Of a stretch of DNA of 64,000 bases, positions 1 to 64,000 are shown in pieces. A model generated the notes under the pieces. That model made no database searches. It worked only from the letters and a program-made list of their open reading frames with translations, and was not told where the DNA came from. The DNA is from Squalus acanthias (Eukaryota). The position numbers and the translations under genes are program-made. The stretch spans positions 20,088,001-20,152,000 of the forward strand of contig CM059447.1 of assembly GCA_030390025.1 (NCBI GenBank), given 5' to 3'. The first letter of the stretch is position 1, and every line of letters begins with the position of its first letter.

Positions 1-142
1 CATAAAGTTTTTCTTTTGTTTGTCACAAAAAAGGTCTCCCAGCTGGTGAACAAAGATAAGACCTGCTCCAGGCAGCTGCTCTTATTACACATACCCAGTA
101 ACTTTACAGCCACTGGATGGGAAAGATAATTCTGCTGTGCTT

Positions 143-1191
143 AGAATCATAGAAATGTATGACACAGAAGGAGGCCATTCAGCCCACCGTGTCTGTGCCG
201 GCTGAAAAAGAGCTAATCGCACTTTCCAGCTGTTGGTCCGTAGCCCTGTAGGTTACGGCACTTCAAGTGCATATCCAAGTACTTTTGAAATGCAATGAGA
301 GTTTCTGCCTCTACCGCCCTTTCAGGCAGTGCATTCCAGATCCCCACCACCCTCTGGGTGAAAAATGTTCTCCTCAACTCCCCTCTAATCCTTCCACCAA
401 TTACTTTAAATATATGCCCCCTGGTTATTGACCTCTCTGCTGAGGGAAATAGGTCCTTCCTATCCACTCTATCTAGGCCGCTCATAATTCTATACACCTT
501 AATCAAGGCTCCCCTTAACCTCCTCTGTTCCAAAGAAAACAACCTCAGCCTATCCAATCTTTCTTCATAGCTAAAATTCTCCAGTCCTGGCAACATCCTT
601 GTAAATCTCCTCTGTACCCTCTCTAGTGCAATCACATATTTTCTGCAATGTGGTGACTAGTACTCTAGCTGTGGCCTAACTAGTGTTTTATACAGTTCAA
701 GCATAACCTCCCTGCTCTTATATTCTAGGCCTCAGCTAATAAAGAAAAGTATCCGTATGCCTTCTTAACCACCTTATCTACCTGTCCTGCTACCTTCAAG
801 GATCTGTGGACCTGCACTCTAAGGTCCCTCTGTTCCTCTACACTTCTCAGTATCCTACCATTTATTGTGTATTCCCTTGCCTTGTTAGCCCTCCACAAAT
901 GCATTACCTCACACTTCTCCGGGCTGAATTCCATTTGCCACTTTTCTGCCCACCTGACCAGTCCAATGATATCTTCCTGCAGTTTACAGCTTTCTTCCTC
1001 ACTATCAACCACCCGGCCAAATTTTTTATCATCTGCAAACTTCTTTATCATGCCCCCTAGATTGAAATCTAAATCATTGAGGTATACCACAAAAAACAAG
1101 GGACTTAGTACTGAGCCCATCGGAACCCCACTGGAAACAGCCTTCCAGTCACAAAAACACCCGTCGACCATTACCCTTTGCTTTCTGCCAG
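143..1191 (-). mobile_element. 5'-truncated CR1 LINE (RT C-terminal half + 3' UTR), disrupted
   Basis: ORFs 725-1210 (SGVPMGSVLSPLFF..KFADD) and 213-635 (LERVQRRFTRMLPG..FFTQRVVGIWNALP) are CR1 ORF2 motifs; ttctatgattct-type tail on the minus strand near 143-155. Confidence 0.95.
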
Positions 1192-1489
1192 TGAGAATGT
1201 GGCTCTCCACCCCATGTTGTTCAGTCCCACAGCCTTGCCCAACCTAAAGTGCTAGTTTTCTATGACTGTGCTAAATGTGGTGTAAAAGCTCTGCTCTATC
1301 TGCAAGCTTACGTTTGCATTTCTGCCCGGATGCTGTGGGAGGAGCAAGGAGGGAGAATCAGAGTCCAAGTGTTAAATATCTGCAAGATATATGAAAGCTA
1401 ATGTGAACACCACTTCAATAATACGGTGTGGAAAAAAGGAATAAATGATAATGATAGAAAAAGAAAAGCAGAAGGTTGATCAGATGGCC

Positions 1490-1790
1490 CTTGCCCCATC
1501 CCCACTGCTGCTAAAACTCTTATCCACATATTTGTCACCTCCAGATATGGTTACACCAACACTCTCCTTCCTGGCCTCCCAAGTTCCGCCCATCACACAT
1601 TACAAATCATCTGAATCTCTCCTGCCCACCTCCTTTCCCACACTAAGTCCCACTCCCCCAGCACCCTTGTCCTCACCAACCCTCATTGGTTTCCTATCCC
1701 TTAATGCATTGAGTTCAATATTGTTATCCTCAGCTGTGTCCATCCATGGCCTCAGCTCTTCCTACCTCTTCAACCTCCCTCAAGCCCTGT
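1490..1790 (+). mobile_element. old L2 LINE fragment (ORF2 C-terminus)
   Basis: Reads AAKTLIHIFVTSRYGYTNTLLPGLP, like L2 LIHAFVTSRLDY.N.LLAGLP in the younger copy at 31585. Confidence 0.75.
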
Positions 1791-4700
1791 GTTCCTGCCT
1801 GTTGAAATCAAAGGAAATAAAAATTGGGCGGTTTCTATCACAGATGGGCAATTTGCCCCACTAATTTATCGCCCAAACAGTGAAGGTGAAAATTTACGCC
1901 TTATGTCTGGCGTGTATCCGTCACGCTCCAGACGTCACACTTCAAAGCATCACACTTCATTACACTTTATTACAGATACAAGAAAGCCAGTTTATTTCTT
2001 TTGACCCGGAGCCTGAAACTTACAAGCACTTTCCAATCTGCAAAGCTCCGTCATCACAGAACAATTAAACTCGGTCTTTATAAAGCAGAACATCACCCAC
2101 AGTTAAGTTGAGCAATGCCACCAGAGCTCTGCGCATCTCTGGTACATGCAGAGGTGTCATGTGGCGGCCTTCGATATCGAAGTCGCCATTCTACTGCCGA
2201 ATTACTACCACTGGCTGCAATGTTAAACTGAACGACCTCACCATCTGATTTTACTTATTTAATTTCCACACAAAAAAAATCTACAATGATTTTGAGGTTG
2301 TCTCTCTTGGCTGGATGAAATTTGTCTATTCCAAATTCATAAGATGCATGAGAAAGTATTTGTGGAGCTGCAATAGGGCGATACCACCAATTACTTGGCG
2401 CCCCAACGAAAATAGATTACATTACTTCTGTCCTCGCATATCTTCTGTTGTCACCCAAGTTGCCAGATGGCACCATTTTCTGTGGCCCTTTGCAAACTGC
2501 CATTGACATTGGCATTGGGCGTGAAATGCAGTTTTCTGTTGGTGCCGCCAAAAAAGAAATAAAATTGGGGCCACAGAATTGAAATGGTGAGAAACCAAGA
2601 GTGAGACTGAGCATTGAGCTTGTCTCAGCAGTCAGTATGCAAACGCTGTTATTCCTGAATGATTTATCGATAGCTGCTGGAGGATTACAGGGATTTTGCT
2701 GCCTCAACTGCCTCCCTGATGAACAAATCAAAGCGTTTGAGTCCAGTGATGCAGAAAGTAAACAGTAGCCACTTGCTTTTTCTAACCAAATCCCTCAGGC
2801 TGAGACCCTGCAAAGCTGAGTGAATCTTGTCTTCACAGTTAAATACAGAGAGCGAGATTTGAGAGAAGAAAAAAACATGGGCCAGCGAGACCCAGATGAA
2901 AAATCAGTTCTGCAAGCTACGTTGTTCCAGACAAATGCAAAAATCTGACATAAGAATTTATTTATTGCCATTTGACAGCTGAAGGGGTAACAGCACCTTC
3001 AGGCTGTTCAGGTGGCCTCTCATTAAAAGCATGGCAAGACAATAAAGCATTAAGAGATTTGTTCATTGTAAATCACCATATAAATCTGTCAAACCAAGGC
3101 TGCATTTGGATCAGGAAAAAAAATGGAAGTGATGCACACAAAGCAGGACTGATAGCTCCAGATGCATTCCATACCACTGACAACTTCTTTGTCTTTGCCA
3201 TTTTTCTGTGCTGCTGCCGTTCTTGTTGATTTGCAGCCATTTTCCATTGATTGCGGAAGGACTGGTTGAGACGAGCCTTGTTGCAAACTATGTTTGGTTG
3301 TCCGCGGTTTAATGAGGGGATCATTTTCCTTTGCCTTCCTCGCAATTCCCTGTTTTATTCCCAGACCACACACCATCTGCTAACACCGTTTTATCCAACT
3401 GTCAGGAAGTACGCACGGGGGTGGGGAAAGGATTAATGTCTCCTATTTCCCCTATCCACTACGGAGAGGTTCCAGACCCTTGCTGAGTATATGAAAATAG
3501 GAGCAGGCTGAGATTGGAAAATTGGCCACATGGGGGATGAAATCTATGTTTCACCACTGCCATGGAATGAGTGCATGGTGGTGTTAATATATTTAAAATA
3601 CTGTACAGAGCCTTAGAAAACACACCGATAGGTGCCAAGTAATAAACAGTAATGTCAAAGCAGAATGTCTGTTTTCCAATAGGTAATCTACAAGTGCCCA
3701 TGGTTAGCTAATGTTGTACAATGACTGAAAATAAAACCTAGGAATTTGCCGTCAGAGATTGGCACTAAATAGTTGCATTCTAATGCAGCACTGTTGGCGG
3801 CAAAATCATTATTTCAAATGTAATTAAATTTTATATTTACACATTTTTACATATTTGGGGATGGCAATGTCAGCAATGGATACTGCCAAAGTAAAAGGGA
3901 ATTAAAAACACTGGGCTAACAACAAGGTCCCTTCCCACAGGAAAACTTTAAATCACACAAAATAACTGGTGTAATGCTAAGTTTAAAAATAAAACTCCTG
4001 TGTATTATTGGCAGAATCAAAAGAATGGATAACTCCATTGTCCCACCAGTATGTGACCGTATTCTGCTTGCATGGACAATATGGGAAAGTGTTCTCAGAA
4101 GCCAGAAAAACCTACTGCAAAATGCTAAGAACTCTGTGCGAAGAAGATTCTATCTCCTCCTATACATTGGACATATCGTATATATGGTGTAAGCAGGAGT
4201 GCATATTATTTGCATAAACTGAACAACCATGAATTAATCTCAAAACATACACAAGTCATAGAATGTACAATTCCACAAGATGTGCACAGATTGCTCCTTC
4301 CAACCAATGTGCTCTTTAGAATACTTCAATATTAAACATCTAGGTAACCGTTCTTGAAAAACACTGCAGTATTATGAGTTTTACTGGTATTCCCATAAAA
4401 GGAATCAGGTCGACAAAACATTTTTAATGATACAGAATTATGTGCTACTTGTCACATTTAAATTGAATTTGCTTAACATGCATTAAATTTCATGTCAAGA
4501 CTAATATAGGTTGTCTGTCCTTGTAGACCTTCAGAAAAGGACCGTAGCAGTGAATCTATATTCATCCTTACTACTCATAACTAGTCATCAAAAGCTTCAA
4601 ATATCACCCAGTACCTGAACATTGCAGGAACTTGGGAGTATCACAATCACCACTCAAGCACCGTGCTTACTGCCACTGGAACTCAAGAGCATCATCCTGG

Positions 4701-5890
4701 GCCCTGTAGGGAACCACTGACCCTTTATAAAACAAATGTACCACGGAGGGACCTTTATCTGCATGAAATGGAATTACCAAACCTGACACAAGTATCAGCA
4801 GCAGTTCGAGCAACACATTAAAATCTTTACCAGAGTCATCTGAGAGAATAAGAAAGCAAGGGGAGCATGGTTTGGATTTATTCCAATCCGGTTTTAGAAA
4901 TAAGAATATAATTTTTTATAGGTTTGCAGTATGTAGACTCACTTATGTATTGTCTCCCACACATGCTTTGGGAGCTCAGCCCACACCATCTCCTGTAGCA
5001 GTGGCGCTTTTGACTCATGATCAACCATCTTTCCTATAACTTAGATTTGGAGTTTTCTCAAAGGTTTAATTTCAGTTGAATTGGCTTATAGCAGATTTTA
5101 AACTTAGTTATAGGGCATACATTGACGTCCCTTCAACTGGATTAAAGGCACATCCAGTAGAATTTAATTGGGGAGCTGCAGCATATGCTCATGTCTTAGT
5201 TGATTTGGAATATGTGTGTTCCTTTCGTTAATTAAGGACTGTGGGGGGGGTTGATTTTCTCTTCTAGCACAGAGTGGGCGGGTGGTAGGCGGAGCAATCA
5301 CATGGAACTGCGAGAGACCTGATCCATTTTCATGGTTGGGCTTCATTTAAATTTGATTGGCGAGTTGCCAGCGCTCAATGACATGCAGCTCATTGATGGG
5401 GAGCGGGGTGGGGTGGGGTGAGGGGACCGGGGTGGGGTGGGGTGAGGGGGGCGGGGTGGGCATGTGTTGGGAAATCCGGCAGCTCCTCTGCGGAACCAAG
5501 CCAGAAGTAAGTTTTTAAAGGGCAAGGAGGCAATCCTGGAAGCGGGAGTGGGGGTGCACGGAGCGAACAGCAACTCCTCCTGGTCCCACCAAGATCAGGG
5601 CCACACGGTTTTTTTCTGGGCACTTCTGAGCAGATTCTTTACGAACCACTGGATCGGCCAACCATCCAACTCCAGGTGTGCTGACCCTGCCTGCAGTTCC
5701 GGGGTCAGCATCATATGCGTAATGGAGGGGAGTGCTTGGTGTGAAAAAACACTTGTTATTTTGAGGTTGCCCAATGGGCGCATAGGAAATCAGATATGCT
5801 GCTGCAGGATTTGAAAGCCTGCAGCAGCTTAAAAGGAGCTGCGCTCATTTTTTGTGACTTCGAAGGCAGAAATCTTGTTTGTGGTGCACA

Positions 5891-6435
5891 ATGTCTGGAA
5901 CGCCATGGTTTTCAGATATGATGACAGTGGAAGTGCAGCACGGGACGGAGCACTGAAGGTCCCCCAGGCAAGCTGCTCAATAAGAATGACAGGAGGTAAC
6001 AAACCGTGTGAGTGCCATCAGCAACATACTGCCTAACAGGAGGCAATGTCAAAATATGCTCAATGACCTTACCAAGGTAAGAGAACACACTTCTATGCCA
6101 TGAATTAATCTAGAACACTGATAATTACCTCCCTCTCTCACTGTCTTCAGGATGCACTTAACATAATCCTTCCCCTGCAAGTGTTCCTTCACTCAGATCC
6201 TTGTATGCATTCCGGCCAATATTTCCAGCTGTTTGATGCATGTACATGGCACTACACCTACCATTGGCTGCATATTGACACTTAGATATCATTGTATGTC
6301 TCAAAACAATTACAATATCTGACTTGCTTTACTCTGCCCATAACAAGGGAGAAAACACCTACACAGAAGTGGAAACCTCACCTTTGTACACAGACCCCAC
6401 CTGAGGAGGCTGTCCTGCAAATCCTGGGGAGAGAG
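5891..6435 (+). pseudogene. Harbinger Myb/SANT-like DNA-binding protein (NAIF1/MSANTD-like) relic, two exons
   Basis: Manual translation of 5891-6076: MSGTPWFSD...E*QEVTNRVSAISNILPNRRQCQNMLNDLTK then AAG|GTAAG donor (cf. PRFSD..W.EVA..VSA.S...R...QCRK.FNDL); second part about 6336-6435: AHNKGE../KPHLCTQTPPEEAVLQILG (cf. AHN.RE..TGGG.P....LTP.EE.VL.I.G); stops and a frameshift. Confidence 0.8.
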
Positions 6436-6777
6436 GTTAGAGAGAGGGGAATGTAGGAGGACTGGCTCCAGCCAGCTGCCTCACGTACTCCTTCCTGCTC
6501 GAATAGCACCTAGCCAAAGCAACAGATTACATTACCTTCTCAAGGGGAAAGAACATGGAAGGAAAGCCTAGGCATTCGAACATGACACAGTTTGATACTA
6601 AAAATCTGCTTACACTGAAGTTATATGTGCAGAGACTTCAAAAATTTGTGAGCATGTTTTAGGAGGTGGTAGGAATGGGAGATTTATGATTTGCCTGTAC
6701 GATATAAGGTACTGTAGGTGAAAGCATATTTGTGGGAAGATAGGGACAGGACGTTAATCCAGTGGGATATTGTAAAG

Positions 6778-7885
6778 TTAAGAGAAGATCTCCCGTACGA
6801 GAGCTTGGCCAATGGCTCTAGTAGCCGGTGCCAGGTTCTGTTCTGCAATCTCCTCAGGTTGCTCATGGCGATCTCTTTGCTCTGTCGGATGGGACTTTTC
6901 CTCCTTTGGGGCCTCCACGATGATGATGATGCCTGTTGGCAGGGTAAATTTGTACAGCAGACAGGACGCGACTACAATCCTTGCCTCTTAGCCAGGCTGT
7001 ATTGCAGGACTCCCACAGATCTATCCCGACACCTGAAGCACTGTATCACTATACCAATAGTATTCTCAGTGATTACTTGGGTGGACGTAGGTACTTCATT
7101 ATACCTGTAGTCAGCTGGTGTCCTGGATACCAGAGTGATGTCATGAGCCATGGCTTTAGAGGATATCTGTGATTGCCCAAGAGCTACCTCGAGGCTTGTT
7201 TTTGTGGATCAAATAATGATATGATCATGGACTGCCTTAAAATGAATTGCTTCGCAAGAGAGCACCGACTTGCATTATCCAGTGCTGATGGTCTCAAAAG
7301 AGTTGAATATTCAGCAAGTGAATTCCTTTCTGATTCATGTAAACAGCAGTATTGGGCAATGGAGCATGTAAGACCACATTGGTGTAATTTATAATCCACC
7401 TGGACCTTTGGAGATCATGTCAATCTGTAAAATTGTAGTCTTTTCAGGCTGCTGCCAGTTGTCCTTTGGATGGACATGAAGTTGGTTGCTAGAGCAAACA
7501 AGCTATCTATCACCTTTTTAATACATCCATGTAATGCAGATTGACTAATGTGGCTGTATTGCCAGTAGTATCTTGGAATAATCCTGAGACATTGAGATTG
7601 AGGGCCGTCGTGGTCTTCACATCCATTGGCAATGCTGTGCCTGTGACCTAGTTTGGCTGTAGGTCACTTTGCAGCATGTAGCATCATTTGGTTACAGCCC
7701 TTCTTGTGAAACATACCCTGAACCAGCACTGTTTCTCTGACAGAAGTATTGGTGTCTCTCTGTACGTGCAGGTGCAAGAGTACTGGTGGGTGGGTGCAGA
7801 GTACCTCTGGTGCAGTCTGCCCCATCTTGCATTCCTCTGTTGATATGGGGAGATTCAGATGAGGAAATCAATGATGGCACTATTG
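6778..7885 (-). pseudogene. Harbinger DDE transposase (HARBI1-like) relic
   Basis: Manual minus-strand translation gives, in order: LSEKQCWFRVCFTRRAVT..ALPMDVKTTTALNLNVSGLFQ / ISQSALHGCIKKVIDSLF / IINYTNVVLHAP..YMNQKGIHLLNIQLF*DH / *LLGNHRYPLKPWLMT / YNEVPTSTQVITENTIG..FRCRDRSVGVLQY / IVVASCLLYK..ALVREIFS* (stop 6778-6780); collinear with Harbinger motifs IDCTH, NRKG.HS.N.Q, LLGD.GYP...WLMTP, IE.TIG.LK.RFRCL, CC.LHN. Confidence 0.92.
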
Positions 7886-8599
7886 TAGCTGTTGGGGAAA
7901 AGAAAATGGCTGCACCACAACAATGAGACAAAGGCTCGTAGTCACCAAAGTGAAAGCAGCAAAAAAAAACAAGAAAAACAGTTGAGAATTGGACTGAAAA
8001 TTGTGCAAAGATTCTTTTTACGAGCCTCTTCCCATACTATAGAACTCCGAGCATTAGCAAAGAGCGCCTTGAGAATACTCTCTCAAAACCGAGTTAAGGA
8101 TCTCAAGTAAAATCTCTAAATCGGTCGAGATACCAATACTCTGTGGATTGCAGAGTGTGTCAACCGATACTTCTTTTGAAAGTCACCTAATATCAAAGTT
8201 TGTGCCCAACACCTTCCTGTTTGAAATGAAAGTCAGGTTTTTGGCAAAAGGTTTGGAATTTGAGAGAGTGTGGCTCTCGACTCTCCTTCCGCTCATGTTT
8301 CTGTGGTTGGTGCTGTGGAATCTGTGCCAGCGACCACAAAGAAAGACGAGGAAGCCAGTGACAATCTCGGCTGTGAACAAGTTGCAAATGATCCAGCTCT
8401 AATCTCTGTTCACGGGAAGTATTATTACTGAATGACATAATGTTATTTGAATGATATGAAAATAATGATATTTCATATGCAAAACAACAGTGGTCTACAC
8501 TTCAGATCTGTGCACGATCTCTCCTGCTGCACCTTGCATTTAAATCAACCATTTGAGCTCTCAAAATAAACTTGGCTTGGACCTCAAAAATGTCAACAC

Positions 8600-8619
8600 A
8601 GAGAGAGAGAGAGAGAGAG
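8600..8619. repeat. (GA)n microsatellite
   Basis: agagagagagagagagagag run. Confidence 0.9.
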
Positions 8620-11600
8620 CAGTGAAGAGCCTCCATGCAAACACATGCTGTTTCTACTGTAATATTAACCCTCTGAGGGCAGCAATTGAAGCATGACATC
8701 AAATTAACATTTATATCAATGATCTTAAGCACTCTGCATTTTTTTGTTCAATTTGGGTTGAACATTGGGCTGAGATTTAAAGAAAAGCCCTTGGTTGTAG
8801 GTCAAATATTCCTCTCATTCTACTTTATAGTAATCTACATGAGCAATTTACAGGATATCATGTTTGCAAAGATAATGGTAATAGTAAATATGTACAATTC
8901 ACTTCAGCAATAGTGGAATATACCAAATTCTTGGCAAAATTGTTACTAAATGCCAATTTGATTTTGACATCAGTCAGTATTGGTACAGGCAGTGTTGATG
9001 TATGCAGTTCATTCTTTCCCTAACCTATTGTTCCTAACTAGATTCCACTGTACTCTAAATTGGCAAAGGACATTCTATAGTCGACAGAACAAATTACATT
9101 GAAAATTGTTCTCCTCATTTCTATACATAATAGAACTTGCAGACAAAACAAAATATTACAGATAGCAACTGATGATAAGACTTGAACCAAAAAAATAAGG
9201 AACCACATTAGACATTGCACAGGTCAGTGCTGGTCACTTGTATGAATGCTGCCATCCTGTAACTCCCGCATGTGTAGTTGGGTGTGAGTTATGATGATTG
9301 TATGGCCATGACTGGTAATTTCACTGCCCACAGGATCAATATTTCACACATGTGAAAATGAAAATGATAATTCAGACGTGTGAAATAACACAGTCAGCAG
9401 CAATGTTCGGTGTTCCAGGATTCATTTAAAGATACATTTCAGGCTTTGCCAGGGGCAGCACAGCTAGAACAGACATCATTTATTCTGTAGGCACTCTTGG
9501 TATTCTTGCAGTCCCTGAAGGTGGAAATAAATATTATATTACATGCATGAAAATATATAACAGTTCTTTATTCTGGGACCATATTAAAGGGGCAATGTTG
9601 TCTGGTAAAGTGTCTCCGATAACAGCCAGCTAACAGGCGATAAGTGCTGTGATGTGATGAAGGCATTACGTCAGCAAACAGATCTATTAATAAGACTCTC
9701 GCCCTCAATCCCCTTTTTCAACTTCGATTGATCCAGTTCATTTTTAAAGTTATCAATTGGCCGAAAATGATCGACTTTTTCTTCCTAATCTACTTCCCGT
9801 TAAATACATGTGATCCAACGCCAGGCACACGTAGAGTGCAACGCACAGTGCGGCAGCCCATTGCCTTAAATCGCTCAGCCACCAACCAATTGCACCTCAT
9901 ATTATAAACGTTTAAAGTTCCTTTCAAACCTGTAACAAAACACTCTAAAGTTTGCAGTGAACCAAATAAAGTTTCTGCTCCATTAAAAACATTTCCTAGC
10001 ATCGGGGATTTGGAATGACATTTCCTGCCTGTACTGGAAATTTAGCCTGTCTGGAAACTCCACAGAACAATAGCAATGGTTTTCTAATTGTATTTTAACT
10101 TGTGAGCAGGATCTTATCTCACTCATGCTTCAGATCCTTATGAATTATGAGACTATAATATATATTGGCCATAGAATTTCCCAGTAATTAACTGCAAATT
10201 ATTTCTCGATAAAGTTGCAGAAATGCGTCACAATCATTAATCTTTCAGATTAAATATCATCACGCATTAATTACACGCAGTGCACTGATAGCCAGTGTCC
10301 GCAACGACAGCTACTGCAAACACTAAAACAGGCCCAGAACTGAATAAAACGCCCAATAAAATGAACAGTATATATATTATAAAATATAATAGATATCTTG
10401 GAGTGATTTCAAGACAGAAATTAATTGAGGGGTTCAGATGATGTTTATAAACTTCTTGAGCTTTAATCCTGCAGTTTATGATGTCTTCTGAGTTCTTGAA
10501 TTAATTGCTTTTTAACCACTCTGGGATAGTTATTATATCACCTCTGATCTACACTGTGAATGCCTGAATCCTACCTCCCAGCCCATCTAGGAAAACGGAT
10601 GCATACCCACTAATCCACCATGAAAAGAAAGGATAGGAAGGAAGAAATCATGATTTTTTAAAAAGTTTCTCCAACGCACCTCTAATATAACAAAGCTCTA
10701 TTTCCCGCAGATTAGCTGGGCGATAGACAGAATGGTGAGCCCACTGCATCAGTTACTGGCCCACATGCCGTCCACAGAAGGGAGCATACTGGAGATAGGC
10801 AGGAAGGCACAACAGCAGTTAACCTGGCTTCATTACAATGTTGGCCGTGACAAAGTAGCAAGAATCCTACCTTGCACAGCATTACATACACTTAAAAGAA
10901 AAATGAAACATTTTTATTTAGTAGTGTGTTGGTGGTAGAACTGAAGCACTGGCACTTCTGTAGCCAACACCAATTACTTTTGTGCTGCTAAGTCCACATT
11001 TTCAGCCTGTTTTTCTAAAGCCGTGAATTTATTAAAAAAATAAATTCAGTGCTAAAGAGGTGAAATCAGGTTTCTGCACGTGAGAAATCATTAAATCAAG
11101 TTTGCGCCAGTGCAAAAAAAAAATGTAAATCCAAGAGTTTAACTTCAACTGTTCGGGCTCTCATGGGAATAATACTTCTTTAGTAATACTCGCAATTTGT
11201 AAGAGATTCTTTTTGTTCTGATAAATCCATTTCAAAAATGATTAATTTGCAAAACTTTTTAGCTGAATGGGTCTGCAAGGCGTAACTAATTATTCTTCGA
11301 ACAAATGAAAAATGTCAAAATTCGATTTGGTTAAAACATGAAGAGAATGTTTGTCACTAGAGATGCTACAGGATTCTGACCTGAGAAAGCGGGAGAACTG
11401 GATTGTCTGTTATTCTCTTATCACAGTAATTACAAAGCAATAGAATTGTGAAACAGTGACGGCAAAGGGGTTAAAAGAACTTTACAAGATCGGTTCATTT
11501 CAACAAAAGAGGTCATATTTCCAGGGACAATTACATGATTCTTGGTATTCTGCCATATTATGTGACTAAACCTGTATTATGATTGTAATTTATTTTAAAA

Positions 11601-12655
11601 TTATTGTACCATCAAGAAATTGCCAGGCCCTCCTTGACTAAAAATGAATTAATTAATGGACCTTATCTGCATTAGATTTCTTGGTTAATCATGAGTTATA
11701 ACTCAGATTTGCCTGGTGCATGTCAGCCTTGACTCTCAGCTTGGGGTTGGGGGAAACACGGAAACAGATGGTCTGAAATCCACAGAAGTGTAAAATACGC
11801 TGCGACTCTCACCAGGGTCTAACTGGCAGCTGCAGCCAGGCTACCGCTCCATATGCAGACCATCACTGACCATCTGCAAAGGGCGAGTAGGGCAGAATAA
11901 ATACCTGTTTACTTGACACCGCTGACTGCTTCCCACACCAACTAAACCCTGCGCGGAAACCTCTCTTCCTGTGATTCCGCTTTCCAAAAAAAAACATTAG
12001 TAATTAATCCAGGGGAAGCAGTGCAAGGATTTTTACCACCAAAACAAAGTGACATTGAAATTTTGATTTGATTCCAAAAATACTGTCCGTGCAGAAATGA
12101 TTCACTATATTTCTCTGATAATGCAAATGGGCACTTAAATGAAGATAGATTTGAGTTTGCCTGTGTATCACGTGTGCTGCGTCAGGATTGCATGAAAGAA
12201 ACGAACCAATAAAAATTATTTTGATGGTAATTTATACAAGAGGTATATAAAAATTTAATGTCAGCATCAATGCTGTTTTCCTCTAATAACATTCTTTCAC
12301 TCGTAAACTTGGCATACTATAATACTCCATTTTTTGTTTTCATGATTATAACACAAAACTTTAAACATCTTTCACCCATCATTAAAAAACTCAAGGTACA
12401 CAAATAATGCAACTTAACTGGCAGATTCTGTCACTGGTCTTCAGGCAGCTGATGAACCTACATGGTTGGACCTGGCATCTAACCAGATAAGTTGTTCTGC
12501 CCTTGCAGACAAAGGATACATTTTCTCTGGCACTAGACAGTTGAATTTCGTCAGGTTCAAGATATGCCGTCCATATGAGGGTTTCTGTTCTTTCACCTGT
12601 ATTTTCACCATGTGCTGATAATGTCATTGCCTTACTTCAATCCCTGCTATATGTT

Positions 12656-13130
12656 TTTATTTGTTCGTGGGATGTGGGCATCGCTGGCAAGGCCAGCATT
12701 TATTGCCCATCCCTAATTGCCCTTGAGAAAATGGTGGTGAGTCGCCTTCTTGAACTGCTGCTCTCCATGTGGTGAAGGTCTTACTATACTTCTTTGTTGC
12801 GGTTTGGTACCACTGAGTGGCTTGCTAGGCCATTTCAGAGGGCAGTTAAGAGTTAACTGTGCGTGCTGTGGGTTTGGAGTCACAGATACCAGGTAAGACA
12901 GCAGATTTCCTTCCCTAAAGGACATTAGTGAACCAGATGGGTTTTTATGACAATCCAGTAGTTTCATGGTCACCATTACTGATACTAGCTTTTTATTCGA
13001 GATTTATTTAATTAACTGAATTTAAATTCCCCAGCTGCCGTGTTGGGATTTGAACTCATGTCTCCAGATCATTAGTCCAGGCCTCTAGATTACTAGTCCA
13101 GTAACATACCTACTTATGCAACCGTACCCC
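12656..13130 (-). mobile_element. tRNA-derived SINE with CR1-like 3' tail (shark family)
   Basis: Minus-strand tRNA-like head (..GAGTTCAAATCCCA.. B-box near 13045-13060); tail gcaattagggatgggcaataaatgctggcc is typical of chondrichthyan SINE/LINE 3' ends. Confidence 0.75.
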
Positions 13131-14254
13131 AACACTTACATCCTCTGTTTAAAAAAAAATTACTTCCATTTTGCCTTTTGTCCCACTGCAATTTGGACTT
13201 ATAAGGGTATGCTTCCTTGTCCATATCAGCATCCTGCTCTATCTCTTCTGTGATCGTCCAGTATCACTCTGGGAGTGCACCTAAATATGCCAGCAAGTTA
13301 CCCTGCCTAATAGACAGTTGCCATTATCACAGTTGCTTCTGAGGTATCAATACTGCATTTGCACAAGCTGATGTCTGAAGGAGCATCTGGCTCCATATTC
13401 TGCACCTCCACCATCTGTAATGAATCTAATACAACTGTAGCTATCTCCAACTGCTGGTCTGACCAGATGGTCCACACAGCTACACCAGATGATGAAAATG
13501 CTGATTGAGAGGCTGTAATTGTTCAATGGATTAATTTCACCAAATATCACCGTCTTCCCCCAAAGCAAACTACAAGCATCGAATCCCATTCAGGCCCAGA
13601 AGGTGTCTCCATGACTTTTATCCCAACAACCATGTTTCTAAACATCTCATGCTTTATTGTCAAGAAATATTGGACGGGCATTACATAACCTAGCTGTCAC
13701 ATTGTAAATACAAGATTTAGATTCTCAATTTTTGGTGATAAAAGAACAATCTTTAATACTATATTAAAAATCTTACATCTGCACACACTTCCTGTCAACT
13801 TTTCCATTAATTTTATACGTCCACCTTTATAATGGAAACTGTCAATGTAAACTTGTCACCCTGTAATTATATCCTCCTGCCAGAGGTTACACTACAGTGC
13901 CTCAACTTTGCATCTCCAAGCTCCTTAGCCTGTATTGCAGACAGACACCTTAAGTTCTAACCAACTCTGCATCTCAAATTGCCTTAAGTTTTGCTATTTA
14001 ACTACAAATAATATCAAATCAACATATTTTGTAAAAATAAGGACAAAATGTATAATTTTAAAATGGGGACAGAATTATGCCTGCGTGTCATGGTATAATT
14101 ATGCCCTGCTTCTAACTCCACCTCACCTCAATCAGCAGCCCGTTTTACACCCTGCCCAATTTTCTTCTCTTTCTTTCCAGATTTGAAAGTTCTAGTTTCA
14201 GGGCTCTAGAACATGTGACTCTATCAGAATTACCTATTGTTGGTAGAATCCATT

Positions 14255-14945
14255 AATTGGAAGGCAGAGATTTCTGTTCTATGCCTAATTTATCATCTCT
14301 AAGCAGGTTATTAAAACAACGCTCTTCAGGATGAACTTTTTGAAGAACCTTATGGCCATTGTTTTTATCTGCTGGTAGAAGTCGACCTCGGTGTACATTC
14401 CTCAGAGCACATATACAGCGAGAAAAGTAGAAGCCCCGCCAAATTTTCTTGGTGATCCTTTGTCCCAGTGGGTGGTTCATTGTACCAACATCCTTAAAAT
14501 TTGCTACTTCATCCTATAACATTCATCCAGTCAGAAGGTTGTGGGTTCAAGGCCCACTCCAGGGACGTCAGCACATTTATCCCTCAACCAACATAACAAA
14601 GACAGATTATCTGGTCATTATCACATTGCTGTTTGTGGGAGCTTGCTGTGCGCAAATCGGCTGCCGCGTTTCCCACATTACAACAGTGACTCCACTTCAA
14701 AAATACTTAATTGGCTATAAAGCGCTTTGAGACGTCCGGTGGTCGTGAAAGGCGCTATATAAATGCAAGTCTTTCTTTCTATGCTAGTTGGAGCTTTATC
14801 TTCTGATATGTCTGGATGATATTCTGCTTGCAGCAAGTTCCATGACTGCTATCCACCATTGTTATTCCAAGTTACTTTATCATCTTCTCAAAGCTGTATA
14901 TTCCGAGATTTATGTATCCAAGTTGATGTTGACTTCTACTGATCC
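14255..14945 (+). pseudogene. highly decayed DIRS-type (tyrosine-recombinase retrotransposon) reverse transcriptase fragment, interrupted by a SINE
   Basis: DFCSMPNLSSLSRLLKQR / FRMNFLKNLMAIV / LVEVDL before the SINE and LICLDDILLAASS...LLKAVYSEIYVSKLMLTST after it; order matches DIRS RT FRPILNL..LN..L...FRM..L / IDL / YLDD.L..A.S...LG..IN..KS.L.P. Confidence 0.55.
14529..14779 (+). mobile_element. SacSINE1/DeuSINE-like SINE with internal deletion
   Basis: Head tcagaaggttgtgggttcaa..cccactccag joins directly to atttatccctcaacc; tail ggcgctatataaatgcaagtctttctttc; matches the full copy at 51538-52003. Confidence 0.85.
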
Positions 14946-15044
14946 TGACACCCTCCACACCCATACCTCTAGTTGACAATGCGTGGTGTAAATACAATAC
15001 ACAACCATGCTTGGTGGCTTTCACAAAAATAGACAGTGAGTTAT

Positions 15045-16402
15045 ATTATTGGAAAGAATTCTGAAGGACAGGATAAATCTTCATTTAGAAAGACACGGAT
15101 TAATCAAGGATAGTCAGACTGGATTTGTTAAGGGAAGGTCGTGTCTGACAAACTTGATTGAATTTTTTTAACAGGTAACAAGGAGGATAGATGAGGGTAG
15201 TGTGTTTGATGTAGTGTATATGGACTATAGCAAGGCTTTTGATAAGGTTCCACATGGCAGACTGGTCACGAAGTTAAAAGCCCATGGGATCCAGGGCAAA
15301 GTGTCAAGTTGGATTCAAAACTGGCTCGGAGGCAGGAAGCAGAGGGTAATGGCTGATGGGTGTTTTTGTGACAGGAAGGCTGTTTCCAGTGGGGTTCCTC
15401 AGGGCTCAGTACTAGGTCCCTTGCTTTTTGTGGTATATATCAATGATCTAGACTTAATCATACCCCCTATATTCAAGAAGTTTGCAGATGATACTAAAAT
15501 CGGCTGTGTGGTTGATACTGAAGAAGGAAGCTGTAGACTGCAGGAAGATATCAATAAATTGGTCAGGTGGGCAGAACAGTAGTAAATGGAATTCAATCCG
15601 GAGAAGTGTGAGGTAATACATTTGGGGAGGGCTAACAAGGAAAGGGAATACACATTAAATGGTAGGACACTGAGTAGTGTAGAGGAACAAAGGGACCTTG
15701 GAGTGCATGTCCACAGATCCCTGAAGGTAGCAGGCCAGGTAGATAAGGTAGTTAAGAAGGCATACGGAATGGTTGCCATTATTAGCCGTGGCATAGAATA
15801 CAAGAGCAGGGGGGTTATGCTTCAACTGTATAAAACACTAGTTAGGCCTCAGCTAGAGTACTGCGTGCAGTTCTGGTCACCACATTACAGGAAAGATGTG
15901 ATTGCACTAGAGAGGGTACAGAGGAGATTTACAAGGATGTTGCCGGGAGTAGAGAATCTTAGCTATGACGAAAGACTGGATAGGCTGGGTTTGTTTTCCT
16001 TGGAACAGAGGAGATGGGGGGAGACCTTATTGAGGTGTATAAAATTATGAGGGGCCTCGATAAAATGGATAGAAAGGACCTATTTCCCTTAGCAGAGGGG
16101 TCAAAAACCAGGGGGCACAGATTTAAAGTAGTTGGTGGAAGGTTTAAGAGGGGATTTGAGGGGAAATTTCTTCACCCAGAGGGTTGAGGGGGTCTGGAAC
16201 TCACTGCCTGAAAGGGTGGTAGAGGCAGAAACCCTAACCACATTTAAAAAGTACTTGGATGTGCACTTGGGATGCTGTAACCTGCAGGGCTACGGACCTA
16301 GAGCTGGGAAGTGGGATTAAGCTGGATGGCTCTTTGTTGGCCGGCGCGGACACGATGGGCCGAAATGGCCTCCTTCCGTTCTGTAACTTTCTATGATTCT
16401 AT
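15045..16402 (+). mobile_element. 5'-truncated CR1 LINE (RT domain to 3' end), disrupted
   Basis: ORFs 15202-15582 (YMDYSKAFDKVPH..GVPQGSVLGPLLF..KFADD), 15586-16050, 16132-16320; tail ttctatgattcta; same subfamily as 143-1191. Confidence 0.96.
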
Positions 16403-17398
16403 ATATTTGGCTATGGGCTATGTACCCAAACTCACTTGATGGCCTATCAGAAGAAAACAAGTTATTGGATTGTATATCTGACACATAATAGAAGTGTCCT
16501 TTGTTTAGGTTTCCATTTTCAAGTCTGTTTCTTTCTATTCATATTTCAAGTTCGCAGAATATAACACACCATCTGAAAGCTAAGTATGCCATGGCAATAT
16601 TAAAATAAAATATGTAAAATTTTAAGGTAATCTCAATTGGTGTGCATTCATGTACAATATTTTTGCATAATTTGTTGGTCTCGGTAGTAATACTGTTCTA
16701 GGTGATTAGTATTTAGCTTTTTACATTTTCTGCAGGACAGCATGAAATCAGCCAAAATACCATACTGTATCGGTCTGTCTGTAAAACCTTTGAATATATA
16801 TGACTGATATATACATGATTAGAGCACAAACACAACAGTTATTTAAAATGCTTAGAACAGGAAAGATCTGAGACCTTGCTGGGTGTAGATATCTAGAGCT
16901 CCAGTCCTATATTATAGCTCCTTGTGAAAAAAAATCCCTCAGTAATTTAATTTTAACATGGCAAATGTATTAATGGAACATGCAATGTCTAAATAACCGG
17001 TGATGCATTAAATACTTAATTGTAAATGTTGTTTGTCTACATTTACTTTAACAATGGAGAAAAAGTAGAACAATTGTGCAGATAAAAAATGTCATCTGTG
17101 CATTTTTTGTGTGAATAGAATGGAGTGTACATTTCATGCTCTAAGTAGCTGGAGGGAGCATCAGGGACAATTCCCATTTGGCTTGTTTGAAAGCTCTTCA
17201 ATTTGTGCTAATCAATTTGGACCATCCAAAGAGAAATACCGCTTGATTTTGGAATGAATTTGAATTAGTTTGCTCCTTTAAATTGAAAACTCTTACACTT
17301 AACAATTTATATTTCTGTAAAATATTACGTTTCATACTGTATTAGAATATAAACACCAGTTCCATTTAAAATTTGAATAAAAGTACAGGTAGACTAGG

Positions 17399-17540
17399 GC
17401 ACTTGAAGTGCCATAGTCTACAGGGCTACGGACCAAGAGCTGGAAAGTGGGATTAGGCTGGATGGCTCTTTTTTCGGCCGGCACAGACACAATGGGCCGA
17501 ATGGCCTCCTTCTGTGCCGTAAATTTCTATGATTCTATGA
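17399..17540 (+). mobile_element. CR1 3' end fragment
   Basis: cagggctacggaccaagagctggaaagtgggattag..aatggcctccttctgtg..ttctatgattctatga. Confidence 0.9.
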
Positions 17541-18109
17541 GGGCTATAAATATTTGGCAGGCATACCATGAGAAAAAAATTGATAGAATAGCAAATGAAA
17601 TTAAAATTTTAAAAAGGTAAAAGTTAAGGAAGGTATAAGAATGAAACAATCCCAGGCAGGCTACCCCTCACTATTTGTGATCAGTGCTATGGAAATATTA
17701 TCATCTACTGCCACAGGCAAGTTTTCTCTCCCATCCAATAAATATTCCTGTGTCTTCTATCTCAGGTCTAGGGTGGTCCTTGAATGAACAACTTTTCTAG
17801 GCCAAAGGCAAAGAATCACTGTGGCAGATGAAAAGTTCAATGGGAAATAACATGAAATGTTCCAACGTTAAAGATAGAAAGGCTGAAGAATGCTCAGCTT
17901 AAAGTGTATATACCAGGTGTATTTTAATGTATTTGTGGTAATCATTAACTTGGCCAGAGTTTACATATAATTTATATTACACAGATGCATGTCAAATCCT
18001 AGTCACATTCACATATTTTGCTGCAGACTCCTTAGTATACAAAAGGTTTTTTAAATGCTCCAGGAAAAGGAAACAAAAGAACATCCTGGTCCTGTCACTG
18101 ATTGTATTA

Positions 18110-18635
18110 CCAGAAGCTGAAACCCTCATCGATACCTTTGTCACCTCCAGACTTGACTATTACAATGCTTTCTTGGCCAACCTCCCATTTTTCACTCTCC
18201 ATAAGCGTCAGCTCATCCAAAACTCTGCTGCCCATATCAGATCCCACACACGTCATGTTCACCCATCACCCCTGTCCTCACTGACCATCATTGGGCTGCT
18301 GGTCCTACAAAATTCTCATCATCGAGTTTAAATCTGGTCTTGTCCCTCCCTATTGGTAACCTCATAAAGCCCCTGCCCATTTCTTTGACTGGCCTCTGTG
18401 CATCCCACCTTCCTTTACCCCACCTTTGGCAGCTATGCCCTCAGTCATCTTGGACCAACCCTCCCTGAACCCCTCTGCCTCGCCACCTCCCTCTCCTCCT
18501 TTAAGACTCTCCTCTTTGATCGAGTCTTTGGTCACCTCTCCTAATATCTACTTCTCCAAGCCAGTATCCATCTTTCGTTTTGATTACACCCCTGTGAAGC
18601 ACCTTGGGAAGTTTTTCTACATTAAAAGGTACAAG
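18110..18635 (+). mobile_element. old L2 LINE 3' fragment
   Basis: tttgtcacctccagacttgactat..ttggtcacct..cctgtgaagcaccttggga, collinear with 31585-32212. Confidence 0.85.
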
Positions 18636-20399
18636 TTGTTCTTGTCATTGTTTTATCTAGTTAGAGGACATTTGTACTATCTGAATCCATTCTCACTCAT
18701 GATGTCCTTGTTGAGTGAAGGCTGATACACAAACAGCCTTCAAAAAGTGTATGCACCTGCCTATTATAAATATCATTGAAGTGCTACTAATAAAAATACA
18801 TTCATATAAAAATAAGTTTGAAGGTGCTGTCAATATGTATAGTTTCCATCTTACTACGTAACCCTCAATTACCGTAAGCAAATTTAGCCATTAGAATCAT
18901 TGGGTTCCCCATAACGTTTATTATACAAAGTTTCTATATGGACTACTCAAATCGGGGACATTTGCCAGAAGCACCAAATATAGTTGTTTGCATCATCAAA
19001 ATCTGCGTTAATGTAACTTGTCTAAACCACCTCACCACCACAGAATGAGCAACTGTTATCATCTCACCCCTGGATACTCAGCAATTATCATCTCATCAGT
19101 AGGCAGAAAGTCATTATTACCATCTCAGCACAGGCTGGATAGCAATTATTACCATCCTGGAGGAGGACAACTCTATTACCAAGTAGCTTCAGAGTTTGTT
19201 TATTAGAAATCAGTTTGGATCAGTCCCTCCACTAAACATGGACAGATAAAACCAGTATCAGGCTGCATCAGCCTCTGCGCTAAATGTATACAGATGAAAC
19301 CAATTCTGCTCCAAATGAACTCTCAAATCCTCAGTGTGTAAAATCTTTTAATTGAATTCCTGTGCTGTTCCCTCTGCCCATTGAAATGCCAACAGAAAGA
19401 TGTCTGGCTTTGGTCTGTGGGGGGTGCTACCGTCTTCAGAGGGGGATCTCTGGGAGAGATTTGAAACGCTTACAACTAATCAATACAAAAAGAATGAACC
19501 TGAACCTCTTCATTTCTAACGCTGTGGAAATATGTCAATACAGGGATTAAAGTGATCTGTCTTATTGATTCCCAAAGGACAGGCCTCCCCCTGAGGTGCT
19601 ATCACAACTCCAACAGCACTGCAGTAATGTGTTTGCCTTCTCAACCATAAAAACTACAAATTACTGCTCTGAGGGGAACAGACTGCCCCCGGAGCAGGCA
19701 GGCAGATTACTGAGCTATTTACCTGAATCACTGCTGGTTGCAGACATCGAGCTGTAAGGTGAAAAAAAAACCAGGCAATATCTACATTATATATAAAAAA
19801 GAGGGAAACAGGGGAGAGGTAGTTTGGGAACCAACAAATGGAACAACTAAAAGGACAGAGAAAGAGAAAAAAAGTAAAAACATTAAGAAGGGCAGACAAA
19901 GATTTATCCGGATTACTAGATATGCTTTCTCCATATATAAGTATACACTAAAATTGCCAACCATATTGGCTTTGCAAAATAATCTCTTCTGCCTATAACT
20001 TCAGTTTGAAGGAAATCCAGAAACTGGCCATGGAATTTGGACTAGTCACCATCATTTCTAATTTCATTAATCCAGTGCATTTCCCAGCACTATGGATGTT
20101 ATGCAAACAATTATCCTTAAGAAGATGTTACCTTGTTAGCTGGAATCAGCAATGTTGCTTCCAGGGGAAATGTGGAGCCCAAAATTTTCCCTTAAAAAAG
20201 TGTTATGAGTAGCAGAGAAGCAAGTGGTAGAGAAGGAATAATGGTTGGAGAGGCAGAATGACTGACCAACTGAAGATAATTACTTATTTTATCTTACTCC
20301 CCCTGACTCCGAGAAATTTATTTTTGATCTGCGCAACAGCAAAATGAAGAACTGATTAACATAGGTACCTCTCAAAAGTATCAGTGCGACAATGTTAGG

Positions 20400-20630
20400 T
20401 CACCACATTGATGCTCAACCGTTGCCTGGATACAAGAAACCAACTTGGCAGCCCAACCAAGAAAAAGCTATAACTTTCACAAAAATGCATTTTTGGGACT
20501 GTTCTACCTGCTGGCTAGGAAATATCCACAGGATAGAAGGACCCAAAACCATTCCAATGGAATTTATTCAACAGAATATCAGCGGGTTCGGAGAACAATT
20601 GATGTCATCATTGAAAACCTAGGCAGACTT
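20400..20630 (+). mobile_element. possible ancient RTE LINE ORF C-terminal fragment
   Basis: ORF 20392-20622 contains PTWQ...WLGNIHRIEGPKTIPME, resembling RTE ITWQD...RWLGHVHRMED.RIPK. Confidence 0.35.
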
Positions 20631-20675
20631 AATTTGCATATCCCTCTTCTCACTCAAGCTCACAACAATATATTT

Positions 20676-21290
20676 AAAAAAAAAAGAAAATACTGCGGAT
20701 GCTGGAAATCTGAAATAAAAACAGAAAATGCTGGAGATACTCAGCAGGTCAGGCAGCATCTGTGAAGAGAGAAACAGAGTTAATGCTTCAGGTCGATGAC
20801 CTTTCGTCAGAACTGGAAAAAAGCAGGAAATGGAACCGATTTTTAAGCAAGTGTGGGGGCTGGGAAAGGGGGGAGGGGATGATTTCAGATCATAACCTAT
20901 CATATATATACTTTTTATCCACACTTTTTGTTTGTGCCTTCTGTTCTTCTCTCCCACATGGCAGCTGTCTTTCATTCTGCCAGCGCAATTTACACTTCAT
21001 CTAGAGCCATCCTTTGTTTCTTAACCTGTCCCATTACCATCTCCTTTTGCCTTGAATATCTCTCAATGTCTCTTAACCTCTCCTGCCTTCTATCCTATCA
21101 CAGACCTTCCCTTTTGTTCTTTCATCCCCTCCCCCCTTTCCCAGCCCCCACACGTGCTTAAAAATCAGTTCCATTTCCTGCTTTTTTCCAGTTCTGACGA
21201 AAGGTCAGCGACCTGAAACGTTAACTCTGTTTCTCTCTTCACAGATGCTGCCTGACCTGCTGAGTATCTCCAGCATTTTCTGTTTTTATT
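20676..21290 (+). mobile_element. Penelope-like element 3' end with inverted pseudo-LTRs (family A)
   Basis: Inverted arms of about 170 bp (about 20711-20883 / 21122-21292); 16-bp direct repeat TCACAACAATATATTT at 20660-20675 and 21291-21306; spacer starts ttc aga tca taa (FRS*), like the end of a shark PLE ORF. Confidence 0.88.
21189..21226 (+). ncRNA. minimal type I hammerhead ribozyme motif in PLE pseudo-LTR
   Basis: AGTT-CTGACGA-A-AGGTC(agc)GACCT-GAAA-CGTT-AACT: core boxes, 5-bp stem II, palindromic ACGT stem III, AGTT/AACT stem I. Confidence 0.75.
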
Positions 21291-21784
21291 TCACAACAAT
21301 ATATTTCTTTGTTTCAGGGTGCATTTATATTGTAATTTTAGTCTTCTTGTGAAGCGGTTCCTACTTCACAGCAACACTAAAGTTTCATAAAGTTCCATAC
21401 AATTACAGAAATCAGGGCCCCTGGACATTTATTAAACCTATCTGGAATTGATTTAAACTGCAATGAGTCATGCTCTTATAGAGTAACCAGGCTTGATGAG
21501 TGTTAGCAAAGTCAAGTCCATCTGTGACTATTTTGATCCTTCTTACCATTTGACATGTTGGAAAAGATATGAAAGCACATGAATGAAGGAAGGAAGGAAG
21601 TCTTTTGACGACAGTCCTCACTTACAGTCCCTGGGCTTCATGCTAACTTTATTTTCACCAGTCTAGCTCTTGGTTCCTGAGATGCAGCTAGGTCACTAAA
21701 TAATGACAATCCACGTTACAATAATTTACTACCAAGGGGGCTAACAATACTGCTAAACATTTGACTAGTCAACATGACGTTGGC

Positions 21785-21895
21785 TATTTATTACATTACA
21801 ACAGCGACTACACTTCAAATGTACTTAATTGGCTGTAAATCGCTTTAGGACATCCTGAGGTTGTGAAAAGCGCTATATAAATGTAAGTCTTTCTT
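21785..21895 (+). mobile_element. SacSINE1-like 3' fragment
   Basis: tacattacaacagcgactacacttcaaa..gcgctatataaatgtaagtctttc. Confidence 0.85.
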
Positions 21896-23644
21896 TTTTT
21901 TATTGCTTTCTGTATTTCTTACATAGTAATATTTTAACAGTTTCAGGCATTGGTTTAATTGTCTCTGTGCACAGCAACTTACGTGTACACATAAATTCCT
22001 GTCTGCACTATTTTAACGCTCCTGTTAACTTGGAAATTTATGCAGGCAGATTAACTGGTGCACTAAAAACAGCACAGAGAGGAAAGTAACCCACAAATGA
22101 GCAATGCGAGATACATCTACACAGTATGTACATGACAAAAATATACATGAGACATAGATCGGCAAAGGAAGAGAGAAAAAATGTTTCTCAACTGCCATAT
22201 TAGGATTTCAAAAACATATTATGAAGAAAAATAAAAAGCCTTGAGCCTGACCTAGGTTGGTACAGTATGTGTGACTACATAAATAGATGAACAATCTCTG
22301 TTGTTCATCGTAATGCATACAGCATACGGATATAAATGTATCTTTATGTTAACTTGTCATTTTCACGTCCTGGAGCCAGGATATCTATTGAATGAAATTT
22401 GTAATTCTGCCTTCTGACACGTTTAGGAATCCCATCTACCAATTCATGAATTCAGTGATTTTTCTTTTCTGTAACTCTCACCGTGAACACACAGGCACAG
22501 ATCATCTATAAATTGATGAACTTAATAGCTAGCAGAGAGCCTGTTTGATCCATATTGTAATTTCCTCCCAAAACACAGACACACGTTGACCAGCCAATTC
22601 ACCGACCCAGTGACCAGAGCAGTTACTGTGTATTCTGACTCTCCCGATCATGAGGCCACATACTAACCACAAATTCATGAGCTCAAGAGCAGTCACGTAC
22701 TCTCTCTCGCTACCTACTGATCCCCCACTATGAGCCGCGCATTGAGAATAAGGCAATCATCAAGTAGTTTGTCCTTAAGTGATAGCACCGGAAAGTGCAA
22801 TGGGCAAGCTCACGGCTCAAAGCTTGTATTCAATCAAAACACTTGAGAAGTTCAGAAACACGGAACAAAAACCTGATTAAATCTTAATAATTCTGCCGTT
22901 GGAGATGGAAACTGGCAATATCACAAACCAGTTTATGCAGTTGAATCTTCATAATATGCAATCCTGATGAAAGCAAATTTGTAGTTATAACCTGATTACA
23001 TGCATTTTTTTTTAAAAAGCTCAGTGATTAGCCAATGCGTAGTGAATTTATTACATGAGAGAGGGGACCAAATAACTCATTGAAATTGCAGGGGCAAATC
23101 AGCTATGTAGGTCCTGACTCACAAACAGGGTAAAATTCCATATATTGTATAAGGGCTTAAGTGCGCTGTGTTCTTTTTGTACCACTACAGTCAATGGTGA
23201 GTCATTAAACCCAGATTTTAACATACTCATGGGCTGGATCTACATAATTCACGTGCGCCTGTAGCATTTGTGAATCATCTGATCCCATCACTTCGGGGGA
23301 TACATTCTGTGTTCAGCAGCTTACCGCTGGATTAACATTAAAAATAATTGTGAGCCGCCATATGTCTTAATAATTTGTCACAGAAATTGTTTCAATTCTT
23401 AATTCTCTGACTTTCTGGGCTTCGAAATATTAGTGAGGTTCTTCATTTTCAGCTTTTACTAAATTTCAGATAATTGTAGGCTTGTTAACACTACAATTTT
23501 TGAAATGTTGTGATTCTTGTGATATTTGGCTGTATAGGCCTTTTTTTTAACAGCGTTAGCCTCTAGGTCATCTTCAATGTTTACTCCTGGCTCCTCCCCA
23601 GTACACCATCAGAAAATGATCTAAATAAGATAAAACTAGGTAAT

Positions 23645-23900
23645 TCGTAGAAGTTTACTTCACAAAAGAAGGCTATTTGGCTGATAGCTTCTGTGCTGGC
23701 TCTCTGAAAGAGCTATCCACTTATTCTCATTCCCTTGTCACTTTAGCCTTTAACTTTTTTATGTTTAAAATTTTTATCCACTTCCTTTTTTAAAGCTTTT
23801 ATAGATTCTGTTTCCATCCATAAAAAAAACCTCAATCTCTCCCTTTGTTCTTTTGGTGACGGCCTTAAATATAGGCCCTCTTGTTACCAACTCACTGACC
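23645..23900 (-). mobile_element. old CR1 3' fragment
   Basis: gaaagagctatcc..ccttaaatataggccctcttgttacc resembles the reverse 3' end at 143-430. Confidence 0.6.
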
Positions 23901-24481
23901 ACATTACTTGAAAACTATAGGAATAGTTTCTCCTTTTGGCAGCAAGTAGTTTTTATGCTGTTCTGTGTAGATTTTGTGGACAAATAACAGACGCTGGCCA
24001 CAGTTTTTCGGTATCAGTTTTATGAAGCATGAATTCGATAGCGGAAACAGAAAAAAAGTGAGCCTACCATGATACAGCAGTGATAATGCTCCAATGTACT
24101 TCTGAACCATCTAAATTTCAAACTTCATTGGTATAAGTAGTTAATATTTAGTTCATCCAGCTGCTGGAACTGCAGGAGTAAGCAAAGCCTTGTAAGCAAA
24201 GGCTGGCTGGCCAATTTTAAAGCTAGACTTACTGACTTAGACAGGGAGGTGATGGTACATAACTCGAGAAAAGAAATGGTCTTTTTGGTGTCTCATGGCC
24301 ATCAAGGTCAAGTGTGGTAATACATAACAGAGAAGGTGAACTCAGGGTTCAGTACAGGGATAACCTAGAAGGAGGGTCAGAAGATGTTTCACAACATGAA
24401 AAATATCACCAAATATTACTGTGAATTATCACCAAAATACAGATTATGCCAATGAAGGGTGTGTGCATGTGTCGATATATA

Positions 24482-25020
24482 TTTTGGTCTTCTTACCTAA
24501 GGAAGGATATACTTGCCTTAGAGGGGGTGCAATGAACGTTCACTAGATTGATTCCTGGGATGAGAAGGTGGTCCTATGAGGAGAGATCGAGTAGAATGGG
24601 CCTATATTCTCTGGAATTTAGAAGAATGATACGTGATCTCATTGAAACATATAAAATTCTTAGAGGGCTTGACAAGGTAGATACTGAGAGGCTGTTTCCC
24701 CTGGCTGGAGAGTCTAGAACTAGGGGGCATAGTCTCAGGATAAGGGGTCGACCATTTAGGACTGAGATGAGGAGAAAGTTCTTCACTCAGTGGGTGGTGA
24801 ATCTTTGGAATTCTCTACCCCAGAGGGCTGTGGAGGCTCAGTCGTTGAGTATATTCAAGACTGAGACTGATAGATTTTTGGACATTAAGGGAATCAAGGA
24901 ATATGAGGATAGGGTGGGAAAGTGGAGTTGATGTAGAAGTTCAGCCATGATCTTATTGAATGGCAGAGCAGGCTCGAGCGGCTGTGTGGTCTACTCCTGC
25001 TCAAATTTCTCATGTTTTTA
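24482..25020 (+). mobile_element. CR1 LINE 3' fragment
   Basis: ORF 24548-24931 SYEER..GLYSLEFRR..RTRGHSLRIRGRPFRTEMRRKFFTQ. Confidence 0.95.
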
Positions 25021-27748
25021 TAAGGTTTTTTCCTACTGACTGTAAGAAATAAATTATCATTGTGCCAAAGTATTCTTCCATAACATGGTTACGATGGACG
25101 TATGTATGCATTACAAATAACAATTTTTATTTTTCAGGAAAATAAACAAAAACACAGGTAATAAAAACAAATGTGATATTTTGTCATGAGTATCGAGAAT
25201 TGCAGCCCTTTTCTATATTACAGGCAAGATCATTGGTTTTCCATTTTCACGGAAAAATCGATAGAATCACACAATATGATCCCTAAAACTGGTAGGAATT
25301 CTCAAATCCCATGTAATAAAAATGGAACTTGACTCATTCAATTACTGTAAACCAGCGGCCCTGATTATAAAGTTAAAGGGCTAGTTCTTACTGCAGCCAA
25401 GAAATTAATTAACTTCATTGTGCCAAAGCACGGTTCCTTATTATGGGAATGTTGAACATATATGCATTATAAATGGAAGGGGCTAGTTCTTACTGACACT
25501 GATGCCTGAATTTCAAACTGCCAATTCACCCTGCCTTAATTCATACTGCTCTTATTGTTAAAGGCAAAGTGGCACATAATCGAAGGGCAAGGACTACAAC
25601 AGATTGTGGACCTCCGAGGAGAAACCACTAACTGTATATGAGAACAGACTTGTTCAGTAAATTGGAAGGGATGCTTTTAAACCCATTGGGCCTGATAAGG
25701 TTGGAAAGAGGAAGTACCACGCACTATATTAATCATATATTCTACAGTTTGCTCCAAATCTTATAGCAACGTGTTCAGATACACTAATTGTGCACAAGAG
25801 TTTAATAGTTCATGTGACAACGCAATACTTGTGGACTTTTATGTTATCCCTCTGATCCTTTCACATAGCAAAGAAAGAATCAGCACAGCAACAGTGGTCA
25901 CCATGGTCACTTGTGTTAAGTACCAGCACTGGTGCAAACACCTCGTACCCTAAGCCCTAGAATGGGGCTTAAACTCGCAACCTTCTCACTTGGAAGCAAG
26001 AGTGCCACCACTGAGCTAAGCTGACAGAGGCTCAGTGTCCTACATACCCCTCCTCATTTTGATTGGGATACAGATTTTTCAACACCGGATGCTAGAACAC
26101 TCACTTGCCGCCATACAATCCACACGACTTGCAGTGGAAGGTGGTGTGGATAGAATGCTCCCGTAGTCATGTCCAGCTTCAATGTCATGAGAGAGCACGA
26201 GACAGCCATGATATAGGGATTAAAAGGACCCATATCTGCTCAGAAAGATTATGGAGCCTCATGGGGACATGGCCTCCACCAATAGAATGCACGGAGAGAG
26301 CTGGAGCAGCTGAATGGGGCTCGTGTCAGCAGCAGTCCTGTGCCATCATGCACATATGACTGAGCCCCCAGCATTTCAAGCAAACCCCCAGCATTTCAAG
26401 CAAATGGCACTTCTGGCATGAATGCAGGTACATTAGATGGATTCACAAATACTGGTATGGGTTTGCATCCCGTGCAGCTGGCCAGTTAGCCGAGGTTGCC
26501 ACCTATCATGTCTATTCCATCAACTAAAGGTGCACTTGGGAGTAGAGAACCTGGAGATAAGCTCACACTTTAAAAGTGGTCAAAACACCAAACAATTAAA
26601 GCATGTGAATAAACACTACATGCCCTGAAAGATAATATAAAATTATACTAATTTTAATATATTTTGAAGTCAATCTTTTATTTTACAGTATGGAATGTGT
26701 CAATTGTCCCAAGGCAAATCAAACTGAACATATGCAGTTATCTGCAAATATATTTAGTTTGTTTGGCAAGTGGATTGCCTCTTCTGCCCTGTATGACCCA
26801 AACCTCCCTCTCCTCTTGCTCCCACTGCACTATGTGATAGAGGATAATTGCAACCATTCTGTGAGGATAAAAGATTCTCTGTGTTGTTCACTTCTGTCAG
26901 TGCCATGCTGATACTTCCAACTGCCTTGCCCTCAGCAACTTTGTCACCATTTACAAACTCGGCGCTTTGCAGATATGCTTTAATGTTCTTGATTGATACA
27001 GGTGATTTAAAATATAGCTACATGTTTAAATTTCCCATGTGAGTCACAAGCATTAAAACCCTTTCTGCAAATCACAGGGCCTGTGAGTGAATTGGGAGTG
27101 TTGGTGGCACTGCCCTTTGTTTCAACAGCGGGCACTTCAGCAGTGAGAAGCGGCTGACAATTAAAGGTTCTAAATCGGACAGGCCTTTAATGTGTGGGTT
27201 AGAGATCCATGGTTTCTCGAAGGGTTGGCTTCTGCTCAGCACCGTTCTGCTGGAGCTGCACCGAAGGCTGAGCTAGGTGTATTTTCACGATGGGGAACAA
27301 TCAGATGGCATGCTCATATTTCCTTTATGTAGAATTTTCCTCAGAGAGCGATACTCCATTCTGAATGGGAGCTTGGGACTCACGTCACCTCCTTTACCAG
27401 CTGTGTGCAGTTCTGCGTGATTTTCTTACGATGGGCCTCTAACAAGTTCTTGACGATCTTTTTTTGTACTGATTTACTTCTGCTCATCTCAGAGTGTGGA
27501 AAGCCTGAGAGTAGCAGTAATAACAAACTAGTTTGTTGCTGCTTCCTGCTAGTCTTGCTCTCCCATTTCACTGGTGACTACTTTTTCATTCAAATGAACT
27601 CCAGTTGAAATTTACCTCCGTATAATTAGTGAGAAAGACCGAGCGAGTAAATGTGCACAAGTTTTCTGTCGAGTTTCTGTACCACTGAGTTTTCCTCCTA
27701 GAAAATGTAATATTTATTCTTTCCATTTCTGATTTAAAAAAAAATACT

Positions 27749-28064
27749 GGCAACATGGTGGCATAGTGGTTAGCACTGTTGCCTCACAGTGCCAGGGACC
27801 CGGGTTCGAATCCGGCCTCGGGTGACTGTCTGTGTGGAGTTTGCACATTCTCCCCGTGTCTGCGTGGGTTTCCTCCGGGTGCTCCGGTTTCCTCCCACAG
27901 TCCAAAGTCCAAAGATGTGCGGGTTAGGTTGATTTGGCTATGATAAATTGACCCTTAGTGTTAGGGGGATTAAATAAGTGGGGTTACGGGGATAGGGTGG
28001 GATATGTGTCGGTGCAGGCTCGATGGGCCGAAATGGCCTCTATCTACACTGTGGAGATTCTGTG
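27749..28064 (+). mobile_element. HE1-like V-SINE (tRNA head, V domain, CR1-derived tail)
   Basis: A-box tggcatagtgg, B-box ggttcgaatcc, V-domain gtgtggagtttgcacattctccccgtgtctgcgtgggtttcctccgggtgctccggtttcctcccac, tail gatgggccgaaatggcctc; internal 7-bp duplication gtccaaa. Confidence 0.93.
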
Positions 28065-29675
28065 AAATTCCTTGGAAATTGAGAAACACAAACGAACACT
28101 GAGCATGAAAATAAAACACACCAATAACTTAGACAGCCCTAAATTTAGACTGGCCCAATGTCATGATACTGCGATGTACTACAGTATCTTCAGATTGGTA
28201 ATACAGGTACTGCTGGGAGCTGGTGTAATAACAATTCATCCAGTCCACATACCTGAGCAAATTTTAACAAAAAATGTGTTCAACAGTTTGTATCACCACA
28301 CAGATAGTAGAAAAATGATCAAATCCCTATTTTTGCACCTTACAAATTAGTGATATAATTATCCTGATTCATGCATCTGGTGGGCTACAATTTGTTCATT
28401 CTACAGTCAAAATGAGGGTTGTATTGTATTTTGAAACTGCAGTCAGATAGATGGAGTACAATACATCAACCTTTTTGTTAAAAAAGCAATTAAGGACAAA
28501 TAATAAATCAAAATATAAAACAAATTTAGTAAAGGCCAAGTGATACAGCTGAAATGTTTGCATAATTATGAATAAGAGACAGATACATTAAAATGACATT
28601 TTACCCTTTCCAGTAAGACCTGAAAGGACTCACTGATACAGTGCTTTTTGCGTCTCTGAATCTGTAATGTATGCTTACAACTGGCACTGATAACACTAGA
28701 GAAATGAAATTTGGCAAAGTGATAGAATATCACTAAAATTAATGTGATGTTACCTTCCAGGCTGCTCTGGGGCAGCCTGCACTTTATGCAGCAGCTGACA
28801 GTTGTGCCTGGGTTTGAACCATCTGAGATACAAAGTGCCCCTCATTGCTGAAACACACTACCTATCAACAAGTCGAGACCTGTCCAAGTGGAGGCCTGAG
28901 AGACACTCTGGCAAATGATCCATTTGGCATCTCAGACATGGGCCCGTGCTATCTAGGGGAGAACCTACAAAAAGGGATAGAAAACGAGGAACACTGGGGC
29001 AAAATGTAAATAAACTGAGACAAATATATATCAGGTTATTACACCACAAACGTTCAAAATGAAGTTTAAAAATTCTACCCTTCAAATTAATAACTTGTTG
29101 CCCTGTTGGTAGAGCAGAAGAATATATATTTTGTGTCCATATTATTTGAGCATCATAAAGACCCATCTATTGTCTCTGGCCAGTCCTGCTGGTTTTAAAT
29201 TACTGAACCATATATTGCTTGCTTTACTGTAATTTTTCTACAAAAATTAATGATGTCCTGGTCACTGTTTGCTCAGTAGTTGACTGTACCATCCATAACA
29301 AGGTGATTAATCTTATGGACAGAGATGTGAAAAAGACATGTTATGGATATGGATACAATAGAACCCCAGGGTTAATGTAACACCATTAATCTCATTGTAC
29401 AAACCTGTTTCAACCTCAATACTAATGTGCAGTAAATACAGAAATCTGTGAAAGGAATCCATTTAACCAAGACTATGAAGCAATTGTCTCACTCAACTTT
29501 GGGAAAATTCTATCGGTTATCTTTATTTGGTACAAATTCTACTTCTAAAGTGTTCACAAATCTCCTTTTAAGGAAACTAGTTACAATATTGGAATTTTGG
29601 ACAAATAAAGCGCACTTCTCTTTATTTGCATTAAAAAAAATTCTTATTCTGAATGTTTCACTCATAACGTATCTG

Positions 29676-30050
29676 TTTTCAAATCACTCCATGGCCTCGC
29701 CCCTCCCTATCTCTGTAACCTCCTCCAGCCCTACAACCTTCCGAGATCTCTGCGCTCCTCCAATTCTGGCCTCTTGTGCATTCCAGATTTTGATTGTTCT
29801 GCCATTGGCAGCCGTGCCTTCAGTTGCCTGGGCCCTAAGCTCTGGAATTCCCTCCTTACATCTCTCCACCTCTCCATCCGCCTTTAAAACGCTCCTTAAA
29901 ACCTACTTCTTTGACCAGGTTTTTGGTCACCTGTCCTAATATCTCATGTGGCTCGGTGCCAAATTTTGTTTGAGAACGCTCCTGTGTTGTGCTTTGGGAT
30001 GTTTTACTATGTTAAAGGCACTATATAAATGCAAATAGCTGTTGTTGTTG
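29676..30050 (+). mobile_element. L2 LINE 3' fragment
   Basis: ctccatggcctcgcccctccctatctctgtaacc..aaaacctacttctttgacca..gttgttgttg tail. Confidence 0.92.
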
Positions 30051-30139
30051 ACAGTTGCACTCAAGTTACTTCACATATTACCCGACACTTCCTAACATGC
30101 TAGTTGCCCTTTCTTTGGACTCAAAATTAGCTTAATGAG

Positions 30140-30660
30140 AAATCAGGCCTAAAAATTGGTTCATGCTGGCCTGTCGGTGCAAATTGGACGCAGGGAACGA
30201 TCCGACACTGGGCCTCACTTACATGAAGCCAGCAAGCTGTAGACGCTTGCTGGGTGTCCCCAGGCAGCTGGCCGGCAACGAGGATTTCAACTTCGGGCCG
30301 CTGTGTCACTGGCAGCGTCTCTCAAGTATGTCCTGGAAGAGGCTGGAAGCAATTTTGAAGGAGGCTGGCAATAGTCTTCAGCACTGCAATGGAGCCAGGA
30401 GGAGCACTTCTACCAGCTCCACATTCATGTATGTATATATTTTTTTTAAACTTACTTTTTTGGTGGCGGCCCTTTAAGGACCTCTGGTCAGGCCGCATGT
30501 AGACCATATTTTTCTGAACCCAGCCAGCCGGGGCCCTGCTGTGTTCAGAACAGCCCAATTTTGCATGGGGGTCCTCAAAGAGATTTTAGGCCCCTATTTC
30601 CAAATGCAAAGGACTTAACTCCTGTTTTAGGCACGGACCCTGGACGCCTCTTTTTCTGCC
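30140..30660. mobile_element. decayed GC-rich non-autonomous DNA element (Harbinger-MITE-like)
   Basis: ggcctaaaa near 30145 / ttttaggcc near 30585; internal ggagcacttctaccagctcc motif similar to the Harbinger subterminal region near 5560-5590. Confidence 0.4.
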
Positions 30661-31069
30661 TTTGTGATTTTGCCAGCAGATTGTAACTTTGAATGAAAAA
30701 GAGCGCATTTCCATTTTACTTTTACAGAAGAAAATATGACGCAGCAAAATTTTAAAAATGGACTGATCTAAGTTGAACCAGATAATAATATCTTCCTTTA
30801 CATACTTTCATTTCCCCATGATCTGATCTCTTGTGCCGCATCTGGTGCTCTGTGCCTCCTATTATTCAACTACATTACAACACAATCCCTATTAAAAATT
30901 CCAGCTGACAATATCCAAAATCAGCAACTACTAGAAGTAGCTGATGATATTTCACAAAAATAATTTTTGTCTGGAAGTTGTTTCAAGTGAGATTAGGTAG
31001 GTGTTACCAATTGTTCTTCTTTAACTTCTCCTTACACTATACTGATAGACAGAACGCACATGCATCGTA

Positions 31070-31430
31070 GGACATTGCAAAGCACTTTGCAACCAATTAA
31101 TATTTGTGAAATCCGGTCACTGTTAGATAGCCAACTGCGGGAGCTAATTTGCACAAAGCAACATTCCACAGACAACAATGAGATGTTTTTGATAGTGTGG
31201 GTTAAAGGTTGAATGTTGACCAGAACACCAGGAGAACTCTCTGTTCCTCTTCAAATAGTGCTCTGTGATCTTTTATATCCACCCGAAGAGGCAGGTGGGG
31301 CTCTAGTTTAAAGTCTCACCTGAAGAACAGCACTCCCTCCGTACTGCACTGGAGCATCAGTATAGATTGGGGCTTAAACCCACATTTTCTAACTCCGAGG
31401 TGACAGTGATACCAACTGAGCCAAGGTGCC
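31070..31430 (-). mobile_element. old SacSINE1-like SINE
   Basis: Collinear with 51538-52003 (cttcaaatagtg..gatcttttatatccacc..cagcactccctc..aacccaca). Confidence 0.8.
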
Positions 31431-31584
31431 ACTAATGTTATCTGATATTATTAGATGATCTGCCCAATAACCCACAAAACAGTGAACGAAAATAACTGGT
31501 TTTGTATTTCTCAATCAATATTTTGGTCACCTCTTCAGCAAAAATCGAATCGTTTATGCAAAGATGGAGTGTTTGTTGAGGTAA

Positions 31585-32212
31585 TCCGCTCATCCGCTGC
31601 TGAAGGCCTCATCCATGCCTTTGTTACCTCTAGACTTGACTATTCCACCGCACTCCTGGCTGGCCTCCCACATTCCACCCTACGTAAACTTGAGGCCATC
31701 CAAAACTCAGCTGCCCATGTCCTAACTCTCACCAAGTCTCGTTCGCCCATCTCCCCTGTGCTCGCTGACCGACATTGGCTCCCGGTTAAGCAGCACCTTG
31801 ATTTCAAAATTCTCATCCTTGTTTTCAAATCCCTCCATGGCCTCGTCCCTCCCTATCTCTGTAATCTCCTTCAGCCCCACAACCCCCCCGAGATATCTGC
31901 GCTCCTCTAATTCTGCCCTCTTGAGCATCCCTGATTATAATCGCTCAACCTTTGGTGGCCGTGCCTTATGTTGCATAGGCTCTAAGCTCTGGAATTCCCT
32001 GCCTAAACCTCTCCGCCTCACTACCTCTCTTTCCTCCTTTAAGACGCTCCTTAAAACCTACCTCTTTGACCAAGCTTTTGGTCACCTGCCCTAATTTATC
32101 CTTATGTGGCTTGGTGTCAATTTTTTTTTGTCTTACTATACTCCTGTGCAGCGCCTTGGGATGTTTTACCATGTTAAAGGCGCTATATAAATACAAGTTG
32201 TTGTTGTTGTTG
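31585..32212 (+). mobile_element. L2 LINE 3' fragment (young)
   Basis: LIHAFVTSRLDYS.ALLAGLP..HWLPVKQ / KLWNSLP..FKTLLKTYLF; (TTG)n tail. Confidence 0.95.
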
Positions 32213-33491
32213 TAATAGGGAAACTTAGCAGGGTGTACTATATACAATATTTGTACCTGTGAGATTGTTACCAATTTAGGGTTATGCAGGGTCAACGTCT
32301 CCAAGTTACATTGTCACCTTCTGAATTCCAATTAATAAACTCCACTGGACTTCCGAGAAACTTATTAAGTTTTACTTCACACTGTATGTATTTATACTGC
32401 AGCCAGTGTGAATCCCATGCACTGCTCCCCGAGCTAATCTTACACCATTTACTTAAATTTGATTTAGGTGACCATACCTGAATGACACCACGGGTTCCAT
32501 TGATGCAAAACAGAAGCCATTAAATGTCGACGTAAACTGTGTCGGATAACTGGCCTATAAATGTTACAGTTTGAACATGCTTTCTTGAATCAAGGAGCGT
32601 ACAAATTGACAACTTCACTCCTCTGCTCAGTAAAATAACACACGGCTCCCTGTGGTCCCTTTTCTCGAACCTGACCTGAAACTGCCTCTCGATACTAGAA
32701 GATACATGATTGCTAATTGGTTGATTGATTAATAATTTGGAAATGCAATTTAGACAAATAATATGTTCTCAGAGGAGAGTGAGATAATTCTAAAACAGAA
32801 TAATTGTTTGCCTTTGACTTTTTTTTCCCAAACTAGGCCATTTACTAAGCAAATGATGGACTGAAGAGTGACATATTGGTTGAAAGAATACCCGCAACAG
32901 GTAATTAGTGACTGTGTGTCATCTATTGGTCCCGTGTGGCCACTCTGTATTTATAAACTAACTCAGTCAGACCCCGGCAGTAGGTTTTTTTATATAAAAA
33001 AAATAGATAAACAGACAACCACCTTACAAAATTCATAACTTTATTGATGTTAGTTGTAAAATAAAAACTCTAGCTGCCTGTCACTGTCTTTATTGTGGCT
33101 TTATCTGCTGGCAGGTCTTGATGTACACTCACTGTTGGTGTCTACTCTCTTGCTTGTAAATCAGGAACACAATTGGCAGCTATTAACTGGATAACCCCCA
33201 ATAAATACACTCCCAAATCTCAAGCATAATGTAATAGTGTTGCACTTATTAAACAGACATCACAGAGCCTGTGACATGATACTGGGCACAGCCATGAGGA
33301 GGCAGCAACTTAAATAAGGTTGGCATATTTGTCCTACTCCTGCTGAAAGTCATTCTTAAAGGGAAGGTGCACTTTTGTCACATAATACAAAATGCTATTA
33401 AGTGGTGCTATCTTCATTCTTATCCCTACATCTCAGTTGCCCTTGTTATCATGTTTGATGCAAAGGAGCAAACATTTTATATAGAACTCCC

Positions 33492-33978
33492 TTGTCCTAA
33501 CTCGCACCAAGTCCCGTTCACCCATCACCCCTGTGCTCGCTGACCGACATTGGCAACGCATCAATTAAAAAAATCTCATCCTTGTTTTCAAATCCATCCA
33601 TGGCCTCGCCCCTCCCTATCTCTGTAAACTCCCCCCCCCCCCCCCCCCTCCCCCCCCCCGAGTTGTCTGAGCTCCTCTAATTCTGGCCTCTTGAACATCC
33701 CTGATTTTAATCCCTCAACCATTGATGGCTGTGCCTTCAGTTGCCTCGGCCCTAAGCTCTGAAACTCCCTCCCTAAACCTCTCCGCCTCGCTACCTCTCT
33801 CTCCTCCTTTAAGACGCTCCTTAAAACCTACCTCTTTGACCAAGCTTTTGGTCACCTGCCCTAATTTCTCCTTATGTGGCTCGGTGTCAAATTTTGTTTG
33901 ATATCACTCCTGTGAAGCGCCTTGGGACGTTTTACTACGTTAAAGGTGCTACATAAATACAAGTTGTTGTTGTTGTTG
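33492..33978 (+). mobile_element. L2 LINE 3' fragment with internal poly-C tract
   Basis: Closely similar to 31720-32212; (TTG)n tail; C-run about 33631-33659. Confidence 0.95.
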
Positions 33979-36539
33979 ACATATTGAACGGTGAGTGACT
34001 ACCCATTGGTGTGAGTTGGGGTAGGAAGACACTCCAAAATAAGTGCAGAGATTCCTGAATTAGGCATGCGCAATGCTAAATATATTGATATGACAGAATA
34101 AAGTAGAACAAATTCAGATTGTTTAAGGCCTTTCACGTAGGATTTATGCTTTTAGTAGACCTTGCATAGGATGTTTATTGAACTCGGCAACCACCGCATA
34201 TTAAGTCCAAGAAAGATTACAAAAATAATTCTGCAACTTGTGGTCTGTCACAGGGAAACATTTAATAATGACACTTTAAGTATGACTTTAATTATTTAAA
34301 AAGTAGGGTGTTCACAGGCAAGGGAATTAAATAGTGGAGCAAAAATGCTCATTTTATACAAACTGACTACAACATGAGGTCAGTGCCTCACTTGAATCAG
34401 ATATAAAACCTTTAAGCAGTATGCCGTGTGGAAGTGGTTGGATTCATTGTCACCACATTTGGAACAATAGAGAGACTAACCAAATCAGTGAGCTCAGGAG
34501 GAAAATAAAAAATAAACCGGAGTTAATAACAACATGAAAAAAGAATTGAGGTAAATCAGTGATATTACATTTGGCAGCATATCACTATCGCAGCACTTTC
34601 ACAGAAATAGCTAGTGGGAAAAAAAGAGTAAATGTATCTGGAGAGTTCAACTGCAATCAGCGATTTATTCAATTTTCACCCACGTAATTAAGGTGAAGGT
34701 CTTTCTCTGGTTTATTACTTGAATACCTTAAATCTTAATTTCTCTTGTGTCCGAGGACTAGGTTTGGGAAATTGTACTGCTGAGCAAGGTGAAACATATT
34801 AATTTCTCTCTCTCTTTAAACGTTTGTGCAATAAAATGCAACAGGACTTCTCGTTTTCCAAGGAAAATTCAGGATTTCATTTTTATTACATTACCATTAA
34901 AAGATAATAAGAACACAAGAAAGTCTGTTGCGAGGAAAGCCCATTTGTCCTGTTAAGCCTGCTCCATCCATTGTTCTTTTATGATTATTGTATCCTGGAA
35001 TTCCCCCTTCCCATATCAGTCCAGGTTTTAAAAGTCAGATTACATAGAATCAGCAGCCGTATATCATTCTACGCACTCATATTGCCAATTGCTTCCTCTC
35101 ATACTCAAAGGCGAAGTGTGTTGTTGCGCTCTCTCCAGTCAGTTGCACTATTTATTGAATGTTTAGCAAGGAGGAATCCTACTTTCAGCTGATTTCTGCT
35201 ATCTCCAGATGAAAGAATATCATGCTCACGCGAAGAAAGAGATCAGATGAAAATACTGAGAAGCCAAGTTTGGCTTATTCCCACATGAGCAATAGTGCCT
35301 GAATTGGGGCTCAGGGTTCAAACGCCACACTGGATTCAGTGGAGCGGCTCCATTTAGAATGCCGGGCAACGACTGTAGGAATATTAAATGATCGGCGCAC
35401 GCTCTCACTGCTGCTCTCTCCAGTCCACTGGTTCCCTTTATCCTGCTACTATCCTGTCCCATAAAGGAACAAAAATAAAAACAAATTAAAATCCAAAAGT
35501 GACTGTGTATGTAACACTCATTTCGTTCAGGTGCACAATTTTGTTTCTTTTAAAAAATATATATATTTCTATGCTATTTTTATTTTACCAAAGGTCAAGG
35601 CCCAAACATGACTGGTGGTAAGTTGATTATTGGAGAGTTTTATGATTTTTCAAGTCTTACTGAAGTGTTCCATTATGACTGAGCACAAAGACTTGTTAAA
35701 ACACCTCCATCATGACATTTCTGTGTTCTCTGTTTGACCATTTTTGAAAGGCACCAGGCACATGATGACAAGTCATTTATGGCATTCATTTAACAAGTGC
35801 TTAGTGAGGTGGCATATGGATGGATAAAATCCCGGCTTCTGTAGTGGAGAGAGATTTAGAAAAGGGCTATCCACTTGTTGGAATTTACTTCAGGAGACTT
35901 ATTCTTTTTTTAAGTAATGATAAGTAAATCTGAAGACTACACAGAGAAGGTGACCTTTCCAGTAGAAGATAAAGAATTACAATAAACATAATGTTGACAG
36001 CAAAATATAGGGGAAAAAATTCTGTTTTGGAACAGCGTCATCTTTCACCTTCTCTATCGCGCTCCTACACACATACAGAGAGGGACATTCAGTGTTTACA
36101 GGTGCAATTCCTTACACTCGCTAAACTCAACTATATTCTCTAAGTGTACCACCAATTACTTCAGTTTAAGGAAGACTGTTTCATCTATAACATAAGAGTA
36201 TTTCTTTCTGAGTCTACACTTACTGGTCCAGCCACAGAGACCTTAGTGATTTCACTTCTAAAGGGTTCCCATATAATATAAATATAAAGCAGCATTTGTC
36301 TTGAAGTGACGTTTTGTACTGTACAGTACTTGTAGAAAGTTCATGGGAAAACATTTATATACTTAACAGTGGACTGAGCTCTGGCCATTAAAGGCTCCCA
36401 CCTGCAAATAATACTGTAGGAAAAGTACTTCAAAGAACAGAATGAAGGGTTACAAATGTTTTATAAAACTTTTTTTTATGTTCGTATTTTCCTTCCAATT
36501 TTCTTCTCTTCTGAAAATACTGGCTCAAGTTAAGTGCAC

Positions 36540-37305
36540 TTCCATGGACTCCAGAAACCTCTAGTAATTCATCTAAGATAGCATTCTTCATGTATAAGCC
36601 TGGACATAGTGTATATGTAGGTTAATTTATCATGGGGAGCACCTCTGACAAGTCCATGCCCGTTCTCACCTGATGCTCACACACGTGCACTTTCCAGCAG
36701 GCGTTACTGGATGGTGATCAGGACATAAGAACATAAGAAACAGGAGCAGGAGTAGGCCATTCGGCCCTTCGAGCCTGCTCCCCCATTCAACAAGATCATG
36801 GCTGATCTTCTACCTCAACTCCACCTTCCCTCACTATCCTCATATCCCTTAATTCCCTTTGTTCCCAAAAATTTATCGACCTCTGCCTTGAATATACTCA
36901 ACGACTGAGCATCCACAGCTCTCTGGGGTAGAAAATTCCAAAGATTCACAACACTTTGAGTGAAGAAATTTCTCCTCATCTCAGTCCTAAATGGCCGACC
37001 CCTTATTCTGAGACTGTGACCCCGTGTTCTAGATTCCCCAGCCAGGGGAAACATTTTCTCAGCATTAACCCTGTCAAGCCCCTTAAGAATGTTATATGTT
37101 TCAATCAGATCACCTCTCATTCTCTCAACTCTGGAGTGGGAACCCTGGCTGACAGCCCAGGATCACTGAGGTTAAGTATAGGGCTGTTACTGCAAACTCG
37201 ACTGAGCTCAGTTGACTCAGCACAGAATAAACGCATGGAACCTGTTGGATCACGAGAGCTCAGTTCGACACTGGACAGTGCATTTACCTGCTGGACCATC
37301 GGAGA
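36540..37305 (-). mobile_element. old SINE-like repeat interrupted by CR1
   Basis: cacgtgcactttccagcagg..gatcagga|..|gtgggaaccctggctga; similar segments at 46010-46270, 51370-52190 and 57720-57940. Confidence 0.6.
36723..37120 (-). mobile_element. CR1 LINE 3' fragment
   Basis: ORF 36815-37120 MRGDLIETY..RTRGHSLRIRGRPF; acataagaacataagaa tail. Confidence 0.95.
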
Positions 37306-39379
37306 AACAATCCAAATTCAACAGTCTGAGCGATTAAGTTAAAACATACTCAATCTCAAGGATTAGGAAGTAAACATCTTACTGATAGGAACACAGGCTA
37401 CCTTGACCCTAATGTTTTTGCCAGAGTGTCACATTGGGCTGTGCAAACATAGTATTCTCTAACCTATTGTCTAACCATAATACATACCATGACTCTTCTT
37501 GCATAAAACAACTTGTCTTCTAGACCACACAAACTAAGATGCTCATATTCCATTTAATTCTTACATTGCTGGATTACTAAACCCTTATACTTCCAGCCAC
37601 AAAGCTGCTACATTCTTGGGCTTTGCAACCATTCAGCTTCTAGTGCTCGAGTTGAATTGTCACTCAGCTGCCTTAAGTCGAATATCCGAGATGAAACTGA
37701 TTGTGATATGTCCACTTAAAACAGCTGGGTGCTAATTAGAATCAAGCCGCAAGATCACAGAAGCAGTGTACTAAACTCTTCACAAAACTGCTGAGCTCTC
37801 AGACTGCCCTTTCTTATTATCTAGTGAAGCAGAAGAAGGAATATAAAAAGGCTGCGGCATTTAATCCAGTGAATGCCTGTGCATGCACGTGACTGCCAGG
37901 CAGTTTCTGGTGCACTAGTGTAGGGGCAGTGGAGTGTGTAATGTCTAAGCTGTTCATAAACTTCATAATACAGTATCAAGGTGTATCTTAGGCCATACAT
38001 TATAAATGAGAAGTGAATTACTTTCTCCATTACTAATGGATGACTAGGGGATTGGCAGCTCGGTGCTGGGCTCTGCCAGCAGGGTTCTCACTGAATGATA
38101 GCCTCACTAACTCACCTTACAAATCGCTCCGCGTGACAGACACCGCACATTCAGCACTAGCTCACTTATTTCTTCCTTAAATTATTGGATTTTAAAAAGG
38201 CAACGACTGCCTAAGGTGAGGAATTCAACTTTCTGCTTCCTAGAATCAGACACTAAAATGAGGTTGGAATGCGTTTAAGAGCAGAACAGACATCTTTCAC
38301 ACTTCAGAGGACCTGTATTGTTTATTACATTTACATTTTAAAACATGATTACAAGTTAGCCACAATAACTGGAATTATAAAACTGATATTGTCACCTTGA
38401 AAACAATGCTTCTAATTCTTTGTCCCTTGATTGCAGAATCTCCATTCCACCTTGTAACTTACCCACCATAAATACCTATAAGGAAGTCTAAACTAATTGA
38501 CAGAAAAGACCAAACACCTCAGTCCTTAAATCCAAAAAGTTTAATTCAATCACAATTGCAGCCAAATTCTAATACTAAAAATGGGCCTAAATCAGATGTC
38601 AAGTTATACAGAAACCCTTATTTATGACAAAGCAACAGACTCCATTCAAATTGGGTCTAATGAACTAGTTTAGAAGGAGTGACGGAGTCAGCTTTATACT
38701 GTGGCAATACTGCATTTTGGAGGTCAGATCTGAGCTGAAATTGGCTGAAATATGACCTGTGAAATGCAGTATATCTCAGCAGGTTTATTCATGGTGAATC
38801 AGTGCCAGTGTAAGCGTGACCACCTCAGAGATTGATTTCAAACTGCTGCTGATTCAGATATGCATCAGTATAATTTGACTGTGAATTAGCGCACTACCAT
38901 GCAACACTGTATCTAGCCTATTCCACCCCTTTCCCATTGTTGCCACCATTTGGCTTTCAACAAATAAAAACAGACAAAAAGAAAAGCCGAGACCACCAGA
39001 AACAAGGATGTAGCCCTCCTCTACTGCAGTGCCTCCCAACAATCACCACCACTCTGGATTAGCAAGAGCAGCTGATGAGTGAATTGGCCACCAATCTAAG
39101 TGCACTAGAGTAAATTACTTCTAAAAGCTGTTCTTTCTCTGCCCAAACCAAATACAAGCATTTAAAAAATCATTTTAAGAGTGCTCAGACTCCTGTCCCC
39201 ACTGAACTGGAAGTGCAGCTAATACATATTAAGCAATTTTTATGCTAATCAAGCAGAGGCAGAGTTGTACCAGGGAAGAACATTTGCCTTTTTTCATGCA
39301 CTTAAGCCAGATATGTTATAACATGGGTTAGACGTAAGGTAAAATTTGTTCTACATGGTCTCAACGGAGTGCATTCCCC

Positions 39380-39600
39380 CAATCTTAGAAGAACAACCTC
39401 TGCAGCCACAAGGTGACATCTCTATTTCCAACACCAGCCATCCTATTGGCACTGAATTATGGGCAGCTTTGCGCTATAGGAGCTGGGTTAAGCTTATCCT
39501 TATTTGGCTTAGAGCCCTGGTTGCCTTTGAAAGAGGAAAATTTCATCCTTCAGGTCTCGACTGAAGATGGATTTGAACCCCAGGCTCTAAAGGTGAAAGA
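39380..39600 (-). mobile_element. ancient LF-SINE-like tRNA SINE
   Basis: Minus head tttcacctttagagcctggggttcaaatcc and downstream cccagctcctatag resemble the recalled LF-SINE consensus; heavily diverged. Confidence 0.4.
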
Positions 39601-42341
39601 ATGATGTGGTATTGCATTGTTCCATTCAGACCAATTGAAACATTTTTTTTAAAGAAAATTAACCATTCATTTTCTAGAGCTTGGACATTCATCTGCTCCA
39701 AACTCCTACTGGCATCCAGTGCCAATAACGTGGCCTCAGAAGTGTTTCCTTACTTATTGAATTGCATATAATTTACATTTGGTTTCAGTGATGCAGAGGA
39801 AGTGTTTGTGTTAAAGTGCAATGGTGATCTGGTTAATATTTGGTAATTTTATCTGTAACAAAGCCAGAAAATTGGAGCAAGGCACCAACCTTAAGATTCT
39901 AACCCTGCTAACCACCCTCTTTCTCTATAACAGCAGTGGCAATGCAACACAAGGGAGCCAATGCCATTCCTCGGTAGGGTCATTTACCATTTGCATCTAT
40001 TAATAAGTTCCTACAGACTGTTCCTTTCAATAGGACTATCTCTTGTCATCACTAGTACTGAGGTGGTCGTGCTTTATTGATATTATTATTGCAATATCCT
40101 AAATTTATCTGACCACTTTGAAGTCTATGCGTCAGAAAGAAATTGTTTAAATCAATATGAAATGTTCACTTCTATTCAGTCTCAGTAGTGATGCTGGCTT
40201 CCTCTTCGCTCTCAGGGGCTGCTAAACAATGATGAAGAGAACACATTAAATGGAAACACCAGTTTGTACTAAAAAATCTATGAAACTGTAATTTGTTCAA
40301 TGAAGATTACTTTCATGAGTAGACCGAGGTCAACACACTTGCAATTTACATAATTGTTTGAATTGTCTGCTGAAGTAGAAGAGGCGGGATTGAACAGACA
40401 GTCCCCCTTGGAAAAAGAATGAAAATTACTTTAATCTGTGATGATGAGGGCTATAGTTATGGAAAACTGAAAAGAGAAAGAATATAGTGGAAAGAGCAGC
40501 ACTGGAAGTGCACAGAAGATATTACAAGCTGAAAACATGCACCGTATTTTGAAAGATTCTAAAGAGATCTCTTACAGAAGGAGGTAGAGATAAGGTCAGT
40601 AAGCCAGCTTGGGCTCGAAGGTGCAGTTTGATTAAATTCAAATTGCTTAAAACCTATTGACCCAAAAACTAGATTGCAACCAAATCTCAATTATGTGCAG
40701 ATCAGTAGGTGGTAGGGGAAGCAGTAGCACCACTTTGGTGACCATTTTATTAACACTTGAGGCTGGGTGCTTAAGTTCAAGATTGAGTTGGATCCTGATA
40801 CAGAATTTTATTTCTTGAATTTCCAAACCGAATCATAAGTCTAGAGTCTTCAATCTTATTTTTTTTTTATCAGCCTATTCACGTAATATAAAATCTCCAG
40901 CTCCTCTCAACTGGCTGTGCACGTTCTCAAATGTTGGAAAGTTGTTTATTACTGAAAAATCCCTTATTTGAACTCACCAGTTATCCAAACAGGCTGGATC
41001 TCCCAGCATACTGGTCTGAATTATTCACCTATCTGAGCAAGGGTATCTGGCTGAATTTTGCTGTGGATGAGTGTCAAAGCTCTTTCCACAGCTGGAGATA
41101 GTTAAGCCAAGTGCTGTAAGTATTTGCAGGCAGTGGAATCCCCCTGTTGGCATAGGTCACCAGTGGCATTTGATGTATTTTTACAGCAGGATAAAATAAA
41201 GTTGCCACTGGCAGGAAGACAAGGAAGGGATGTCTGGCTGTAAAATAGTGGTCAGATGGGAAAAGCCGTAAAACAGTAACAATCCTCTTGAAATGCTTTT
41301 TAAGTGGACGGTTTGAATCCTGGCCCACAGAGGACATGATTCCAGATGTGCGCAATGGACAACCTATGGCTTTCAAAGCAAATTATCTCACTGGTGCAGT
41401 AATAATGGTGTCTGTTTTAGGAAAAGTTAAATATTGGACATGGATTGCAAATTCCTTGTCTTCTGCCCATAAATCTGCTATTCAGTGTGGGTGTGACTCA
41501 GAAATGGTGTTACATGCACACGTTAGGTGGTGAAAGTACTGCTCACTGCAAAGTTTTGCCCTCTTGTTACGAACCACTTACTATAACAAATGATTTTATA
41601 AGTCGTGACTTATTTTCCATTAAAGTCAGTAAATGAACTCTAGTCTTCATAAGATGGATCCCCATCATGAAGAGCTAATTTGTTGGTCTCCATGAAAGTA
41701 ATGATAGAGTCTCACTTCATTTACATTTGAAAAAAAATCTAAAAAGCAGCCAAGAACACTACTGCAGTACATCTCTGACACTTAAGACTGCTCAAAGGAC
41801 CCTGGCAAGTCCCATTCACCACCCAACATTAGCCCTGATTCTCATTTTGCAAGGCCTACCACTTTTATCCATCACCGTTGCATAGTACTTCCCACTGAAT
41901 GTTCCTCTAGTAATCTCTTCTTTTGTGATCCAATAGTCACTGATACATGCTCCAAGCTGCTCAAAGTTGGCCTGAGAAAACATGCTGAATATTAAGCACA
42001 CAACTTCATTGATCATGCAGGGACTACCTCAGCGGACGTGCCACGGTTCCAAAATAGTGATTCAGGCTTGCGTCAAGGAATGCTTCAGGCAGCAGATTCA
42101 ATGTTCCAAGCTTCCATAGACATCTGCATCTAGTTGCCAGATTGATGTTCCAAGCACTCTTTCAAAAAAATGATCTGCTGAATCAATACAGGTGGCATCT
42201 CTGAAACAGATACCCCTCCACTCATACTTCATGTCTGGTGCGGTTACATCATCATCGTCAACATACCACTGATAATCACTGTATTAAAATCAAACATGAT
42301 ATTTGCTTTTACTGGAAAATTATAAAATCTTCTGTACTTTT

Positions 42342-43122
42342 GGGCTGGATTTTATCAATGGGGACGCGTTGGGGGCGGGACTGCTGGTTGTGGGGTTTTA
42401 GTCCCGCCCCCAATGACGTCCGGCCAACCCACTCTATTTTCCCTTGATTGACCTTGTTAAGCCCGCCCTGCGGGCTTATCCGGCCAATTAAGGGAAAGCT
42501 GGTGACAGAGGACGTCAGCGTATGACGTTTCATCTGTCAAAAAAATTTGAGAGATGAATTGTCAACGTTTGACAGCTTAGAGAAGCTGTCAAACACTGAC
42601 CATCTCTGTTCCATGGTGAGCCCTTGTACTGAAGACTCACCAAAACCTATTTCCTCAGCAGAAATCAGATGGCTGCTGCATCTGAGAATGCAGCAGCCAT
42701 TCTGTCATCTCTGCCATTGAGATGAGGCACCTCTGGATCCCCAAGGGTTGAAGCCTGCAGGAAGAAGCAAAGGTAAGTAAACTTTTTCTAACACTTTACA
42801 CTCACCTCTCATACTGACCTCTCCACACTTGCACTCATCACTCACCTCCACCGCGCACTTTTCGATCCCTCTCACCCCCGCAGACCCACTGCTCGCCTCA
42901 CTGACCCTAACGAGGTTCGCAGCCGTCGGGAAGCCCGCACTTGCAGGGGCAATTGGCTGTAATCCCCTTCCCGCCTCGAGGAGATGGGTCCCTGCGTGAG
43001 TTGGGGACCTGCCTCCCGGGAAGATGGCACGGAGGCGGGTTGGGAGCGGTTTCGGTACCTGCTCCCAGTTTCTGCCATTTTCCTGGCAGTCCCGCCTCCC
43101 CAGGGCTGGCAAAATTCCCCCC
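42342..43122. mobile_element. non-autonomous Harbinger-type element
   Basis: Ends GGGCTGGATTTT / AAAATTCCCCCC; internal tgcaggaagaagcaaaggtaag resembles a Myb exon end (CRKK + GT donor). Confidence 0.7.
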
Positions 43123-45226
43123 TTCATCTTCAAAGTCCAGAAATAAAGACAAGGGTTTGTCTTGCCAATCCTTTTTTGAGCTGACTCTATTTAAATTGGC
43201 TTGTGCCTCTCCTCTTTCCAATAAAGGGTTTCATTTAGCTGGTGCTGAAACAAATTCAAGCTCAGAAAAGACTACTCTTCATTGGGTGTGTACACAAGTA
43301 TGCTACACATGGAAGGAAACAGAAAATATATTAAAGTGATAGTTTGTAAAACCAAATGAAAAGGTACTAAAGTCTGTGGGCTCCTCAGTCAGTAACTAGC
43401 TATATGCCAGATTTAGTACCAGATCCACAAACAGGCAATGATGAAAGAGCTGCACAGATACATTGCATGTGCTGCTAGTTCCCAGTACCAGATCCACATA
43501 CAGATAAGCACAGGACCACAGAAGTGTTACTAGTCAGCAAAATGCTATTCCCCAGCTCCAGAAACAGATACAGGTAATAACAGGGCCAGATTGGCACCGT
43601 GTAGATTCTGTTAGTCAGAAAAAAGCTGTTTCCCAGTTCATGTTATTGCTTCTATAACATTTTGCATCTAATATTCTATTAAATACGGCCAATGAAGTTA
43701 ACAATTCAGATACAGTATGTAGTACATCAAAAAGAATCAACATCACCAATCTGAGTATTATGTTGTAGATGCTGTTCACTAAATTGTTCTTAAAAACACA
43801 GTTATTAAGGTTTAAGAGAATTACTGGTGCTGTCCGTGTGAAGTGCTGGCCATGGTTTAGAAGAAATCAATAGTTTCTCTGCATTAATGTAAGAGATAAT
43901 GGCTCCTGTCTGATAAATCTCACTCTACGCTCATTGTGATACCCTGATCCTAATCAGCATGAGGCTCAATTACTGACATCATTGATTTTGAGGCTCAAGT
44001 GGGATTCATATTATCATGCCGACAAAGGACAGAAAACCCAAAGCGTTTCAGACATGCAATCTTTCTCTTTAAATACATGCACTAACCCCCGCCCACCCCC
44101 TACTTATAGGCTATCCTTATGAAACTTATAGAAAACAAACACGTGGCATACAGGAAGGTCAGATTAGTTGGTCACCCACCAAATGTCTGCTACAGTTATT
44201 GTAGAAGAGGGAATAACTACACGTACAGAGGCAACTAATAAAAAATTTGAACATTTTTGACTAGGATTTGGTTCTAATTTACCCTGTGACACCAGACTAA
44301 TAAGTCATCTGTAGATCTGTTCCATAAGATAAATTCTGGGACTGTGTATTAATGCCTTGTTGCTGTGGTCAGCAGTGAACTGGACTGTAAATCCATATCA
44401 TTCTGAATTAAATTGTTTCCAACCTGCAGGATAAATGATTAGATATTTCTGTATAGATAGATGCACTAAAACTAATAGCCCCCTTTCTACTCTTAACCTT
44501 AGATATGGGATACGAATTATTACATCCTTATACCAATATTTATGAAGCACATTTCTACATTCTCATTCCTGAAAACATGATTTTTCACCTGGATCTACTT
44601 TATGTACAGTTATCACACACACACACATCACATGTTCTTTGACCCGCTCATGGTACTAATTTCAGAATGAATAGAATTGCTGAATTTAATAAAGTAGTCT
44701 TATCTGAATAAATGTTTATGCATGGCAATTTTCCAGGCTTGACAACAATTTCCTTGTGATGACACCATTATGATTTTTTGTGCCATGATAAAGTTAAATG
44801 CTGTACAGGAAATTTAGTTGCATTTCAAAAAAAAAGGTAAGCGTTCAAACTGTAGCAAGTGGAGTGGCTGCTGCAACATAAATCTTCCTCAAATGGCCAA
44901 TGTATTCACCACAATTGTTCCTCATTATTCTGGGAACTGAATCTCCACCTCAACCACATCATAATGTCCCTTTAATTCTGGACAGACACTTATTTGTAGC
45001 TATCTCACAGGATAGATTCTACAGTGAAAATTTTGGAATAAAACCAAATGTTTTCTAGGAGGTAGGTGCAGAATGTCTCAAGGTTTTACTCGAAGAAAGT
45101 CTGACAATGAAACTCTATAAACGCACATGGAAAATGCTATTTGAAGAATGCAAAGAGGTTCTATTGTATTACAGTGAATGATCCCTGGGGCCAAATAGGG
45201 TGTATCCAACATGATGGCAGTCATTG

Positions 45227-45413
45227 GGGGGAACTTTAACCAAACTCACTGGGCGGGAAACCCACAGGTTCGGGTGGAACGCTGCTTTTACACCCCGCCC
45301 AATATTGCTCTCCATCGACTTCAATAGAGAGTAAAATCAGGCTGGGTGTTAAACCAGTGTTGCACCCAATCTGGTCAGTTTCCCGACGGGCGGATTAGGT
45401 TAAAATTGCCCCC
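45227..45413. mobile_element. about 190-bp fold-back MITE
   Basis: Imperfect palindrome over the whole length: gggggaactttaacc..cgggaaac..ttacaccc / gggtgttaa..gtttcccg..ggttaaaattgccccc, centre ctctccatcgacttcaatagagag. Confidence 0.85.
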
Positions 45414-46009
45414 TTTGAGCCGGACATGATTTTTTAACAACAATGTGACTGCATCATTGAAACAGTTAAAAAAAAAAAAAAATTGTAATTATGCAGTTGT
45501 CAGCAGACTCAAATAATAGCGTAATGCTGGAGACTCCTGATGTGTCCAAGTGGATTTTTTTTTTAACCTTGCTGGATGATCACAGCCCCATTAATGTCAT
45601 TTCGCTTTGTCTTGATAACTTTCTTTTCAAAAGTGGAGCACTGCATCAAAGAGTCGTGTTTTGTATAGACCACGGACACATTTCTAAGCTTAAAAATACC
45701 AGCTATAAGTTTGAAATTAAATGTGCGAAGGGAAAGATTTAGGTGCAGAAAACAACAAATTAAATTCGCCAATTTCACGAGTGGTGGGGACAAGCATTAT
45801 TGAATACGGAATCTGGTTCCAAAGAAAAACAACAAAAATCTTGCATGTAACAGGCTTGGGGACACTCAGTCAAAATTATAGCACCAGGAATGCAGATAAA
45901 TCATGAGAAAATGGAAAGTGAGTTGCAGCAGACACACTTGTAAATTTAAACATTCTGTTTTGTTTTTCTTCCTCTCCCCCCCCCTAAGGGTTGTGTTTGT
46001 TAATGGGGT

Positions 46010-46270
46010 ACACTTCCACAGAGACTGGATGTCTCTGGTCCAACACACAAGTAGCCATTTTGCCATGTGGTCTAAATACTAAGTGGTGGCAGGTGACTTG
46101 ATCTGAGGGGACATCACAGCTGAGCCCAAGCTTCTCCTTATCCAATGTGCACATGCATGCACGTTCCAGCTGCACTCACCAGACAGGAGTCAGGTGTGGA
46201 AATCCTGGCTGATTTTAGTTTTTCCCAGCCCAGGGCACCGCGCTCAGTTGTGGCGAGATCAGCGAGGTTC
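46010..46270 (-). mobile_element. old SINE-like repeat (same family as 36540-37305)
   Basis: catgcacgttccagc..caggtgtggaaatcctggctgatttt..cagcccagggcac. Confidence 0.55.
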
Positions 46271-48494
46271 TCTCTCTTTTCTGTCAGTTGAACTCAGTTA
46301 ACTGGGATCGGAGGTATCAGTCAGCCTTCAGTTCCGGGATCGGAGGTATCATCAGTTCCTCGTATCGGTATTTGATATCTGAGGATTCTTTCACTCCCCA
46401 GTACACAGATCTTGGATCTGAATTATGTCTTACATGTTAAGAGAAACAAAAGCAAAGCCAACCCTGAATATCAATAAGTTCTGGTAATGAAGTCTTCTTT
46501 ACCCTCCTATTGAAAAGTATTACAGAATCAGCCTAATCCTTTTTTTTTTTTAAATTGTGTTAGAACGTGTTCTAATTATTCTTTCAAGCCTTCCTCCTCT
46601 TTGTAATCAGAAGAACTTTTGACCCCTCTCTAGTGATGTTTCACAAGGGTCAAAGGTGTTTATTAAAAAAGATTGGGCTGAAAATTAATTAAATGTGATG
46701 GAAATAAAGTCTATATCCCTTGAAATGCAGACTGAGTCTTTTGTCGACGGCTCGGGTCATTAACTTTACTATGATGAAATCAATGCATTCACTGAAAATA
46801 AACAGCCATCCCTGAATTTCAAGAGTGTGGACAGAAATTCTGAGTGATTAGTTTTAACTGCACCATGTGTGCAATGAAAGAATAGGTGCGCTTTGAAACT
46901 CTATCTACAGTAGTATTTATTATTTTTAACAACCTTATTTTTCTGCTCTCTTTCCAATAGAGATACCGCTAACGGCAATGAAGGGGGAAGCTGGAAATGT
47001 TATGGAGAAAAGACGGGCCATTTTTCTATTGATGGTTTGTCAGTGCAGCAGTTAGCACCCATCGCTGTTTCAGAAGTCGCAGATTGAGTCCCATGGCTGC
47101 CAGCCTCTATTGTTCCCAGTGTTCCCAGCTCTTGGCTGGAATGTTAGCTGTACCGCCTTGCGAACATGCCATCTGTGTGGTGGGGCATCAACCATTTCAC
47201 TCGCCAGCCTCTGGAATGACATCAGCAGCAGACAGAGAAATCTGCAGGGTGCCAACTGGGTCCAGGGTCTCTGGCAGGAAAGAGGAAAGCTGATTATTTA
47301 GTTGTTATAATGGCAGACAAGGGGCACATCTGTCACTGAAAGATTACTTGCAAAGAAATACTGAAGTAATTTTATTTTAACAAAAACTAACAAGACCTAG
47401 TATTGCAGTGGAACTTCAATTGTCCATGCTGCCATTGTCAATGAAATGTTTTGAGGGAGTTGGGAGACCAGCAGGAATTGTAATTTTTGCATTCATGAAA
47501 TGCCACAATAGTGACTATTTAATAAATGGAAGTGCTTATTTGAAAAAAAAAATAATTATCCACTAACTCAGGACAGCCTCTGAAAAGACTCTGAGCTTTT
47601 GGCTCCTAATGATTAGCATTCCCCTACTTCTTGGCACTCTTAAAACATCACCTAATCGGATAAACTACTGAATTGGCTTTGCATTTCACTTGAATTTACA
47701 TCTGATAAGGTAGGAGTTTGTCAGATTACAGGATTAGGAACAGCCAGCTGTACATTTTTGGGGAAAAAGAGTTGTGCACTGAAAGTGGCTCAGCAAGCCT
47801 CCGGTGCCTGATTGCGCTTCGTACTGCTATGGTGTGCTTGAAAGCACCGTGAATTCTTTTGTACGCTGATCTGTCGCTATGGAAGCAGGCAGTAACAATA
47901 AAACCTAACTCTAAAACAAAACTTTTAATGGCATAAACAGGATAACACAAAGGGCCCGATATGGTAACACAACTAGCCTTAAGTACTAGATTTAATACGT
48001 GCGAATTAGTATGGTAGAATCATGATTGTCTATTAATTTTCATTATCTACTGGGGGGCATAGGGTGTCTCCTCTATTGTGGTAGATGATTGAGGTTCCAC
48101 TTAAATGTTTTGGTTGAGAATCTATCCCACAGCCACTACTCTGTGAGGGGGAGGGGGGAAATTCTGCTCACCTCTTGTCTCACTCAAGACTTGTACTCAT
48201 GTCCTCTGCTTCAGCGATCAATCTAAATTAAGCAGCTTGCTTACATTTACATTATCTATGACAGTCATTTTAGAGATCACAGTAACATAATTTACTGTGA
48301 GCCTTCCAACTGCTAATAAAAAATGAAATTAAAAAAATGTAAAATTGTATATCTGAAATGATTATGTTGCCACCTACGCAAGAGATCTTTGAAAGTACAA
48401 CAATTTTGTCACATACATAAAAAAATGGCAGGGCCAGATAATAATGCTCGATCAGGGTGCATGCTTACAATGACTTGGATTGTTGTATAGATTT

Positions 48495-49360
48495 CCTAAT
48501 GTAACAAGCATCTTAGAGGTTTTAACAAGAAACCAACCAGGAAAAATGGAGACCAAAGTATGGTTAAAGAAAATGTTTTAAGGATTCTTTCAAAGGCAGG
48601 AATGGAGTTAATGGGAAAAAGGGCTTTGGGAGGCAATTCCAGAGGAAAGTTACATAGAACTAAGAGATTGGTCTCCACTGGTGGAGCAGAGGGTGTGGGA
48701 AACAGGTAGTAGACTGAAGTCAGAGGAGCAGAGGGTGCAGTCAGGGTGTATATTAGAAGATTGTTGCAATAAGGTGGAGCACGGCCATGGAGGAATTTGA
48801 AGATGGGGATCAGGATCTTGAAGTTGATTTATTGGGGCACAGAGAGCCAGTGGAGCTTGACAAGAATCAGAAAGATGGCTGTGCGGGACTTAAGAGTGGG
48901 AGAGGTCACAGAGTTTGGCTAAACTGGAGTTTGCAAATGGTTCAGGGAGGAAGGTATCGAAGAGAGCACTAGAGATGGTAAGTCTCGAGGGGGGTGTGGC
49001 ATGACTATAGGCTTCAACTGCATTTGGGGAAAGGCAGGACTGTAGCCAGGTATTGCATCAGAAATGAGAGAAAGCAGCTTTGGTTATGGACTAGAATATA
49101 GGTAGAAAACTCAGTTCAGGGCCGAGCAGGCATGAAGATTGTGCACCATCAGATTTAGCTCGCAGAGGCAATCTGGGAGGTTGATTGGAGTGTGGGATAG
49201 AGGCATGCAAGTCCTGATGGGGGATGAAAAGGATGGCTTCAGTTTACTGATGTGGAGCTGCAGGAAATTGGAACTCATCCAGGACTTGGTGTCAGACAGG
49301 GATTTTCAAAGCATCATTAGAGCCTTGTTGTCAATGATGGAAGTGGAGAGGTAGAGTTAC
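48495..49360 (-). mobile_element. old L2 LINE fragment
   Basis: Reverse complement shows aactctacctctccac (LYLST), ccaagtcctggatgagttccaatttcctgcagct (SWMSSNFLQL) and ctcgagacttacc; purine-rich plus strand. Confidence 0.75.
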
Positions 49361-49934
49361 AGGTTTCACCTAATTGAGCACTGCTTACCTGTTTGATTTA
49401 CACAGGGTATTGGGTGTGAATGTCCTTGTTACAGTTTTTATTCATTAGTGTGGCTGTCTTCATTATTTGGAATTGAGTTATTCAGGGCCGCCTATAAGTG
49501 AAATATAACTAACTCATCACTGTCATCAATGCAGTTGAGCTTGCGTGGTAGCTGTCTTTTTGAGGCACTGGAGAAGCAGGAGTTTTCTTTTTGCAGGAGC
49601 CAAAAGAGGATGTATGACTTAATTGTGACGAGGTACAGCAGGGTGTCCATCTCTACACAGTTGTCATGCAATGAAGAGGAAACTGAACACGACTTATATT
49701 CTGTGTGGCATGGACTTGATAGCAAAAGTTTAAGTGATTGCTGTCAGTTAGAGACAGCATGTGAAGTCTGTGAGATCAAAAGCAGCAGCTGTAAGGCAAA
49801 AGTAGTGTCAGTACCAATTGTTTCAGCAAGTAAATGACATTTTTGTTATCACACATATTGGCGAGAACAAAAATTCATCACACAGAAGCAAAAATAAAAG
49901 CAAAAAACAAATGCAAAATCTGGCACAGATCCTG

Positions 49935-50915
49935 GCAACTGGGAGAGATACAAAAAACAACAAAAGGTGACAAAACAGATCGTAAGAGCTACAAAAAGGG
50001 TGTATGAAAATAAACTTGCAAGGGATATCAAAATCAACACCATTTTTTTTACAGTTATATTAGGAAAAAGGGGGTGGTCAGGAGCAAAGTGGGCCCCTTA
50101 AAAACTGAGAACGGTGATATTGTAAATGAAAATAAGGAAATGGTGGACATGTTGAATAATTACTTTGCCTCAGTATTTACAGTAGTGGAAGAGGATACCA
50201 TGCCGGACATCCCAAGGAAACTAATATTGAATCATAGAGACGGGGACTCACCAAAATTAACGTCAGCAAAATAGCAGTAATGAAGAAAATAATGGCACTA
50301 AAGAGTGACAAATCCCCAGGACCAGATGGTTTCCATCCCAGGGTTTTAAAGGAAGTAGATGAGCACATTGCAGATGCCCTATCATCTTCCAAAGATCTCT
50401 CGATTCGGGAACTGTTCCTTTAGATTGGAAAATTGCGCATGGTAACTCTGCTATTTAAGAAAAGTGAGAGAGGGAAACCAGGGAATTATAGACCAGTTAG
50501 CCTAACATCTGTTGTCGGGAAATTACTAGAGTCTATAACTAAGGATAGAGTGACTGAACACCTCGAAAATTTTCAGCTGATCAGAGAGAGCCAGCATGGA
50601 TTTGTAAAGGGTAGGTCATGCCTGACAAACCTGATTGAATTTTTTGAAGAGGTGATGAAAATAGTGGACAGGGAAATGTCTACAGATTTTATTGAAGTTA
50701 GGAAACACTTCTACACGCAAAGGGTGGTAGAAGTCTAGAACTCTCTTCCGCAAACGGCAATTGATGCTCGGTCAATTGTTAATTTTACATCTTAGATTTC
50801 TGTTAACCAAAGGCATTAAGGGATATGAGGCAATGGCAGGTACATGGAGTTAGGTCACAGATCAGCCATGAGCTCACTGAAAGGTGGAACAGGCTCGAGG
50901 GGCTCAATGGCCTCA
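49935..50915 (+). mobile_element. CR1 LINE fragment with internal deletion of the RT core
   Basis: KSPGPDG.HPRVLKE, PGNYRPVSLTSVVGKLLE, SQHGFVKGRSCLTNLIEFFEEV then direct jump to EVRKHFYTQRVVEV near 50693; 3' UTR follows. Confidence 0.92.
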
Positions 50916-51537
50916 TAAAGCAGCTCAGAACTATGCCGGGAATGGGCTGAGTACGAGGAGTTTCAATGTATGTTATAAGTAAGTGACTTTATTATTCAGG
51001 AAGAAAAAATAACTGTAAATAGGTTGAGAGAGAAATGCTGTGAGATGATCTTAGATTGTAATTCTCACTGGCTCTCTGAGCAGAACAATAGTGTTCACAT
51101 GAATAGTTATTGAAGCCATTCTACATTAGCACCCCAGGGCTGCTTAGAATCCTGGGAATGAGGAGATAAAAGTTCACAGCACTGTTCTGATATTCTGATA
51201 ATGTTGTTGTGGATGGGGGAGAGGAAGGCACAGATAGAATATCCTGGATGAAAAATGGTGAATACCTTAACATTTTGGTAATAAATCACAAAAGGTCTGC
51301 TTTCTGCTACTGGTCATTCCTCTGCTAAAAGTCACATTTCCTTTTTTTTCTCATCAATTTTGACCCCACTCCTCTCCTCAAGGACTCCTTGTGGGGGTAC
51401 AGCTCTACAGGCAGCAGTCATCCTCTGGTACCTCACCCAAGTAACCATCATTCATATGTGTACCATGACAATGAGTGTTTGGCAGCTATTTACCAGCAGT
51501 TCGAATCAAACAGAGTGCAGTCCTATCCTCACAAAGA

Positions 51538-52003
51538 AAGAAGTAAAGAAAGACTTGCATTTATGTAGCGCCTTTCACAACCACCGGACGTCTCAAAGCG
51601 CTTTACAGCCAATGAAGTACTTTTTGAAGTGTAGTCACTGTTGTAATGTAGGAAACTCGGCAGCCAATTTGCACACAGCAAGCTCCCACAAACAGCAATA
51701 TGATAATGACCAGATAATCTGTTTTGTTATGTTGACTGAGGGATAAATATTGGCCAGGACCCCGGGGATAACTCCCCTGCTCTACTTCAAAATAGTGCCA
51801 TGGGATCTTTTATGTCCACCTGAGAGAGCAGACGGGACCTCAGTTTAACTTCTCATCCGAAAGACGGCACCTCTGACAGTGCAGCACTCCCTCATCTAGG
51901 AGTATCAGCCTAGATTTATGTGCTCAAGCCCCTGGAGTGGGACTTGAACCCACAACCTTCCAACTCGAAGGCGAGTGTGCTACCCACTGAGCCACAGCTG
52001 ACA
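51538..52003 (-). mobile_element. near full-length SacSINE1/DeuSINE-like SINE nested in an older SINE
   Basis: tRNA-like head (tggctcagtgg, gggttcaagtccc), Deu-like core (tctcaggtggacataaaagatcccatggcactattt), (TTTC) tail; CACAAAGA direct repeat at 51530-51537 and 52004-52011. Confidence 0.92.
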
Positions 52004-52445
52004 CACAAAGATGCACTTTCACAAGATCAATGATTAATTGGCTGGTTTTGCCCATCCTAAGTCAGTGGTGCTGAGGCTAAATGTAGCACCCGTACTGAGA
52101 TCAAGTAACTCACCACACTAAATCTGAATCCGTCTTTGCCTGCATGGCTCAGCTAGTCACTTGATAAAACTCATTGAAACATCAGGAAGCATAGCGTCTT
52201 CCTTTGTGTAAAAGCAATATCCGTTACACAGCCCTCTAAGCTCTCTACGCGACATCAGCTTGATGTGGGGAAAAAAAGCAGAAAATGCATGGATGCTTAA
52301 TTAAAAACCAGGGACAGAGATTAATCAGAATGAAAAACAAACTGACACAAAAAATGGTCTTCCATTGACAACTTAACTGTAAGGCACTTGCATCGAAACT
52401 TTCAATGTTTTTACCTGATTCGAAAAGAAAGATGAAAAAGTAACA

Positions 52446-53379
52446 GCCCTGAATTTGCGGTCGGCAGCATAACTAAAGAGTATGCCACCGACCTCCGAAT
52501 GGAATTCGCACTTACCTGCTGCGAACCCCTCTTTGAGGAGTTGCTTTGAAATGCTGCGGAGTTGCGCGCAGCGTAGTGGCCCACGGATCCCAGGGGCGCA
52601 CTGTTGTGATCACTTTCACTTCCTGACCCTTAGCCCATCAGGAAACATAGAATTCTCTGATGGGACAGCATTAAGCTTTGCAGAAAGTCCATCAAATTGC
52701 CCCCGCTGTTTCTAATTGATTATTGAAGACCCTTTCCTTAGTTTGTGGGTATGCATGACTTTCTGCATGATATTAAACATTTATATTTTCATTTAAAAAT
52801 GCGCATTGTGAATCACAAGAGGAGTGACTGTGATTAGTAAACGCAAATTATATACGTTCTGTTAATTCCTGACTATCAAAAAGCAACTCATTTTAAATAA
52901 AAAGGACTGGTAAGATGAACAAGTTTGAAGTTTTACCTAACACAGTAAATTGAAGTTATTTTGATTTGCACAGTTTAACCTAAATGCAGAGATATTAAAG
53001 TAATTAGTGCACTTCAGCAGATCGTTAAATGTTTCTGGCCTTTGGATAGGAAACATAAAATTTGCTTAGGATGCTTTTTATGTACTGTTTACTCATCCAC
53101 CCCTCCCCTTACGCCGCTCAACTGGCTCCTGCGCCTGTTTGCACCAGCCGTAAAAATGTTACGGGTAATTGATGTGCAGTAGTAGCCCACCCTTTCGCCA
53201 ACACATCTTTTGAATGAGGACTTGAAAGTCACAGCGGATCATCTATCTATTCGGAACTTGAAAGATCGCACGTTCGGGATTTAGCGCATGTGGAAATCCC
53301 GAATATGCGGTCAATTTCAAAGGCAGTATTAAACCGTACTCTGAGAGTACGCCGTCATACCAACCGTGGATTCAGGGCC
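52446..53379. mobile_element. about 930-bp MITE with imperfect TIRs
   Basis: gccctgaatttgcggtcgg ... ccaaccgtggattcagggc; GC-rich subterminal regions, AT-rich centre. Confidence 0.8.
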
Positions 53380-53890
53380 ACGATTTTCCAGAATCATTTT
53401 TTTTCAGTCATATTTCAAGAGGAAGAACGAAAGGTCCACATTCATTCTTGTAGCTAGAAATGCTCCAATAGTCACTCTGCATATCAATCTGATAGTGACA
53501 ATATTTACCATAATGCAGTTCTTGAGCTTTTTAAATAAGCTTTTCCAGGTGCACGACAAATACAACATCAAAGGAAGACGCCATCTTATTCTCCCAGTTT
53601 CTCCTTCTCCATTGAATCTACTCTGATGACTTTACCTTCTGCACCAGAGTCTCTGAAATTACCTAATTTTTCCTCCGTTGTGTTTCCCCTCTGCTATGTT
53701 CGCATCTGTTCCTTTTCCCATGCTTCTGCCCTGACCTTCTCTCACAACCTCCATAGTGCTCTGATGCTTGCTACTTTAACTCCCCCTCTGCCTTATCTGT
53801 CATTATGCGGAGATGCCGGCGTTGGACTGGGGTGGACAAAAATGAGAAGTCGCACAACACCAGGTTATAGTCCAACAGATTTATTTAAAA

Positions 53891-53932
53891 TTACAAGCTT
53901 TCGGAGCTATCGATCGCCCCTTCTTCAGGTAA
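53891..53932 (-). ncRNA. minimal hammerhead ribozyme motif (antisense copy)
   Basis: Exact reverse complement of 54510-54551. Confidence 0.75.
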
Positions 53933-54509
53933 AGTTACTATGAGTGAATCTACAAAAATTCACAGAATATAAACACAGAAAAAATGCAGAGATACAATCT
54001 TTCCTTACATCAAAGACACACCAAGAGCACAGCCAAGACAATGAGATGTGTCCCAGGGGGTCCAACGTGTCAAAACCTGCTGTCTGCATATCCTCTCCAT
54101 TTGGGTTTGTTTTTTGTGTTTGTTTTTTAAAAAACTGGAAAGACAGACAACGATGTCAAGTCACGGCCTTCGAGATACACGACAACGCAAAATCATCGAG
54201 CAGAAACTGATAGCCAAGTTCCGCACTCATGAGGACGGCCTCAATAGGGATATCGGGTTCATGTCACGCTACAGAACGTGACTTGACATCGTTGTCTGTC
54301 TTTCCAGTTTTTTAAAAAACAAACACAAAAAACAAACCGAAATGGAGAGGATATGCAGACAGCAGGTTTTGACACGTTGGACCCCCTGGGACACATCTCA
54401 TTGTCTTGGCTGTGCTCTTGGTGTGTCTTTGATGTAAGGAAAGATTGTATCTCTGCATTTTTTCTGTGTTTATATTCTGTGAATTTTTGTAGATTCACTC
54501 ATAGTAACT

Positions 54510-54551
54510 TTACCTGAAGAAGGGGCGATCGATAGCTCCGAAAGCTTGTAA
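54510..54551 (+). ncRNA. minimal type I hammerhead ribozyme motif
   Basis: TTAC-CTGAAGA-A-GGGGC(gatcgata)GCTCC-GAAA-GCTT-GTAA; palindromic AGCT stem III, TTAC/GTAA stem I. Confidence 0.78.
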
Positions 54552-55202
54552 TTTTAAATAAATCTGTTGGACTATAACCTGGTGTTGTGCGACTTCTCAT
54601 TTTTATCTGTCATTGACCTCCTACAGTGTTCCAAATAAGCTCAATTCAAGCCTTACGAACAATATCACACCTTTCTCCTGGGACCTTGCAACCTTTAGGT
54701 CTGAACATTGACCTCAGGAACTTCAGCTGTATCCTCATTTACAAACCGGTTTTAATTCCACACCTGAACCCCTGGTTTTCCATCTCTCCCATGTTCCACA
54801 TCTTTAGTTACATCCATAGCCTTTGTTTCTTTAATATTTTAATGCTTCTGTCCATTATTCTACTGAAATGATCTGTTAAATTATTGCATTCATGATTCCT
54901 CTTTCTTTTTTAAAAAAAAAATATATTTACATTTCCTCCTCCCTTTTTCTGATTGTATTAATATGTCTGTCTGTCTCCTATTTCTCAGCACTGAAGAAGA
55001 GTCTGCACCTGGAATGAAAACTTGTCCATTCTCTCCACAGATGCTAACTGACCCGCTGTGTGTTTCCAGCATTTTCTGTTTTTGTTCCGGAAAAAAATTG
55101 GACTTTGGTTTTGCAAATGAGAAAGAGCTTTCACTAGATCACCACAGATGCACAGCTGAAATTTGGTATATTTACACAACAGTGCACAGTGTTTCAGTGT
55201 AA

Positions 55203-55652
55203 AAGAAAGAACTTGCATTTATATAGCAGCTTTTACAACCTCAGGATGTTCCAAAAGGCTTCACAGCAATGAAGTATTTTTGAAGTGTAGTCACTGCTGT
55301 AGTGAGGGAAATGCGACAGCCAGTTTATGCACAAGGTCCCATAAACAGCAGTGAGATAAATGGCCAGATAATCTGTTTTAATGGTGTTTGCAGAGGGATA
55401 AATATTGGCAGGCCATCATGATAACGCTCCTGCTCTTCTGTGAATAGTGCCATGGAATATTTAACGTCCACCTGAGGGGGCAAATGGGACCTGGGTTTAA
55501 CATCTCAGTTGAAAAACAGCTTCTCCAATAGTGCAGCACTGCCTTATTTATGCACTGAGGTGTTAGCAAAGATGATATAGTCAAGTCTTAGACTGGGGCT
55601 TAAACCCACGACCTTCTGACTTAGAGGTGCTACCACTGGAACAAGGCTGACA
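55203..55652 (-). mobile_element. SacSINE1-like SINE
   Basis: Collinear with 51538-52003, more diverged. Confidence 0.9.
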
Positions 55653-56228
55653 TCTTGTACTTTTTATTACATTTCCCTCTGTTGCTCACTAAAGTGAAAT
55701 AGTACTGTGTTATCATAGACTTTTATTTTCCTTTGTCTGCGACCCAGTCTTCCTCATTCATGTCTGTACAAGCGTTCTTCGATAAGGTTAGATGAGTAAT
55801 TGGGTATTCCATTGGGTTTAAGCTAGGATGAGCATAACTGGCTGAATCAGCTCTGTTGAAATTTATGTGATGAACTGTGCCATGATGAAATAATATTTGG
55901 ACACTGTAGCACACTGTACCATGAAGAATTAAGACACAAGTTCACCCGATGTTTTCCGAAATAAACCGTTGCTGAACTTTGCCACACCATTGGGGGAGGT
56001 GCTGAGCAGAGGCGAGGGGCAATTAGCAGCAAGTAACCCAGTGTTTCCCTCATGCACAGCCAAACAATCAAGTCAAGAGTGACACAGGCAGGAGGAGGTT
56101 TGCATTGTTTGTCCTCGTAACAGCAGGATGGTGTGCAATGTGAGGGTACCATGAGAGGGTGGAGAAAGCAATTTTTGAAAAAAGGCAAACATACAAATTA
56201 TCTCCACTGCAAAACCTGAATAACTTTG

Positions 56229-56582
56229 AACAACAACAACAACTTGCATTTATATAGCGCCTTTAACGTAGTAAAAACGTCCCAAGGCGCTTCACAGGAG
56301 CGTTATCAGACAAAATTTGACAGCGAGCCACATAAAGAGATATTAGGAAGAGAGACCAAAAGCTCGGTCAAAGAGGTAAGTTCTAAGGAGTGACTTAAAG
56401 GAGGAGAGAGCGAGAGAGAGAGAGGCGGAGAGGTTTAGGGAGGGAATTCCAGAGTTTAGGGCCTAGGCAGCTGAAGGGACGGCCACCAATGGTAGAGCGT
56501 TGAAAATCAGGGATGAGCAAGAAGCCAAAATTGGAGGAGCGCAGAGATCTTGAAGGGTTGTAGGGGCTCGAGGAGGTTACCA
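56229..56582 (-). mobile_element. L2 LINE 3' fragment
   Basis: (CAA)n tail at left; ORF 56395-56583 GGRPFSCLGPKLWNSLP. Confidence 0.95.
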
Positions 56583-59500
56583 AAGGCCATAGTTTTTCCT
56601 CGAGGTAGACACTTTTATCTCCTATCTATATATTAAGAAAGTTTAATATGAGGAAAAATGTGGTCTACTGTAGCTTTCAATTATTAATTAGAAATAGAAA
56701 TAATATCCACTGCCGAGGCTTGTTTAGTCATTCCTAGTCTGAACAGCCAAGAATCTAAACTCCTGGTTATGAGTGGAGTGTTTATTCTACCTAAATGTAA
56801 TTAGCTACACTGGAGGAAGTAAATGTTCCCTAAGCTCTATGACAAAGATTGGTATCATAAGCTGCTAGTTTTAAGTTTACATAGAGAGCTCAAAAACTCC
56901 CTCAACTCCTGACTAATGATTTCAAGTTGGTGCTTCTTGTTATTAAATATGACTCTAGTGAATTTACTGTACCTTGACTACAGTTATATAAAACATTCCA
57001 AGGGTTCCAGCTAATTGTGTTTAATGGAGGATTTGCAAACTTCCTCTTGACAATTGTTGAAAAGTCCGAACTGAAGTAGTCAGTAGGGAGTAACACCGTA
57101 CGTTAGGAGCAGTAAAGAAATTTTAATGCATGCGAGAACAAGAAAGAAGGTAAATATTACTGTACCTAACGGGCTAAATCAAATATCTGGCATTATGGCA
57201 AATGGATCCATTTTATCCTGAAAGCTAGAGTCAAGGGAAGGAAGATTGAAGCACTCACTTATCCACGTGAAGAAATTCTACGAAAAATAATCAAGTATGG
57301 ATGATTGGGTTTAATGAAATTTAACACTCCATCTAATCATTTATATAAATCGTTATTCAGTTTAATTGATTGGCTATTGCAATTTCAATGACAGATGTGT
57401 ACAAATAAAAGGCATTATTTTGTATTATGATAAGATACAAAATAATGTTACTTATACTTTATTTTCAGCAGGAGGTGGTAACCGTTGGGAGCATGTTGAT
57501 GGAGATGACACTGGGGTCCTATCTACATCATAGGACCCAGACTGGCATATAGTAATGAGACTCCTGCCTGTTTCCTTGGCTTGGCAGCTATTTCAAGGTC
57601 TGGACTAAAATGACACGGGCAGGAAGACCGCAGGAAGTTTTTATTCAGTGATCTAAGTCTCGCTACAGCCCCATTAAAGCCTAAAAACGGGGCTGGTAAT
57701 AGAAACCAAAATCACCCCCATTCTGTTTAACAGGGTCACTGAATAGCAATCAGAGTTTAGAACCCTTGCAGATTTTTTTTTCCCCCTTCACTATGTTCGG
57801 GTTACTAAGGATAATTGTCCATCTCATCGAACATCAGCTAGCTCCTCATAAATTAGGGATAAAATCTGGGCCCCTCTGATCCATTTGGCTTTGTACCACG
57901 CTACATGGTACACTTATTCACAGAGCCATTGGGGAGCAAACAGTTTCAGGCTGAATGTCAGCTAATTGGAATCTGCAGTGCCTCAAATGAAATCCTTGAC
58001 CTTAGTCAATGCATTCGTTAATCCATAGTATGACTGAATATATTCCATACTGATGTTGAGTCTGTGTTCATTGAAATATACTGTTTCAGGGCACAGTTAT
58101 AAAACAGATCTGTTTAAATAGAGTGAAGAGTCGTGTTTTGGTGTCATAGTGCTTTGCATTATAAATATGGGTTGTTCCTCTGTGATTCTTCACATGGCAA
58201 GTTCTTAGTTATCTAATGGAGGAATGCAGCTGAGGCGAAGCCATTCCTTAAAGGGAGGGAAACCTGTTCTTTGTGACTGACTGAAGAGTCACATTTGGGA
58301 CCAATCAGATGGCCTCTTGAAGGGAATGGTGTATTATGTGGGGCTCCAAAGTTCAAATTCTGAAATTTAAAACGACACTAAAAAGGCAGCCATAATTTCA
58401 TTCTGGTTTCATGTTCAAAATTGAAATGGGAGAGGCACAAATTTGACTAAAACCAGCTGTTTTGGGAAAGGTTACATATGTACCATTGATAGGTCGATAT
58501 TACCGAGGGGATACCTCACTAAAACCTCCTATGGGAAACCCCACTCTTTTCAAGGTAAGTACAATTCCGACTGAGTGTTGTGTGCTGATTAAAACACATG
58601 TATCATAATAGGGGTAAGGATCAAATTTTCTTCATTTCTAACAGCCTAAAGATATTGTTTAATTTGCAATCAGAAGGTTAATGCGACTTGCCAATGCTAT
58701 CACGTGCCTGTGCGATGAACGGCATCTAGTCTAATGGGCAATCTCCAGCTGATTACATATTCAGCACTTCTGTGGAAATTAGATTTTATTAATTCAATTC
58801 TGCTGAAAAGCAGCGTGCCATAATAAAATGAAATTTGTAACTATTGCACAGTTAAATTAGCTAAATAGAGAGGAAGGAGATGGCAGAAAATTGACCCCAA
58901 TCCCTTAAAGTCTAATCAGACGACGAACTCTGCTGCTAATAAAGTTGAAGGTGAAATGTAGGAATAGCTCACGTGAGCTGACAGAGGCCGTGGGTCTCTG
59001 GGTGAGGTAGCTCTTCTTGGCATCACCTAGAACTAGTTAGAAAGTTTTTGTAAATAACTCAAGGCACATGCATGGAGCAGACAAACGCCAAAAGAAAGAA
59101 TCCCTCGTGTCGTACAATTAACATCTTTAGTCTAAAGCTAATTCTTTGGTGCCAATTAGAGCCAAATTAATCAGCACTTTATACTATAAACTCACGTGCG
59201 AGTTTTTAATCTGCAGCTGTAGATTCATCTCTGCTCCAGACTGGCACAATGTCCTGAAGTTTAATAACGGTGCTTTCCTTTAAAACTAAGGAAGTCGACT
59301 TATTAATTTTTCCCCAGTACCATCTGTTATAAAGATACAGGTATTCATATTTCTGCAAGTAGAGGTCAATTTCAGCAATTAAGGCATCATGTAATCGTGG
59401 TACTAACTTCTGCTCTTTAACCCTGGAGTCTGGTCCTGTGATTGGCAGGATTCCAGAGACAAGGAGCAGAGGGTGCCAATGAACCAGTGGCATTTTCCTA

Positions 59501-59960
59501 ACCTGCCCTCTGCTGCAAAACTTAAATAGCTTCAGAACAAATGGCAGTAAAAGGATTTTTTGAACTATGTTTATTACATTTAATGTACATGGAAACAGCA
59601 CAGATATATTTAAACATGCCCAGTAAAATGTATGTGACAGGTTGATGAAATTCAAAGCAATCTATATTAAAATATCTGTATATAAAATATATATAAAATG
59701 CCTCAGGGGGACGCAGAACCCATTTTATTTATTCACTTTATTCCTCCATTAATATATTAAAAACAGTACGTCAGCATGCTCAGACATCATACAGTGGACA
59801 TCACACTATGTTTCTGAGGCAAAATAATCTTAAAACAAAGAGCAAAGAAAGGATAGTTATTTGAAGCTGGGTGCTTCTGAACTGGTGCTTCCAAAGCAGA
59901 CAAGCACTTTACAATTTGCAAAGCTCCCTGACCAAACGATTAAACATTGAGTCACCAAAG

Positions 59961-60500
59961 CTAAGAACATAGGAACAGGAGTAGGCCATTCAGCCCCTCG
60001 AGCCTGTTCCACCATTCAAGGAGATCATGGCTGATCTGGGACCTAACTCCGTATACCCGCCTTCGCCCCATATCACTTAATACCTTTGGTTCACAAAAAT
60101 CTATCAATCTCAGATTTAAAATTAACAATTGACCTCGCATCAATTGCATTTGTGGAAGAGAGTTCCAAGCTTCTACCACCCTTTGTGTGTAGAAGTGTTT
60201 CCTAACTTCACTCCTGACAGGTCTGGCTCTAATTATTAGACTATGCCCCCTAGTCCTAGAATCCCCAACCAGCAGAAATAATTTCTCTCTATCTACCCTA
60301 TTATTTCCCCTTAATATCTTGAAAACTTCGATCAAATCACCCCATAACCGTCTAAATTCCAGGGACTACAACCCTAATTTGTGTAATCTCTCCTCGTAAT
60401 TTAACCCCTGGAGTCCAGGTATCAGTCTACACTGCACTCCCTCCAAGGCCAATATATCCTTCCTAAGGTGTGGTGCCCAGAACTGCTCACAGTACTCCAG
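59961..60500 (-). mobile_element. CR1 LINE 3' fragment
   Basis: ORF 59961-60335 IEVFKILRG..SRTRGHSL..RKHFYTQRVVEAWNSLP; same subfamily as the 3' part of 49935-50915. Confidence 0.95.
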
Positions 60501-60682
60501 CTAGTTTTCTTAACAATAATTAGGCTCTGTTGCCTTAAAGCATCTCCACATCATTGCCTTAAAGGGGCATGGCTCCAACTTATGCGCTGCATGGCATAAA
60601 GCCCCCGTCCACATAAAGCAGCACATCACGTGACTTACTGCGAGCAATTTCATATCTGATAAAAATAATATTCAATAACAAT

Positions 60683-62153
60683 GGCCCGGATTTTACCAGG
60701 CCAATGATGCCGTAGGCACAGCATATGCCGTTGTAAGTCCTCAGAATGACCCCGCAAGTTCTGGGATTCCGCATGCGCTGTGTTTGCGCAAAAACCCGGA
60801 ACTTGCAATCTGTCAAGTTTCTCCTTGACAGGTCGTCCGCCCGCGTCCCCAAAACACTTTCGCTAGCTATTTGCCCAACTACTGCCCAGCGTAATGGTTA
60901 AAATAAATGTTAAATTACATTTTTTTAAATGATTAAAACATAAAAACATTTTATTCCGGCCCAAAATTTTTGTATTCTTTTTCAAAAAGTTACATTTTTA
61001 TTTTGAATGCTTAATCAAAGCGACTTTTAATTAATTTTGAACATGGGAATATTTAATTTTATTAGAATTGTGCTTTATTTGGGGCTTTCTCGTAAGCTTA
61101 TGGAGATTCCGTTCGTCAATGGAATCTCCATAAGCTTATGAGGAATCCCCCTTTCTAATTATTTGGCCGGGCCCACGTGATCCCAGGGACGCTTCCGAAC
61201 CGCCAGCGTCCCTGGGATCCGTGGGCCTTTACGCAGGCGCACGACTTGAGGCCCAGGACCCGAAGACCCTGAAGCCACCAGGTACTGTACTTTGATTTTT
61301 TTTTCGGGTCGGAGACATAGGGCTGGATTTTGTCTTGGGGTCGGGTTGGGGTCGTATAATCCGCATTTCGTGTTTCCCCCCCGACTCCAGATTAATGTGG
61401 ATGAATGATGCAATTTTCACTTAATTGGGCAATTGAGTTCCAGCATGTGGGAACCCATGAACCAATTAGTGGTTTCAGTCTGAAAGTCGCCTCTGATGAT
61501 GTCATCATTGCTGACTGCCTAGTCTCAGAGACTGTTGGTGAGAGAGGACCTGCCTGGCTTGCTTTTGATGTGAGTGGACCTGGATGCAAAATATGCAGGG
61601 GGGGGAGGGAGAGAGAGAGGGAGGGAGAGAGAGAGGGAGAGAGAGAGAGAGAATGAGAATGAATTTTTTTTGCATCTAAGTCCTCTCACAGCAAAGGCCA
61701 GGCAGTCTCTGAACAAATTCAATGCAGCAGCAGCGATTTTCAGACTTAATACTACTACTACCTTCATCACATCTCCGTTGTAATAGTGGACCTGCAGCTG
61801 ATAGTCAGCTATCCACTTGTGCTCCCGCCAGGTTTCACTGGAGTGTTTCACACCAGGTGTACTTCACGTCAGAAAAGGGTTAAACTAGCTAAAACGTTTC
61901 AAAATGGCATTACAGAGCCAATTTAGGGCTTGTTAAGGGCTTTAATGGCCTCTCCCGCCTCTTGGAGGCGGGACGGAGTCGGGAACCCCGCGACTGATTT
62001 TGTCAAAATTGCGTGGAGGTGGGATGGAGTCGGGATGGGGTCGGAAACCCCGACCCCGCAAATTTAACCCCCCACACGCCTCCAAACCCGACTCCATGGG
62101 TCATTCAAAATCCAGCCCATATTCTTCTGTTACACCTCCGACCGCAAATTCAG
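60683..62153. mobile_element. MITE related to 52446-53379, host of a nested element
   Basis: Left end ggcccggatttt; right end ccgaccgcaaattcag (62138-62153) is the exact reverse complement of the 52449-52464 terminus; shares the ggcccacg(t)gatcccaggg motif. Confidence 0.7.
61320..62118. mobile_element. Harbinger-type non-autonomous element, nested
   Basis: Perfect 12-bp TIR GGGCTGGATTTT/AAAATCCAGCCC, 3-bp TSD ATA on both sides, subterminal gggtcggg/cccgaccc repeats; internal (GA)n at about 61605-61651. Confidence 0.9.
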
Positions 62154-62154
62154 C

Positions 62155-62278
62155 ACCGATATTTTATGTAGGTTTTGCCTTTTCAATATTTACTGCTCCA
62201 TGCCCCGGCCTTGCCGGGTTATTCGGGCAATTTCGGCCTCAACCGTACCCTCCCTGCCTCACCGTAAATATCGGGACC
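62155..62278. mobile_element. possible short MITE
   Basis: ccgatattt ... aaatatcgg inverted ends abutting the end of the previous element. Confidence 0.45.
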
Positions 62279-63275
62279 TATAGGTCTGAATATTATGTAT
62301 TATAAATCATCACATCACTCCTGGCCAAGAAGGAATAACACTCACCTGCAGGAGACACTATAAACTTAGTGAATATTGCTGGTAGGTGTTGCTCTGTAAA
62401 ACAATTGCAACAGTCACCTGGAGGAATGCCCTTGGGCGGGGAGAGAACTTTTCCAAAGTTGACAGGTTACCTTAGAATCGCTCAAGTGATGCCTTGCAGG
62501 TCTGTGGCATGAGAGGTCGTCTTAATAAAACATTTTCAAATGGAAGTTAGTGCCTCTAACTGGATAACATAGCCAAGTGCAACATGCTAACGTAAAGAAT
62601 CTAATAAATCAGTTCTATTTTACAGAAAGTTTCGGAGCATTTGGTCCTTGGCCTTCGCCGTTACCCCCAAGATAAATCTGATTGTGACCAAGTAATCTGG
62701 CCAGGGACCTCCTTCTCTCACACAGGGGCATAGCAATCTAGCATGCCAATGTATTATATTACCATACAATCATAATGCAACGTTGATATCTAAACAGCAC
62801 CAGATTCATTTGGGATGGGTCTTTCCCACTGAACAAATACATTCCAAGATGCACCTTCAAGAAACTACTACTACCATTTTATTCACTGAGGCAATGTGAG
62901 CATTGCTGGCAGCTCTCAAGACTGCAAAAAGACAAAATGTATTTCCTCTCCATTATTGCTTTCGTGGGTGGTGCTCATTTTCGTAATTATTTTCCTGTAT
63001 ATTGTATTTTCTGTGCTGTAGCGTTTATATCTATGTCTATTTTTGTGTCATTTTGGTGGGTATGCCTCATTTCTGATCATGGTGTGGGATAAACATTCAT
63101 TATCTGGTTGTTTACTGAGAGATGCACGCATTTTGTTCCTGGCAGTTCAGCGGTCCTGGCAGTTTAATGGTGATATGGCTACAAGTCACTGAAGCCGACT
63201 GGAACAAATTCCCACTTTGACCATCACCATGTTAAATTCCAATTTCAGATTTAGAAGATGTGAGGCTTACAAGTG

Positions 63276-63353
63276 AAGGGGCAGCAGCTCCGAAAGCTTG
63301 TGATTTCAAATAAAACTGTTGGACTATAACCTGGTGTTGTGCGACTTCTCGCA
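63276..63353 (+). mobile_element. about 80-bp Penelope family B 3' end insertion
   Basis: Matches 54520-54598 (gctccgaaagcttg..gttggactataacctggtgttgtgcgacttctc); 9-bp TSD TTACAAGTG at 63267-63275 and 63354-63362. Confidence 0.88.
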
Positions 63354-64000
63354 TTACAAGTGTGGCATTGGTGTGAAGCAGTTTCTCTTTATACTTTTGC
63401 TATTGTCATAGTGTAAATCTGGAATCAGAGGCCGACGTGACTCTGGAGTGAAGTGGAATGAGACTCCATAGAGGAGGGAATCGACCTGATATTTGGATCT
63501 CCAGAATCCAAAAACATCTATCCAAAAATCCAATTGCTCATCTGTTACGTAGATAGTTATCAGCTAACAGTGCTCTTCAGTGATTTCAGTGACAGACAGA
63601 AAAGCAAAGAAAAGTTGCCTGTGGTAAATAGCTCTTATTATTAATGGAAGGAGCTGCCTGCAGTAACCAGCACACACTCACATTACTTAAATTAATGATT
63701 ACCCCACAAGTTGAGCAAGTTGCAGTGCGCAGCACAGTTACTTATTACTGACTCTATGGTTTACTCTTTGCAATGAACTGGATGAAATGAGAGCATCATT
63801 TCTTATTACAGAAATTAAGGGTTACTTCTCGCTGTAAATACTCTACAGTAACAGTATAGATTTGTATTACTGTCATCATTTGTTACTCCATAGAGTGAGT
63901 TGTCTGAGTAAACAATATAACTTCTTATTGCAGAACTTTTAGGAGTTTTTTCTTGCAAGTCAAAATTTCTGCACTTAAAATATCACAAAAAACCTCCTGG

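Follow-up and report, generated by a model that had tools for sequence, protein, structure and literature searches.

In the 64,000-nucleotide stretch of the Squalus acanthias genome that we analyzed (the window, in whose coordinates all positions are given), we find an insertion that we read as a non-coding, doubly 5′-truncated, head-to-head copy of a young Neptune-like Penelope element lodged in an older element. We consider it reasonably probable (roughly 0.7) that it arose in one event, with both target nicks serving as primers. The insertion itself is real but ordinary, its layout having been published already, and its shape likely reflects the way in which the element integrates, not an inbuilt switch for silencing. 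What the family adds is a rule, comprising one tailed arm, a target duplication of about 12 bp and coupled breakpoints, which likely reflects priming at both target nicks.

The unit is bounded by a 12-bp target-site duplication (left copy 53793..53804, right copy 54603..54614), the first two bases of the right copy being equally assignable to the end of the right arm. Inside the left copy lie a 33-bp tail on the minus strand (53805..53837), which is found on the left arm only and in an intact element extends to the ORF start codon, and then the left arm itself (53838..54165, minus strand), a 5′-truncated copy holding the last 2 coding bases, the stop codon, the 3′ UTR and a hammerhead. A 2-bp CG overlap (54164..54165) joins the 5′ ends of the two copies at a junction unique in the genome and is followed by an unpaired loop of 111 bp (54166-54276) and by the right arm (54277..54604, plus strand), which has no tail; the entire plus-strand copy spans 54164-54604, includes the final 38 codons of the element ORF with its stop codon, encoding the end of its GIY-YIG endonuclease (54165..54281, plus strand), and makes the untailed arm the longer of the two. 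The arms described in the initial annotation as about 328 bp with one mismatch were recovered by inverted-repeat analysis as 328 bp each with a single mismatch (54103/54339), and the 12-bp duplication claimed there is present as well; the next-longest inverted repeat within 5 kb is 24 bp at 75%. A near-perfect inverted repeat of 328 bp is far beyond chance, yet common in its Penelope family. The same annotation noted that the inversion boundary coincides with the stop codon. The boundary does lie two bases upstream of the TGA at 54279-54281, but none of 96 other breakpoints falls within 6 nt of the stop, so the coincidence is one of chance and we rejected the stop codon as a breakpoint signal.

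The target is an older, decayed element of another Penelope-like family, 70-77% identical to its paralogues, of which one part lies to the left of the insertion (53589..53792, plus strand, start approximate) and another to the right (54615..55086, plus strand), the latter with the GIY-YIG end, the 3′ part and a decayed hammerhead-like core near 54991. The insertion interrupts the endonuclease region of this older family, whose paralogues carry the duplicated motif once. Elsewhere in the window, a related subfamily is represented at 63260-63355 by a solo 3′ end that has no tail, is truncated within the ribozyme and shows an apparent duplication of about 9 bp, and three reverse-transcriptase fragments of other retroelements lie at 728-1243, 15172-15579 and 50424-50735. 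A Pfam search of 127 stop-to-stop frames of at least 78 aa returned only these three fragments and no host-gene domain.

The identity of the element comes from the loop, whose 38-aa peptide (54165-54278) is identical at 38/38 positions to the C-terminus of an intact 892-aa ORF elsewhere in the same genome, consistent with the initial annotation of the loop as the C-terminus of a GIY-YIG protein. This ORF (L130:631-3306, minus strand) belongs to a partial-tandem element of a sister subfamily (L130, G000:C1:5494689-5501535); the copy in which it is uninterrupted is 99.7% identical to its tandem partner, which makes L130 a candidate source element of that subfamily. The ORF matches Pfam RVT_1 (E 2e-8), its homologues carry PF00078 (RT) together with PF01541 (GIY-YIG), and its best named matches are shark proteins at 80-94% identity. 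A Pfam search of the 38-aa peptide was empty, that of the full ORF made no GIY-YIG assignment, and at E≤0.01 the ORF had no match among solved structures. The endonuclease is recognized instead by motif, as a GIY-YIG domain of the CCHH type with two Cys between YLI (792) and YIG (805) and His at 820 and 836, alongside GLKF at 170 (GxKF type), DKG at 296 and YIDD at 532; DKG, GxKF and the CCHH type are in the motif list given for EN+ Penelope-like elements (PMC8557442, accessible text). One ORF combining RT with a C-terminal GIY-YIG endonuclease in the parent of the sister subfamily, the partial tandem at L130, and the tail, inversion and duplication in the window and at 76 other sites all agree with EN+ Penelope-like structure, and the reading of the locus as a Penelope-like insertion with inverted ends is upheld. 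At aa 753 the ORF has a CX4CxxC linker; a CX2-5CxxC linker between RT and EN is described for Neptune and Nematis and as absent from Penelope and Poseidon (PMC8557442, accessible text). We therefore call the family Neptune-like (Neptune or Nematis clade), an assignment made on the linker motif, and have dropped the label Poseidon.

Each arm also carries a minimal type I hammerhead motif (54510..54551, plus strand; 53891..53932, minus strand), as had been annotated. The plus-strand motif has a 4-bp stem I, a core at 54514-54520, an extra A, a 5-bp stem II, GAAA and a self-complementary helix III without a loop, with a predicted cut after 54547. The CUGANGA and GAAA cores, the extra base at position 9.1, stems I and II and the palindromic helix III are those of the minimal type I, and the helix III duplex is predicted at only -2.7 kcal/mol. 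Because an Rfam search of the region matched no hammerhead at E≤10, giving only chance or generic hairpin matches, the identification rests on motif and covariation. Among 74 sister-subfamily motifs, in which the CUGANGA/GAAA core is imposed by the search pattern itself, core position 7 varies (C 37, G 20, A 17), position 9.1 is A in all 74, helix III is GCTT in 70/74, and stem II pairing is kept across 19 variants with differing loops, which suggests that selection acted in the source elements, not at the window locus. The architecture follows that of metazoan minimal hammerheads as described in the accessible text of PMC4209133, including the 4-bp stem I, the extra base before stem II, the G-C closing pair and the palindromic helix III, and differs from it in the 5-bp stem II and 8-nt loop of the window subfamily. 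Opposite-strand pairs 100-700 bp apart have already been published in the same source, and the pair in the window is spaced by about 620 bp. Minimal hammerheads did not cleave as monomers there and cleaved at low levels as dimers, while the ribozyme of an Anolis element requires protein, and insertion in vitro proceeds without this ribozyme (PMC11167929, accessible text). There is a single sense copy of the ribozyme on either strand of the fold-back, so a dimer cannot form in cis. Dimer cleavage by minimal hammerheads is said to have been reported in a 2017 paper. The two hammerheads would appear to be passengers from the 3′ end of the element.

Fold-backs of this kind are the usual product of the family, each with its own junction. 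The exact hammerhead has 837 copies in the genome (G000), and a 3′ 44-mer common to the sister subfamilies has 19,279. We drew sample 1 from all 74 sites found in the first 100 of the 837 ribozyme matches, and a ribozyme-independent sample 2 from the first 60 of 75 sites found in the first 100 of the 19,279 44-mer matches; both samples are biased towards two-anchor sites and were taken from the beginning of the largest contigs. In sample 1, 48/74 sites are fold-backs with both arms visible to BLAST, not counting partner matches that we assigned to separate insertions or a different subfamily (L048, L049, L074 and the second pair of L041) or two loci with second arms of 13-14 bp by eye (L035, L103). 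In sample 2, 29/60 sites were automatically classified as fold-backs; the duplication was not found at 9/60, and the likely fold-backs L122, L125 and L135 escaped the automatic classification. With one site common to both samples, the distinct fold-backs number 76. By rough extrapolation from these biased samples, there are likely thousands of them genome-wide.

Exactly one arm is tailed in 76/76 distinct fold-backs, none having two tails or no tail; in one of them, the untailed arm stops about 40 nt short. The duplication measures 11-14 bp in 45/48 fold-backs of sample 1, with a mode of 12. Within the same sample the untailed arm reaches farther 5′ in 24/48, the tailed arm in 17/48 and the two are equal in 7/48, which means that neither can always have been copied from its partner. 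The two 5′ breakpoints nevertheless lie within 20 nt of each other in 27/48, where shuffling leads one to expect 8 and none of 5000 shuffles reaches 27, and this holds for 12/23 of the long-armed fold-backs against 2.4 expected; several of the near-symmetric junctions sit at local palindromes. The arms agree at 133 of 134 subfamily-diagnostic positions, which are linked and not independent, compared with 87 expected under random pairing, and some variants are private to the two arms of a fold-back. In sample 2 the hammerhead variant is common to both arms in 19/21 pairs; in 2/21 (L155, L159), the arms derive from different subfamilies by their ribozyme variants, inside a single target duplication.

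A few further observations concern where the arms end. That 5′ ends usually fall at the ribozyme cut is unsupported, since by eye only 2/60 sites of the ribozyme-independent sample 2 (L134, L136) end at the predicted position. Many junctions of this sample, at L121, L129, L133, L144, L150, L154, L155 and L159, instead lie just upstream of hammerhead stem I and not at the cut site, with anchor gaps of 83-116 bp in 7/23 pairs. Second arms of about 13-60 bp, mostly tail only, occur at L035, L038, L103, L147, L166, L168 and L171, and may represent second primings that halted almost immediately. Two fold-backs are interrupted, L042 (G000:C1:57611071-57620875) in its tailed arm by about 6.2 kb of inserted DNA containing a retrovirus-like ORF, and L088 by about 305 bp.

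Read from these end products, the mechanism would run as follows. The endonuclease would nick both target strands about 12 bp apart; copying would begin from one nick at the end of the tail, next to the ORF ATG (in L130 the tail runs up to the ATG of the 892-aa ORF), and from the other nick about 37 nt further in; both cDNAs would stop early and be joined, in the window at the 2-bp overlap. The 3′ ends of both arms point outward and border a single duplication, the arrangement that priming of a cDNA at each nick should leave. According to the accessible text of PMC11167929, an Anolis protein of the Poseidon clade cuts and extends both strands in vitro, uses two start sites bracketing the tail and is predicted to be a dimer; that text draws no link between the two start sites and inverted copies. 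We infer one nick per start site. The concordance of the arms favours one RNA or one source locus. The idea that one RNA always serves both arms is weakened by the two mixed-subfamily pairs, which show that two templates are sometimes needed; either pattern could have been blurred by gene conversion. A stricter version, in which the nicks are about 12 bp apart, the starts lie at the tail end and about 37 nt inside and are never the same twice, and the cDNAs often end together and usually come from the same source, is one that we hold tentatively, at slightly less than even odds. If true, this geometry would point to an asymmetric dimer doing two-strand priming, possibly with a trailing polymerase that displaces the leading cDNA on one RNA, and it would explain the Penelope inverted copy and one-sided tail.

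The main competitor to dual priming is self-priming, in which one cDNA or antisense template folds back and is copied, as has been proposed for Adineta on an antisense template (PMC3846280, accessible text). We regard it as unlikely overall. The 27/48 near-symmetric junctions, several at local palindromes, and the subfamily alleles nearly always common to both arms speak for it, and these junctions and the arm concordance are as compatible with fold-back copying or subsequent gene conversion as with dual priming. However, an untailed arm cannot template a tailed one, and the untailed arm is longer by >20 nt in 12/21 asymmetric fold-backs as well as longer in the window; the two mixed-subfamily pairs and the single target duplication abutted by both outer ends also count against it. 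Simple snap-back is possible for the symmetric class.

Dual priming finds partial parallels in known systems. In inserts formed by L1 twin priming, both target nicks prime, and the inverted insert lies within a duplication with a microhomology junction; the two L1 pieces are non-overlapping, whereas both arms in the window copy the same 3′ region. An inverted truncated copy with a one-sided tail has been described for Penelope-like elements (PMC8557442; PMC3846280; PMC8969392, all in their accessible text). The EN+ elements of PMC8557442 and Pen2a_Av of Adineta (PMC3846280) share with the insertion in the window the head-to-head inverted ends, a tail at one end (30-40 bp in EN+ elements) that reaches the ORF start region, and one duplication around the whole unit. 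The insertion differs from them in consisting of two short stumps with no direct tandem pLTR, and the duplication is about 12 bp in the window family versus 8-10 bp in Adineta; the accessible parts of these two papers give no counts of tails and breakpoints across a family. As far as the accessible text of PMC11167929 goes, the Anolis Poseidon element PAc resembles the shark family in its two preferred 3′ ends bracketing the tail, its hammerhead upstream and its 5′ ends rarely at the ribozyme cut site. Unlike Poseidon, the shark family has the CX4CxxC linker, and its ORF starts about 90 nt past the ribozyme, not inside it; its outer genomic ends overlap the target duplication by 1.8-1.9 nt on average, a figure that comes without a shuffled control, while PAc primed without homology. 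Non-LTR retrozymes have a type I hammerhead of Penelope origin but are direct tandem repeats with ribozymes on one strand (bioRxiv 10.64898/2026.07.22.740005, accessible text), in contrast to the insertion in the window with its inverted arms and one ribozyme per strand; this inverted arrangement, with close hammerhead pairs head-to-head in 26/26 among the first 100 ribozyme matches, rules out a retrozyme identity. We found neither a one-tail rule nor dual priming for Penelope-like elements in the accessible literature searched, and the inverted and tailed products are still called unexplained in the accessible text of PMC8557442.

A different reading takes up the possible self-silencing switch, siRNA source or ADAR substrate of the initial annotation and supposes that the locus has been retained for such a function. 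The hairpin that the annotation envisaged does follow from folding: a read-through RNA is predicted to form 327 long-range pairs at -637.7 kcal/mol, with a cost of 78.5 kcal/mol for forcing the ribozyme to form, and siRNAs do arise from inverted Penelope copies in transgenic Drosophila (PMC3681739, accessible text). Yet the same folding is expected from any long inverted repeat, the siRNAs in that system silence poorly, and minimal hammerheads cleave weakly and not as monomers (PMC4209133). The junction is unique, the layout is the default of the family, fold-backs making up about half or more of the sampled sites, and the site is lineage-specific and within another decayed element. We thus consider a selected switch quite improbable; any read-through RNA would bury the hammerheads in a 328-bp duplex as a side effect. 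As a putative siRNA source or ADAR substrate, the locus is possible, and thousands of such hairpins together could supply double-stranded RNA. One presumed-RNA contig set leaves most of the unique left flank uncovered, which is not evidence against transcription, and such contigs cannot reveal small RNAs, edits or strand. A non-autonomous palindromic mini-element moving as a unit, MITE-like in its terminal inverted repeats and duplication, is scarcely credible, as the centre junction occurs once in 3.7 Gb (≤1 mismatch), where MITEs have many copies of the same internal structure, and breakpoints vary by site.

The age of the insertion was overstated by the initial annotation, which called it very recent. 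The divergence between arms is 0.32%, the fifth lowest of 23 long-armed fold-backs whose family mean is 1.33%; at that mean, ≤1 mismatch has a probability of 0.07, and one mismatch in 328 is compatible with 0.008-1.7%. Contigs from two studies of organism A (X1, X5) pass from unique flank into the element at both ends, unbranched, reaching into it by 27 and 16 letters at the left end and by 22 flank-excluded letters at the right end, below the tool's 31-letter rule. X1 differs from the window by 2 letters and one gap in 386, and one of the two samples has a different flank haplotype. The X1 and X5 contigs show no sign of an empty allele, with the limits that contigs drop rare alleles and that one run may be the assembly's own sample. 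In the related organisms G and H, a contig of 821 bp each (X20, X21) aligns to the right flank over 355 letters, with 15 differences and 7 gaps, before departing from the window at 54606; the expected empty-site length between the same contig ends is exactly 821 bp, and these organisms likely lack the insertion. The insertion is thus probably lineage-specific and not a fresh polymorphism. Relative to flank depth, the summed contig depth of the 3′ end (54575-54602) in organism A exceeds that in G and H several hundredfold; this hints at a burst confined to the lineage, with contig depth being a poor measure of copies. An assembly artefact is hardly conceivable: none of the contigs listed bridges the centre and the end contigs reach only 16-27 letters into the element, below the 31-letter rule, but the 12-bp duplication, the asymmetric tail, the arm mismatch, both ends in two runs and the 821-bp contigs stand against it.

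The single locus matters little in itself; it is the family that documents Penelope integration, cleanly and in abundance. Its one-tail rule, 12-bp stagger and coupled breakpoints make sharp predictions for the existing in vitro system, and the intact 892-aa ORF in this genome permits those predictions to be tested.
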